DNA from: Pristiophorus japonicus
Lineage: Eukaryota
Direction of reading: 5' to 3'
DNA length: 64,000 nucleotides
Assembly (NCBI RefSeq): GCF_044704955.1
Contig: NC_091977.1
Span: forward strand, 523,280,001-523,344,000
The position numbers and the translations under genes were made by a program. Positions within the stretch are counted from its first letter, which is position 1. Each line of letters opens with the position of its first letter. This document shows positions 1-64,000 of the stretch, in pieces. The notes below the pieces were generated by a model that saw nothing but the letters and a program-made list of their open reading frames with translations, ran no database searches and had not been told where the DNA came from.

Positions 1-2626
1 TTTTTTTTACAGTTTGTATCGCGACACTTTGGTTCAGTCACTTGCATTCATTACATTTTACAGTCATGCACCAGGATTGGGTAGATTGCATAATTAGTTC
101 AGTCATGGTCAGTACTGAGGTAGTACAGCAACCGGACGGGGTCCTAGTCGGCTGATGGCGGTGCTGCACCCCCAGCTAGCGGGGTGGGCTTGGTTCGCTC
201 ACCTTGCTGGGACTCAGGGCCTTTGCTGTTGCCTAGTGGTGGGCAGAGCCACAGAAGTGTGAGGCCTCCCTGTCCTCCTCTGAGGGCTGCAGAATCTTCT
301 GCCTGCTCTCTAACGGTGTTGGGAACCTGGCTGTTCCATGTCCCGTTTGGGGAACTCGTTGGTTCTGACCTTTCGCTCCAGGACATGGCCAAGGCAGCGA
401 CTGGGTCTGGGGGCTGCGCTGCCTCCACCCTGGTGGTGGGCAACGGCGGCTGACTGCGCGTATTGGTGCCGTTTTCATTTCCAGGTCTGTGGCGAATAGT
501 GCCATCGGGTGCTTGCATCGTGGGATAAACCTGGGGCAGGGTATCAGGATCAGTGCCTTCACCCTCCCGAATTCGCTCGCTGGCTACTTTTGGGAACACT
601 ATATTCCAGACATGTCGCAACAACATTTTGTTCTGAACATTCTTAATTGGTTTGTTACGTTGATTGCCTTGTATACAATGTCTCTTTAAGTTCAGTTGAT
701 TGCTGGTCTCCTTTAAGAGAACCCTGCCACACCATGCTGCACCTCGCTGCAGCAGGGACGTCATCTTGCCTCTATCCTCAAGGTCGACTGCCTTGATCCT
801 TCTCTCCCGTGATTCTGCCACAAAAGCTGGAAGAGTGCCTGTGAATTCGATCTTCCTCCCCAGGAGTCCTGCCACTGGAGCCGGGAAGGTACTTTGAGGG
901 CGTTCCGGTCGGATCATTGCCACGCAGTCGTGATGGGCGGTCTGTGCCTCAGGTGCTGCATTGGTCTGTTCTCTGGTGCCTGGCCCAAGCGAAGATGAGG
1001 TTTTGCTCTGTCTCTGAGCACAGGGGACATCGATTGCTGGAGTGACGAGGTCTTCCCATTTCGACTGGATCTTCCCCATCCACCTTCCGAGTAGCGTTGG
1101 ACCAGCACCTGCATCAATCCACAGAGGTAACTTGTGCACCATGCCATTATGGATTACACTTACATCCGCACTACCAAGGACTGGGATCAGCTCCGTGGTG
1201 TAGGTACACAACTTTTCCTGTACTGGAACCAGCTCGGGTCGTTTTTCATTCCATAGTCTCTCAAAGGCATCCTGGCTCATCACTGACTGGCTCGCTCCTG
1301 TGTCCACTTCCATGAAGACTGGAACGCTGTGTATCTCGACTTCCATCTTCACTGGAGGACAATTGGTGGTGCAGGTATACGCTCCATACACTTCTTCTTG
1401 GGGCCGAGCTGCCTCTCTGGCCAAATCATCATACTCCCCGCTGGATTCAAAGCCATCGACCGACTCTTCTGCGAGACGGTGAATCGTATTTCTTTTACAC
1501 ATACGCTGGAGGTGGCCCTTCATGTTTCAGGCTTTGCATACGTACTCAGCAAACCGACACTGGTGAGTCCTATGGTTTCCTCCGTAACGCCAGCATGATG
1601 CTACTCAATTAACACCCCTCGGCGGACTCTGAGTTCTGGAACCCTGAGGTCCGTGCTCTCTGCCCTGGGTAGAGCCATGTTCTACAGTCTTGCCTGTGAA
1701 AGGCACCATTCTGTGTACAGTACTTGCTGGGTTTGAGTCCACAGGATGAATAATTTGCTTGGTGCTGCAGGTCGAGGTCATGAACGCTTGACTGATGCTG
1801 ATGGCCTTCTGCAGGTTGACTGAGGTGTCGGCAGATAATAGCTTGTGAAGTAGGCCCTCGTGGCCAATTCCCATAACGATGATGTCTCGCAATGCTTCAT
1901 TGAGGTGCGTGCCAAAATCACATGATGTCGCAAATCTCCTGAGGTCGGCAGCATATTTTGCAATCTCCTGGCCCTCAGGTCTGCGGTGAGTGTAGAATCT
2001 GTGCCCGGCCGTGAGGATGCTCTCTTTTGGTTTTAGTTGGTCGTGAATTATATGTCTTATATGGCTCATCGTATGTCTTATCCTTGGCCTTCGTGGGTGC
2101 CAGCAAGTCCCTGATGAGGCGGTAGACCTCGGGCCCACAACTGGTCAGCAGTATAGACTTGCGGTTCTCCGATGATGCGTCCATCTCCCCTGCCAGGTCG
2201 TTTGCCACGAAATATAGCTCGAGCCTTTCCATGAGAGCATTCCAATCATCACCCTCTGCGAAGTCGTTTAGTGTGCCAAAGGTAGCCATAATCGCGTGAA
2301 AGTCCGTATTCTCGTCGCCAGTTAGTATGTCTGTAATGTACCTATGAATGACTCCACGAGGCAATGTGTTGTACTCAAACTGTAGTGACCTTGGTCCTTT
2401 ATTTGTAACTCCAGAGTGAGGCAGCCACACGGTGGCTCCCCTTTTATACAGCCCCTGCCACCAGGGCAGGAAAACCCGGTCTCCACCAGTTGCGCCCTCT
2501 AGTGATGCCAGCATGTACATACACTGTGTAAACCTTATTGATCGTACATCAGATAAACAAGTCTCCATCTTATGCAACTATACAGTGACTACACAGAGAG
2601 TATATCTATGGTCTGCACATATAACA
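1..2626 (-). mobile_element. Ty3/Gypsy LTR retrotransposon 5' part: LTR (~2323-2626), PBS, frameshifted gag with zinc knuckle, aspartic protease
   Basis: LTR starts TGTTAT and has TATAAAA and AATAAA. PBS TGGCGACGAG at 2311-2320 is complementary to a tRNA-Ser 3' end. Gag WNALMERLELYFVAND...LLTSCG; protease EVDTGASQSV and LLGR motifs. Confidence 0.9.
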
Positions 2627-2894
2627 AACGTCATTTACTGCAAGATGTGAACAATAACGCGCTGATTCAAGGAATCCTGTCCTCCTAAAGTCAAGACACC
2701 AGGTGATGGGTGGTTGTGGGAGGGGGGGGGGTGAGAATGAAGGGGTTCATTTGGCCTCAACACTGATATATATTCACCCATTCACCTCTCAGTGGGGGTC
2801 ATTTTCACTTTTGGCGGTAAGTGTAAAGCAGACAATAACGGAGTTACTATCTGTTATTCATCTCTACCAATTTTCTTTTCCGTTGAATTCTACT

Positions 2895-3705
2895 GGGTAC
2901 AGTAATATAGTGGTTATGTTACTGGACTAGTAATCCAGAGGCCTGGAGCAATAATATGGAGGCGTGAGTTCAAATCCCACTACAGTAGCTGGGGAAATTT
3001 AAATTCAGTTAATTAAAAAAAAATCTGGAATTAAAAAGCTAGTACAGGTTCAGCATCCGAAATCCGGAGTTCCAGAATCCGGACAATGGAAAAATGTTCC
3101 AAAATCCAGCTCCCCGCCTCGGCCCCCCCTACCTTCCCCTCGCCTATGCCCTCCCCAGGCCTCGGCCCCCTCGCCTCATCTGCCGGAACTCCGTCTTCGC
3201 CCGCCCGACCTCCCCAGGCCTCGGCCACCTGAACTCCGACGACGCCCAACCTCCCCCACCCTCCTACCTACCTCGGCCCAGTTGTTTCCAGATTCGGGAC
3301 ATTGGAAAGACATTCCGAAATTCGGAAATACCCGAAATCCGGAGAGGCCTCAGTCCCGAGGTTTCCGGATGTTCCACCTGTATCAGTAATGGTGACCATG
3401 AAACTACCGGATTGTCATAATCTGGTTCACTAATTCCTGCCATCCTTACCCGGTCTGGCCTATATGTCACTCCAGACCCACAACAATGTGGTTGCTGCTT
3501 AACTGCCCTCTGAAATGGCCTAGCAAGCCACTCAGTTGTACCAAACCACTGCGACAAAGTTAGCACTGTGGGAGTAACTTCACCCCATGGACTGCAGTGG
3601 TTCAAGAAGGTGGCTTACCACCACCTTCTCAAGGGCAATGAAGGATGGGCAATATATGCTGGCCTTGACAGTGACACCCACATCCTGTAAACGAATAAAT
3701 AAAAA
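2895..3705 (+). mobile_element. tRNA-derived SINE interrupted by a MITE
   Basis: A-box/B-box-like head (tagtggtta..., gagttcaaatccc); a second copy lies at 25340-25775. Confidence 0.75.
3045..3380. mobile_element. Tc1/mariner-pogo-like MITE with TA target-site duplication
   Basis: TIRs caggttcagcatccg / cggatgttccacctg flanked by TA. The empty site aaagctagTAtcagtaatgg is visible in the SINE copy near 25445. Confidence 0.85.
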
Positions 3706-4881
3706 AACAGATCTTATGTTACTCAGCAGCTTCTCTTACTCAGTATCATGCGCTATGGATATGGATAAGGTTCAGTGAAGATGCTCCAATGGATAATACT
3801 GATAGATGCTTACTACTTTAAAATTAATTTGGAAACGAAGGTAGCATGGAGCTCACACCAGGGAAGCTGGTTACACATCCAAAACTCTATGCCTTGTTGC
3901 TATTGCTGCAGAAGAATGCAACAAGGCTCAGCATGCTAAACATATTAATACAGAATGCCATTTTTGCTTTTTCTATAGGTTTAGGATTGTTTAACTGATA
4001 GACTTGGCAAACTCAACAGTACAGGCCTTAAAAGGCATGGTGCTTTTCTGTGGTGTGTTGTGTCTTGTACAATGTCACTGTGCGCTGTACAAATTGAAGA
4101 GAGGAACCAACACACTGTGCTGTGGATTAAAAGGATGTGAGTTTGCACTGTTAATCCCCAGCTGGTGAATTAAAATTCTCAGTCACGCCATTATGGAGAG
4201 GTGTTGAATAGGATGGAAAGTATCATTTACAGAAGTATTTTAGGATGCTTTCATACATCTGGAAGTCAGTCACAGACGGCAAAATGAGATCTTGGCTGAT
4301 TTGCGACCGAACTCCATAAACCCGCCTTTGGCCCATATCCCTTAGGTGGCATGGTAAGCTTATTAAAAAAAAAGTAAATACCTTAAAACAGGTTTCTAAA
4401 ATGTTTGCTTGTTTTGGTTGGTGCAATTTGGGTGCACAGGAAAGAAGAGGAGAGAGAAAATAATTACTGTCATTATCTGGATGACTAATAGTCTGAAATC
4501 AAGGTTAACACTCGAGTCTCTGCAACTAATCTTCACAGGAGACATGTTGGCTGAAACCCAGGCAGGGCTGTGGAGAATAACAACTTCTCTGACAAGTGTT
4601 GAATCACAAACCACGATCTGAATACAGAACCTTCCACAAACACCAGGACTTAAATGCCCACAGTTCTTGGGAAAAATTATGAGTATGAAACATGGAGGCG
4701 TTGCTAATATGTTTTGAGGGTGACGTTGCAAGGAACTGTTAGTCAACCTATACAACCTTCTCCAATCTGTATCTCAGTGCTTAATAGCCTTAAGTGCAGC
4801 AGCGAGAACACTTGGTGGCCTTTCCACCTCCTATTGCTGTAATCTCTTCCAGCCCTTTGTCCCCATTCCTTTAACACAGGC

Positions 4882-5485
4882 TGTAATGTATGCACCTGTG
4901 AGTATGCTCACAGGCGGTTGCGCCCCCCCCCCCTTTAATAAGGGAACACTTGATTATTGGTGTCTACAAAAATAGTTGTAGAGCTATTGCTTCCGCGAGA
5001 GGTGGGCGCCGCCGGGACTGGAGTGCATCATCACCCCCGGCAACCAAATTTTAATGTCTAAAGTTTAATTTGTTTAAGTTGTCAGTTTTAGCGCCCCCAC
5101 CCCCTTTTAGCCAGGGGGCACTTGTATAATGTGTTTTAGTACCCTCTAAAAAAAGAAAACAAAAAAAAAAAGGAGGCACTTGAAAAGTTTTTGGAGTGTG
5201 CCCCTGCCCGCCCCTTTAATCAGGGGGCACTTGATTATTTGTTTTCTACAAAAATAGTTGCAGAGCTGTTGCATTGTGAGTAGATTAGCCAGTCACGTGA
5301 TGTTCACAAGTCTCAATAAAACCATGGTCTAGGTCATCCACAATGAGGTATGCAGTTGTGAGTCTAGTGGATGAACAGGTAATGTATAGTGTGATTGTTA
5401 AACCTTTAATAAACCAACTAGTTCTTAATAGCAATGTGTTGCTATGAATTCTTAAGCAAAGAACCCATGAAGCAAATGCATTACA
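4882..5485 (+). mobile_element. Solo LTR (TGTAATG...CATTACA) carrying nested LINE insertions
   Basis: Same family as 7231-7482, with AATAAA; interrupted at 4915-5256. Confidence 0.8.
4915..5256 (+). mobile_element. Two tandem 5'-truncated L1/Tx1-like LINE 3' ends
   Basis: ORF2 C-terminus-like FRERWAPPGLECIITPGNQILMSKV* at 4991-5068. Both inserts end tctacaaaaata followed by gttgYagagctRttgc. Confidence 0.65.
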
Positions 5486-5589
5486 TGGACCTTTTGTGCA
5501 TCCTCTCTCTCACTTGGACCCACCATTGGTGGTCGAGCCTTCAGCTGTCTTATTGCTACTATTTAGAATTGCCTTTTTCATACCTCTGC

Positions 5590-5921
5590 ACTTGTCAGTC
5601 CACCTTTCTTTCAGATGAGATATTAAACCGAGGCCCCGTCTGCTCTCGCGGGTGGATGTAAAAGATCCCGTGGCACTATTTCTAAGAAGAGCAGAAGAGT
5701 TCTCCCTGGTGCCCTGACCAATAGTTATCCATCAAGCAACCTCACTTTAAAAACCAGATTTTCTATTTATCAGATTGCTGTTTCTGGGACTTCGCTGTGT
5801 GCAAATTGGCTGTGGTGTTTCCTACATTACAACAGTGACTATACTTCTAAAGTACTTAGTTGGCTGTAAAGCACTTTGGATTGACCTGAGGCTGTGAAAG
5901 GCGCTATATAAATGCAAGTTT
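5590..5921 (+). mobile_element. DeuSINE (SacSINE1-like) 3' part
   Basis: Deu domain ttcagatgagatattaaaccgaggccccgtc...aaaagatcccgtggcact and L2-type tail ggcgctatataaatgcaag. Confidence 0.75.
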
Positions 5922-7007
5922 AAAAAAAAACCTCTACACCCAGCCTTTCAACAATATCCCCTCCGAATGACTTCCTTTCTGGCTCAGTGCCTGTTTTCAT
6001 TATGCCTATTTTCATTATGCCTATTTATGAAGCACTTTGGGATTCTTTTGATATTAAAGGCACTGTATAAATGCAAGTTGTTGTGGCAGGTTCAAGCCCC
6101 AGTGCTCATTCATGCTGAGACACAAGCTGTTAATATAGCGTTAAGGCTCCCAATGGAACAAATGTGGTGGCAGAACTTTATCCATCTCACTGCATCACAA
6201 ACATACTTTTATGGAACACCATGGACGTTGATGGCATGCTGGACAGTCTCACCCTGCCACCTCAAAAATGGAAATGAGTGGTGCAAAGAGCATATAGTAG
6301 CATATCAGAATGCTGCTATAGTGCACTGCAGCAACTTGCCACGGCTTCTTCGGCAGCACCTCCCAAACCCTCCACCTCTACCCCTCGAAGGACAAGGGCA
6401 GCAGGTGCATAAGAACACCACCACCTCCAAGTTCCCCTCCAAGTCACACGCCATCCTGACTTGGAAATAAATCGCCATTCCTTCATCGATGCCGGGACAA
6501 AATCTTAGAACTCTCTCCCTAATAGCACTGTTGGAGTACCTTCACCACACGGACTGCAGTGGTTCAAGAAGGCGGCTCAGCATCACCTTCTCGAGGGCAA
6601 TTAGTGATGGGCAATAAACGCTGGCCTTGCCAATGATGCCCACATCCCGGAACAAATTAAAAAAAAAGAATGGTAGGCTATGGGTTTGCTCTTTGCAATC
6701 TCCCTAGAGTGTAAGGAATCTTGGTTGTGCTGCCAAGGGGAGGCACTGATGCTTCCACACAAAGATTGGTGATTTGAAGGCATTGTTATACCATCCATCA
6801 GCACCTGCCTTTTGACTGGAGAGTGCTCTGTGACTTGGCCAAACTTAGGGAGAAGTGCAAGATAAAACAAAAGTGATGGGGAGGGAAAAAAGTATTCGGG
6901 AGAACAACACTAAACACAAAAAAATTAACATTGAAGAATTAGATTAATTGAATAGTCACTTTTTATTCTCCGATTGCCCTCAATTGCGATTTGATAGCTT
7001 GAATTAG

Positions 7008-7625
7008 GAACATAAGAACTGGAGGAGGCCATTCAACTCCTCTCGCTTGTTCCATCATTGAGATCATGGCTGATCTGTACCTCAACTCCATTTACCCAAC
7101 TTAGCTCCATATCCCTTGATACCCTTAACCTAACAAATATCTATCGATCACAATATTAAAAGCTCCAATTAACCTAGCAACCCCAGCATATTGGGACAGT
7201 GAATTCCAGATTTCTATTACTCTTCGTGTGTGTAATGTATGCATCTAGGTTTGTAGAGTTTAGTGTGGCTTAGCCAGTCATGTGATGTTCACAAGATTCA
7301 ATAAAACCGCAGTCAGTTGGGTCTAGGTTATCTACGATGAGGTATGCAGTTATGAGCCTGGTGGATGAACTGGTAATGTGTAGTGTGATTATTAAATCTT
7401 TGCTATTAAGAACAAGTTGGTTTATTCACAATGTGTTGCTATGAATTCTTCAGTAAAGAACCTATGAAGCAAATACATTACAGTGTGAAAAATTGCTCCC
7501 CGATGTCCCTCCTGAATGGCCTGGCTCGTTCTGGATTCCCCCACCAGAGGAAATAATTTCTCTGTATTAACTCTATCGAATCCTTTTAACATTTTAAACA
7601 CCTCGATCAGATCACCCTTTAATCT
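7008..7625 (-). mobile_element. CR1 LINE 3' fragment hosting a solo LTR
   Basis: gaacataagaa tail repeat and CR1 3' UTR motifs shared with other copies in the window. Confidence 0.75.
7231..7482 (+). mobile_element. Solo LTR with 5-bp TSD GTGTG
   Basis: tgtaatgtat...atacattaca terminal inverted repeat; gtgtg at 7226-7230 and 7483-7487. Confidence 0.88.
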
Positions 7626-8559
7626 TATATATTATTACATAGTTAGCATCAGCAATTTATCTTTTATGATGACAAACGAGTCAACTAATCATTGAGTGGG
7701 CAGAATCCGTAGCTGATGGAGAGCTTTACGTAAATAAATTGATGAATTTGCCATGTCAACCTGCAATAGGAACACGCAGTCCTTTTTAAAAATGATAAAC
7801 GTTTGTAACACAGCCACTGAATAACATACAACTCAAAAAAGTTTCACAAGATTGTAGGCTGGCTCCCGTTTTATAAATACCTGAAGGATAACAATAATGG
7901 AAAAGATGACCGGAGCATTTTTTGTCAGTATATTCTGTCTAGTTTTGATTTGACTAATAATTTTTCACCGACTTTCCAACAGTTTGAATTTAGCACATTT
8001 ATTTAGACGGAGAGTATTTTCTGCACAGGATTCAAAACAACATACGTTACTGGTAATTAGGAAATATGTCCCATCAAATGTGGACATAAGACAACATGGA
8101 CAATAAACTTTCACGAGCTGCTAGGGTTACCATCTCTGGCTGCACATATTTGTGATGGTTTCATCACATGACCTCCTGCCTCTAACTGCCACGCCCCTAT
8201 ATTTTCACCATTGGTCGCCCACCACGTCAATCTTCGCGACCTGCCTTCCCACTCAAATACCCTAGTCGTATAAACATAGGATTAGGATTTGGTTTAATCT
8301 CATATGATTAAAGTTTTGGGTTTCTTTTTACATACTGAAATGGTCAAAAAATTCTTCATTCCCAGGATGCTTTAGGGTTTGATTTATCAGGGTACAATTT
8401 AGTTAACACGGTGCTTTAATTATTTGCTGAAACTACAGGTTGTAAAATATTCAAGTCTCTTGACTTGTTTTCATGGCCACATTGGGAAACAGTTAGTCAA
8501 GGCAGTTTTGAGATAAGGAATGGAACAATGGAAGGATAGGATGGTAACAAGTTGGCAAG

Positions 8560-8945
8560 AACATATGAGTAGTAGGAGGCCATATGGCCCCTCGAGCCTG
8601 CTACACCATTCAATAAGATCATGGCTGATCATCGACCTCAACTACACTTTCCCGTTCGATCTCTATATCCCTCGATTCCAAAAATCTACCTATCGCAGCC
8701 TTGAATATACTCCCACTCAGCCCTCTGGGGTAGAGAAATCCAAAAGATTCACAACACTCCGAGTGAAGAAATTGCTCTTCATCTCTGTCTTGCCTGGCCT
8801 ACTCCTTATCCCCTCAGCATTTATCCTGTCAATCCCCTTCAGAATTTTGTGTTTCAATGAGATTACCTCCCATTCTTCTAAACTCCAGAAAGGAGAGGCC
8901 CATTTTACACAATCTCTCATCTTAAGGCAGCCCTCTCATCCAAGG
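8560..8945 (-). mobile_element. CR1 LINE 3' fragment
   Basis: KILKGIDR..AE and NFFTRSVVNL remnants of the CR1 ORF2 C-terminus. Confidence 0.75.
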
Positions 8946-9699
8946 CATCTGTTGTTTTGAAGGAAATGTATTCTTTCTGGGGGGGGGGGGGTCTTGTTGA
9001 CAATAACATTAGTCATGCTATAATGAATCAGCAATAACGGTATTTTGAGAGAAACAAACTATAAAGATCTCAAGCTTTTTGTAACAGGATTGGAAAAAAA
9101 CAACGATGGTTACATCTCTACCCAGAGTAACCAGATGGGGAAGTATTGTTCATTTCCCTGTATGCCTACTGCTTAAAGATAGTGTATCTGGACTTAATTG
9201 AAGACAAAAATGGATTTTTGTTACATCCATTTTTGGAATTGGATTCAAATTGTTATAACACCAATTGTAAAGTGAATAGACTCTTTAATACCTGATTGGA
9301 TGATTCTTGATCGTCAGTCAAATAGCCTTCCCCCCCACCCACCCCATGTCCAATATTTTCATAACAAAAGTGTGCAAATAATGTGTTTTAAAACACAATC
9401 CTTTAATTCCCCTGTGATTTTTTTTCCGCTGGGTTGTTCACATTTGATTTAGCTGCCGACTAATTTTTTAAAATTTGTTTAACAATCTTTTTAATACTGT
9501 TCACTCTTTCAGATATGCTGTCAACTTTTTGTTGCAGATTGGTTTCGACCACCGAGTTACCCCTTCCCAGTTCTCCCTTCTTGGGTGTTTGTTGGTCTCC
9601 AGCATCAAAGGCTTCATGTCCATTAATTCCTTCACCAAAATTCACTTCCTGTAAAACATTTTTTTTAAAGATTGCTTTCAACATAAAGCGTCAACTTTG

Positions 9700-10118
9700 A
9701 TTCATTAGTAACACTCTCGCCTCGGTGTTAGAAGTCCCAGTCCAGACTTGGACCCATATTCTAGGTTGGCACTTCATTGCAGTACTGAAGGAGCGATGGT
9801 CGAAGGTAGTCTTTTAGATGAGACATTATAATCAAGGTCCCATCTGCTCTCTCAGGTGGACATAAAAGATTCCACAGCATTTTCAAAAAAGAACGGAGTT
9901 CTCCCTGGTGTCCTGAACAATACTTATGCCTCAACCAACATGACTAAAAAACAGAATACCATCTCATTGCTGTTTGTGGGAGTTTACTGTGTGTAAACTG
10001 GCTGCCACATTTCACCAGTGAATACACTTTTAAAGTACAATACTTAATTGGCTGTAAAGGACTTTAAGACATCATAAGATTGCAAAAGGAGTTATATAAA
10101 TACAAGTTCCTTCTTTCT
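9700..10118 (+). mobile_element. DeuSINE copy
   Basis: tRNA-like head, Deu domain and L2 tail, as at 17578. Confidence 0.7.
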
Positions 10119-10328
10119 AACATTGTTTCTCCATTTTCCAACTAGTACTGCTGACAGAATTTGTGCACTATGTCTCAAAGGGATCAAGTGTGCATTTTCA
10201 ACTCATAGTAGTGATTATTTGTGGCATCGGCTGCCTCAACATACTTCTGGCGGAATTTGGTAATAAATCTTAAATTTTTATCCATCAAAAATCCGCCAGG
10301 AGTGCTGCCTAACACGTGTAAATTAGTA

Positions 10329-10490
10329 ACAGAAAATGCTGGAAACATTCAGCAGGTTAAGAAGCATCTGTGGAGATAAAGAGTTAACGTTACAGCTCTA
10401 TGAAAGGTCAGCAACCTGAAATGTAAATCTCTCCACAGATGCTGCCTGACCTGCCGAGCATTTCCAGCATTTTGCATTTTTATTTCAGGA
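10329..10490. mobile_element. Inverted pair of Penelope terminal-repeat fragments
   Basis: aaatgctggaaa...gcatctgtggaga mirrored by tctccacagatgc...tttccagcattt; same repeat as 51405-51503. Confidence 0.7.
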
Positions 10491-11687
10491 TTCTGAGTAT
10501 TTTGTTTTTTTCCAAATCTGTAAATTCATTTCTGTTATGTTCTGCCCTGCAATTTAATGGAGATGACATAGGATAGGGTTGCAATTAATTACTCTGGCAG
10601 CTCTTTCACACCTCACCCACATCTATTCATGCGCGAGTCTAGACAGTGAGCACTGCCAAGCTTTTTAACCATGGCAGCATTGTAATCGAGATCAACATTG
10701 CCCTCATTGAATATCCTACATCTTTGCACTATCTAGGTCAGGGTCACTCGATAGTAATCAGGAACAGGAGTAATTGATGATGTGATGCATTTACCTACTG
10801 AATCATGCAGGAACACACCACTTATGTTTTTAAAAAAAAAGTATGGTACTAGTGCGTGTATATATATATTTTTTTTTCCTGGGCGTAAAATGGACGCAAA
10901 ACATACCAGTTTAGCAATGGGACAGTTTGTGCCCAATCTGAGCAAGCATTGATCCCACTAATTGGGGTGGGTTTTAACATTTGGGTGGCACACCCAGATG
11001 GCAAAGGGTGGGGTTGCTGGAGCAGCAGAGACCCAGATTATTTCTGTGGGGTCTGGAGCTTCCGGCAACACAATAATGATTTCAAACTTACCTTGGCTGG
11101 GCCTTGGTTGATGTGCAACGAACACGCTCCGACCAGTTCCAACATAAATTGAGAATTTAGAAGCAACTTCTTTACCCAGAGAGTGGTGAGAATGTGGAAC
11201 TCGCTACCACAGGGAGTGGTTAAAGTGAATAATATATATGCATTTAAGGGGAGGCTAGACAAGCATACGAGGGAGAAGGGAACAGAGGGTTATGCTGATA
11301 ATTAGATGAGGTAAGAGGAGAGGAGGCTTGAGTGAAGCATAGAAGCTGGCATGGCTTGATTGGGCCAAATAGCCTGTTTCTGTACTGTATATCCTATGTA
11401 ATAAATGGGCAATCTGATATTAAAATAGCCTACATTTGAAACAAGGCAGATGATCAACTCATCCAGCATAAGACACCTTTTCAAAATGTCGCTGGCCTCT
11501 TTGGTGTTAATCGGTAACGCTACTGACCCTACTTTGAGCTGTTATATCCCATTAATGGCAGGCGATAGATGTCAAAATTGACCTCCTGAAAGAGTGAGGG
11601 CCAATTTTTCAGGTGTCTCCAAAACAGCCGCGAGGCCCCATTAATATGTTAATTAGGGCCCCAACACCTGTTGAGCCTTTGGGGAAA

Positions 11688-12345
11688 TAAGAACATAAGA
11701 ATTAGGAACAGGAGTAGGCCATCGAACCCCTCGAGCCTGCTCCACCATTCAACAAGATCATGGCTGATCTGGCCGTGGACTCAGCTCCACTTACCCGCCC
11801 GCTCCCCATAACCCTTAATGGTTAAAAATCTATCTGTGATTTGAATACATTCAACAAGCTAGCCTCAACTGCTTCCTTGGGCAGAGAATTCCACAGATTC
11901 ACAACCCTCTGGGAGAAGAAATTCCTTCTCAACTCGGTTTTAAATTGGCTCCACTGTATTTTGAGGCTGTGCCCCTAATTCTAGTCTCGCCGACCAGTGG
12001 AAACAACCTCTCTGCTTCTATCTTGTCTATCCCTTTCATTATTTTACATTTTTCTGTAAGATCACCCCTCATCCTTCTGAACTCCAGTTTACTCAATCTA
12101 TCATAAGGTAACCCTCTCATCTCCGGAATCAGCCTCGTGAATCGTCTCTGTACCCCCTCCAAAGCTAGTATATCCTTCCTTAAGGAAGGTGACCAAAACT
12201 GCACGCAGTACTCCAGGTGCGGCCTCACCAATACCCTGTACAGTTGCAGCAGGACCTCCCTGCTTTTGTACTCCATCCCTCTCGCAATGAAGGCCAACAT
12301 TCCATTCGCCTTCCTGATTACCTGCTGCACCTGCAAACTAACTAA
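11688..12345 (-). mobile_element. Young CR1 LINE 3' end
   Basis: ORF 11929-12375: KANGMLAFI...LVRPHLEYCVQFWSP...VQRRFTRLIP; very similar to 46110-46795. Confidence 0.92.
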
Positions 12346-13884
12346 ATTAGTGCTCCCACCCACCCTTTCCTTCAACGACTATCTGTGACAGGGACTGTGG
12401 TTCTCGTGTTGGACTGTTCAGCCACCAAAGGACTGACTTTTAGAGTGGAAGCAAGTCTTCGATTCCGAGGGACTGCCTATGATGATGACGGCGTGCTCGA
12501 TGTGGAGGGTCAAGTGTCAGGCCTGCCTTGCTCAGGGTTCTTCAGCCACCGGCTAAACGTACTCTTGCTGTGGAGCCAGAACACAAAGGTTCTTTCCCTC
12601 CCTCCCTCCCTCCCCCCACCCCCGACTACTCAGGTATCATGATAGCCCACTCCAACCCCCTTAAAAGGGCCACTATCAGCAAGGCAGACAACCCAAAATT
12701 GGATTCACCAGTCAGGCAATCTGCCTGGTGAGGTGCAACCTGCTTGCCCCAAGCCAGCAGACGAGGCCCAAGGATCCTTTGACTGCACTTGCTTATTGTG
12801 CAGCCCCAAGGCTAGGCTCAGAAATGGGCCGAGGCAAACTTTTACCCATATTTTAGTCTCAACTGCTGCAGAGACAAAAGGAAGAGTTTGGATAACAGAA
12901 ATGCAAAAACTGAGGTTTACAAACCAAAGAACATGAAACTAAAGTAAGATTTGTAAATTGAACTGCCGGTTACTACAGGCAGCGATGAATAAAAAGACAG
13001 AATTGCTACTTTAACTATGAATTTTGCAAATAAATTATCCAAAATATAAAAAGTTTGAATTCTCCACAGCTTAAAAATGTGCACTCTCTACAAACACTAA
13101 CATAGCTACCTGTCCCATGAAACCAATAAAAATCCACCACCAGTTTTATTTTGCATCATAAATATTTAATACGTCAGTTACATGTGGGAAAACATTTCAC
13201 TTAATTTAGTTACTGACTTGTGGCTTCGTCTACCCTACACTATTTAAATGGCAAATTGAATTGCATGTATTTTTAATGTGCATTAGAACAGTTTTCAAGC
13301 TAAGAGCATTAAAACACTGAGCACGCAGTAGACACTAAAATGAGATGACTTATGCTCAAGATTTAGCCTTGGCTACAATTGGGATTCTTCAAGTTTGCAA
13401 GTGTTTCTAGTGTCAGCAAGATCGCACGAAGGATAGGAAAATGGTTTGAGGAGCAGAACGAGTCATTCACTGGTCAAATGCAGCATCAAGGGGCTTGGTC
13501 AAGGACCGATATCAAAGATGTGGCGTTATGAATAAGCTCAACATGGTTACAAAAAAGGATGTGATATGGAGGGGCCGGGGAGGGAGAAGAGCAAATACTT
13601 GACAGAAAATAGTATTTTATTTTCTGTCACTTTTGCATCTTAGAATGTCATGAATAAAGCAAGGAAGGTAACCTGCTTCCCATGCCTCGGAGAATGTTAC
13701 ACTTAACACTTAATCTGGCTCAGGATGCTATTCGGTGATCTGATTTTTCTATACATCATTGTGATATATCGAATGACAACCGCTTTCAGAATATACATAG
13801 GGTGTTAGGATCTCAGGGTCTCCCACTACACCCCATGTACCCACAGGAAACCAAAATAGCAAATATTGTTATATCCGACAATTC

Positions 13885-14425
13885 TAGAGTACTGTGTACA
13901 GTTTTGGTCTCCTTATTTAAAGATATACTTGCATTGGAGGCAGTTCAGAGAAGGTTCACTAGGTTGATTCCTGAGATGAAGGGGTTGTCTTATGTAGAAA
14001 GGTTTAGCCTAAACTTATTGGAGTTTAGAAGAATGAGAGGTGATCTTATTGAAACATAAGATTCTGAGGGAGCTTGACGGGATAGATGCTGAGAGGATGT
14101 TTCCTCTTGTTAGGGAATCTAGAACTAGGGGGCAGGGTTTCAGAATAAGGGGTCGCCCATTTAAAATGGAGACGAGGAGGAATTTCTTCTTTGAGGGTTG
14201 TGAATCTGTGGAATTCTCTACCCCAGAGAGCTGTGGAGGCTGGGTCATTGAATATATTTAAGGTGGAGATAGATAGATTTTTGAACAATAGGGGAGTCAA
14301 GGGTTATGAAGAGCGGGCAAGAAAGTGGAGTTGAAGCCAAGATCAGATCAGCCATGATCTTATTGAATGGTAGAGCAGGCTCAAGGGGCCAAATGGCCTT
14401 ATCTTGCTCCTATTTCTTACGTCCT
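13885..14425 (+). mobile_element. CR1 LINE 3' end
   Basis: DILALEAVQRRFTRLIPEMKGLSY...RRMRGDLIET. Confidence 0.88.
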
Positions 14426-15937
14426 TTATTCCTTTAAATAGTCACTGAGCAACATCCTGAAAATGGTCTCGACTAATGAAAATATTCAAGTATTACTAAT
14501 TTATTTTGGGCTTCTGCAAAAGGAGAGAAGGTGGAAGGAAGACCTGATTTCTGTGCATTCTGGCACCCGAGCAATTATAAGGAAGAGATCGGGGGCCCGA
14601 CCAGTCAAATCTATTGTGAGGAATTTGCATATTGCAAACAGTAAATCACAAGTTTTTTTTTAAACTTTAGATAACCACAGCTCCACTTTGTGGCCACTGT
14701 GCAAAGAGCATTTACTAACCTGTGCAACCACTAAAAATGTTATACCACACAAGCAACTTAATTTAGATATGGTATACAGATTGAGTATTTTATCTAATCC
14801 TGATTTTCAGTTATGAGAAACAGGTTTTGCTGGAGGTCTCCAACTAGCATGTAGTTAAAGCCTTAAACTCACTGACAATTAACATACAGCGAGAAGAATT
14901 TATGGTAACTGGGGAACAAACACCCGGCATTCATTAGAATTTCCCTTGCCCATTTACTTTCCATGAGACTCTACACTGGAAGTTGTGGTGCTGTAAGTGG
15001 GGGATTGAGATGGCACCCTTTACAGGGCATCAGTGGTCTGTGTAAATACAGTCTGCAACTGTATCTCCTTAACCAATCAGATCGAAGTATTGTGAATTAA
15101 ACAGTGCAGAGTCTGAACCAGGAAGTGTAAGTTAGAATAATGAATGATGTCAAATCAGGTACAGAAAGCGACAGAGGGAACGATTAGATTGAAAAATTTA
15201 AATTAAAAAAAATTAAATTAGTAGCCAATTTATCATCCCTCGCTTTACTTAAATGTAAAACTTAGATTCGCTCTCAAACACACATTACAATCAAGCATTA
15301 AAAAAAAGTGATCATAACCCTTCACAAAAAGAAAACCATAGGCAGACCTAAACTCTGCAAGGCGAGGGTGTCTGGTATATTTTGGGCTTAGTGTTTTAAG
15401 AAAGGTTCCACATATTCAAACTCGATCAACACAGTTGACAGATGATGAGACTTGGGTCAAACAGAATGGAGAAAATCAAGCAGCAAAAGTTTGAATCACT
15501 GCACCAGCTTATATGCAGGCAATATTTTGCTTCAATTATAGAAATGTCATTTTCAATTTACCTTTTGAAACTGCTGAAAGTATGGTGTAATTTGAGGTAA
15601 TAAAGCTAGCAGAGGGAAAATGGAAGTAATTTGAAATATCTGCCTGCATCACACTGCTGTTTGTGGGAGCCTGCTGTGCGCAAATTGGCTGCCACGTTTC
15701 CTACATAACAAGTGTGATTACACACCAAAAGTACTTCATTGGCTGTAAAGCGCATTGGGACATCCTGAGGTCGTGAAAGGCGCTATATAAATGAAAGTCT
15801 GTCTTTTTTTCCTTTATGGCTCTTCAAAAGACCTGGTGAAGACTCGATGTGCTGTATTATTCTACTATTCCATAAGAGTCTCTTTATAGTTTGCCAATGT
15901 CTCAATCAAATTCTGTATAGTTTACTGCAGAAACAAT

Positions 15938-16404
15938 ACATAGAAACATAGAAAAATAGGTGCAGGAGTAGGCCATTCGGCCCTTCTAGCCTGCACCACC
16001 ATTCAATGAGTTCATGGCTGAACATGCAACTTCAGTACCCCATTCCTGCTTTCTCGCCATACCCCTTGATCCCCCCCGAGTAGTAAGGACTTCATCTAAC
16101 TCCCTTTTGAATATATTTAGTGAATTGGCCTCAACTACTTTCTGTGGTAGAGAATTCCACAGGTTCACCTCTGGGTGAAGAAGTTTCTCCTCATCTCAGT
16201 CCTAAATGGCTTACCCCTTATCCTTAGACTGTGACCCCTGGTTCTGGACTTCCCCAACATTGGGAACATTCTTCCTGCATCGAACCTGTCTAAACCTGTC
16301 AGAATTTTAAACGTTTCTATGAGGTCCCTTCTCATTCTTCTGAACTCCAGCGAATACAAGCCCAGTTGATCCAGTCTTTCTTGATATATCAGTCCCACCA
16401 TCCC
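15938..16404 (-). mobile_element. CR1 LINE 3' end with (catagaaa)n tail
   Basis: ERLDQLGLYSLEFRRMRRDLIETFKIL...SRTRGHSL. Confidence 0.9.
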
Positions 16405-16827
16405 GTCAATTGCTGTCAGTTATTGCTGTTGATATAATCTGTACCTGTAGTTTTAGATGGACTCATTAACTGGTATTAGAAAGGACAATGGTTTCAAAAT
16501 GAAAGCTACAGAAATCCTATCCTTTGGCTTGTGCGCACCTAATAAAGTGCTGATAACTGACCGGTACAACATGGGGCAGAAAGATTATATGGGTAGGATC
16601 CACATCTCCAAAATAACAGAACTTTGTCCTTAATCACCTGGCCCATAATCAACCTGAACTTACTTCTGGAAAAGACAATGGAAAAACTCCACTTTTTTTG
16701 ATTGTTAATAGCTGTACTTGAGGCAATTATTTGAAGTTGCATCATCTGTGGGATTATTTTCTGCTTGATTAAAACATAGGAATTATCTCAAAAGCCATGC
16801 GAACAATATTAAATTTACAGTACTAAC

Positions 16828-16833
16828 TTTATT
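16828..16833 (-). terminator. Likely CEP192 polyadenylation signal (AATAAA)
   Basis: tttatt on the + strand, about 400 nt downstream of the stop after an AT-rich UTR-like stretch. Confidence 0.55.
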
Positions 16834-17233
16834 TCAAATATACATCATAAAAGAGCTGCTCCAATGTGTACAAAATGGCCACAAAAATAAAGCTTGTGCA
16901 AAATAATTCAAGTGATACAATACTGAAGGAAAGGGCAGAAACGTGTAGTTCCCTGCCACAACAAGCTAGGATTTTGTATTTAGTATAGTACAAATGTCCA
17001 CTATAATACTTTCCCTCCTTTTCAAGAGTAACTGTGCTGATGTTAAATCAAAATGGCACCAGTGTATAAATATCGTAATTTACAGAATACGTAATTTAAA
17101 AAAATTGTACACAAAAGGTGCATTTTCAAATTGTTGTGGTAAGATTTCTACATAATGCGGTTGCGAGTGTAACTTCTTGTCCTCTTCAGGGTAGATCTCG
17201 AAGTTCAATCAGGCACTTCATTTGACAAAGCAG

Positions 17234-17381
17234 TTATGTTTTGCTCACTTTTGTAACAGCTTCACCAGTAAGTCGAATAGGGAGACTTCCACATGCATCT
17301 GTTTGTACCACGAGCAGAGCCTCGAATCTGCCGCCTGACTCTGGTTTGAACTGGACGGGTAGATTGATGTAGTGTTGAGCA
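17234..17381 (-). CDS. CEP192: CEP192 terminal coding exon (AQHYINLPVQFKPESGGRFEALLVVQTDACGSLPIRLTGEAVTKVSKT*)
   Basis: Resembles the CEP192 C-terminus AQHYINMPVQFKP...GKFEALLVIQTD; tttag acceptor; TAA at 17234-17236. Confidence 0.95.
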
Positions 17382-17577
17382 CTAAACAAAAAAAAATAAA
17401 TACATCAAATGAAAGGAAATTGTACAAAACTTGAGTCAACTTTTCTCCAGTAACAAAATCCAAGTACAGGGGTACTTGTCCATTCCTATTATAAGGCTTG
17501 CACTAAAATTGCATCTTTTAAGAAGGGAGAGATTAGCAGCAGCAGCCACATTTCTTTCATTGGGTAGTTTTAGGTAG

Positions 17578-18010
17578 TGTCAGCTGACTCAGTGGGTAGC
17601 CCGAGCCAGAAGGTTGTGGATTCAAGTCCCACACCAGAGTCTGGAGCACAAAATATAAGCTGACACTCAAGTGCAGTGCTGAGGGGAGTGCTGCACAGTC
17701 GGAGGTGCCGTCTTTCGAATGGGATGTTAAACTGAGGCCTCGACTGCTCTCAGGTGAAAGATCCCATGGCACTATTTCGAAGAGCAACAAGGGAGTTATT
17801 CCCAGTGTCCTGGCCAATATATATCCCTCAAACATCACCACTTTTATAAAAAAAAAATTCTTTGGTCATTATCACATTGCTGCTGCCGCATTTTCTATAT
17901 TATAACAGTGACTACATTCTTTTTAAAAAAAAGTACTTCATTAGCTGTATATCGCTTTGGGACATCCAGTGGTTGTGAAAGGCGTTCTATAAATGCAAGT
18001 CTTTCTTTTA
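17578..18010 (+). mobile_element. DeuSINE (SacSINE1-like), near full length
   Basis: ctcagtgggtagc...ggattcaagtcccac head, Deu domain, tail ctataaatgcaagtctttc. Confidence 0.8.
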
Positions 18011-18169
18011 AACTTGATTTTGGAATGGAAATGGGATAGAAGAAACAGCCAGCATATTAAATAGCATTGAAACCCATTTAAGGCCCAAGTGCAAATTTAG
18101 AATCCTAGAAGAAGCCCATTTGGCTCAGCGGGTACCAGCTCTTTGCTTGGACAATCCAAAACTAAGCTC

Positions 18170-18885
18170 GGTGACAAGAAGCTGGGAACTGTGGAGGAGC
18201 GGAGAGATTTTAGGGGTCCAAGTATAGAAATCACTAACAGCTAGTAGATAGGTACAACATTTTTTTTTTAAAAAAGGCCAAGGGAATGTTGGCATTTATC
18301 TCAAAAGAGACTGGAATTCAAAGGGGTAGAAGTTATGCTATGGTTATATAAAGCTCTGGTTAGACCCCACCTGGAGCACTGTGTTCAGTTCTGGGCATCG
18401 CACTCCAGGGAGGAGATATTGGCCTTGAAGGGGGTGTAGTGCAGATTCATCAGAATGATACTGGGGCTAAAAGGGTTAAATTATGAGGACAGGTTGCATA
18501 GACTGGGCTTGAATTCCCTTGACTATAGAAGATTAAGAGGTGATCTAATTGAGGTGTTCAAGATGATTGAAGGAATTGATAGTGTAGGTAGCAAGAATCC
18601 GTTTGCTCTGATTTTGAGGGGGTGGGGGTTGTCCAGAACAAGGGGGGAAAGCATTTCTTCACACAGTGGAAATCAGGAACATTTCCTCTCCACTCCCCCA
18701 CACAACAAAAGCTGTGGGCTGGGTATCAATTGATTGTCAAAACTGTGATCGATAGATTTGTTAGGCAAGGGTATTAAGGGTTTACAAAACCAAGGCAAAT
18801 AGAGTTAAGATACAGGTCAGCCACAATCTAATTGAATGGCAAACAGGCTTGAGGGCTGAATCGCCTACTCCTATTCCTAGGTTCC
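18170..18885 (+). mobile_element. CR1 LINE 3' fragment
   Basis: LNYEDRLHRLGL...RRLRGDLIEVFKM. Confidence 0.85.
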
Positions 18886-20000
18886 TGTGCTCTACCCAAA
18901 GCTCCATTTTCCTCTTCAAATATATATCCAATTTCACTTCCCAATTCATGGGTAGAGTTGGTTCACCAAATAAAACACTTCATTACGGGGCGGGCGGGTA
19001 TATTAGCCACATTATTCTGTCTGTGATGAAGGAAGCAGCTTGGCAAGACCAGGGATAGGACTGGGAAAGAATCTACTGATTGGGAAGTCATTTGTCAATG
19101 GTACAGCACAATTGAAAATCTGCTAAAAGCCCAAATTTAAGATTGCAGTGAAGATGTAATTCATCATCTGGGGCATAGATGGAAGATTATGGAGGACTGA
19201 GGCAGGAACGAATAAACGCACATTTATATAGTGCCTTTCAAGTCCTCAAGGTGGCACAAATCACTTCTTCACAGCCAAATTAATTACTTTTGAAGTGCAA
19301 TCACTGTTTTGTAGGCAAACCCTTGGAGGAGTTACACTGACCAAAGGAGATCACAAATCCAATCCCTGACCAGTGCCATTAGCTAATCACACCTGGGGAT
19401 TTGGTAAAGGTGTTACATTTGGCTTCAGCACCCTGAGAGAAAGGCAATCGGTCAGAAACCTGGAGATATTGGATGAGCAAAGAATCAGGCTCCGCTGTAG
19501 GTTTCCCCCCAACCCCACCTTTTCCGGGATTGAAAGTCACCAACACATACATATTTTGTCACAATCATCAATTTCAGTGCAATACAGGTTCCCTTTAAGC
19601 TCTATTCAGCATAATTTTGACCATCAGGATTGTGCAATCAAATTTCAAATGTTCAAAGTTGTCCTTTCACTATAGTATTCTTCATTCATTTTGGCCGTGT
19701 TCCATTTTGATTTTCTCAATCTCTCAATAGCTTTCAATGAATAATGCACATGCACAAACAAAATTACCATTGTTTATTATACACCACCTCGAAAGAAGCT
19801 ATATTCTTCTCTACAGTGAGGTACAGGAAGATGCTGAGACTCGCAGCATAATCACAAGGGACAGGAACAAACTTTAGGATCCAAATCCCTCGTACAACAA
19901 TGCAAACAATCGTGAGGTTTGAATCTTAGTATGCTCATTAATTCCATTCTCAAGGGTCTGCCTCTTTATTGCTTCATTTTTTGTTAAATTGACCACTCAC

Positions 20001-20059
20001 CGCAATGAATAATTGGAATGCTTGATATAAAATGGCTCCCTGGGATTTACAAACTTCAG
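20001..20059 (-). CDS. CEP192: CEP192 penultimate exon (LKFVNPREPFYIKHSNYSLR)
   Basis: Resembles LKFLSPREPFYVKHSKYSLR; ttgcag acceptor, GTGAGT donor. Confidence 0.95.
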
Positions 20060-20589
20060 CTGCAAATCAACACAAGCATTAGTACAGGTACAAGCAAATA
20101 CAAACACATGCTCATTACAAAATACTTGCTTTGTTAAGTTACAGTTTACATCGTCAGCAATGGTCTCAAACAAGAAATCTGAAGAGATCTGACCACTATT
20201 TTAGTTTACAGCATGAGGCAAAGTTGATATTAAAGTCACATGCATCACTTCAAATGATCAATATTAAATGACATGTTTTAACGATTTCATTGATTTTTCC
20301 TTCCTAGATCACTTACTATGTGCAAAAGGTTCATAAATAGAAACATGGATTATATGGGGGGGGGGGGGGGAAATCAGAGACTAAGCCAAACTTAGTGGGT
20401 TTCAACATAATCTTCAACTAGTCCCAGTAGTTTTATGCACTATGCAAAACTGCGATAAAGAGTATAGTTAAAAAATTATTGTAAAAATGCATACTATTTT
20501 TACAAACTGCATTATAACAAGTAATAAACAAAGGACAAGAAGCACAAGTGTTACTGTTAAATCAATAACAAGTGAATACCCATCCTACA

Positions 20590-21090
20590 TTACCAGCACC
20601 TGATGTTCAAGAGAAAATGGGAGCTGTGCTTCAGGTCTGAAGTTGTTAAAGTCAATCTCAAGGCTGGAGAACTGTAAAAGGGCTAGGAAGCTGCTGTTCC
20701 TTGAGTTTGCGTTGAACTTCATTTGAACAGTGGAGGAAGCCAAGGACAGGAAATTAAAGTGGCAAACGATTGCAGTAGATAGGACCCTTGACTGCATCCA
20801 TCCCATTTCCCACGCCTGACTTTACCCATTCTTCTTCCTCCAAAAAGCACGATAGTGTCTCCCTTGCATCTCACTAGACTCCTCCATTTCTGCAATCTCC
20901 AAAGTGATCTCACCAGCAAACACATCTTCTCCTCGTTCCAGCATTCTGAAGTGACTGTTTGCCCAGTGACACACCCGGTCCACTCCGAACAACTGTGCCC
21001 TTTCCAGGGATCCTTCCCATACAAGTGCAAGAGATACAAGAAAGACATTTTCCAGTTCCGACGAATGCTCATCTACCTTTCCCCTGCCAC
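20590..21090. mobile_element. Penelope-like element remnant
   Basis: Minus-strand ...LQFSSLEIDFNNF resembles the Penelope GIY-YIG C-terminus; related to 51900-52100. Confidence 0.55.
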
Positions 21091-21368
21091 AGATGCTACC
21101 ATATGGCTAGTAGAGTGCATTATCAGAATGAATCATGTTGCAACTCAAGCTGTTTTCCGTGATGAAGGAGGAAAAACTGAAATTTGACCATGCTCTCAGC
21201 ACTAAATATCTGTTATTGCAAAAAAACATGCCTCACTTGAAGGGCTAAGTACAGACAGTAATGCAAAAACAAAATTGACAAAATCTTTTTTCTGGTCGTT
21301 CAAGCTTGTGTTAAAATAGAACAGATGCCTTTTTTTCCCATATATTCATTCCAGCCATTCCCTCTATA

Positions 21369-22428
21369 GGCTTCAAGTTTCCACATGATTTGCTCCTGAT
21401 TTTTAGGAGCAACTGGTGTAGAACGGAGTATCTTAGAAATCGGAATTCTCGTCATTTAGTTTGCTCCAGTTCTAGTCAGTTAGAACAGTTTCACTTTGGA
21501 ACAGAATTTTTTTTTCAAAAGGGGGCGTGTCCGGCCACTTACGCCTGTTTTCAAAGTTTCGTCAGTGAAAACTTACTCCAAACTAACTTAGAATGGAGTA
21601 AATGAAGATTTTTGTACGCTCGAAAAAACCTTGTCTACACTTTCGAAAATCAGGCGTAGGGAATGGTGGGGGGGGGGGGGTTGTTTAAAGGGAAGTTTAC
21701 AAACATTAAACACTTCAGTTTTACAAATAAAGAGCCATCAATAATAAATGATAAATACATCAATAAATCAACCAATAAATTTAAAAAAAAAACAATAAAT
21801 AAAACATTTTCTACTTACCGACTGCAGCACCGGGAGCCCTCCAACAGCGTGCTGGGATGCCCCCCCCCCCCAGTGTGTCTCTGTCTGTGTCTCTATCTCT
21901 CTGTCTGTCTGTGTGTTTCTGACGGGGGGAAAAGGGGAAAGGAGATGGGTGGGGGGGGAAAAAAAGAGAAAGGAGATGGGGGGGGGGGGGGGGGGAAAGA
22001 GAAAGGAGAATGGGGGGGGGGGCGGGAGTCGGGTCGGGTCCGGAGGTTGGGGGGAGCGGGAGTCGGGTCGGTGTCGGGAGGAAGCAGGAGCTGGCCGTGG
22101 GAGGAGCCTTATTCACGCAGCCCCAGTGAGGCCATTCAGCCAGGGCTAGGGACTGCGTGCTTCGGGCCCCTCCCACACAGTTGCGGGCGCCTGGAGCTAC
22201 TGCACTTGCGAGCCCACTGTAGCGCACATGTGCGGAGGTCCCGGCACTGTTTTCAGCGCAGGGACCTGGCTCCGCCCCCTACAGCTCCTGCTGCGCTGCG
22301 CCGAGGGCCAGAGGACCTGCAGGGAGGTGGAGAATACGGAGTTTTTTTTTAGGCGCACTTTGTGGCACGAAAAACGGGCGTCCAGGTCGGGACTGTGCCG
22401 TTCTAGGCGCGGCTCGAAACTTGGGCCC
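21369..22428 (+). mobile_element. Harbinger/PIF-like non-autonomous TIR element
   Basis: Left end ggcttcaagtttccacatgat, right end gaaacttgggccc; first ~300 nt near-identical to 36609-36900. Confidence 0.75.
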
Positions 22429-23984
22429 ATTGTAACTATATGCTGGAATATAATTCAGTAGAGACCAAAGCCTGAGAAAGGGCAGCCTACAGAAGTCAGA
22501 AATTTGGACATACAAAAAAAGCTGAAACAGCCCCCAAAATTTCAACAATTCATAAGTGTACAACTAAAAAGTGTACAGTTCTCTGAATCAGAGTGTGACT
22601 AAGACCTCTGGTTAAAGGCGACTGATCAAGTTAAATTCCTTTTCAGTACATTAGATTTAAGCTGATCTGCATGTGGCACTCTTCTGTATCTAGTGTCATG
22701 TATTTCTGGTCTGCATGGAGACAAGATTCTAAGACTGTAGTTGTGCCTTCCTGATCCTATAATGCACTTGAAGTTGATCAGTGACCCTTGCACGTTAACA
22801 GTCGTTCCCTAAAAGCAGATAGGTTGAGGAGTTTGATGCAAAAGCAGTTCCATGCATCAGCATGCTCATGTCATGACACTCTTGTGCGCCACAATGCAAA
22901 CACAATGATGTGCTGTAGCAGCTCAACACATTTAGCAGGCCAGAGGAAGAGGCATGTGACAGCAGAACAAGACCCCCAACAAAAATCATGGTTGTTCAGT
23001 AAAGTTTTAAAAAAATCCCACAAAAATTCAATGAGTGCAGATCTCAAGTCTTTTGTTCTCAAAGCAGTTGAAGTCATTGCTTGGAAATGCTTGTGTTCGA
23101 TTGGAGATTCAAGAGCGATGGGCTGATCATTGTGTATATCTCGTCACACCTAGCTATTAACATTTACCTTGAAGTATGTAACAGTTAGTATCAGCTGCAC
23201 AAATCAACATACTTTCTGCTCTAATGCACATCTGCATAACCTGCTTGTATTCAGATGTGTAATAATTGTAGTGTGTTTCTAAATTAAATTCTACAGTTTG
23301 ATTGAAAACCTACTTGGGCCATAGGCGTTATGCCCCAGAGGAATTGGCTTAGTGTACAGGGGAAGGGAGGGATGCGGCAGAGGCAGCTGAATCTTAATGA
23401 CAAAGAAATCCACAAATTCCTCACGGTGAGGGTGGTAGGGGCAAGGGTTGAAGGAGACGGTATCTGGAGAAAAGAAACTGGCAGTATCTTCCCATTTCAG
23501 AATGATCCTGGAGTAGCGAGCAGTTTTGGCAAGGGGGACTAGGACTCACTGGTGGCCCAACCCGATCTGGCGATGAATGGCTAAACCAGTTGTGCGTCGT
23601 AAAAATGTTCAAATCTGTGTCCCTTGGACGTAAGGGAGTGAAGATGGGGGGCTGTACCAAGAGGAATGACCAGTGTGGGAGAGAATAAGGTTTTTACGAC
23701 AGACAAGAGCATAAAAAAAAAAAGAGGTGGTGGTGAAGGTGTGAGTAAGGAGATCCGTAGTTGCAGAAGTATCAAAGTAAAGAGAGAATTAAAGACTAGA
23801 CAGTCGGGAGTTTCAAAGTGTCATTTTAAGTGGGACAGTTTTAAAAAAAAAAATGTTGTCGTCTAACCAGAGGAGTTGTTTCACAAATTGAGACAAACCC
23901 AGTTATCTACAGTAGTTCAAATACGAGGTAAAGAATGACACTGCGATTCTGGTAGGTCAGCATTATCTGGTCTGTTTTAGCATA

Positions 23985-24985
23985 CAAGTAGGCCAGTTGG
24001 CTCTTCAAGCCTGTTCCTCCATTCAATAAGATCGTGGCCAATCTTCTACCTCAACTCCACTTTCCTGCACTGTACCCATATCCCTGGATTCCATTAAATC
24101 TATCGGCCTCTGACTTGAATATAGTCAACAACTGAGCCCCCACAGTCCTCTGGGGGAAGAGCATTCCAAAAATTCACCAACCTCGGAGCAAAGAAATTTC
24201 AGTCTTAAATGGCTGACCCCTTATTCCGAGTCGGTGACCCTGGTTCTAGACTCCCCAGCCACGGAGAACATCCTCCCTGCATCTACCCTGTAAGAATGTT
24301 GTATGTTTCAATGAGATCACCTCTAATTCTTCTAAACACTAGAGAATGTAGGCCTAGTCTACACAATCTCTCCTCATAGGACAATCCCCCCATTCCAGGA
24401 ATGAGTCTGGTGAACCTTCATTGCACTCCCTCTATGGCAAGTATATCCTTCCTTTAGGAGACCAAAACTGTACTCCAGGTGTGGTCTCACTAGGGCACCA
24501 TACAATTGCAGCAAGATGTCTTTACTCTTATACTCAAATCGTCTTGTAATAAAGGCCAACATACCATTTGCTTTCCTAATTGCTTGCTGTACCTGCATGT
24601 TAACTTTGTGATGTGTACAAGGACACCCAGGTCCCTCTGAACACCAACATTTCCCAATCTCTTGCCATTTAGAAAATATTCTGCTTTTCTATTTTTCCTA
24701 CCAAAGTGGATAACCACATTTCTCCACATTATATTCCATTTGCCATGTTCTTGCCCATTCACTTAGTCTGACTAGTGAAGCCCCCTTGAAGCCTCTTTGC
24801 ATCCTCCTCACAACTTACAAAGCTAGGTGGGAGTGTATCATCAGCAAACTTGGATATATTACACTTGGTTCCCTCATCCATATCATTGATATAGATTGTA
24901 AATAGCCAAGGCCCAAGCACTGATCCTTGTGGTACCACACTAGTTACAGCCTGCCAACCCAAAAATGATCCATTTATTCCTAGGA
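23985..24985 (-). mobile_element. CR1 LINE RT / 3' fragment
   Basis: VPQGSVLGP.LFTIYIND...ISKFADDT RT motifs. Confidence 0.9.
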
Positions 24986-25339
24986 AAGGAAGTGCAGGAG
25001 TTGCGAAGCTTGGGAATTATACCTGTCACAATGATGCCTGGAGGCTGTGCATCAATTCTCAAAAAGGATCAGATTCTCTGGATTATTGGAAGTGAAATCC
25101 AAAAGTAGGAAGATACATTCCCTATAACGCTCAGATACTGCAGAAGCAATTCAAGTTGAAATTCATTTCAAGTATATATCCCAGATGTGTCAAAAGAATC
25201 TTAAACCTAGGAGAAATTACTCCGTATTCAATCTTCCAAAAAATCTAATATTTTACAACTTTTGAGGAAAGAGGGACATAGGAAAAATAATTTATACAAG
25301 GCTTTATGTCCTCAGGGTTTCTTAAAGCACTTCATAATA

Positions 25340-25775
25340 TGGTAGCATTGTGGTTGTTACTGGACCAGTAATCCAGAGACAGGAGTTCAAATCCCACCAT
25401 AGCAGCTGGGGAATTTAAATTCAATTAAATAAATTTCAAATAAAAAGCTAGTATCAGTAATGGTGACCACGCAACTACCGGATTGTTGTAAAAAAAACCC
25501 ATCTGGTTTACTAATGTCTTTTAGGGAAAGAAATCTGGAGTCCTTAATCGGTCTGGCCTATCATAGGCAGTCCCTTGAAATGAGGATGACTTGCTTCCAC
25601 GCCAAAAAAAGGATGATATAACAATGTGGTTGACTCTTAACTGCCCTCTGAAATGGCCCAGCAAGCCACTCAGTTGTATTCAAGGTGGCGGCTCATCACC
25701 ACCTTCGCAAGAGCAATTAGGGATGGGCAATAAATGCTGGCCTTGCCAGTGATGTACACATACCATGAATGAATT
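25340..25775 (+). mobile_element. tRNA-derived SINE (same family as 2895) with a short RTE-tail insert near 25560-25615
   Basis: Direct similarity to 2895-3705. Confidence 0.75.
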
Positions 25776-25789
25776 TTAAAGAATGACTT

Positions 25790-26780
25790 TTGCCTTGGAG
25801 TGAAACAAAGGTTCACTAGACCGATTCCTGGGATTGGGGAATTGTCCGATGGAGAGATTGAGTAGACTAGGCCAATATTCCTTCGAGTTTAGAAGAATGA
25901 GAGGTGATTTTATTGAAATTCTTAAGGGATTTGACAGGGTAGATACTGGGACAATGTTTCTCCTGGCTGGAATCTAGAACTAGGGGTCACAGTCTCAGGG
26001 GCAGCCATTTAGGACTGAGATTAGGACAAATTTCTTCACTCAAAGGGGTGACAAATATTTGGGATTCTCTATCCGAGGGCTGTGATGCTCAGTCGTTGAG
26101 TATATTCAAGACAGATGGATACATTTTTGGATACTAAGCAAACAAAGGGATATGGGGGAATAGGATGTGAAAGTGGAGTTGAGGTACAAGATCAGGCATG
26201 ATCTTACTGAATGGTCATCATCATAGACATCCCTTTTCAGCGTGGGAGGGACTGAGTTCACAGAGAATGAAGGACCTAATATTCCAGGTACTGAACTACA
26301 TGTTGAAGGGTGGAAGATGGCTGTACAAGGATTTAAAAAAAATATATAAATGTGTGGTGGCCGTTGCCCACCAGTCACCACACGGGCTTGACAGAGGTAG
26401 GTTTTGGTCCAGTGGCAAGGATTAACCAAGATGACTGGAGACCAGCTCTGCTGCACGGACCTGGCGCGCACACATATCGCAGTGTGGGCTGGGCCGTGCT
26501 GCCCCTGGGCCCTCGGCTCTTCTGGGCCTCGATCATATCCCTCTACGAATTCTTGTCACTCCTTCGCCCCGACCTAGCTGCTCCTGCTATGCCTGTCCAC
26601 ACTGCAGTCAGCTGTTGCCCTCCTGCAGCAGCATGCGCTGCTCCCTCCAGTGACATGCCGCCGCACGCTGCTCCCTCTAATGGCCCCGGCCTGCTGATGG
26701 TCTTGCATGGTATTGAATGGTAGAGCAGGAATGAAGAGCCAAAATGTATTTCTCCAGCTCCTATTCCTTATGTTCTTATG
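25790..26780 (+). mobile_element. CR1 3' end interrupted by an RTE-tailed short element
   Basis: CR1 motifs on both sides of 26216-26710. Confidence 0.75.
26216..26710 (-). mobile_element. GC-rich non-autonomous element with RTE-type (ATG)n tail
   Basis: TSD-like tactgaatggt / tattgaatggt; homologous to 48890-49524. Confidence 0.7.
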
Positions 26781-27525
26781 AAGTGGTTACTTCCATGAGC
26801 AAACATCATTTTTGCTTCTGTACATTGTAATCCTGCTGTGTTAATACAGAAAATAGGATTGCATAAGATATACAGCACAGAAACAGGCCATTTGACCCGA
26901 CCAGTCCATGGCAGCATTTATGCTCCACTCGGACCTCCTCCTGTCTTTCCTCATCTAACTATCAGCAAAACCCTCTATTTTCTTCTCCCTCATATGCTTG
27001 TCTAACCTCCCCTTAAATGCATCTATACTATTTGCTTCAACCACGCCATGTTTTAGCAAGTTCCACATTCTTACCACTCTCTGGGTAAAGAGGTTTCTTC
27101 TGAATTCCCTACTGGATTTCTTGGTGACTATTGTGTATAGATATAGCCTCTATAGTTTTGCTCAAGTAGAAACACACTCTGTATCTACTCTATCAAAACC
27201 TTCAATAATTTGAAAGACCTCTATTCGGTCAACCCTCAGCCTTCTCTTTTCAAGAGAAAAAAAATAGACCCCCAGCCTGTTCATGCTTTCCTGGTGCATC
27301 CTTGTCTCACCAGTGAGGGGAACTTGTGGATTTATTGGTCATTAAGATTCTCTGCACCCTCTTTATTCTTTTTATAATATGGAGACCAGAATTGGATTGT
27401 AGGTATGCTTATGAAAAGCTGAAAATATTTCAAAAGTCAGGACGACAAATAATCACTAATTTAGGAGGCTGTAGACTCATTTTTATAACCTGTTTAAACT
27501 TACCGTACAGGGAAATAAAACTCAC

Positions 27526-27652
27526 CATGTGCGCAACAGAGGAACTATTGCGTAAATGAACCTTTAATGTACTTGATTCCCCAACAGGGGTTGCAGGGAA
27601 TGTGTACAGATCCTCAGGAGCAAATACACCTCGGTAACCTGGCTGTTCTGGT
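27526..27652 (-). CDS. CEP192: CEP192 exon (PEQPGYRGVFAPEDLYTFPATPVGESSTLKVHLRNSSSVAHM)
   Basis: Resembles RGVYAPEDVYRFRPTSVGESRTLKVNLRN; ttttcag acceptor, GTGAGT donor. Confidence 0.95.
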
Positions 27653-28079
27653 CTGAAAACAAACAACTTAGTTTTAGTTACCAATTTATTACGTTATTCC
27701 TCGGTGGTTACGGTACTACCCAAATCGTTTGCATACTCATTCACTTCACAAAACAGAATTTTTGCCAAGACGCTGAAACACAGCTTTGTACATACAATGC
27801 ATTTTAATTACATTTGGGTGTCCATACTAAAGCTGGTGTCTAACGAAAACACCGGCACAATGTTGTCAGAATTAGAGTGAAGTAAATATCGGGGGGGGGG
27901 GGGGGGGAAGGGAGAAGACGACTGTTGGGTGGATTTAAAAAAAAAAATACTGTCGATATGATCTGAATTATTTGAAGACCATTTTCCTCCATGTTATGCA
28001 CCATACACCAACATAAAGTGGAGACAGGCAATGGCACCACAGGATTCCTCCAGTTTCACGAACCACCCACTACAACAGC

Positions 28080-28590
28080 AACAACTTGCATTTATATAGC
28101 ATCTTTAACATAGTGAAACATCCCAAGGCGCTTCACAGGAGTATTATACGATAAAATTGTGACACCGAGCCGCACAAGTAGAAATTATGGCAGGTGACCA
28201 AAAGCTTGGTCAAAGAGGTATGTTTTGAGGAACGTCTTGGAGGAGAGAGAGTTAGAGGGGTGGAGAGGTTTAGGCAGAGAGTTCCACAGTTTGGGCCTAG
28301 GCAACAGAAGGCACGGCCACAATAGTTGAGTGATTATAATCAGGGATGCTCAAGAGGGCAGAATTAGAGGAGCACAGACATCTTGGGGTTGTGGGGCTGG
28401 AGGAGATTACAGAGATAGGGAGGGGCGACGCCATAGAGAGATTTGAAAATAAGGATGAGAATTTTGAAATCAAGGCGTTGCTTAACTGGGAGCCAATGTA
28501 GGTCAGCGAGCACAGGGGTGATGGGTGAGCGGGACTTAGTGCGAGTTAGGACATGGGCAGCCGAACTTTGGATCACCTCTAGTTTACTGA
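28080..28590 (-). mobile_element. L2 LINE 3' fragment
   Basis: QSSAAHVLTRTKSRSPITPVLADLHWLPVKQRLDFKILIL, typical L2 ORF2 C-terminus. Confidence 0.9.
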
Positions 28591-29506
28591 GAGAGAAAAA
28601 AGGACAGTTGGAGTCTCCCAAGATTTGCTGCCATTTGCTTCCTGTGCAAAAGCTGGAGCTACACTGCACAGCAACCCATGGACACGGGTAGGTGATTCGC
28701 TTGTGGCAAGTCATGAATCAGCCTACTGACCCCCAACTGCACGTCACAGCCGATTTGATCTTATGTAGATTTCCTCGGATACCAATATGAAAACAACGCA
28801 CCCTTGAGGTGAAGGGCCTCTGGCCAATTAACCAAACATACAAAATTATCTTCAAAATAAAGGTGTTCAGAAACCTTTTGGTGCAAGAGATCAAAAGCCT
28901 CTCCTGTCCATTTGGCCCAATAGAACCATTTCAATGGCCAGGGAAAGCAGAAACTTATAGATCCTTGACAGTAGCACTCAAATTCTTAGCCACATCTCCA
29001 TGAATGTCCTGCAGCATTGATCCAACACCAGTTCAGATAATTGTTTCTAAAGTTTGCTAAATCTGGCCACAATCAAAAACCTGAATGTCTCCCCAATGGT
29101 TCACTGAGTTTAATCAATAAGTAACAGCCATACATACCAGGTTCAAAACCCAGTACAGCAAGTCAGCATTCAGGGAGGTCTCATGTGCCTTAGAATTTGG
29201 GGGAGGGAGTATGGGGGAAGGAGAGGAAAATCTGGTTGATTCATGTCAGGCGAAAACAAGATTAGAATTGGCTGCACCGCCCACGTTGAACAGATGACTT
29301 GACACACTGTCAACACACACTCGGGCAAGATTCTTGACAACATCTGGTGCTCAAGGAACCATATCTCAGGAAGAAATCTACACTTTCAAGATTGGAGGAA
29401 AGAATAGGAAGTTATACAACTCGTCAACAATAAAAAAAAGTTTGAATGTAACAGAGACAAAGTCTTTCACTGATTTAATGATTCACTGCATACATTTTCT
29501 ACTGAC

Positions 29507-29619
29507 CTAGTTTTAGTTAATCTTTCTGATAAAGATTTCCTCGTTTTCACAGCTGCTTCAGTTTTCACCAGTTCTGTGGCTGAATCAGTTTCCTTAGAAC
29601 TCACTTTGGGTTTTGTTCC
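29507..29619 (-). CDS. CEP192: CEP192 linker exon (GTKPKVSSKETDSATELVKTEAAVKTRKSLSERLTKTR)
   Basis: Strong pyrimidine tract plus cag, GTCAGT donor; phases 0/2 bridge the flanking exons exactly. Confidence 0.85.
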
Positions 29620-31150
29620 CTGAAGGGAGAAGAGTTGTTTGTGTTACACAAGTGTTACCAATGAAACACACAAAATATCCCATCATATCAGTATTGAACT
29701 TTTTATAAGAAAGTCTTGGATTTATTATGCGCCTTTCACAACCACCAGATGTCTCTAAGCGCTTTACAGCCAATGAAGTACAAACAATATCAGATTCCTT
29801 TATCCATTCAGCTTTTCCACCCACGTTTTATATTTAATCTATCATCTCCCTTTTACATTCAGTTTTTACATCAATTCAACAGGCCTTCTGCCATCTCTGA
29901 ACTACCCAGGACAATGCTGAGGTGACAAGTAACATATTGGTTGTTTAGAACATTCACCATATTCTCTTATAGTTCCCCCACTGGAGACCAAAAAGTGATC
30001 AGTTCAAAACTCCGATTCAATTGTTATGGGATGGTGGTGGAGGTTGTGAAAAGGAGAGAGGGAGGGGAAATTTGAAGTCCAGTCTTTATTAGCAGTCAAA
30101 TTCACCCAAGCACTTTTGGAGAGTTGTGCTACTTTGTGAAAAAACTTCAAGACGACTGAATACCTTTTAAGTTGATCACTGATGCACAACTAATGAAAAC
30201 TTCGTGTCCGAGACTGCTCTTCACTCCAGGCTGGAGGCCCCACATGGTGCAGGTGGTAGTGGAGGCAGTTGTGAAATTGAAACATTTACAACAAACTGAC
30301 TGACTGACATCCAATTGTGTTGGAAACTACCTTCCCGAGATACTCTCTTGGTCCTTAGAATCCTCAACATACAATTATTCAGCCAATCTTACAACGGTAT
30401 TCTTGCCACAATACTCCAACAGTTGCCAAAGGATAATTTCTGTTTTTGTATTCAGTGCTCAATTTAGAAAAGCTAGAAATCCATTTAATCTTTTTTGGAT
30501 TTTCCATCTGCAGTCCTGCTTTGAAAGCTTCAAGTATCTGCACCCCTCGGTCTCAGTTCTCCACTCGAGAGAATTTTACCATGTAGGGTATATTTCTATT
30601 CTCTGTTCTTTTCTGCAGAATGTACCACTTCATAGGATCATAGAATGGCTTCCTTCTGTGCTGCAACCATTCAGCCCGTCAAGCTCACGCCGGCTCTCTG
30701 CAAGGGCACTTCAGTTTGTGCCAAACCCCCAACCTTTCCGCGTAGCCCTACAATTTTTTTTCCCTTCGGGTACTTATTCAATTCCCTTTTGAAAGCCATG
30801 ATTGAATCTGCCTCCAGCACCCTTTCAGGCATTGCATTCCAGATCCTAACCACTCGCTGCGTGAAAAGGTTTTTTCATGTTGCCTTTGGTTCTTTTGCCA
30901 AACATCTTAAATCCGTGTCCTCTGGTTCTTGACCCTTCCCACCATATTTCACATTTATCTTTGTTAAACTGCACGTTCTATATAACTGCCCACTCATCTA
31001 GCCCATACTCATCGTGCTGTCCTACTCAAAAGTAGAAATGTAAATGTTGGTTTAAAAAGTAGTGTTGCAGTGACAAGCACTCAATTGTTTCAGTTTTTAA
31101 GGTAAATTAAGACTGTACAAGATGAAGCTAAAACTATAGTTAGCACTTAC

Positions 31151-31270
31151 CTCTCCATGTAGTTGAAACTGAATTTTGTGCTTCATATGTGGCTCTGCAG
31201 CCAAACGACATTCCAGATCCCAGAACTGAGCATAGTCTCCCTTCCCTCGAGGCATAAAGATAATCGGCAA
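31151..31270 (-). CDS. CEP192: CEP192 exon (LPIIFMPRGKGDYAQFWDLECRLAAEPHMKHKIQFQLHGE)
   Basis: GDYAQFWDxEC motif; tag acceptor, GTAAGT donor; 120 nt. Confidence 0.95.
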
Positions 31271-33526
31271 CTACCAAGAGATCGTAAGAAGTTGTTTCAT
31301 TAGAGTGTGCATGGTTAGCACCAATGAATATTTCTGCATGCTTGGGTTTCAGGTGCAGCTGAACTCATTCTGTACCAATTCATAATTTTAGAAATAAAAT
31401 CCAATTAGACTCAATCTTAAAATTTCAACCGGGAAGTCACTACACACAGAGTTTCCATTCCCAGATATGAGCTATGTAGTTATTAATCTTGAGGCAAATA
31501 CCATCCTTTCTTCCATAATAAATTCTTAACAATGCAACTGTTCATGGTAAGCCTACTCAAGAGTTTGGAACAACCACTGCAATGCAATGGACTAAGGTGG
31601 TTATTAGAATGTGGAAAGACAACAAGCAAAAGTAGTGGATCGCTCATGCAGGAGTGCTAATCACATAACGTTGAACTTTTGAACCTGGTCTCTGCTGATG
31701 CAGTGGCCGGAGTAGGACTTCTATCACAGTAACAACCAGAAACATAAGTTCTGCAGGACTGCTGCTGACAGAAGAGCGACTGAAATGCAAATTCAAAGTG
31801 TTGTTAGAATTTAGAAGTACCTAAAATGTCTATGGTTATGCGAATGAAATTGTGATGCAAATAATATTGTGTTTAGAGGATTGTATTCAAGTTTGTCTAT
31901 TCTTTAGACTAGTATTAGAATAGCTGGATAGATGCTTAAAATTTGCCTATGTTTTTGGTGCCCTGAGGATGTTAGAACATTCCTAACAGTGGCAGTCACA
32001 TATGACCTTGCTTCCCAGGCTAGCTGTCTGCGTGCTAGGAAGGCTGCAATTGTATCTTTAATTTGGCCAACCAAGGTTCAATGCCTATGTTTCTTCCAGT
32101 ACTGCTAAACCTTATTGCCAAGTTAGGATTTTGACTTTAACAAAACTGCTTTAAAATGCATACATTAACCAGTGTGCGAGAATAAAATAGAGGTTATCTT
32201 TGGGAATTTAATCATTCGTTCCATGGTACAATAGTCTGTAATTAAATGACAGTTAGTTTTGCACAGCTAAGCTACATAACAGCTTTTAACATAAATAACT
32301 GATAACAAGCAGTATGAACATCTAAAGGCTGAGAATGGCATGTCTGACTACAAACTTGGGAGGACAGGGCCAGATGAGGCAAGGGGAAAACAGTTCTCAG
32401 TATATTCTACCCCAGGTCCACCCCTAAAAAGAGAGTGTACACAAGATTGACCTTTAAAACCTCCAGCGCAGACAGTGGAGTGAAGAGCTCCAGAGAGTGG
32501 ATCTATGCTGGCTTTGGTCTAACACACTTGGGTAGTTCAAGAATAACGTGAGACAGAGGCGCAGAGAGAACAGCTGTTCACACATGCCGGAAGTCTGTCT
32601 GATCAAGGCCGGTACCAGCTATTTGTCATGGTCATATGTTTTTTGCTGTATAACTAGTGTGTTATATTCCACCTTAAACTCCGATTAAACATAACATATT
32701 TTCTTTATACTCGGGTGAACAACTATGGCAAAAGGTACATTTTTATTCCCCTACTGCCGAGAAGGTAGCGGCTGGTGGTGAGCCTGTGCCATTCATCACT
32801 GCTTTCATTGTGTTGATGGTGCTCACACAATGATTTTGGGCAGGAATTTGACCCAGTGTGTTGCATGTCCAAATCAAGATAGCGTGTGACCTTAACTTGG
32901 TATATATAGTATGGAATCAGAAAAAGTAAAAATTACATTGAATTCCTGAGGATGGTCAGCATTCCCCCCTCGCTTTCCCATTTGTATGCGAAGGATAAGC
33001 AATTTCACAACACTAAATCACAACAATAAATTGCAACAGTGTGCAGCTCTGATAATGTTCTATTTGCCAAACACAATTACTGAGACTAAATGCCAAGTTA
33101 TCTTCAGTTATGGCATAGTAAGCAGCTCATTTGCTGAACTATAGAAGACATTGATGGCGGAATAGGCTTGATATCAGAGGAGCCCCACTCAGAATGCAAT
33201 GTCCATCCCCTCCTAGATTTACCAAATTAACCCAGTTTATTTAGGAAAAAATAAACAAGCCATGGGACTGATTAGTCTGGACGAGGTAGCACAAATGCTG
33301 TAAAAACAGACAGCCACGAAACACAAAATAAGTAGGTTCACTCAACCCTCAAGTCAGAAAAAGAAATAAATGACATAGGGAGCAAGTGTTGTCTGTGGAT
33401 GTTGAACATCTTTCAAAAGAATATTATCCCTACTTGTATGTAATCCAGTATTTTTTTCAATTCCTTCAACCACCACAAATAGTATACTAAAGTATAGTAT
33501 AGTTACCAGTGGTGGTTCAGGCCTGC

Positions 33527-33940
33527 ATAAGAACATAAGAATTAGGAGGTGGAGTAAACCATATGGTCACTCGAACCATTCAATAAGATCACCTTCCTGC
33601 CCGATCTCCATATTCCCTTACATGTCCAAAATCTATCGATCCCAGTCTTTGAATATAACGACTAAGTGACAACAGCCCTCTGAGGTAGAGAATTCCAAAT
33701 ATTCACAACCCTTGAGTGAAGAAATTTCTCCTCATTCAGTCCTAAATGGCCGACTCCATATCCTAAGACCATGACCCCTAGTTCTAGATTTTCCAGCCAG
33801 GGGAAACAGCCTCTCAGCATCTACCCCATTAAGCACTTGAAGAATTGTATACATTTCAATATCACCTCTCATTCTTCTAAACTCTAGAGAATATAGGCCC
33901 ATTCTATTAAATCACTTCTCAGTCAACCCTCTCATCCCAT
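33527..33940 (-). mobile_element. CR1 LINE 3' fragment
   Basis: cataagaacataagaa tail and CR1 3' motifs. Confidence 0.75.
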
Positions 33941-34934
33941 GGAGCATCACTGTTCATAAGTACTTTCCCAGAGCAATAGATCAAACGAATAAGGTTTAGA
34001 AAAACAAATTTGTTTTAGATAGCTATCACAGGGTTCTGAAAATGAAGTGACACTCAACGTATGTGTAAAGTGCGCTGTAGTGACTGAGCAGATACATTAC
34101 CGAATTTGCGTGCTCATGTAGAAGTTAAAAAATAACTTGCCTGGATTAGAATAATCAGCCAATCATCTGCACATAAAAAAGGTACTCGAGGAACATTTTT
34201 TGACATTTATGTTAAGCCAAACTGCTGAACTTTTCATCCCAAACAGACCACCACTGCTAACTCCTGCGAGACTCCCTGATCCCAATATTGAGGTTGACTG
34301 TTGTGAGCTAGTCCCCAGTTGTAAAATCTGGATTAAGAGTGCACATGCAAGAGTCTTGAATTTCTTTCAGGTTGAATGACTTCAATACACAAAGACTAAG
34401 ATCATTTGCGATTGCATTGTTTAGGGGGGGGATTACAAAATAAAATGCAGAAAAGCCCCAATGCTATGAACATCACATTCTTGATTACTATAACAAGCAG
34501 TGCTGTTCCAAGAAAGGCTCATGATTTTGGAAAAGGACTTTGTGAAGCTAGAAAGCATCCCTCAGCAATACATTTGACAGGACCATTTGTAACTGTAATG
34601 TTATTCCTCTAGCAGAAACAACAATTACAGGTCACTGCTGAGAAATTGATGAGGCAGCAGTGGCGGGGGAAATTATTGTAGCTCGGACACCTCCAATTTA
34701 GCATTTGGACTTCTCTCTAGATGCCGAGCATTGCATGTGTGGCTGCCACTCATGCTCCGATAACTGACCTCTCCCATGAAGTTAAATATTTTAATTTCAC
34801 TTCCAAATATACAGCAGGAAAAGATTTTTTTAAAATAAAACAAACTAGTATATTTCAAGTATATTCACTAAATATAGCATAATTTCACAAATACAAGCAT
34901 TCAGAAAAAAAGCGCTGCATCAATGGGTTCTTAC

Positions 34935-35030
34935 CTTCTCTTTACTGTGTGCCTGCAGTGTTCCAGACACTCTTGAGCATCTAAAGACTGTATAGGTTGC
35001 TCTGTAAATGTCTCCACTCTCATCCACCCA
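34935..35030 (-). CDS. CEP192: CEP192 exon (WVDESGDIYRATYTVFRCSRVSGTLQAHSKEK)
   Basis: Resembles VDESGDVFRATY; aacag acceptor, GTAAGA donor; 96 nt, phase 0/0. Confidence 0.94.
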
Positions 35031-35425
35031 CTGTTGGATAGAATGAAAATTCTCTTTATATACATCGAATTCCTTTATCAACTGGGCAGAATCTTTTTTT
35101 TTAAATTATAAAACTACAGACAACAGCACTGCGATACATCAAGATAAAAAAATACATAAGAAATAGGAGCAGTCGGCCATTTGGCCCCTCAAGCCTGCTC
35201 CACAATTCAATAAGATCATGCTCTACTTAAACTATCACACATGTGCCATTACAGTATGGGGAAGTAAAAACCACATATCCCACCATTAAAAAGGGGTACT
35301 TTTCTCTTCCACCTTGAAATTAAGTATTTTTAAAAGGGCAGAATATTGATACAAATAGAACAGTATCTCTGATAGTGCGGGTAAATATGTGGCGTCAGTG
35401 TCACTCCCAGGTACCTGCACACTAT

Positions 35426-36291
35426 GGGCCCAAGTTTGCCCCCACGCTGAGCTGCACTGACTTTTTAAGAATAAAAACCGCACCTAAAAATTACCATGGT
35501 ATTCTCCTGGAGCTGGAACGATGTAGGCCCTGGCATAGCGCAGCAGAACCAGTAAGGGGTGGAACTATGGCCGTGCTGGGTCAACACAGCCAGCAGGGGG
35601 GCGGGGCGAGGGCCCAGTGTGTTTGTGTGTCGGCAGCGTTGCACAATGGCTCACTAACATTGGCAATCGCCCATTTTTAAAAGGTAAAGCCTGCTGAGTG
35701 TCCTGCCCCGGAGGGCTCTCTCCCGGTGCTTGTCGTGTGGATCCCGCCCCTAGCCCTGCCTGGCTGAACGGCTAGCCGCTGCTGCGTGTCCTGCCCCGGA
35801 GGGCTCTCTCCCGGTGCTGGTCGTGTGGATCCCGCCCCTAGCCCTGGCCGAACGGCTTGCCGCTGCATGCTGCAGTCGGCGAGGTAGGACTTTTTATTTT
35901 TTATTAATAGATTTATTTTTCATTTATTATTGATGGTTTTTATGCTTCTTTAAGGTTGTTGTGAAGGTGTTTAGTGCTTTGCAAAATCCTCTCACATTCC
36001 CCCCTCCCACCCAATCTCTGGCTACCTGCGCTGATTTCTTAAGTCTCCGCAAGGTTTTTCTGAGCCTACAAAAATGGCCACATACGCTGGCCTAAATTAG
36101 TTAGGAGTAACTTTTCGCTGGCTAAACTTGCTTAAATGGCTGGTAACGTTCCCTTTTGAAAAAAAAAACTGAACTAACTCACTTAAACTGGGGCAAATTA
36201 AATGGGGAGAATCGCAATTTTTAAAAAGATACTCCAAAAAAATCCGGTTGTTCCAAAAAAACAGGAGCAACTCCTGGGAAAACTTGGGCCC
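35426..36291 (-). mobile_element. Harbinger/PIF-like TIR element with TAT TSD and an internal 88-bp tandem duplication
   Basis: gggcccaagttt...aaacttgggccc, flanked by tat on both sides. Confidence 0.8.
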
Positions 36292-36349
36292 TATGGAGTG
36301 TTTCAGCTTTTAAAATATGCATCTCTGCCCATAATATAAAAAGAATGTA

Positions 36350-36352
<3 letters not shown>

Positions 36353-36414
<62 letters not shown>

Positions 36415-36416
36415 TA
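36353..36416. repeat. (TA)n microsatellite
   Basis: About 30 AT dinucleotides visible. Confidence 0.97.
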
Positions 36417-36608
36417 TTTTTCCTGTGCAAAGCACGGAGCAGAGTTGTCCAATTATATAAAAATGGGAAGGGTCAATTGTATTTTTAAACCGAAGTTCTA
36501 GCTATGGCATTTATTGAATGATTCTTCAGACAGATTGTCTGCAGGCACAGCAGTCTGAACATCTCTATTGCTTAAAGCACTTAAGATAGTGTCTATTGTG
36601 AAAATTAT

Positions 36609-37632
36609 GGGCCCAAGTTTCCACATGATTTGCGCCTGATTTTTTAGGAGCAACTGGTGGAGAACGGACTATCTTAGAAATCGCAATTCTCCACATTTTT
36701 TTTTCTGCAGTTCTAGTCAGGTAGAACAGTTCTACTTTGGAACAGAATTTTTTCTTCAAAAGGGGGCGTGTCCGGCCACTGATGCCCGATTTGAAAGTTT
36801 CCACAGTGAAAACGTACTCCAAACTAAAGTAGAATGGAGCAAGTGAAGATTTTTTGTAGAACTGAAAAAGCCTGTTCTACACATTAAAAAATCAGGCGCA
36901 GGTTACAAATTAGGCGTCCAGAACGAGGGGGGGGGGGGGGGGGGGGGAGGGAAGTCATTAAATTCTACAATAAATCCTTATTTATACTTGTACAAATATT
37001 ATACAAATAAATCCAACCTGAATAAACATTTATAAGCAAAGAAAAGATTAAATAAACCATCTTCCTATCTGTGTGAAAGTGCTTCAGCCAGCCTCACAAG
37101 TTTGTTCCCGACGGCGGGAGGGAGGGAGTGCGGGCCTGCCCGCCCGAATACAGCAGGGGGGGGGGGGGGGGGGGGCCGGTGAAGGAAGACGTTCCCGACG
37201 GCGGGAGGGAGTGTGGGCCCGCCCGAACGCAGCTGGGGGGGGGGGAGGAGGAGGAGACAGAGAAGGCTGCAAGAAGCCTCAGTGCTGATGGCAATGTGCT
37301 TTTATTAAAAAATGTTCAAAAATTAAACAGCTACAAAGAACTACAAAAATGGCCGAGTGCCAATGTTTCCTTCACACTGCGCGTGCGCGAACGCTCCAAC
37401 GCACAGCGTTGCCGGCAGGAAAAAAAACTAATTTAATTAGTACCCGCCCCCTTCCACTTACAAAATCAACGCGAGTGTAGGCTCTGCCCCCCTGGGCGTC
37501 GCGCCAAACAGACAAGGAGCTGCAGGGCTCTCCAGAATCGCGAGTTTTTTTTCCGCCACTGTTTTAGGCGTGAAAAACGGGCGCCCAGCTCGGAGGGGCA
37601 CCCGTTTTTTTATCATGTGGAAACTTGGGCCC
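36609..37632 (+). mobile_element. Harbinger/PIF-like TIR element with TAT TSD
   Basis: Perfect TIR gggcccaagtttccacatga / tcatgtggaaacttgggccc, flanked by tat. Confidence 0.85.
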
Positions 37633-39858
37633 TATATGTGAACAGTCCCCTGCCCCCCCAATATCATAAATTATATAATGCAACACTGAGCCATATAGAC
37701 ACGCAAGGTTTCGGCTTTCATCTGCCCTGAATTAACTGATCGCATTTGAGCAGTGGTAGGAGCACAAAGAGTAGTTACAGCATCCCAGACTGATTTTCCA
37801 GAGAATAGAATAAGTAATGGTCTACTATAATGTAACCTCAAACTTCAATCATTACTCCAGTCTTCACAGAGGAAAATTAGAGAAAAATGCAAAGAAAACC
37901 CTTATCAAATACATTCACCAACATTCATACAAACTAATAATGTGGCACCCAGCAAGATGAAATTAGGAGCAAAACTTGTACAGTTTCTCTTACATTCTTC
38001 ATAAAATGAAATGAATAAAAGCTCTACATCTACCATCCACACTTCAGGAGTTAGAGTGGCTAAATATTTATTACAACTGCACATTATTAGTCATTATAAA
38101 ACCTTTGACTCAGTATAAGCAATTCCAAGGAAGAGCCATTAGTATATAGAAAATAATCAAATAGAGAAAGGAGAAGAAATAAAATAGGGGTGAGTAAATC
38201 CTTTATATATTTTATTTTAGATTTTTAAAAAAAAAAAATATTCCTTTAAACCATCTCTTCAAGAAAAGGTTCTTTTGATGGCTACCTTTTCCGAACAAAA
38301 AAAAATTAATGGTTGCATTCACTTCAAGACAATCTTTAAGTCACACAATATTGGCACCCCCAGACACAAATATTTGTTTACAAGAATTAAGGACAAGGAG
38401 ATAAGAAAAGGAATGTATGGGCAGCATGCAATAGTGGCCGACTTCAATCATCAACTAACAATGGAAATGCAAGTGAGCTTACAGAATCAGAACTAGTGAA
38501 CTGGGTACAGGATTGCTCGCGCTTTACCAACAATTATCTCTCTAATGTCAATTCTGATCGAGATCTATTCTTTTAAATGATTGGCATGTCATTCATTTTA
38601 TGGTGGTAATAGACCCTCTGAGGACAAGTGACCCCAACAGGATTCCATTTCCAATTGTCTGCCAATCAGCATCCAAAAGGATCAGGTCAGAGACAAACTT
38701 CAAAAAGGAGAGATGAACAAAGGAAAACTAACTGGTAAATACAATTGAAGGCTATCTCAGTAGAGGTTAAATGGAACACTTTTAAAACTGCAATGTGAAA
38801 TTGCAAGATAAATATATACCCAAGAAAAACCAAGTGTAAGCTAAATGAGCAGTCTCCAAGATGGATGAAAAGGGCAATAAAATTACAGTAATAAAAAAGT
38901 GAAAAGTCTACAAAAAGATTGAATCATGGAAAAGAATTTAGAAATTTGCAGAAACGAGTTTAAAAAAAAAAAACTTAGGTGTGGAAAAAAGCCTAAAGAG
39001 AATAGAAAAAAAAATAGAAGAGCAAGAAAGGGAATTAGAAAGTGACACTGAAACTAAGTTTAATTTGTTTTACTAGCATTCAAATAATTGAACACAAACA
39101 TCAGCAACTTGTATTTATATAGTGCCTTTAATATTAAAAATAAAACTCAGTATGCATCACAAATGGGGGACTAGAAAACCAGAGGTGAGCCAGTGTTAGC
39201 AAAAGCTTGGTCAAAGCTATGAGTTTTAAAGGAAGTTTTTAAAAAGGGAAGGCAGGCAGAGAGGGATTTTAGACAGCTGAGGACTATTGTCAAGGGAGCT
39301 GAAGACAATTGTCAAGCGAGGGGCGAAAGGAATGAAGGTTGCACGAGGCCAGAGGAAGAGAGTTAGTGGGGGTAGAATATGGGACTAGAAGAGATTACGG
39401 AGTCAGTGTAGGGTAAAGGCCATGGAAGAATTTTGAAGACGACAACAAGGTGTTTAAACCCATAACCCATGTCCTACTACACTACAATGGATGCAAAGGG
39501 CTTTGTGAGATTCCAACCTCAATCATTCCTCCTTTGGCATGGAGAGTGGTTTTCCTCACACCTCTTGTTCAGATTATTTTTGTACATTATTGCCAATATA
39601 TAAATGCATGCTGATACCAAAATACAGGATACAGAAAACTGAGCATGCAGCTTAAGATTTACAGAAACCATTCAATTGGATAGCAATTGATTTTTAAATC
39701 TCAAGTTTTAGCAATCTTAATGAAGGCAATGCTAATTTAAATTATTTATCATAGCTATGTTGTTTTAACAACTACAAATTATAAGACCTAGCAAATCAGT
39801 AAAGACTACTTAAATATGATTTTTTTTTGTCTGAGAAACCAGTATTGCATCAGCTCAC

Positions 39859-39938
39859 CTTTACATATGGAGGTGCAAATGATGATATAAACCATCTCAC
39901 AGATTCTTCTCCATCATTTTCGATTTCCAATAAGGATT
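39859..39938 (-). CDS. CEP192: CEP192 exon (ESLLEIENDGEESVRWFISSFAPPYVK)
   Basis: WxxSSxAPPYVK motif; cag acceptor, GTGAGC donor. Confidence 0.93.
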
Positions 39939-40018
39939 CTGTGTCGAGATTAACAAAAGTATTGTTTGTCATTTTAATACAAAATTTGCATAAAGACAAA
40001 CATCTTGCACTTTCTGCG

Positions 40019-40455
40019 GTGTCAGCCTCTGCTCAGTGGTAGCATTCTCACCTCAGAGTAAGGAGGTTGTGGGTTCAAACCCCAATTCAGACGAATACAT
40101 AATTTAGGCTGACATTACAGCTCTGGAAATGCTGCATTGTTAGAGGTGCTGTCATTCGGATGAGAAGTGAGGCCCCATCTGCCCTCTAAGGTGGGCATAA
40201 AATATCCCATGGCATTATTCAAACAGCAGTAGGAGAGCTCCCCCGGTGTCCCGGCCAACATTTATCCTTCAAACACCTAAAATCTGGTAATTTATCATAT
40301 TGCTGTTAGTGGAACCTTGCTTTACACAAATTGGCTGTTGCGCTTCCAACATTACAACAGCAACTATACTTCAAAAGTACTTCATCGGCTAGAAGGACTT
40401 TTAGGACATACCAAGGTTGTGAATGGCGCCATGTTAACGCAGGTTCTTTCTTTTC
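40019..40455 (+). mobile_element. DeuSINE copy
   Basis: gctcagtggtagc...gggttcaaacccc head plus Deu domain. Confidence 0.75.
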
Positions 40456-41319
40456 CCTTCCTCCCCCACGAGGTTTTTGCCTCCATTCAGCCGAGGTGGT
40501 AAATCATATTTAATGAAATGCCCTCACCCTATGCTCATTTGACTGGAAACAAACTTGCTGTGGGATAAGACAGTGTTCCTCCAACAAGGCTCTGCACCTC
40601 CCCACAAGAATTAATTCATCACAGTCACAACTGGCAGATTATTGGAGCAATTTTGGCTATTGCAAAAATTTGCATCATACGATACAGAAATCCCACATAG
40701 AGCACCCGTGCACTAGAAAGATTTTAATTTAAAATGAGACAGCACTGCTTACAGAGAGTACTCAAATACCATAAATGTAGCAGTAGAGCAGACAGTAAGC
40801 AAAACTTAAATATCTAATTATTTATCATATCTTAAACAGCTGGTGTAGAAATAAAGATTCAGGTAGTAAAAGTAAACTGGCTTAGTGCCATCAAGGGTGA
40901 GTTAGTGCATTCGAGGTTTTCTTATCATTCATACCTGATGATTTTAACCTCCAGCTCAACCTATTGCGCCCTCCTGCCTCCCTTACCCTTCATATAAACT
41001 CCCCGACCCATATTCACAGCCACCCCATCAACCCTACCATCTCACATTGCCTCTACTTCCATCGTCTCAATCACATAGGCAGGAACATTTGAGAACGGAG
41101 AAAAGTTTGACAGACAGACAAAAGAATCTTGAGATAAATTATCATTTCTATGTGGCTATTTCTTATCAATGCGGCAAAATAGTTAGCTGTTCTGGAAGAT
41201 CAGGTGATGCAATAATGTGCTACCAGCGGATCTGTGTGTGCAGTCTTGCAATTATCTTCAAACAGAATATGAATCAAGGGATCAGCGTACAGCCTATATT
41301 TAAAATTCTTGATTTTTAC

Positions 41320-41518
41320 CTGAAGTAGACCCAGCTGACGTCGAGGGGAAATGTACAGTTCTGTTCTTTATCTGTAGTTTGGTAGGAGGAGACTTCAATG
41401 GAGGCTTTGCTAGATGAAAATTAGGTGTCCAAGGATCCACGTCTAGCACTGCAGTCGGGCTTAACACAGCTGAGGAAGTGTCCATCATAATATCTTCTCT
41501 GATTTGTACTTTGATTAA
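41320..41518 (-). CDS. CEP192: CEP192 exon (LIKVQIREDIMM...LQIKNRTVHFPSTSAGSTS)
   Basis: KVQIRED motif; ttcag acceptor, GTAAAA donor; phases 0/1. Confidence 0.9.
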
Positions 41519-41659
41519 CTGAATATGAAATAAAAAGATTGTCACAATGTTATGCAATGACGGCTGAAAAGTAGATAAGTGAAATAAAGAACGTTAGCAT
41601 CTGTGAAATCATTCTGCATAATTGCAGAAAGGCAGTGGTTTCGCACGGTGTTAAATATT

Positions 41660-42226
41660 TAGACTCAAGTCGCTGGAGATACATCACCAACGATGTCTCC
41701 TCAAGATCCTGCAAATCCCCTGGGAGGACAGGCGTAACATCAGTGTCCTCGACCAGGCTAACATCCCCAGTAGTGAAGCACTGACCACACTCTATTAGTT
41801 TCGCTGGGCAGGCCACATACGAAACTCCTTAAGCAAATGCTTTATGCGGAGCTCCTTCATGGTAAACGAGCCAAAGGAGGACAGCGGAAACGTTATAAGG
41901 ACACCCTCAAAGCCTCTCTGGTAAAGTGCGACATCACCACCGACACCTGGGAGATCCTGACCGAAGACCGCCCGAGGTGGAGAAAGTGCATCCGGGAGAG
42001 CGTTGAGCTCTTCGAGTCTCAATGCGAAGAGCATGAAAAGGCCAAGGGCAGGCAGCGGTAGGAGCGTGCGGCAAACCAGCCCCACCGACCCCTTCCCTCG
42101 ACGAATGTTTGTCCCACCTGTGACAGGGTCTATGGCTCTTGTATCGGGCTGTTCAGCCATCAAAGAACTCACTTTGGGAGTGGAAGCAAGTCTTCCTCGA
42201 TTCATAGGGACTGCCTATGATGATGA
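41660..42226 (+). mobile_element. RTE-clade LINE 3' fragment
   Basis: LYAELLHGKRAKGGQRKRYKDTLK...EDRPRWR; tail gggactgcctatgatgatg. Confidence 0.9.
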
Positions 42227-42989
42227 TAAAATATTTAGAGTTTGGTACTGATAATACAGATGCTGATGACCACCCGAAAGTGATCCTGCTGAGTTTGGAA
42301 AATGCAAAGTTTCAGCCTTTTAAAAATACTAAGACAACGAAGTGACATTCATGTAATCTAAATATGCATCTGCTGCACAATAAGCAATCTCGTGCTAGAT
42401 ATTGAGATTACAGGAGGATGTCATTTGTCCCATTGTTAGCTCTTCAACTGAAGCCGTCTAATCCCACTTCCCTGGTCATTGCTTTATTAATACTTTTCTT
42501 TTTCAAATACTTGACTAAATGTTACAGCCTCTGCCTCAAATACCACTTCATTTGTGGTAAAGCATTCTACATTCTAATAATCTTCTGTGGAAAAAAAATC
42601 TTCGAGGCCCTCCCCCGCACTGCCCTTTTTTCTCCATTATTAGATACGTTATAGCTAATTAACATGGAGTGCCTCGAAAAACAAAACCACAAAACTCCAA
42701 ATATGCCTAACCAACGTGCTGAACAAATGCAAATTTACTTCCTTGCTCTTAAATTCAAATTACTTGTGTACAAGTTCAGAATTTAGTTTTCCTCTTTTAT
42801 TTCCACTTTAAGGTTCTATGCATCTGCACCCACAGATTTCTCTATTCATCCAGTAAGAATATTACCTTTATTTCACAACTCTTGTCCCTAAATATATTAC
42901 TTCACAATTCTCTGCATTGAAGTACATTTACCACCTATTTGTCTACTCTGCTAACCTCCAATCTCCTGCATTCATCCTCAGTTTTCCAT

Positions 42990-44160
42990 GGGCTATACCC
43001 TAGTAAGATTATGGTTATCCTCACTCCTTTCCTCCCTCAGCTTCTTCATTGAGCAACTTCTCATCCTCAATGATTTTAACCTCATCTCAACTCATTGTGC
43101 CCCCCTTACATATAAACTTCCCTACCCATATTCACAGCCACCCCATCAACCCTACCATCTCAAATGGCCTCTCTACTCGCATCGTCTCAATCACATGCAA
43201 AGATCATCTCTACATTCCTGCTTCCAACCCCAATTCCTTCTGCGTCCGTCCCTGGAAAAACCTCTCTGCCAAGTCACTTACAACGGCACATTCAACTGTC
43301 TACCCTTCACCTGTGTTGGCCACAATACTTCTGCAGCTACCAATCTGTTCAATCACACCCTCACCTTTGATACTCTTTCAGTAAAACACGTGTTGCTCTC
43401 AATTACTTCCATTTATATAACGGATTTAACATAGAAAAAAGTCTCAAGGTATTTCACAGGAGTGTAATCAGATAAAAATGAACGATGAGCCAAACAAGGA
43501 AATATAAGGAGTGCTGACAAAATGCTTGGTCAATGGTGGGTTTTAAGGATGGTCTTAGGGAATTTCAGAACATGGGGGCTAGGTGGCTCAAGCCATAGTT
43601 GCCAATGGTAAGATGAAGGGTGGTGGGGGATTCAGGGCTGGAGAAGGTTACAGAGATAGGGAGGAGCAAATCTAAAGGTTTAAACATGGGGATGAGAATT
43701 TTAAATTGGAGGACTGAGAACCAACATAGATCAGCAAAGGCAGGGTTGATAAGTTAGTGGGACTTGGTGTAGGATAGGCTACAAACAGCAGTTTTGGATG
43801 AGCTTATGTTTAGAGCTGAGAATGGAGGCTGTCCAGGAGGGATTGGTCTCTGAAGCACGAGTGAGTTTTAAAAAAAATAGAATGTGATGATTTATTTCAC
43901 TATATCTTACTTAAGTGGATGATGAGTGAGCATTGAAACGATTGAGTCTGGAGGCAAGAATGGCATGGATGAGGCTTTCAGCAGATGGTTAAGGCAGGGC
44001 TAGAAGTGGGCAATGTGACAAGTATATGGGGTTAGAAACCAGTCTGCTTCAGCTTGAAACAATAATTGGGAGGGGAGGGGGCAGAATCTGTGGTGAAGGT
44101 AAGAGAGTTTGTTGTGGAGGTTGAAAACAATGATTTTAGTCTTGTCAATGTTTAACTGCT
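42990..44160. mobile_element. Degraded L2 LINE fragments in both orientations
   Basis: EQLLILNDFN endonuclease remnant on +; L2 3' region on - similar to 28080-28590. Confidence 0.55.
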
Positions 44161-44544
44161 TTTCAACAAAAAAAACCCACTAGGTTTCAAATAAATTCTG
44201 CTAGTTGCATAAACTAGCAAGGAAAGATAACACCTTACTTGACCTCACTCAAAAGTCACTTTAAAAATTGTAATTCTTGTATTCAGTTTTATGTCTTGAG
44301 ATAAAGCAATGTATGGACATTTAGAAGTGAAAAATCACTTATTACACACAAATGAATTACCCAATGGCAATTTCACCATCGCATTTAAGTGGTCTCGTCA
44401 GGTCTGTTTCTACTGCTAATCTGATTGGGAACCAACTTTAACCAGATCACACATTGTAGTCTACAGAATAAGGTTTCCTACATAATTAAACCCAAAATAA
44501 AAATGAAATAATTATTAACTCCAATTAAATTAACCATTTCCTAC

Positions 44545-44650
44545 CTGCTGCATGTTGTCACATTGCACATAAATCTGCCCACTCCACGGCACAGCTGAAG
44601 GTTTAGTCGAGAGAGAAGGATTTGGACTCACAAGAATTAGTATGTGGCTC
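44545..44650 (-). CDS. CEP192: CEP192 exon (SHILILVSPNPSLSTKPSAVPWSGQIYVQCDNMQQ)
   Basis: Resembles ILVSPNSSLSTK...PWSGLIYIHCD; cag acceptor, GTAGGA donor. Confidence 0.93.
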
Positions 44651-45120
44651 CTGATGAAAAAGCAAAGCTTATTTTTCACTACATGTATAACAATCAAAAT
44701 TAAAATATTCAAATTTTACATTCACACTGATACTAGAATGAATTAATGAAGGTTTAAATGTGTACCATTGGTGTGGTCTCCCTCAGTGTTCAATTTTTAA
44801 AATGTAGTTGAACCCTTACATACAAATAAATACTTAGTTAAACAATAGGCATACATCATCTGTTTAGGAGTTTGGTACCATGTAGGAGCCATTAGTAGCC
44901 TTGCCTGTCCAGGCCATAGTGAAAGTTTAAATATTTATTCAAAATGAAGTGATGCATAGTTATTGAACAATATTTTTAAAAATTTCCTTCCAAATGAAAA
45001 AGATCTGTTCATGTCCTGTGCTCCAATCTTACAACAACTCCCCAATGTATTGGAGTGGTTCTCAGCAATCCAGCTTCTGACTAGTCTGCGTTTCCACTGG
45101 CTAATCTAATTGGGTACTAA

Positions 45121-46795
45121 TTGGGCGGTAAGAGAAGGGATAACCAGCCGTGGATAACCAAGGAAATAAAGGAGAGTATCAAATTAAAAACCAATCCGTA
45201 TAAGGTGGCCAAGGTTAGTGGGAAACTAGAAGATTGGGAAAATTTTAAACGACAGCAAAGAATGACTAAGAAAGCAAGAAAGAAAGGAAAGATAGATTAC
45301 GAAAGTAAACTTGCGCAAAACATAAAAACAGATAGTAAAAGCTTTTACAGATATATAAAACGGAAAAGTGTGACTAAAGTAAATATTGGTCCCTTAGAAG
45401 ATGAGAAGGGGGATTTAATAATGGGAAACGTGGAAATGGCTGAGACCTTAATTATTTTGCTTCGGTCTTCACAGTGGAAGACACAAAAACCATGCCAAAA
45501 ATTGCTGGTCACGGGAATGTGGCAAGGGAGGACTTTGAGATAATCACTATCACTAGGGGCTAGTGCTGGATTGGCTAATGGGACTCAAGGTAGACAAGTC
45601 CCCTGGTCTGGATGAAATGCATCCCAGGGTATTAAAAGAGATGGTGGAAGTTATAGCAGATGTATTAGCATGGATAGAGAATTGGCTGGCTAACAGAAAG
45701 CAGAGAGCAGAGTCGGGATAAATGGGTCCTTTTCGGGTTGGAAATCGGTGGTTAGTGGTGTGCCACAGGGATCGGTGCTGGGACCACAACTGTTTACAAT
45801 ATACATAGATGACCTGGAAGAGGGGACAGAGTGTAGTGTAACAAAATTTGCAGATGACACAAAGATTAGTGGGAAAGCAGGTTGTGTAGAGGACACAGAG
45901 AGGCTGCAAAGAGATTTAGATAGGTTAAGCGAATGGGCTAAGGTTTGGCAGATGGAATACAATGTCGGAAAATGTGAGGTCATCCACCTTGGGGGGGGGG
46001 GGGGGGGGGGGGGAAACAGTAAAAGGAAATATTATTTGAATGGGGAGAAATTACAACATGTTGTGGTGCAGAGGGACCTGGGGGTCCTTGTGCATGAATC
46101 CCAAAAGTTAGTTTGCAGGTGCAGCAAGTAATCAGGAAGGCGAATGGAATGTAGGCCTTCATTGCGAGAGGGATGGAGTACAAAAGCAGGGAGGTCCTGC
46201 TGCAACTGTACAGGATATTGGTGAGGCTGCACCTGGAGTACTGCGTGCAGTTTTGGTCACCTTACTTAAGGAAGGATATACTAGCCTTGGAGGGGGTACA
46301 GAGACGATTCACTCGGCTGATTCCGGAGATGAGGGGGTTACCTTATGATGATAGATTGAGTAGACTGGGTCTTTACTCGTTGGAGTTCAGAAGGATGAGG
46401 TGTGACCTTATAGAAACATTTAAAATAATGAAAGGGATAGACAAGATAGAGGCAGAGAGGTTGTTTCCACTGGTCGGGGAGACTAGAACTAGGGGGCACA
46501 GCCTCAAAATACGGGGGAGCCAATTTAAAACCGAGTTGAGAAGGAATTTCTTCTCCCAGAGGGTTGTGAATCTGTGGAATTCTCTGCCCAAGGAAGCAGG
46601 TGAGGCTAGCTCATTGAATGTATTCAAATCACAGATAGATAGATTTTTAACCAATAAGGGAATTAAGGGTTATAGGGAGCAGGCGGGTAAGTGGAGCCGA
46701 GTCCACGGCCAGATCAGCCATGATCTTTTTGAATGGCAGAGCAGGCTCAAGGGGTTAGATGGCCGACTCCTGTTCCTAATTCTTATGTTCTTATG
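45121..46795 (+). mobile_element. CR1 LINE ORF2 3' half, internally deleted
   Basis: PWITKEIK...; SGVPQGSVLGPQLFTIYIDD...KFADDTK; C-terminal ORF 46173-46826; (ttcttatg)n tail. Confidence 0.93.
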
Positions 46796-47099
46796 TAATA
46801 TTTTGGGAAATAAATCTTCAACCTGAGTGCACACTAATCTGCAGCTTAATGTTTCTTGCAAAATTAAATGCCAAAATAACATTTAAGCACTAATTATCAC
46901 GCACTTTAACTGGAAATCACAGGGAACAGAAGCACTACCTAGTGGTCTACATGAACCTAGAGATATCTATCAACTTCAATGGAAAAAAAAGTCCAATGGG
47001 AAGTACAAGGGGCGGCCGATCTAAAGTGATTGCAGTTGGGTCAACTTGGAGGAGAATCAGTTTGTGCCCCAATATGATTTGACTGGCATTAATGAGACT

Positions 47100-47820
47100 T
47101 GGGGACAGGGGGTCCCGGTACATAGATTATTAAAATGTCATGAAAAAGTACAGAAAACAATCAAATGGTCTCGGGGATGCTGGTCTTTATATCTAGAGGA
47201 CTAGAACAAAAAAGGGGTAAAAAAGTTATGCTGCAGCTATACAAATCCCTGGTTAGACCACACACGGAGTATTGTGAGCAGTTCTGGGCACCACACTGTA
47301 GGAAGTATATATTGGCCTTGGAGGGAGTCCAGCATAGGTTCACCAGAATGATACCCAGACTTCAAGGGTTAAGTTACAAGGAGAGATTACACAAATTAGG
47401 GTTGCATTCCCAGGAATTTGGACAGGTAAGGAGTGATCTGATTGAAGTTTTCAGGATATTAAGGGGAGCATTATAGGGTCGAGAGAGAGAGAAACAATTT
47501 CTGCTGGTTGGGGATTCGAGGGCTAGGGGCATAGTCTATAAAGTAGAGCCAGACCTTTCGGGAGGGAAATTAGGAAACACTTCTACACACAAAGGGTGGT
47601 AGAAGTTTAGAATTTTCTTCCGCAAATGGCAATTGATGCTAGATCAATTATTTTAAATTATTAATTTTAAATTTGAAATTGATAGATGTGTGTTAACTAA
47701 AGGTATTAAGGGATATGGGCTAAAGGTGGGTATACGGAGTTAGGTTGCAGATCAGTCATGATCTCATTGAATGGCGGAACAGGCTCGAGGGGCTGAATGG
47801 CCCATTCCTGCTCCTATGTT
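47100..47820 (+). mobile_element. CR1 LINE 3' fragment
   Basis: LYKSLVRPHTEYCEQFWAP...VQHRFTRMIP. Confidence 0.88.
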
Positions 47821-48889
47821 CCTTCTGTGCTGCACTATTCTATGATTCTTATCTAAATAGTACCAAACTTAACTGTCTGAAGTAGATCCTTCCTCCACCA
47901 TATAGGGGATGGCAAGTATTAATTTCTATGTGAAGGTTAAATAACTGAGGAAGAATTGCAAAATCAAATTCATGAGCTTTATAGCTACACCAAGTATTCT
48001 AGACTACATATTTTGCGATGTTTCAATCCAGTGGCAGTTGCCTACTGCATCCCATACTTTTTATAACATTCGATGCCAAAAAATCCAGAATTAGAAATTA
48101 ATTCACTGCATTAAAAAAGACATTGCTAAACTGATGCTACATATTGCTGTGGCCAAATACAAATTAAGAACATACCTTTTGGAAAAAAACTAAACATTAG
48201 CCCAGATTATTGAGGCCATCAGCGTTCAACATTGTTGTGGAATAAAAGACAGCAAATTCTGGCATCCGCACTGGGCACTTAAAATCTTGGAAATCGGAAA
48301 GTTGCTGTCTGAGCTGCCCTGTACTTCTGCTTTGCTATACCGGTACCTCACCGATAGATTCAGCATAAAGACACACAAATGGCGCGAGGTTATGGTACTC
48401 GCCCACTAAATACACCAGGAAAGATTAGGGTTGGTGCATTCAGGTGTAAATGATCTTTTAATGGCGTGATCTGTTCCTTAGATTTCCTCTGGCTGTACAG
48501 GGTGTTGAGCTTCACGGAGATGGCTTTGCAGACTTCTTTTCTGGATTTTCCACAATTGCTTTGATTGCCCAGTATTTATCCTCAAGTTGGGTTTCTATTT
48601 AATTCCAGACTTGGTATCCATCTTAAGTAAACTTTGATGGGCAATCGCAACATGGCTAACCACTTGCTGCGTAAAAAGGTTTTCCCTCGTGTCCCCTTAA
48701 ATCTGTGTCCTCTGGTTCTTGACCCTTCCGCCAATGGAAACAGTTTCTCTCTATCTACTCTGTCCCGATCCCTCATGATTTTGAGCACCTCGATCAAATC
48801 TCCTCTCAGTCTTCTCTGCTCAAAGGAGAACAACCCCAGTTTCTCCAATCTCTCCACGTCACTGAAGTCCCTACTACCCTGGTACCATT

Positions 48890-49524
48890 GATGGCGGCCT
48901 GGAACCAGGGGCAAACATCGGGCCTGTGGGCTCTGATCCGGAGCCTCAAGGCCTACACCAGCTACGAGCACCATGGGAGCAAGCCGGGGAGCGGAAGGAG
49001 CAGCGTGCCACTCCAGGGAGCAGCACGAGCTGGAGCAGGAGAGCAACGGCAGTGAAGGCGGCGACTGGATTTGGCGCCACCGAGATCCAGGTCGATTGGA
49101 ACGTGGGCAAGTACAGCAGGAGCGGCGAGGTCGGGGCGAAGGAGCGGCGAGAGATTGTAGAGGCATGTGATCGGGGCCCAGGAGAGACGCGAGTTCAGGG
49201 CCCAGAAGAGGTGAGGGCCCAGGGGCAGCACGGGCCAGCCCACACTGCGTTTTGTGTACGTACTAGGTCCGTGCAGCAGGGCTGGTCTCCAGTCGTCCTG
49301 GTTAACCCTTGCCACTGGACCAAGGCCTAGCTCTGTCAAGCCTGTGTGGTGGCTGGTGTGCAACGGCCACCCCAAGTTTTAAAAAAATCCATGCACAGGC
49401 ATCTTCCACACTTCAGGATGTCGGTCAGGACCTGGAATATTAGGTCCTTCATTGAAACACCTGTGAACTTTTGGCGTAGAAGCAAGTCATCCTCGATTCG
49501 AGGGACTGCCTATGATGATGATGA
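48890..49524 (+). mobile_element. GC-rich non-autonomous element with RTE-type tail
   Basis: Ends agcaagtcatcctcgattcgagggactgcctatgatgatg, matching the RTE tail at 42185-42226. Confidence 0.7.
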
Positions 49525-50109
49525 TATTCTTAATTACTACCAAACAACCTTTCTGGCCCCGAAAATGTTAATTATACAAGTGCGGCATCTCATTCCTTCA
49601 AATTTTTATTATTGTTCGATTTAAAAAAAATCTTTTCTTTCTCAATATCATCTCTTTACTTTCCTTTCTGTACATGATTTTACATTGAATTACATATTCT
49701 AATTTATTCTTCCTGGTTTAGATTCCATGTCTCAGTAAGGATTCTTGAATCAGACTGGTTGAAGGTACACGCTGTCGCTTGGCAGGCTCACATATACCAG
49801 ATCCACTGTAGAGGGCACCATGCTGAAAAGGATCTCTAGTAACTGTAAATTGCCATTCAAAAGCCCATAGAAAGTTTGTGGGCAACTGTAAGCATAATGA
49901 ATGGTGAGTGCTATTCATTTGCAGCTGACCGCAACATTTCGAGCCATTATCTGAAAGACCTTCAATATATTCATATTCACAGAAATACAAGTTCAAGCTA
50001 GTCAAGTTAAAAAGGATAGTATATACCAGGTATAACTCACACATCATTAATAATGTTAAAATCACTACACTCCAAGACGCATTGAAATTGTAAACAAGTT
50101 TATACATAC

Positions 50110-50233
50110 TCTGGATCAACAACGCCTTGTTGGGGTGTCACTGTTAAGGAGTGCGCTGGCCAAGACAACTCAAAAGCCAAAGATCTAGTGGAGTGGTTTA
50201 TAATTTGCACCCGCCCAGTCTGTACTGATCCAT
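50110..50233 (-). CDS. CEP192: CEP192 exon (DGSVQTGRVQIINHSTRSLAFELSWPAHSLTVTPQQGVVDPE)
   Basis: FELxWPAHxLTVTPQxG motif of a CEP192 ASH/Ig-like domain; tag acceptor, GTATGT donor. Confidence 0.93.
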
Positions 50234-51404
50234 CTATAAATGGGGAAACAAATTAGAGCATTAGAGTGCGAGACCATATGTATCCAATTCTCAAGCCTTC
50301 ACTGCCAGCACATGGTAGCCATTCACAAGTATAACTACAACCCACCTCTGTCTCTGGCTGTTAAGGTCATCACAGCCCTTAACTACATTGGCTCCCATGG
50401 ACAACCAGTGCATACATTTTATCAAGTGGCGGGATTTCCCAAAGTCCGAAGAGTCATTATGTTGCTACGCAAATCAACAGGAAAGGATACCACCTAATGT
50501 GCAGCATTCAGTGGTATCCTTTCCTGTGGATTTGCATACTCCCTGACTACACCAAATCACTTCAGTTAGCAACAGAAATATAAATTACAACCACAAACTT
50601 GTCAGACCAATAATATTTTGGGGTCAAGATTGTAGGATAAACAGCAACATCTAACAAGAATTCAGAATGCACAGTGGATCAAATGTACAAGAAGGTTGGG
50701 CTATGGGGCCGATTAACAATTCTGCATATGGCCATACAAATATGGATGCCACAATTAGGCTCAAGAGGTACAAGTAATACTGGGCTTGTATTATGAAAAA
50801 TATCTCGCTTTGTTTTGATAGAAGTGAGAAGGCAGCGACCCAATCTGAAAACCGAACGCAACTGGAAGCTCCCAGTTGACAGCTGGTCATTCCAAGCTAG
50901 AGTGGTGACAGGGTGATACACTGAAGTAAATACCATAAATGTATTTTCCACCACAAGTAGAGAGATGCAAAAGAACATTTTGGAAAGTGCACAAGTCCTT
51001 CTCAGCTTAATGATGCAGGCTTTTTTTCAAACTTAATATAACTGCATTGTGACTTGCTTTTAACTAAGAAATTGAAAGACGACTTGCATTTATTACATAG
51101 GATATACGGCACAGAAACAGGCCATTCGGCCCAGAGTCCGTGCTTTTCATGGCTTCAGGACGTCCTAAAAAAGCGCTTTACAGCCAATGGAGTACAATTT
51201 GATAGAGTAAACTGCCTAATAGTTTACTGAGATGTTAGAAATTTGAATGCAGGTTTACTGCTCCTTCAGATGTTCGAGAAAATTTCTATTCCCTTAAGCA
51301 AAAAGCAAGCAACAACTATTAATTTTCTCTAATTTAAAAGCGAGACACTGTTGCTTTGATGAGTCTAGCTTTGAATTTGGATATGCAATTTTGTTTTAGT
51401 ATTA

Positions 51405-52110
51405 AAAACAGAAAATGCTGGAAATACTCAGATCAGATCAGACAGCATCTGTGGAGAAAGAAAAAAAGTTAACGTTTCAGGTCGATGACCTTTCATCAGA
51501 ACTCAAAAATGTTAAGAGTCGTAACAGTTTTTAAACTGTTACGACTTAAAGTAGAGGTGCATGGAAAGGGAGGAAAGATTAAAAGAGAAGGTTTGTGATC
51601 AGGTGGAAGGCAGGAGTATTTAAATGACAAAAAGGATGATGATGCAAGGCAAAAGGGCATGGTAATGGAAGTAAAGAAACAAAAGATGGGTCTAAAAGAG
51701 CTGTAAATGGCAACATGACAGGTCAGAGTGAGAGCGGGACGGAGAATTCCAACGGCAAGCCCCGGGTCACGTTTGCAAGCCGAACGGAGTTGTTTAGCAA
51801 GCGATAACCGAATCTGCCCTTAGTCTCCCCAATGTAGAGGAAACTGCATTGTAAGCAGCGAACACAGTATACTAAATTTTTTAAAAGTACAAGTAAATCA
51901 TTGCTTGCCATTTTAAACCCCCAGCCCACTCTGACCTCTGCCTCCGACACTGTTCCAATGAAGCTCAACAGAAGCTTGAAGAAAAGCACCTCATCTTTCA
52001 GTTAGGCACTTCACAACCTTCCAGACCCAACATCGAGTTCCACAATTTGAGATCATAACTGCCACTCCCATTTTTTCCCCAGACAGCAGGTGCTGGTAAT
52101 GATTCTGCTC
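51405..52110. mobile_element. Penelope-like element remnant: terminal repeat plus inverted GIY-YIG fragments
   Basis: NLVYCVRCLQCSFLYIGETK (GIY-YIG) on -; EEKHLIFQLGTSQPSRPNIEF on +; terminal repeat contains a hammerhead. Confidence 0.8.
51467..51503 (-). ncRNA. Minimal type I hammerhead ribozyme (Penelope-associated)
   Basis: AGUU-CUGAUGA-A-AGGUC-AUC-GACCU-GAAA-CGUU-AACU: intact core, stems I and II, palindromic ACGU stem III. Confidence 0.75.
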
Positions 52111-52124
52111 TTGCCATTTACAGC

Positions 52125-52595
52125 TCTTCTAGACGACAAGATTCAACATCGCCTCCAGTGTGCCAGTGCAGCCTTCGGCCGCTTGAGGAAAAGAGTGTTT
52201 GAAGACCAGACCCTCAAAACTGCCACCAAGCTCATGGCCTACAGGGCTGTAGTAACACCCGCCCTCCTGTATGGCTCAGACACATGAACCATGTACAGTA
52301 GACACCTCAAGTCGCTGGAGAAATATCACCAACGGTGTCTCTGCAAGATCCACCAAATCCCCTGGGAGGACAGACGCACCAACATTAGCGTCCTCGTCCA
52401 GGCCAACATCCCCAGCACTGAAGCACTGACCACACTATCAGCTCCGCTGGGCAGGCCACATAGTTCGCATGCCTGACACAAGATTCCCAAAGGAAGCGCT
52501 TTACTCAGAACGAGCCAAAGGTGGGCAGCGGAAATGTTACAAGGACACCCTCAAAGCCTCCCTGATAAAGTGCAACATCCCCACTGACACCTGGG
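52125..52595 (+). mobile_element. RTE-clade LINE fragment
   Basis: RLQCASAAFGRLRKRVFE...TKLMAYRAVV.PALLYGS; LEKYHQRCL. Confidence 0.88.
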
Positions 52596-52846
52596 ATGAT
52601 GGAGAAAACAGGAGGTCAAGAGTCCTAGTTTCAATGTCTTCAATGTTAAAATTCAAGACTGTATTAAAAGAAGCTACTTTCTATACAGCTTATAATGCGT
52701 ACAATAAAGTGACCCATTATCTCCAGGCGATGCGATAAACAAGTTGTTTTGCGTTGCCTTTCTACTGTTAACTAATTAGGGTGTCCCATTAGAATGGATA
52801 CTTCCCATTCCCAAAATCAACACAATTGCTTTGCAATATTACTCAC

Positions 52847-53028
52847 CAGTTGATGGTACAGTAAGAATTAAATACTCAGGCCGCACCGTCCATGATGACT
52901 TTGGTTTGGGTGACTGTTTCGGCACTTGATTAGAAGCATGCGAAAATAGTGGAGAGCCTTGTGGACCTCTCACTGGTAGGACATCCAATGATGCATTAGA
53001 TGGATTTCTTTCTGAACTTCCGAGTACA
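52847..53028 (-). CDS. CEP192: CEP192 exon (...SLDVLPVRGPQGSPLF...WTVRPEYLILTVPST)
   Basis: SLDVLPV(K/R)GPQGSP motif; ttgcag acceptor, GTGAGT donor. Confidence 0.93.
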
Positions 53029-53095
53029 CTGCAACAAAATATCAGATTAATTTGTCATTTTTCTCATGTTTTTAGTAAACACACTTTAATAAACC

Positions 53096-53282
53096 TGTAA
53101 TTACCATGTCTAACCACCAGAGGGCTTATCTCCTGGAGTCCCAAGGGATCCCACAATCCCTTGGGAGCACCGTATATAAGGAGGCCTCACAAGCTGGAGA
53201 GGCACTCTGATCTGTAATAAAGGACGATGGTCACACTTTGAGCTTGCAGTATCTAGTCTGTCTCTTTATTCAAGACATAACA
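53096..53282 (+). mobile_element. Short Gypsy-type solo LTR inside a small CEP192 intron
   Basis: TG...CA ends (tgtaat...gacataaca), tatataag, aataaaggac; organisation like the LTR at 2323-2626. Confidence 0.7.
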
Positions 53283-53492
53283 CACACCATTTAAATTTTT
53301 TTTAATAAACTTAAACACATGAAATTCAATTCGCTTCCCAGATAAACATTTTAATTAAATTAAACAACTTCAAATTATTTATTATCATTTTAAATTCTGA
53401 ACAATTCCAATTTTTTTTTTTATCATGAACAATAAAATACATACATCTAAATCTAATTTGGAGTAAAATAATGCTTCGGAATGTTCAAATAC

Positions 53493-53655
53493 CTTTCTGA
53501 ACCAACACTCATCCCTTTAGGAGATGAAAATGAATCCAAGCCTTCTCTATCAGTAGTCTCAGTCAATGCAGAACTTCCAGTGACAGAAAGCATCACCTTA
53601 TTCATATTTCCATAGAAAATCTGGATGTCATTTGGTCTCTTTGGTATGTCGTAGA
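53493..53655 (-). CDS. CEP192: CEP192 exon (VYDIPKRPNDIQIFYGNMNKVMLSV...)
   Basis: Resembles CEP192 VYDLPQRPNDVQLFYG; tag acceptor, GTATTT donor; phase-compatible. Confidence 0.92.
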
Positions 53656-55516
53656 CTATACAGAAGGAAATTACAAACAGCAACTTCAGCAATTCCATTT
53701 AAAGACAGAGTGTGATGTTATTTTATTCGAATAGATTTCAACTATTTTGAAAGTTAGATCATTCAACTGAGTTTATGCTTTAGTGTTAACTAGTGAAACC
53801 AGAAGAATCAGACACAAGTATACCCTTCAATCGAAGTCTGCACAACCATCCTTCCTGAAAGTGTGATCAGGAGTAGGCAACCTGATGCATTACACACTGC
53901 CTAACTGAGGCCACCTGTAGTGTCCCTACCATTGCCCTGGTTGACATCAGCTAACAGACAGTGAATGAAGCCCAAATCATCTTGGGCTGCATAGCTCAGC
54001 TCCTTGCTGGCTTAATCAACTGAAATACTAAAAGAGCAGCTTCAGATCTTCTAGGTATGTTAACATAGAAAAGAGGGAAAGAAAGGACAAACTTGAATTT
54101 ATGCAGCACCTGTTGCGTCCTCAGGATGCCTCAACATACTTCACAGACAATTATTTATTTTGTAGTGTAGTCATATTGTTGCACAGGAAAACGCAGCAGC
54201 CAATTTGCACACAACAGTGCCATGAACAGCAAGATAAATTACTATTTAATCTGTCTGGTGATAGAACGATTCAGCACAGGGGGCCATGCGATCCATCGTA
54301 CCTGTGCCAGTTTTTTGGTAGAGCTACCCAATTAGTCACACTCTCCTGCTCTTTCCCCATAGCCCTGTAGTTTTCTTTTCCCTTTTGATTACTACGGTTG
54401 ATTCTGCTTCCACCACCCTTTCCAGCAGTGCAGCCTAGATCACGCCAACTTGCTGTGTTAAAAGAAAATCCTTAGGTCGCCTCTGGTTCTTTTACCAATT
54501 ACCTTAAATCAGTGTCCCCCGATTACCGATCCTTCGACCAATGGAAACAATTTCTCCTTATTTACTCTGAACATGTCGATCAAATCTCCTCAAACTTCTC
54601 TGCTCCAAGGAGAACAACCCCAGCTTCTCTAGTCTCTCCACATAACTGAAGTCCCGCATCCCTAGTTACCATTCAGACAAGTCTCTTCTGCATCCTCTCC
54701 AAGGCCTTGACTGTGACCTGAAGCAGGATAAATACTCGGGTCTGTAACACGAGCAAGCAAAGTTCTTTCACAGGAGATTATATTTCTCAACTGTGAAACT
54801 TGTAATCTTGCTTCTTTCCCTTCTCAAAGTTCAAAAATGATTTGTAGCAAAGATGATTCTGAATTCAGTTCTACCTTTCTATGGTGGGATGGATCTAAAC
54901 TCATGATTTTTGAGTTGCTAGTCCTGTACCATAAATCACTGTAACCAATGGATTAATAGGACAGCAAAAAAATCGATCTTTAACCAGACAGCTTCCAGAG
55001 AGCATTGACTTCAAGGAAGTTGCCCCAGTCTCCAAATGCACTGAGTGAAGAAAATCATCATACATAGAAACATAGAAACATAGAAACATAGAAAATAGGT
55101 GCAGGAGTAGGCCATTCGGCCCTTCTAGCCTGCACCGCCATTCAATGAGTTCATGGCTGAACATTCAACTTCAGTACCCCATTCCTGCTTTCTCGCCATA
55201 CCCCTTGATCCCCCTAGCAGTAAGGACCTCATCTAACTCCTTTTTGAATATATTTAGTGAATACAGCAGGTTACTCACCACATAAATCCCTACAGACAGA
55301 TATGGAGAGAATTGGACTGTTAGTCGACAAATGCTAATGTATTTCCAGTGCTGAGAAGTTGTCGGTCTCATCTTTGAGATTCCAACAACCACCAAGTCTA
55401 ATGTCCTGAGAACATTTTTCCCAGTTATAGCTGTCCCTGGCTATACTCTTTTATGTTACTTAATTAAAATGTCAGTGACAAACCTGGGAACTAGACAACA
55501 GTATCATAAGTACCAT

Positions 55517-56443
55517 AAGAACGTAAGAAATAGAAGCAGGAGTAGACCAGACGGCCCCTTGAGCCTGTCCTACCATTTAATACGATCATAGCTGATCCGA
55601 TCATGGACTCAGGTCAATTTCCCTGCCTGCTCTCCATAACCCCTTATCATTCAAGAAACTGTCTATTTCTGTCTTAAATTTATTCCATGTCCCAGCTTCC
55701 ACAGCTCTCTGAGGCAGTGAATTCCACAGATGCACAACCTTAAGAAATTTCTTATCACCCGAGTTTTAAACGGGCGGCCCCTTATTCTAAGATTATGCCC
55801 TCTGGTTCTAGTCTCCCCTATCAGTGGAAACATCCTCTCTGCATCCACCTTGTCACGCACCCTCATAATCTTACACGTTTTGATAAGATCATCTTTCATT
55901 CTTCTGAATTCCAATGAATAGAGACCCAACCTACTCAAACTTTCCTCATAAGTCAACCTCCTCATCTCCAGAATCAACCTTGTGAACCTTCTCTGAACTA
56001 CCTCCAAAGCAAGGATATCCTTTCGTAAATATGGAAACCAAAATTGCACAGTATTCCAGGTGTGGCCTCACCAATACCCTGTACGACTGTAGCAAGATGT
56101 CCCTGCTTTTCTACTCCATCCTCTTTGTCCCCATGAACCATTTATCCCTACTCTGTTTGTTAGCCAATCCTCTATCCATGCTAATATATTACCTCCAACC
56201 CAGTGAACTTTTATCTTGTGCAGTAACCTTTTATGTGGCACCTTGTCAAATGCGGCACCTTGTCAAATGCCTTCTGAAAGTCCAAATACACCACATCCAC
56301 TGGTTCCCCTTTATCCATCCTGTTCATTACATCCTCAAAGAATTCTAGCAAATTTGTCAAACATGACTTCCCCTTCATAAATCCATGCTGATTCTGCCTG
56401 ACCGAATTTTGCTTTTCCAAACGTCCTGCTACTGCTTCTTTAA
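55517..56443 (-). mobile_element. CR1 LINE fragment, internally deleted, back-to-back with the next element
   Basis: QHGFMKGKSCLTNLLEFFE...VYLDFQKAFDKVPH and 3' end motifs. Confidence 0.9.
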
Positions 56444-59400
56444 GCAGTCGGGAGGCGGAGCGGGACGTCGAGGAGGCCTATAAAAGGCCAGTCAGTCTGG
56501 GGAGCAGCAGCGTCGAGTCGGGAGGCGGAGCGGGATGTTATGCTCCTCCTGTACTATGTGGGAAATCAGAGACGCCTCCGGTGTGCCTGACGACTACGTG
56601 TGCGGGTAGTGTATCCGCCTCCAGCTCCTGATGAACTGCGTTGCTGAACTGGAGCTACGGGTGGATTCACTCTGGAGCATGCACAACGCTGAGAATGACG
56701 TGAATACAACGTTTAGCGAGTGGGTCTTACCCCAGGTAAAAGGGTACACAGCCAGATAAGGAATGGAAGACCAACAGGAAGAGCAGTGCAAGAAAGGTGG
56801 TGCAGGGATCCCCTGCGGTCATCCCCCTGCAAAACAGATACACCGCTTTGAGTACTGTTGAGGGGGATGACTCATCAGGGGGAGCAGCAACAGCCAAGTT
56901 CATAGCACCTTGGCTGGCTCTGCTGCACAGGAGGGCAGGAAAAAGAGGGGAGAGTGAGTGATAGGGGATTCAATTGTAAGACGACCAGATAGGCGTTTCT
57001 GCGGCCGCAACCGAGACTCCAGGATGGTATATTGCCTCCCTGGTGCAAGGCTCAAGGATGTCTCGGAGCGGGTGCAGGACATTCTGAAAAGGGAGGGTGA
57101 ACAGCCAATTGTCGTGGTGCATATAGGTACCAATGACATAGGTAAAAAACGGGATGAGGTCCTACGAGGTGAATTTAGGGAGCTAGGACCTAAATTAAAA
57201 AGTCGGACCTCAAAAGTAATAATCTCAGGATTGCTACCAGTGCCACGTGCTAGTCAGTGTAGGAATTGCAGGATAGCTCAGATGAATACGTGGCTTGAGG
57301 AGTGGTGCAGAAGGGAGCTATTTAAATTCCTGGGACATTGGAACCAGTTCTGGGGGAGGTGGGACTAGGACAAACCGGACGGTCTGCACCTGGGCAGGAC
57401 CGGAACCAATATCCTACGGGGAGTGTTTGCTACTGCTGTTGAGGAGGAGTTAAACTAATATGGCAGGGGGATGGGAACCTATGCAGGGAGACAGAGGGAA
57501 ATAAAAAGGAAGCAGAAGCAAAATATAGAAAGGAGAATAGTAAAAGTGGAGGGCAGAGAAACCCAAGGCAAAAAACAAAAAGGGCCACATTACAGCAAAA
57601 TTTTAAAGGGGCAAAGTGTGTTTTAAAAAAAAAACAAGCCTGAAGGCTCTGTGCCTCAAAGCGAGGAGTATTCGGAATAAAGTGGATGAATTGACAGCGC
57701 AGATAGCAGTTAACGGATAAGATGTGATTGGTATCACGGAGACATGGCTCCAGGGGGACCAAGGCTGGGAACTCAACATCCAAGGGTATTCAGCATTTAG
57801 GAAGGATAGACAGAAAGGAAAAGGAGGCGGGGTGGCATTGCTGGTTAAAGATGAAATCAATGCAATTGCAAGGAAGGACATTAGCCTGGATGATGTGGAA
57901 TCGATATGGGTGGAGCTGCGGAATTCCAAAGGGCTGAAAACGCTAGTGGGTGTTGTGTATAGACCACCATCAAGCAAGAAATAAGGGATGTGTGCAATAA
58001 AGGTACAGCAGTAATCATGGGCGACTTTAATCTACACATTAATTGGGCTAACCTAACTGGTAGCAATGCAGTGGAGGAGGATTTCCTGGAGTGTATTAGG
58101 GATGGTTTTCTAGACCAATATGTTGAGGAACCAACCAGGGAGCTGGCCATCCTAGACTGGGTATTGTGTAATGAGAAGGGACTAATTAGCAATCTTGTTG
58201 TGCGAGGCCCCTTGGGGAAAAGTGACCATAATATGTTAGAATTCCTTATTAAGATGGAGTGACAAAGTTAATTCGGAAACGAGGGTCCTGAACTTAAGGA
58301 AAGCTAGCTTCGACGCAAGAGGTGCGAATTGGCTAGAATAGACTGGCAATCGATACTCAAAGGGTTGACTGTGGATAAGCAATGGCAACATTTAAAGATC
58401 ACATGGATGAACATCAGCAAATGTACATCCCTGTCTGGAGTAAAAATAAAACTGGGAAGGTGGCTCAAACCATGGCTAACAAAGGAAATTAAGGATAGTG
58501 TAAAAGCCAAGGAAGAGGCATATAAATTGGCTAGAAAAAGCAACAAACCTGAGGACTGGGAGAAATTTAAAATTCAAGAGGAGGACTAAGGATTTAATTA
58601 AGGGGGGGAAAATAGAGTACGAGCGGAAGCTTGCAGGGAATATAAAAACTGACTGCAAAAGCTTCTATAAATATGTGAAGAGAAAAAGATTAGTCAAGAC
58701 AAATGTAGGTCCCTTGCAGTTGGAAGGTGAAATTATAATGGGGAAGAAATGGCAAACCAATTGAACCATTACTTCGGTTCTGTCTTCACGAAGGAAGATA
58801 CAAATAACCTTCTCAAGGTACTAGGGGACAGTGGGTCTAGTGAGAAGGAGGAACTGAAGGATATCCTTATTAGGCAGGAAATTGTGCTAGGGAAATTGAT
58901 GGGATTGAAGGCCGATAAATCCCCAGGGCCTGATCGTCTGCATCCCAGAGTGCTCAAGAAAGTGGCCCTAGAAATAGTGGATGCATTGGTGATCATTTTC
59001 CAACAGTCTATCGACTCTGGATCAGTTCCCATGGACTGGAGGGTAGCTAATGTAACACCACTTTTTAAAAAAGGGAGCGAGAAAACGGGGAATTATAGAC
59101 CAGTTAGCCTGACATCGGTAGTGGGGAAAATGTTGGAATCAATTATTAAAGATGAAATAGCAGCTCATTTGGAAAGCAGTGATGGGATCGGTCCAAGTCA
59201 GAATGGATTTAAAAAGGGAAATCCTGCTTGACAAATCTTCTGGAATTTTTTGAGGATGTAACTGGTCAAGTGGGCAAGGGAGAACCAGTGGATGTGGTGT
59301 ATTCGGACTTTCAAAAGGCTTTCGATAAGGTCCCACACAAGAGATTGGTGTGCAAAATTAAAGCACATGGTATGGGGGGGTAGTGTACTGACGTGGATAG

Positions 59401-60455
59401 AGAATTGGTTGGCAGACAGGGAGCAGAGAGTCGGGATAAACGGGTCCTTTTCAGAATGGCAGGCAGTGACTAGTGGGGTGCCGCATGGCTCAGTGCTGGA
59501 ACCCCAGCTATTTACAATATACATTAATGATTTGGATGAAGGAATTGAGTGTAATATCTCCCAGTTTGCAGATGACACTAAGCTGGGTGGCGGTGTGAGC
59601 TGTGAAGAGGACGCTAAAAGGCTGAAGGGTGACTTGGACAGGCTAGGTGAGTGGGCAAATGCGTGGCAGATGCAGTATAATGTGGATAAATGTGAAGTTA
59701 TCCAATTTGGTGGCAAAAACACGAAGGCAGAATATCTGAATAGCGGCAGATTAGGAAAAGGGGAGGTGCAACAAGACCTGGGTGTCATGGTACATCAGTC
59801 ATTGAAAGTTGGCATGCAGGTACAGCAGGTGCTAAAGGCAGCAAATGGTATATTGGCCTTCATAGCTGGGGGATTTGAGTACAGGAGCAGGGAGGTCTTA
59901 CTACAGTTGTACAGGGCCTTAGTGAGGCCTCACCTGGAATATTGTATTCAGTTTTGGTCTCCTAATCTGAGGAAGGGCGTTCTTGCTATTGAGAAAGTGC
60001 AGCGAAGGTTCACCAGACTGATTCCCGGATGGCAGGACTGACATATGAGGAGAGACTGGATCGACTGGGTCTGTATTCATTGGAGTTTTAGAAGGATGAG
60101 GGGGGATCTCATAGAAACATATAAAATTCTGACTGGACTGTTCCCGATGTTGGGGAAATCCAGAACCAGGGGACATAATCTAAGGATAAGGGGTAAGCCA
60201 TTTAGGATTGAGATGAAGAGAAACTTCTTCACTCAGGAGTTGTTAACCTGTGGGATTCCCTACCGCAGAGAGTTGCTGATGCCAGTTCAAGAGAGAGTTC
60301 GATATGGCCCTTATGGCCAAAGGGATCAAGGGTTATGGAGAGAAAGCAGGAAAGTGGTACTGAGGTGAATGATCAGCCATGATCTTATTGAATGGTGGTG
60401 CAGGCTCGAAGGGCCAAATGGCCTACTCCTGCACCTATTTTCTATGTTTCTATGT
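56444..60455 (+). mobile_element. Near full-length degenerate CR1 (HER1-like) LINE: zinc-finger/esterase ORF1 plus APE-RT ORF2
   Basis: ORF1 IGDSIVR...CLPGAR...VHIGTND (SGNH esterase). ORF2 IGITETWL, MGDFN, SDH, KSPGPD, NYRPVSLTS, FADD. Many frameshifts; (tttctatg)n tail. Confidence 0.95.
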
Positions 60456-60659
60456 TAATAATGGACTCCAGTAGGGTTTTGCGATCCTGCAAGAGACACA
60501 TGCCAATGGATGATTGGGCTTCAGAAATAGTAATAGATAGGACTGTGTGGTCTCAAAAGTTTTGGTCCCTTTGGCTTTTCTGGCTTCATGACTTACCTGA
60601 CCCAATGTCTGTGGTGTATCAATAGTCACAACTAATGATACTAATTTACATTGAACCTT

Positions 60660-62096
60660 TGTAAAAGTCAGATAGCCAGGTTGTGAAGGATATATTAGAA
60701 CCTAGTTTCCAGTCACCTACAACCTTTTATTTACAGATAAACACATTATGTACTGTGTATCCGCAAGACAAGCCTCCCCTTCCTAAGCTTGCTCCCATAT
60801 ACATGAACACGAGGGTTCCCAATTAATACCCACTACCTGAATACAATTAACACCCAATTGAGATACACCACCTAAATACAATACTCAATTGAGATACACC
60901 AATTGATGTACACGACCTGAATACAATTAAGAGTCCCTTCTTTGATTTAAAAAAAAAGAAAGACTTCCATACTCCATACAAAGCATTATATTGAGACGAC
61001 ACTTCTCCAGAACCCCACATAATTTCTTCGTACATGCACTTTTAAAAAAAAAAGTAAAACAATCAGACAGTTGCTGGCTTGAATCCACCTATTTTAGAGA
61101 TTGCCTTTCTCTCCAGCATTTGTTTCAAGCCAACAAGGTCAATCTGTAATCTTTTCTTACTCACATTTTTCGTAGTGTATATTATTCCACAATACACAAC
61201 ATTCAATTCAATAGGTACACTGCATCAGTATCCCCATTGTATAGATCACTCAAGGTATTCATCAAATAGAATCCCATATCTGCTGCCTCCACAAGAGCCA
61301 ACATTTCAACAGCCAGAGTACTTTCAATAACCCTTTTTTTTTTAAAGCTTCCCAAGTTGAAGGACATTTCCCATTCTCACCCATGAGAAATACTAGATCA
61401 TCAGCTGCATGAGAATATCCATCAGGAAGATTAGCATGTGAAGCATTGTTTAAGATAATTAGCTTCACGTTCTTAGGTCACCCAAGGATGGGAACTCAAG
61501 TACGCAGTAATTTTTGTAATGTTTTATTTGCCCGTAAAACATTCTCTACTATGGGGTGTTTAATTGACCACAACACATCAAAACTAGCATCTGGTCTTGT
61601 CTGAGTGCACAACCAGTTCAACTGACCAATCAAGCTTTGCAATTGCTCAGTCTCTAGATTTCTCTTTGGTGGAGTAATAATGTGTGTCCATATATCAACC
61701 TCATTCTTACACTGGTACAAACTCAGAATATTAGACAGTAATCGCACCTAGACCATTTAAACTTGTTTTCCGCTATTTTTCACAATGGGCTTTCAAGTTT
61801 TATGTCCAACATTTTTTTTTAAAAACAGTTCCCAACCTCCACCTGCAAAAGTCCCTGCTACCATGTAAAGGTCGGATAGCCAGGTGGCGATGGAAAGAAT
61901 ACCACAGCCTAGTCTTCAGTCACTTACATGCTTTTATTTACAAGAGCACACACATTATATACCGGCAACCCGCAAGATAAGCTTCCTTTTCCTGAGCTTG
62001 CTCCCATATATATGAACACGAGAGTTCCCAATTAATACCCACCACCTGAATAGAATTAACATCCAATTGATATACACCACCGGAATACAATTAACA
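60660..62096 (-). mobile_element. Internally deleted Ty1/Copia (GalEa-like) element with both LTRs
   Basis: LTRs 61864-62096 and 60660-60932. PBS TGGTAGCAG (tRNA-iMet); PPT; TSD acctt/ccctt. RT SLIGQLNWLCTQTRPD and RNase H ASHANLPDGYS remnants. Confidence 0.85.
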
Positions 62097-62452
62097 CCCT
62101 TTACCCGAGAACTAGAAGTTCTCTCAAATATATCTCAAATTCACATTCACTGCATTTGTATTTTATAAAAAAAATGAATCATGCTGGTAAAATGCACACT
62201 TGTTTTCCCACTCTGGCAAATTCAAAACAGAAAGATTAAAAGATAAAATCACACTTTAAAAAAAAAAAAAATCCCAATTTTCACTTCAGCATATAAGATG
62301 GCTGATCAAATTGTCCCAATGAAGCTTGAAAACTAACAGAAGTAATTGAGAATCCACAGTATATCAAGATCTCTACATCACACTTATGATAGAATCCATT
62401 AAAAATTAATCTGCAAGTTAAATACGATTGAAAGAGAACAAGCAATCATTAC

Positions 62453-62562
62453 CTTCTGACACCAATTCTTCACCAGAAAACTTTTGAGTGAAATTAATCT
62501 CTTGAAGTGGACTGTTTTCACAAACTATCTGTTGCAGTCCATGACGATTCCGGGCAAGTGCT
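62453..62562 (-). CDS. CEP192: CEP192 exon (ALARNRHGLQQIVCENSPLQEINFTQKFSGEELVSE)
   Basis: cacag acceptor, GTAATG donor; phases 2/1 fit both neighbours. Confidence 0.88.
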
Positions 62563-62839
62563 CTGTGGTAAATGATTGGGAGTGGGAATAAGGAAGACGA
62601 GAAGACAAAAAAATAGCGTCGTTTGATAATGGAAACTACAATACCCAACTAGTCAAATGTTTAAAGGACTGCTTTTCTGATTTAATGCATTTGCATTTTA
62701 ACCTTAAAATTGCTATTTTTTTTAAAAAAAGTGAATTTTTATGCGCATCAAAGCGAGAATGCTCGTGACTGAAGAACTCTTATTTTAGGCTTTCAGATCA
62801 GCAGTTGGGACTCCCAAGAAAGCCAGCTATTAAATGATG

Positions 62840-63190
62840 TTCCCTCGGCTTTCAAAACTCTCAGCCTTAATTTTCAAATCTCTCCATGGCTTCGCACCTC
62901 CCTATCTCCTCCAGCCCCACAATACCCCCCACCATAAGATGTCTGCGCTCCTCTAATTCTGTCCTTGAGCATCCACGATTATAATCGCCCAACCATTGGT
63001 GGCCGTGCCTTCTGTTGCCGAGACCCCAAGCTCTCTAACTCCCTGCCTAAACCTCTCCGCCTTTCTATCCTCCTTCAAGACGCTCCTTAAAACCTACCTC
63101 TTTGACCCAGCTTTTGGTCACCTCCGCTAATTTCTACTTATGCAGCTGTGTCAAATTTTTAAAATCTCAAGACTCCTGTGAAGCGCGTTG
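62840..63190 (+). mobile_element. L2 LINE 3' fragment
   Basis: Reverse-complement homolog of 28100-28450. Confidence 0.8.
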
Positions 63191-63817
63191 TTGTTGCTTC
63201 AGCATGGCCTAATCTCAAAATCAGGAAACGAACTTTTCATTAACAGTCCAAGCATTTTCTTTTCTCATACCATCAAGCCTGAACAAAATCCAATGAATGG
63301 TAAATTGGGGATAGTTGTTTACTGTGGAACTGAACGGAGACTGCCAAAATTTGATAAGCATTACTCAAATGCTGTGGGTAAACGCACTGTGTCTCCATTC
63401 TCTCTCTCACACGCCCAACCAAACCCGTGCAGGGCGACACATTCTACTGCTGAAAGCAGCCCTTCATCATCTCACAAAGTGGCTATTCTCGATATGTGAT
63501 TCTAAACCACGAGTGCGTGACTATTCGACCACAAAGGCATCAAAGTCAACTCTGATGCTATCCAGTAATGTCCACACATCAAGTAACAAGAACCCTCGAT
63601 GATTTTTCCCCTCTGCAGCCCAGATGTGCTGAGAAAAAATCTGCTGATTCAATTACTGTCACAGGCTTTTATAAATTAGTCACACATGTCGGAGTGAGAC
63701 TGCAAATTAAATTTACTGCCCAAAAAGTGTAAAGAAGTAATTGCAACATTTTGTGCACAAGTATGTTGGAGGCTCTTAAACATCTGGAGCAAAAAAAGAG
63801 ATAAGCATGTCACATGC

Positions 63818-63939
63818 CTTCGTAGCTGCTGTCGTGCCACCTCATCGCCACAAAAGAAGCAAGTTATACAAAGCAGTGCCGAATCCATTTTACAGTGAAG
63901 GTACTCTCTTAGAGTGGAGTAGCAGGTTACTGTAATCGT
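63818..63939 (-). CDS. CEP192: CEP192 internal coding exon (TITVTCYSTLREYLHCKMDSALLCITCFFCGDEVARQQLR); GC donor
   Basis: (CT)n tract plus CAG acceptor. FFCGDEVARQQ resembles vertebrate CEP192 FFCGDEISRQQ as I recall it. Ends AG|GCATGT, phase 2. Confidence 0.88.
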
Positions 63940-64000
63940 CTGAGGAGAGAGAGAGAGAGAAAAGTTATGTTCAGGCGGATCAAAATGAAAATAAGAGATT

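Follow-up and report, generated by a model that had tools for sequence, protein, structure and literature searches.

Tx1-clade LINE insertions at one site of a Gypsy-type LTR, and sister lineages at a CR1-like LINE, in Pristiophorus japonicus

Organization of the locus

Two inserts, A and B, interrupt a Gypsy-type LTR at positions 4882-5485 of the window, the 64,000-nucleotide stretch of Pristiophorus japonicus DNA analysed here. A second LTR, unfilled, lies a short distance downstream.

4882-4914, + strand: left part of the Gypsy-type LTR including its own 8-bp hairpin (4895-4914), corresponding to the first 33 nt of the empty copies L040, L045 and L047
4915-4920, + strand: likely remnant of the 5' target duplication, mostly deleted, by comparison with empty LTRs
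4921-4976, + strand: insert A, the terminal ~56 nt of a Tx1 3' UTR, by tail identity to other genomic copies
4977-4990, + strand: target-site duplication separating inserts A and B (sequence repeat, family D19)
4991-5258, + strand: insert B, the last ~21 codons of Tx1 ORF2 and the 3' UTR, by longer copies that extend upstream into ORF2
5259-5485, + strand: duplication (3' copy), then the LTR's right part, which contains two AATAAA signals and ends TTACA
7231-7482, + strand: second solo LTR, unfilled, with a 5-bp flanking duplication, lacking ~21 nt including the hairpin

The arrangement described in the original prediction, an LTR broken by two inserts with a common tail and the same 16-mer behind each (4975-4990 and 5257-5272), is present in the sequence. 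Two inserts indeed occupy the intervals first given as 4915-4974 and 4991-5256, with bounds now refined to ~4921-4976 and 4991-5258. Dispersed copies with a readable duplication place the element's own end at AAAA(T/G)AGT, with the duplication beginning at the next T, so insert A ends at 4976 and insert B at 5258. The six bases at 4915-4920 look like a partly deleted 5' duplication, which would put the start of insert A near 4921. The hairpin that had been noted just upstream of the inserts exists, and as the three empty copies reveal, it is part of the intact LTR. The copy at 7231-7482, earlier taken for an uninterrupted relative, is unfilled but represents an imperfect empty site, because, at 252 bp, it is shorter than L047 (273 bp) and lacks the hairpin. 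The 5-bp flanks of the filled LTR differ (CAGGC vs TGGAC), whereas those of the 7231 copy match (GTGTG).

The two copies differ in the orientation of 27 nt of LTR sequence (5408-5434 in the filled copy, 7400-7426 in the 7231 copy). The neighbourhood also contains dispersed repeats, comprising LINE 3' ends and SINE-like pairs, at 3561-3705/6523-6667, 5626-5812/9830-10004, 7001-7220, 8564-8900, 11683-12216 and 13884-14432.

The full-length LTR measures ~273 bp, with the insertion site about 35 bases into it. LTR copies run TGTAA...TTACA, and many have 5-bp flanking duplications, as seen in L031, L040, L045, L047, L048, L050 and L053. Two elements, L062 and L063, possess two LTRs around an internal region in which RNase H precedes integrase (the Gypsy order), together with a purine tract and a primer-site-like motif that is a resemblance only. 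The internal region contains the Pfam domains PF17919, PF17917 and PF00665, and its homologues are K02A2.6-like (59-64%). By domain content and order, the first target is classed as a Gypsy/Ty3 LTR retrotransposon, in line with the type originally proposed for the LTR.

The inserts derive from a Tx1-clade LINE

Searching the 5.9-Gb genome with insert B yielded 42 scored matches from 2,926 candidates. In longer copies the sequence continues upstream into an ORF2 that has a cysteine-histidine motif, as the ORF2-like C-terminus previously noticed in insert B had implied; read from 4991, the C-terminus of the ORF2 type is FRERWAPPGLECIITPGNQIL, and the ORF2 stop position of the longer copies is missing from insert B. 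Insert A is 88-91% identical to the tails of other genomic copies and 86% identical to insert B. A search with the endonuclease returned 150 scored matches from 13,266 candidates, several of which have open frames of about 1,300 aa. Sister copies encode a ~700-aa ORF1 and a 1,299-aa EN-RT ORF2, copies with an intact ORF2 are present, and the LTR-located full-length copies share 88-92% DNA identity with a sister copy over ORF1-ORF2.

The best named transposon match of L069, a CR1-located sister with intact ORF2, is the Xenopus TX1 149-kDa protein. Xenopus laevis Tx1L (UniRef YTX2, P0026), likewise a two-ORF APE-type LINE, is identical at 625 of 1,293 aligned ORF2 residues (48%), with 61.6% identity in the RT. 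In an RT tree of 19 rows with a CR1-like outgroup, built without mammalian L1 or named Keno/Kibi/Koshi rows, the element groups with Tx1L, turtle and sturgeon sequences with support of 94/97. RVT_1 scored above the Pfam cut-off, Exo_endo_phos and zf-RVT scored below it on fragments, and L1-type endonuclease structures were matched at E 6e-20. The Tx1 membership that had been suggested thus holds for natural long copies by protein match, ORF2 identity and RT tree, and at the level of sequence both inserts are confirmed as 5'-truncated 3' ends of a Tx1-clade LINE.

Site specificity at the LTR

Exact 34-mers, which count unmutated junctions only, identified 2,512 filled and 974 empty junctions genome-wide, and Tx1 occupies about 72% of the exactly matching LTR sites; reversed-pattern controls gave 0 matches. 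Among the best 30 of the 42 insert-B matches, 23 are followed by the target motif (by eye), and for 19 there is LTR sequence no more than 1.5 kb away. A general tail pattern has 5,967 matches. The 100 listed, all on contig C1 and including tandem neighbours, comprise 68 on target and 32 dispersed or unclear (by eye), with none at the CR1-like site described below; 29 of those 32 still carry G at +2. In a separate set of 30 LTR loci, found with an empty copy and hence by a query that favours empty sites, 12 are filled by eye.

Full-length 5' junctions begin at one LTR position in 20/20 fetched loci, often in arrays of up to four inserts. Target duplications span 13-15 bp, 5' truncation points vary among copies, and many tail variants occupy one site. 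Kojima (2015) calls a family target-specific when more than 20% of flanks are of one repeat type and the 5'-truncated insertions are independent; the corresponding figures here are 23/30, 68/100 and, for the younger CR1 lineage, 85/100, which place the element in this class. We regard site specificity as nearly certain. The 3' flanks are strongly enriched for the target motif, and the filled and empty counts support the original proposal of a LINE family that repeatedly integrates into the LTR of another retrotransposon.

Two further configurations were observed. One insert-B copy (L007/L154) occupies another position of this LTR family, again one starting TGT, and has a duplication of ~15 bp. 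The dispersed insert-B copy L024 is flanked by a duplication of unusual length, some 80-100 bp.

A second target in a CR1-like LINE

Sister lineages in the same genome are inserted antisense at one homologous site, within the same codons, of two CR1-like LINE subfamilies. The flank of this second target encodes the C-terminal part of an APE-RT ORF2 for which database names are generic; we tentatively take it to be CR1-like from its domain layout and motifs. The ORF2 of the CR1-like element is interrupted by the insertions. From the 150 endonuclease matches, 20 long copies were picked for long open frames, a choice that favours young copies: none lies in the LTR, 19 end at the CR1-like site or in tandem behind the motif, and the remaining one (L071) has only its 5' flank at the CR1-like site. 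The youngest tail has 382 matches, and the 100 listed are divided into 85 CR1-like, 13 dispersed, 2 uninterpretable and 0 LTR. Exact insert-B tails were found at the CR1-like site in 0 of 22 cases.

One tail, with 34 matches, is common to both targets, and an upstream SNP separates them: among 30 fetched loci, it sorts correctly 17/17 informative loci of the LTR type and 12/12 of the CR1 type. Tail type thus predicts the target, with one exception found, L217, which carries an LTR-type tail at the CR1-like site (1/15 such junctions). A hairpin of the LTR type is not evident by eye at the CR1-like sites of the 20 long copies, and the LTR hairpin was rejected as a general targeting signal on this ground. 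An empty site of the younger CR1-like target occurs in the window itself at 46090-46102 (- strand).

Six full-length copies (L067, L068, L072, L073, L076 and L224) have in common a loss of ~30 bp of the CR1-like target at the 5' junction, which suggests that flank sequence on the RNA 5' end guides joining.

The lineages are about 93-95% identical in ORF2 DNA and use three different sites. In a midpoint-rooted copy tree, for which the sampling of CR1-located copies is biased to young ones, the CR1-targeting copies form a 97/94 clade (including 2 LTR copies) nested among LTR-targeting copies and with shorter tips; the endonuclease tree gave little resolution. A 14-mer resembling the LTR duplication stands behind the CR1 flank at the 5' end of 18/18 CR1-located full-length copies shown. 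Because the CR1 copies are nested, have shorter branches and retain a remnant of the LTR duplication, the target very likely switched, on sequence grounds, from the LTR to the CR1-like LINE, and did so recently.

RNA end and seed bases

At dispersed sites, the pre-insertion sequence matches the target of the copy's own lineage for ~4 bases and falls to background from about +5/+6. Base +2 is G in 14/16 hand-curated dispersed sites of the LTR lineage, C in 8/8 and T in 9/11 of those of the two CR1 lineages (Fisher p 6e-5 and 6e-6). These counts omit copies in which no duplication was found (L018, L024, L146, L148, L170, L186 and L216), tandem rows without a duplication (L029, L030, L161, L215 and L220), and copies on target by their 5' flank (L003, L026, L190, L224, L229 and L239). 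In junction register, the three targets have only +1 in common. The complement of the ~4 matching bases is the primer end. In L1, the four terminal bases weigh most in priming, and primer pairing and endonuclease preference overlap (PMC3649969); annealing of target-like RNA ends is described for SART1Bm and R1Bm (PMC7265360).

In the hand-curated set, the 3' copy of the duplication showed no significant conversion to the lineage's own target (7 vs 2, p 0.09), which counts against a purely RNA-based model, and the count at on-target rows is 10 vs 8; an automated direction test (12 vs 4, p 0.04) was discarded, as on-target and tandem rows had been included. Junction windows from mutually dependent copies fold more than 1 kcal/mol better than shuffled tails in 35/65 LTR, 15/19 younger-CR1 and 0/9 older-CR1 cases. 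The reported complementarity of tail and target can therefore form a fold at many junctions of the LTR type and the young CR1 type, though not at those of the older one, and a tail-target hairpin is unsupported as a universal feature.

These junctions are best explained, and in our judgement probably produced, by independent 5'-truncated Tx1 copies that arise through target-primed reverse transcription, with a read-through RNA end pairing with the primer. A fairly relaxed APE endonuclease would nick the bottom strand, and the RNA, whose 3' end is predicted to extend past the element into sequence flanking its parent copy, would pair through that end with the ~4 terminal bases of the nicked strand. 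The ensuing duplication would regenerate the target site, so arrays could grow. With the LTR as first target, a parent copy landing in an abundant CR1-like repeat would have founded the new-target lineages. That read-through pairing sets priming appears moderately likely from the junction sequences; that it is also the main determinant of lineage targets is doubtful. Since four bases cannot supply an on-target preference of about 70-85% of listed copies, this preference is probably shared between protein recognition and longer RNA pairing. The further idea of an RNA-programmed, self-reprogramming LINE that inherits its target from the parent flank with little or no protein change is put forward tentatively, as an unlikely one.

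Protein differences and alternative explanations

Protein alone could set the target, through a few substitutions in the endonuclease or the C-terminal part of ORF2, and the match between tail and target would then be a by-product; we consider this quite possible, at somewhat less than an even chance. Comparison of 15 LTR-located with 7 older and 15 younger CR1-located copies revealed 0 strictly separating endonuclease residues, with majority differences from the LTR type at 3/240 positions in the older and 7/240 in the younger CR1 lineage. L120, L123, L129, L130, L137 and L138, whose own 3' ends are unclear, were left out, as were L070, with different targets at its ends, and L071. Across the whole ORF2, majority residues differ at 22 and 41 positions in the two CR1 lineages, and the younger is strictly set apart by four C-terminal positions, as protein control would allow; no strict difference distinguishes the 15 LTR-located from the 7 older CR1-located copies, which argues against it. 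Endonuclease position 201, a majority difference, aligns with L1 I204, a residue with a described role in the endonuclease (PMC1950540); this and the four strict positions speak against a purely RNA-based choice. However, three residues characteristic of the younger CR1 lineage occur in LTR-located L132. The majority hairpin loop of the endonuclease is identical across lineages, with an arginine variant in 8/19 LTR-located copies. This loop is shorter than in L1, three residues shorter than in Tx1L, and lacks the RDGH tip of the latter, which also weighs against control by protein alone.

The 4-base lineage preference is equally expected from endonuclease recognition. According to PMC1919474, the Tx1L, TRAS1 and R1Bm endonucleases recognise about 10 bp, and the Tx1L enzyme is described as nicking almost only its own target (PMC1950540); against such recognition here, only +1 is common to the three targets. 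Dispersed sites without a partial match past about +5 and the L217 tail at the target of the other lineage also favour the protein, as does the presence of pre-tRNA and 5S sequences at the same sites, although always with ~11 nt of LINE tail where inspected.

Multiplication of one or few LINE insertions by a replicating Gypsy or CR1-like element is very improbable: both targets are abundant mobile elements, but the varying truncation points largely refute such passive copying, many tails occur at one site, array contents differ, only one of the two LTRs of L062 is filled, and the two LTRs of L063 hold different inserts. That the inserts belong to a variant form of the LTR or arose by local tandem duplication, to which the 86% resemblance of A to the end of B might point, can be dismissed almost completely, given that B continues into the 1,299-aa EN-RT ORF2 in longer copies, A resembles other loci more than it does B, separate duplications flank the dispersed copies, insert lengths range from ~12 nt to ~7.1 kb, and L062 has a filled 5' LTR and an empty 3' LTR.

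Chimeric and minimal inserts

At the CR1-like site, a pre-tRNA with its genomic trailer is joined to just the terminal ~11 nt of the Tx1 tail (L161:1558-1665; L241-L260). All 20 inspected loci lie at this site, which is biased by a query that included that flank. The pre-tRNA is presumably Asp. The 20 loci have a common trailer and differ in junction and LINE tail variant. A SINE with one master was rejected, as these 20 loci have no fixed head-tail junction; the variable junctions fit independent chimeras, formed by repeated template switching or RNA ligation. At the target sites of L055 (the LTR site), L173, L235 and L251, Tx1 tails or 5' ends are fused to copies of 5S rRNA and to a run of tRNA-like sequences, two of which pass Rfam. 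Minimal inserts in L043, L078 and G000:C2:50671448 retain ~12 nt of tail with a duplication on either side; they equal the tail piece of the tRNA chimeras in length and may mark a pause in reverse transcription.

Relation to known systems

Tx1L inserts into the transposable element Tx1D (PMC4494074, PMC1950540); its target is thus a DNA transposon, in contrast to the Gypsy LTR and CR1-like LINE used here. Targeting of LTR retrotransposons by Tx1 is already reported: some crocodilian Tx1 families prefer Mariner or Harbinger, and two, Tx1-8_Crp and Tx1-4_AMi, prefer LTR retrotransposons (Kojima 2015, PMC4494074). Together with Tx1-Mar and Tx1-9_AMi, these families resemble the present one in having transposon targets, related families with different targets and small-RNA-headed elements at the same sites, and co-transcription with the flank has been proposed for them (PMC4494074). 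The main text of that paper describes no LINE target and no analysis of near-identical-ORF2 lineages, relic 5' duplication or dispersed-site seed. In the literature searched, with Repbase and subscription journals outside its scope, we found no Tx1 with a LINE target, no switch between near-identical lineages and no relic duplication, a weak form of absence; within the same scope, no report of shark Tx1 targets was found beyond the named papers.

The proposed pairing of the RNA 3' end with the nicked primer parallels R1Bm and SART1Bm annealing and the L1 snap-velcro model (PMC7265360, PMC3649969). In those models the last four bases matter most, and accurate priming by R1Bm needs downstream target sequence. 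There, as described, pairing refines priming at a protein-chosen site, whereas here it covaries with a target change among sisters.

How site-specific LINEs change targets is generally deduced from distant families, with proteins that differ at hundreds of positions. In the present lineages, the candidate differences amount to a handful of residues and a few RNA bases, which makes the choice between protein and RNA testable, a question relevant to retrotransposon evolution and to gene insertion tools built on LINEs.
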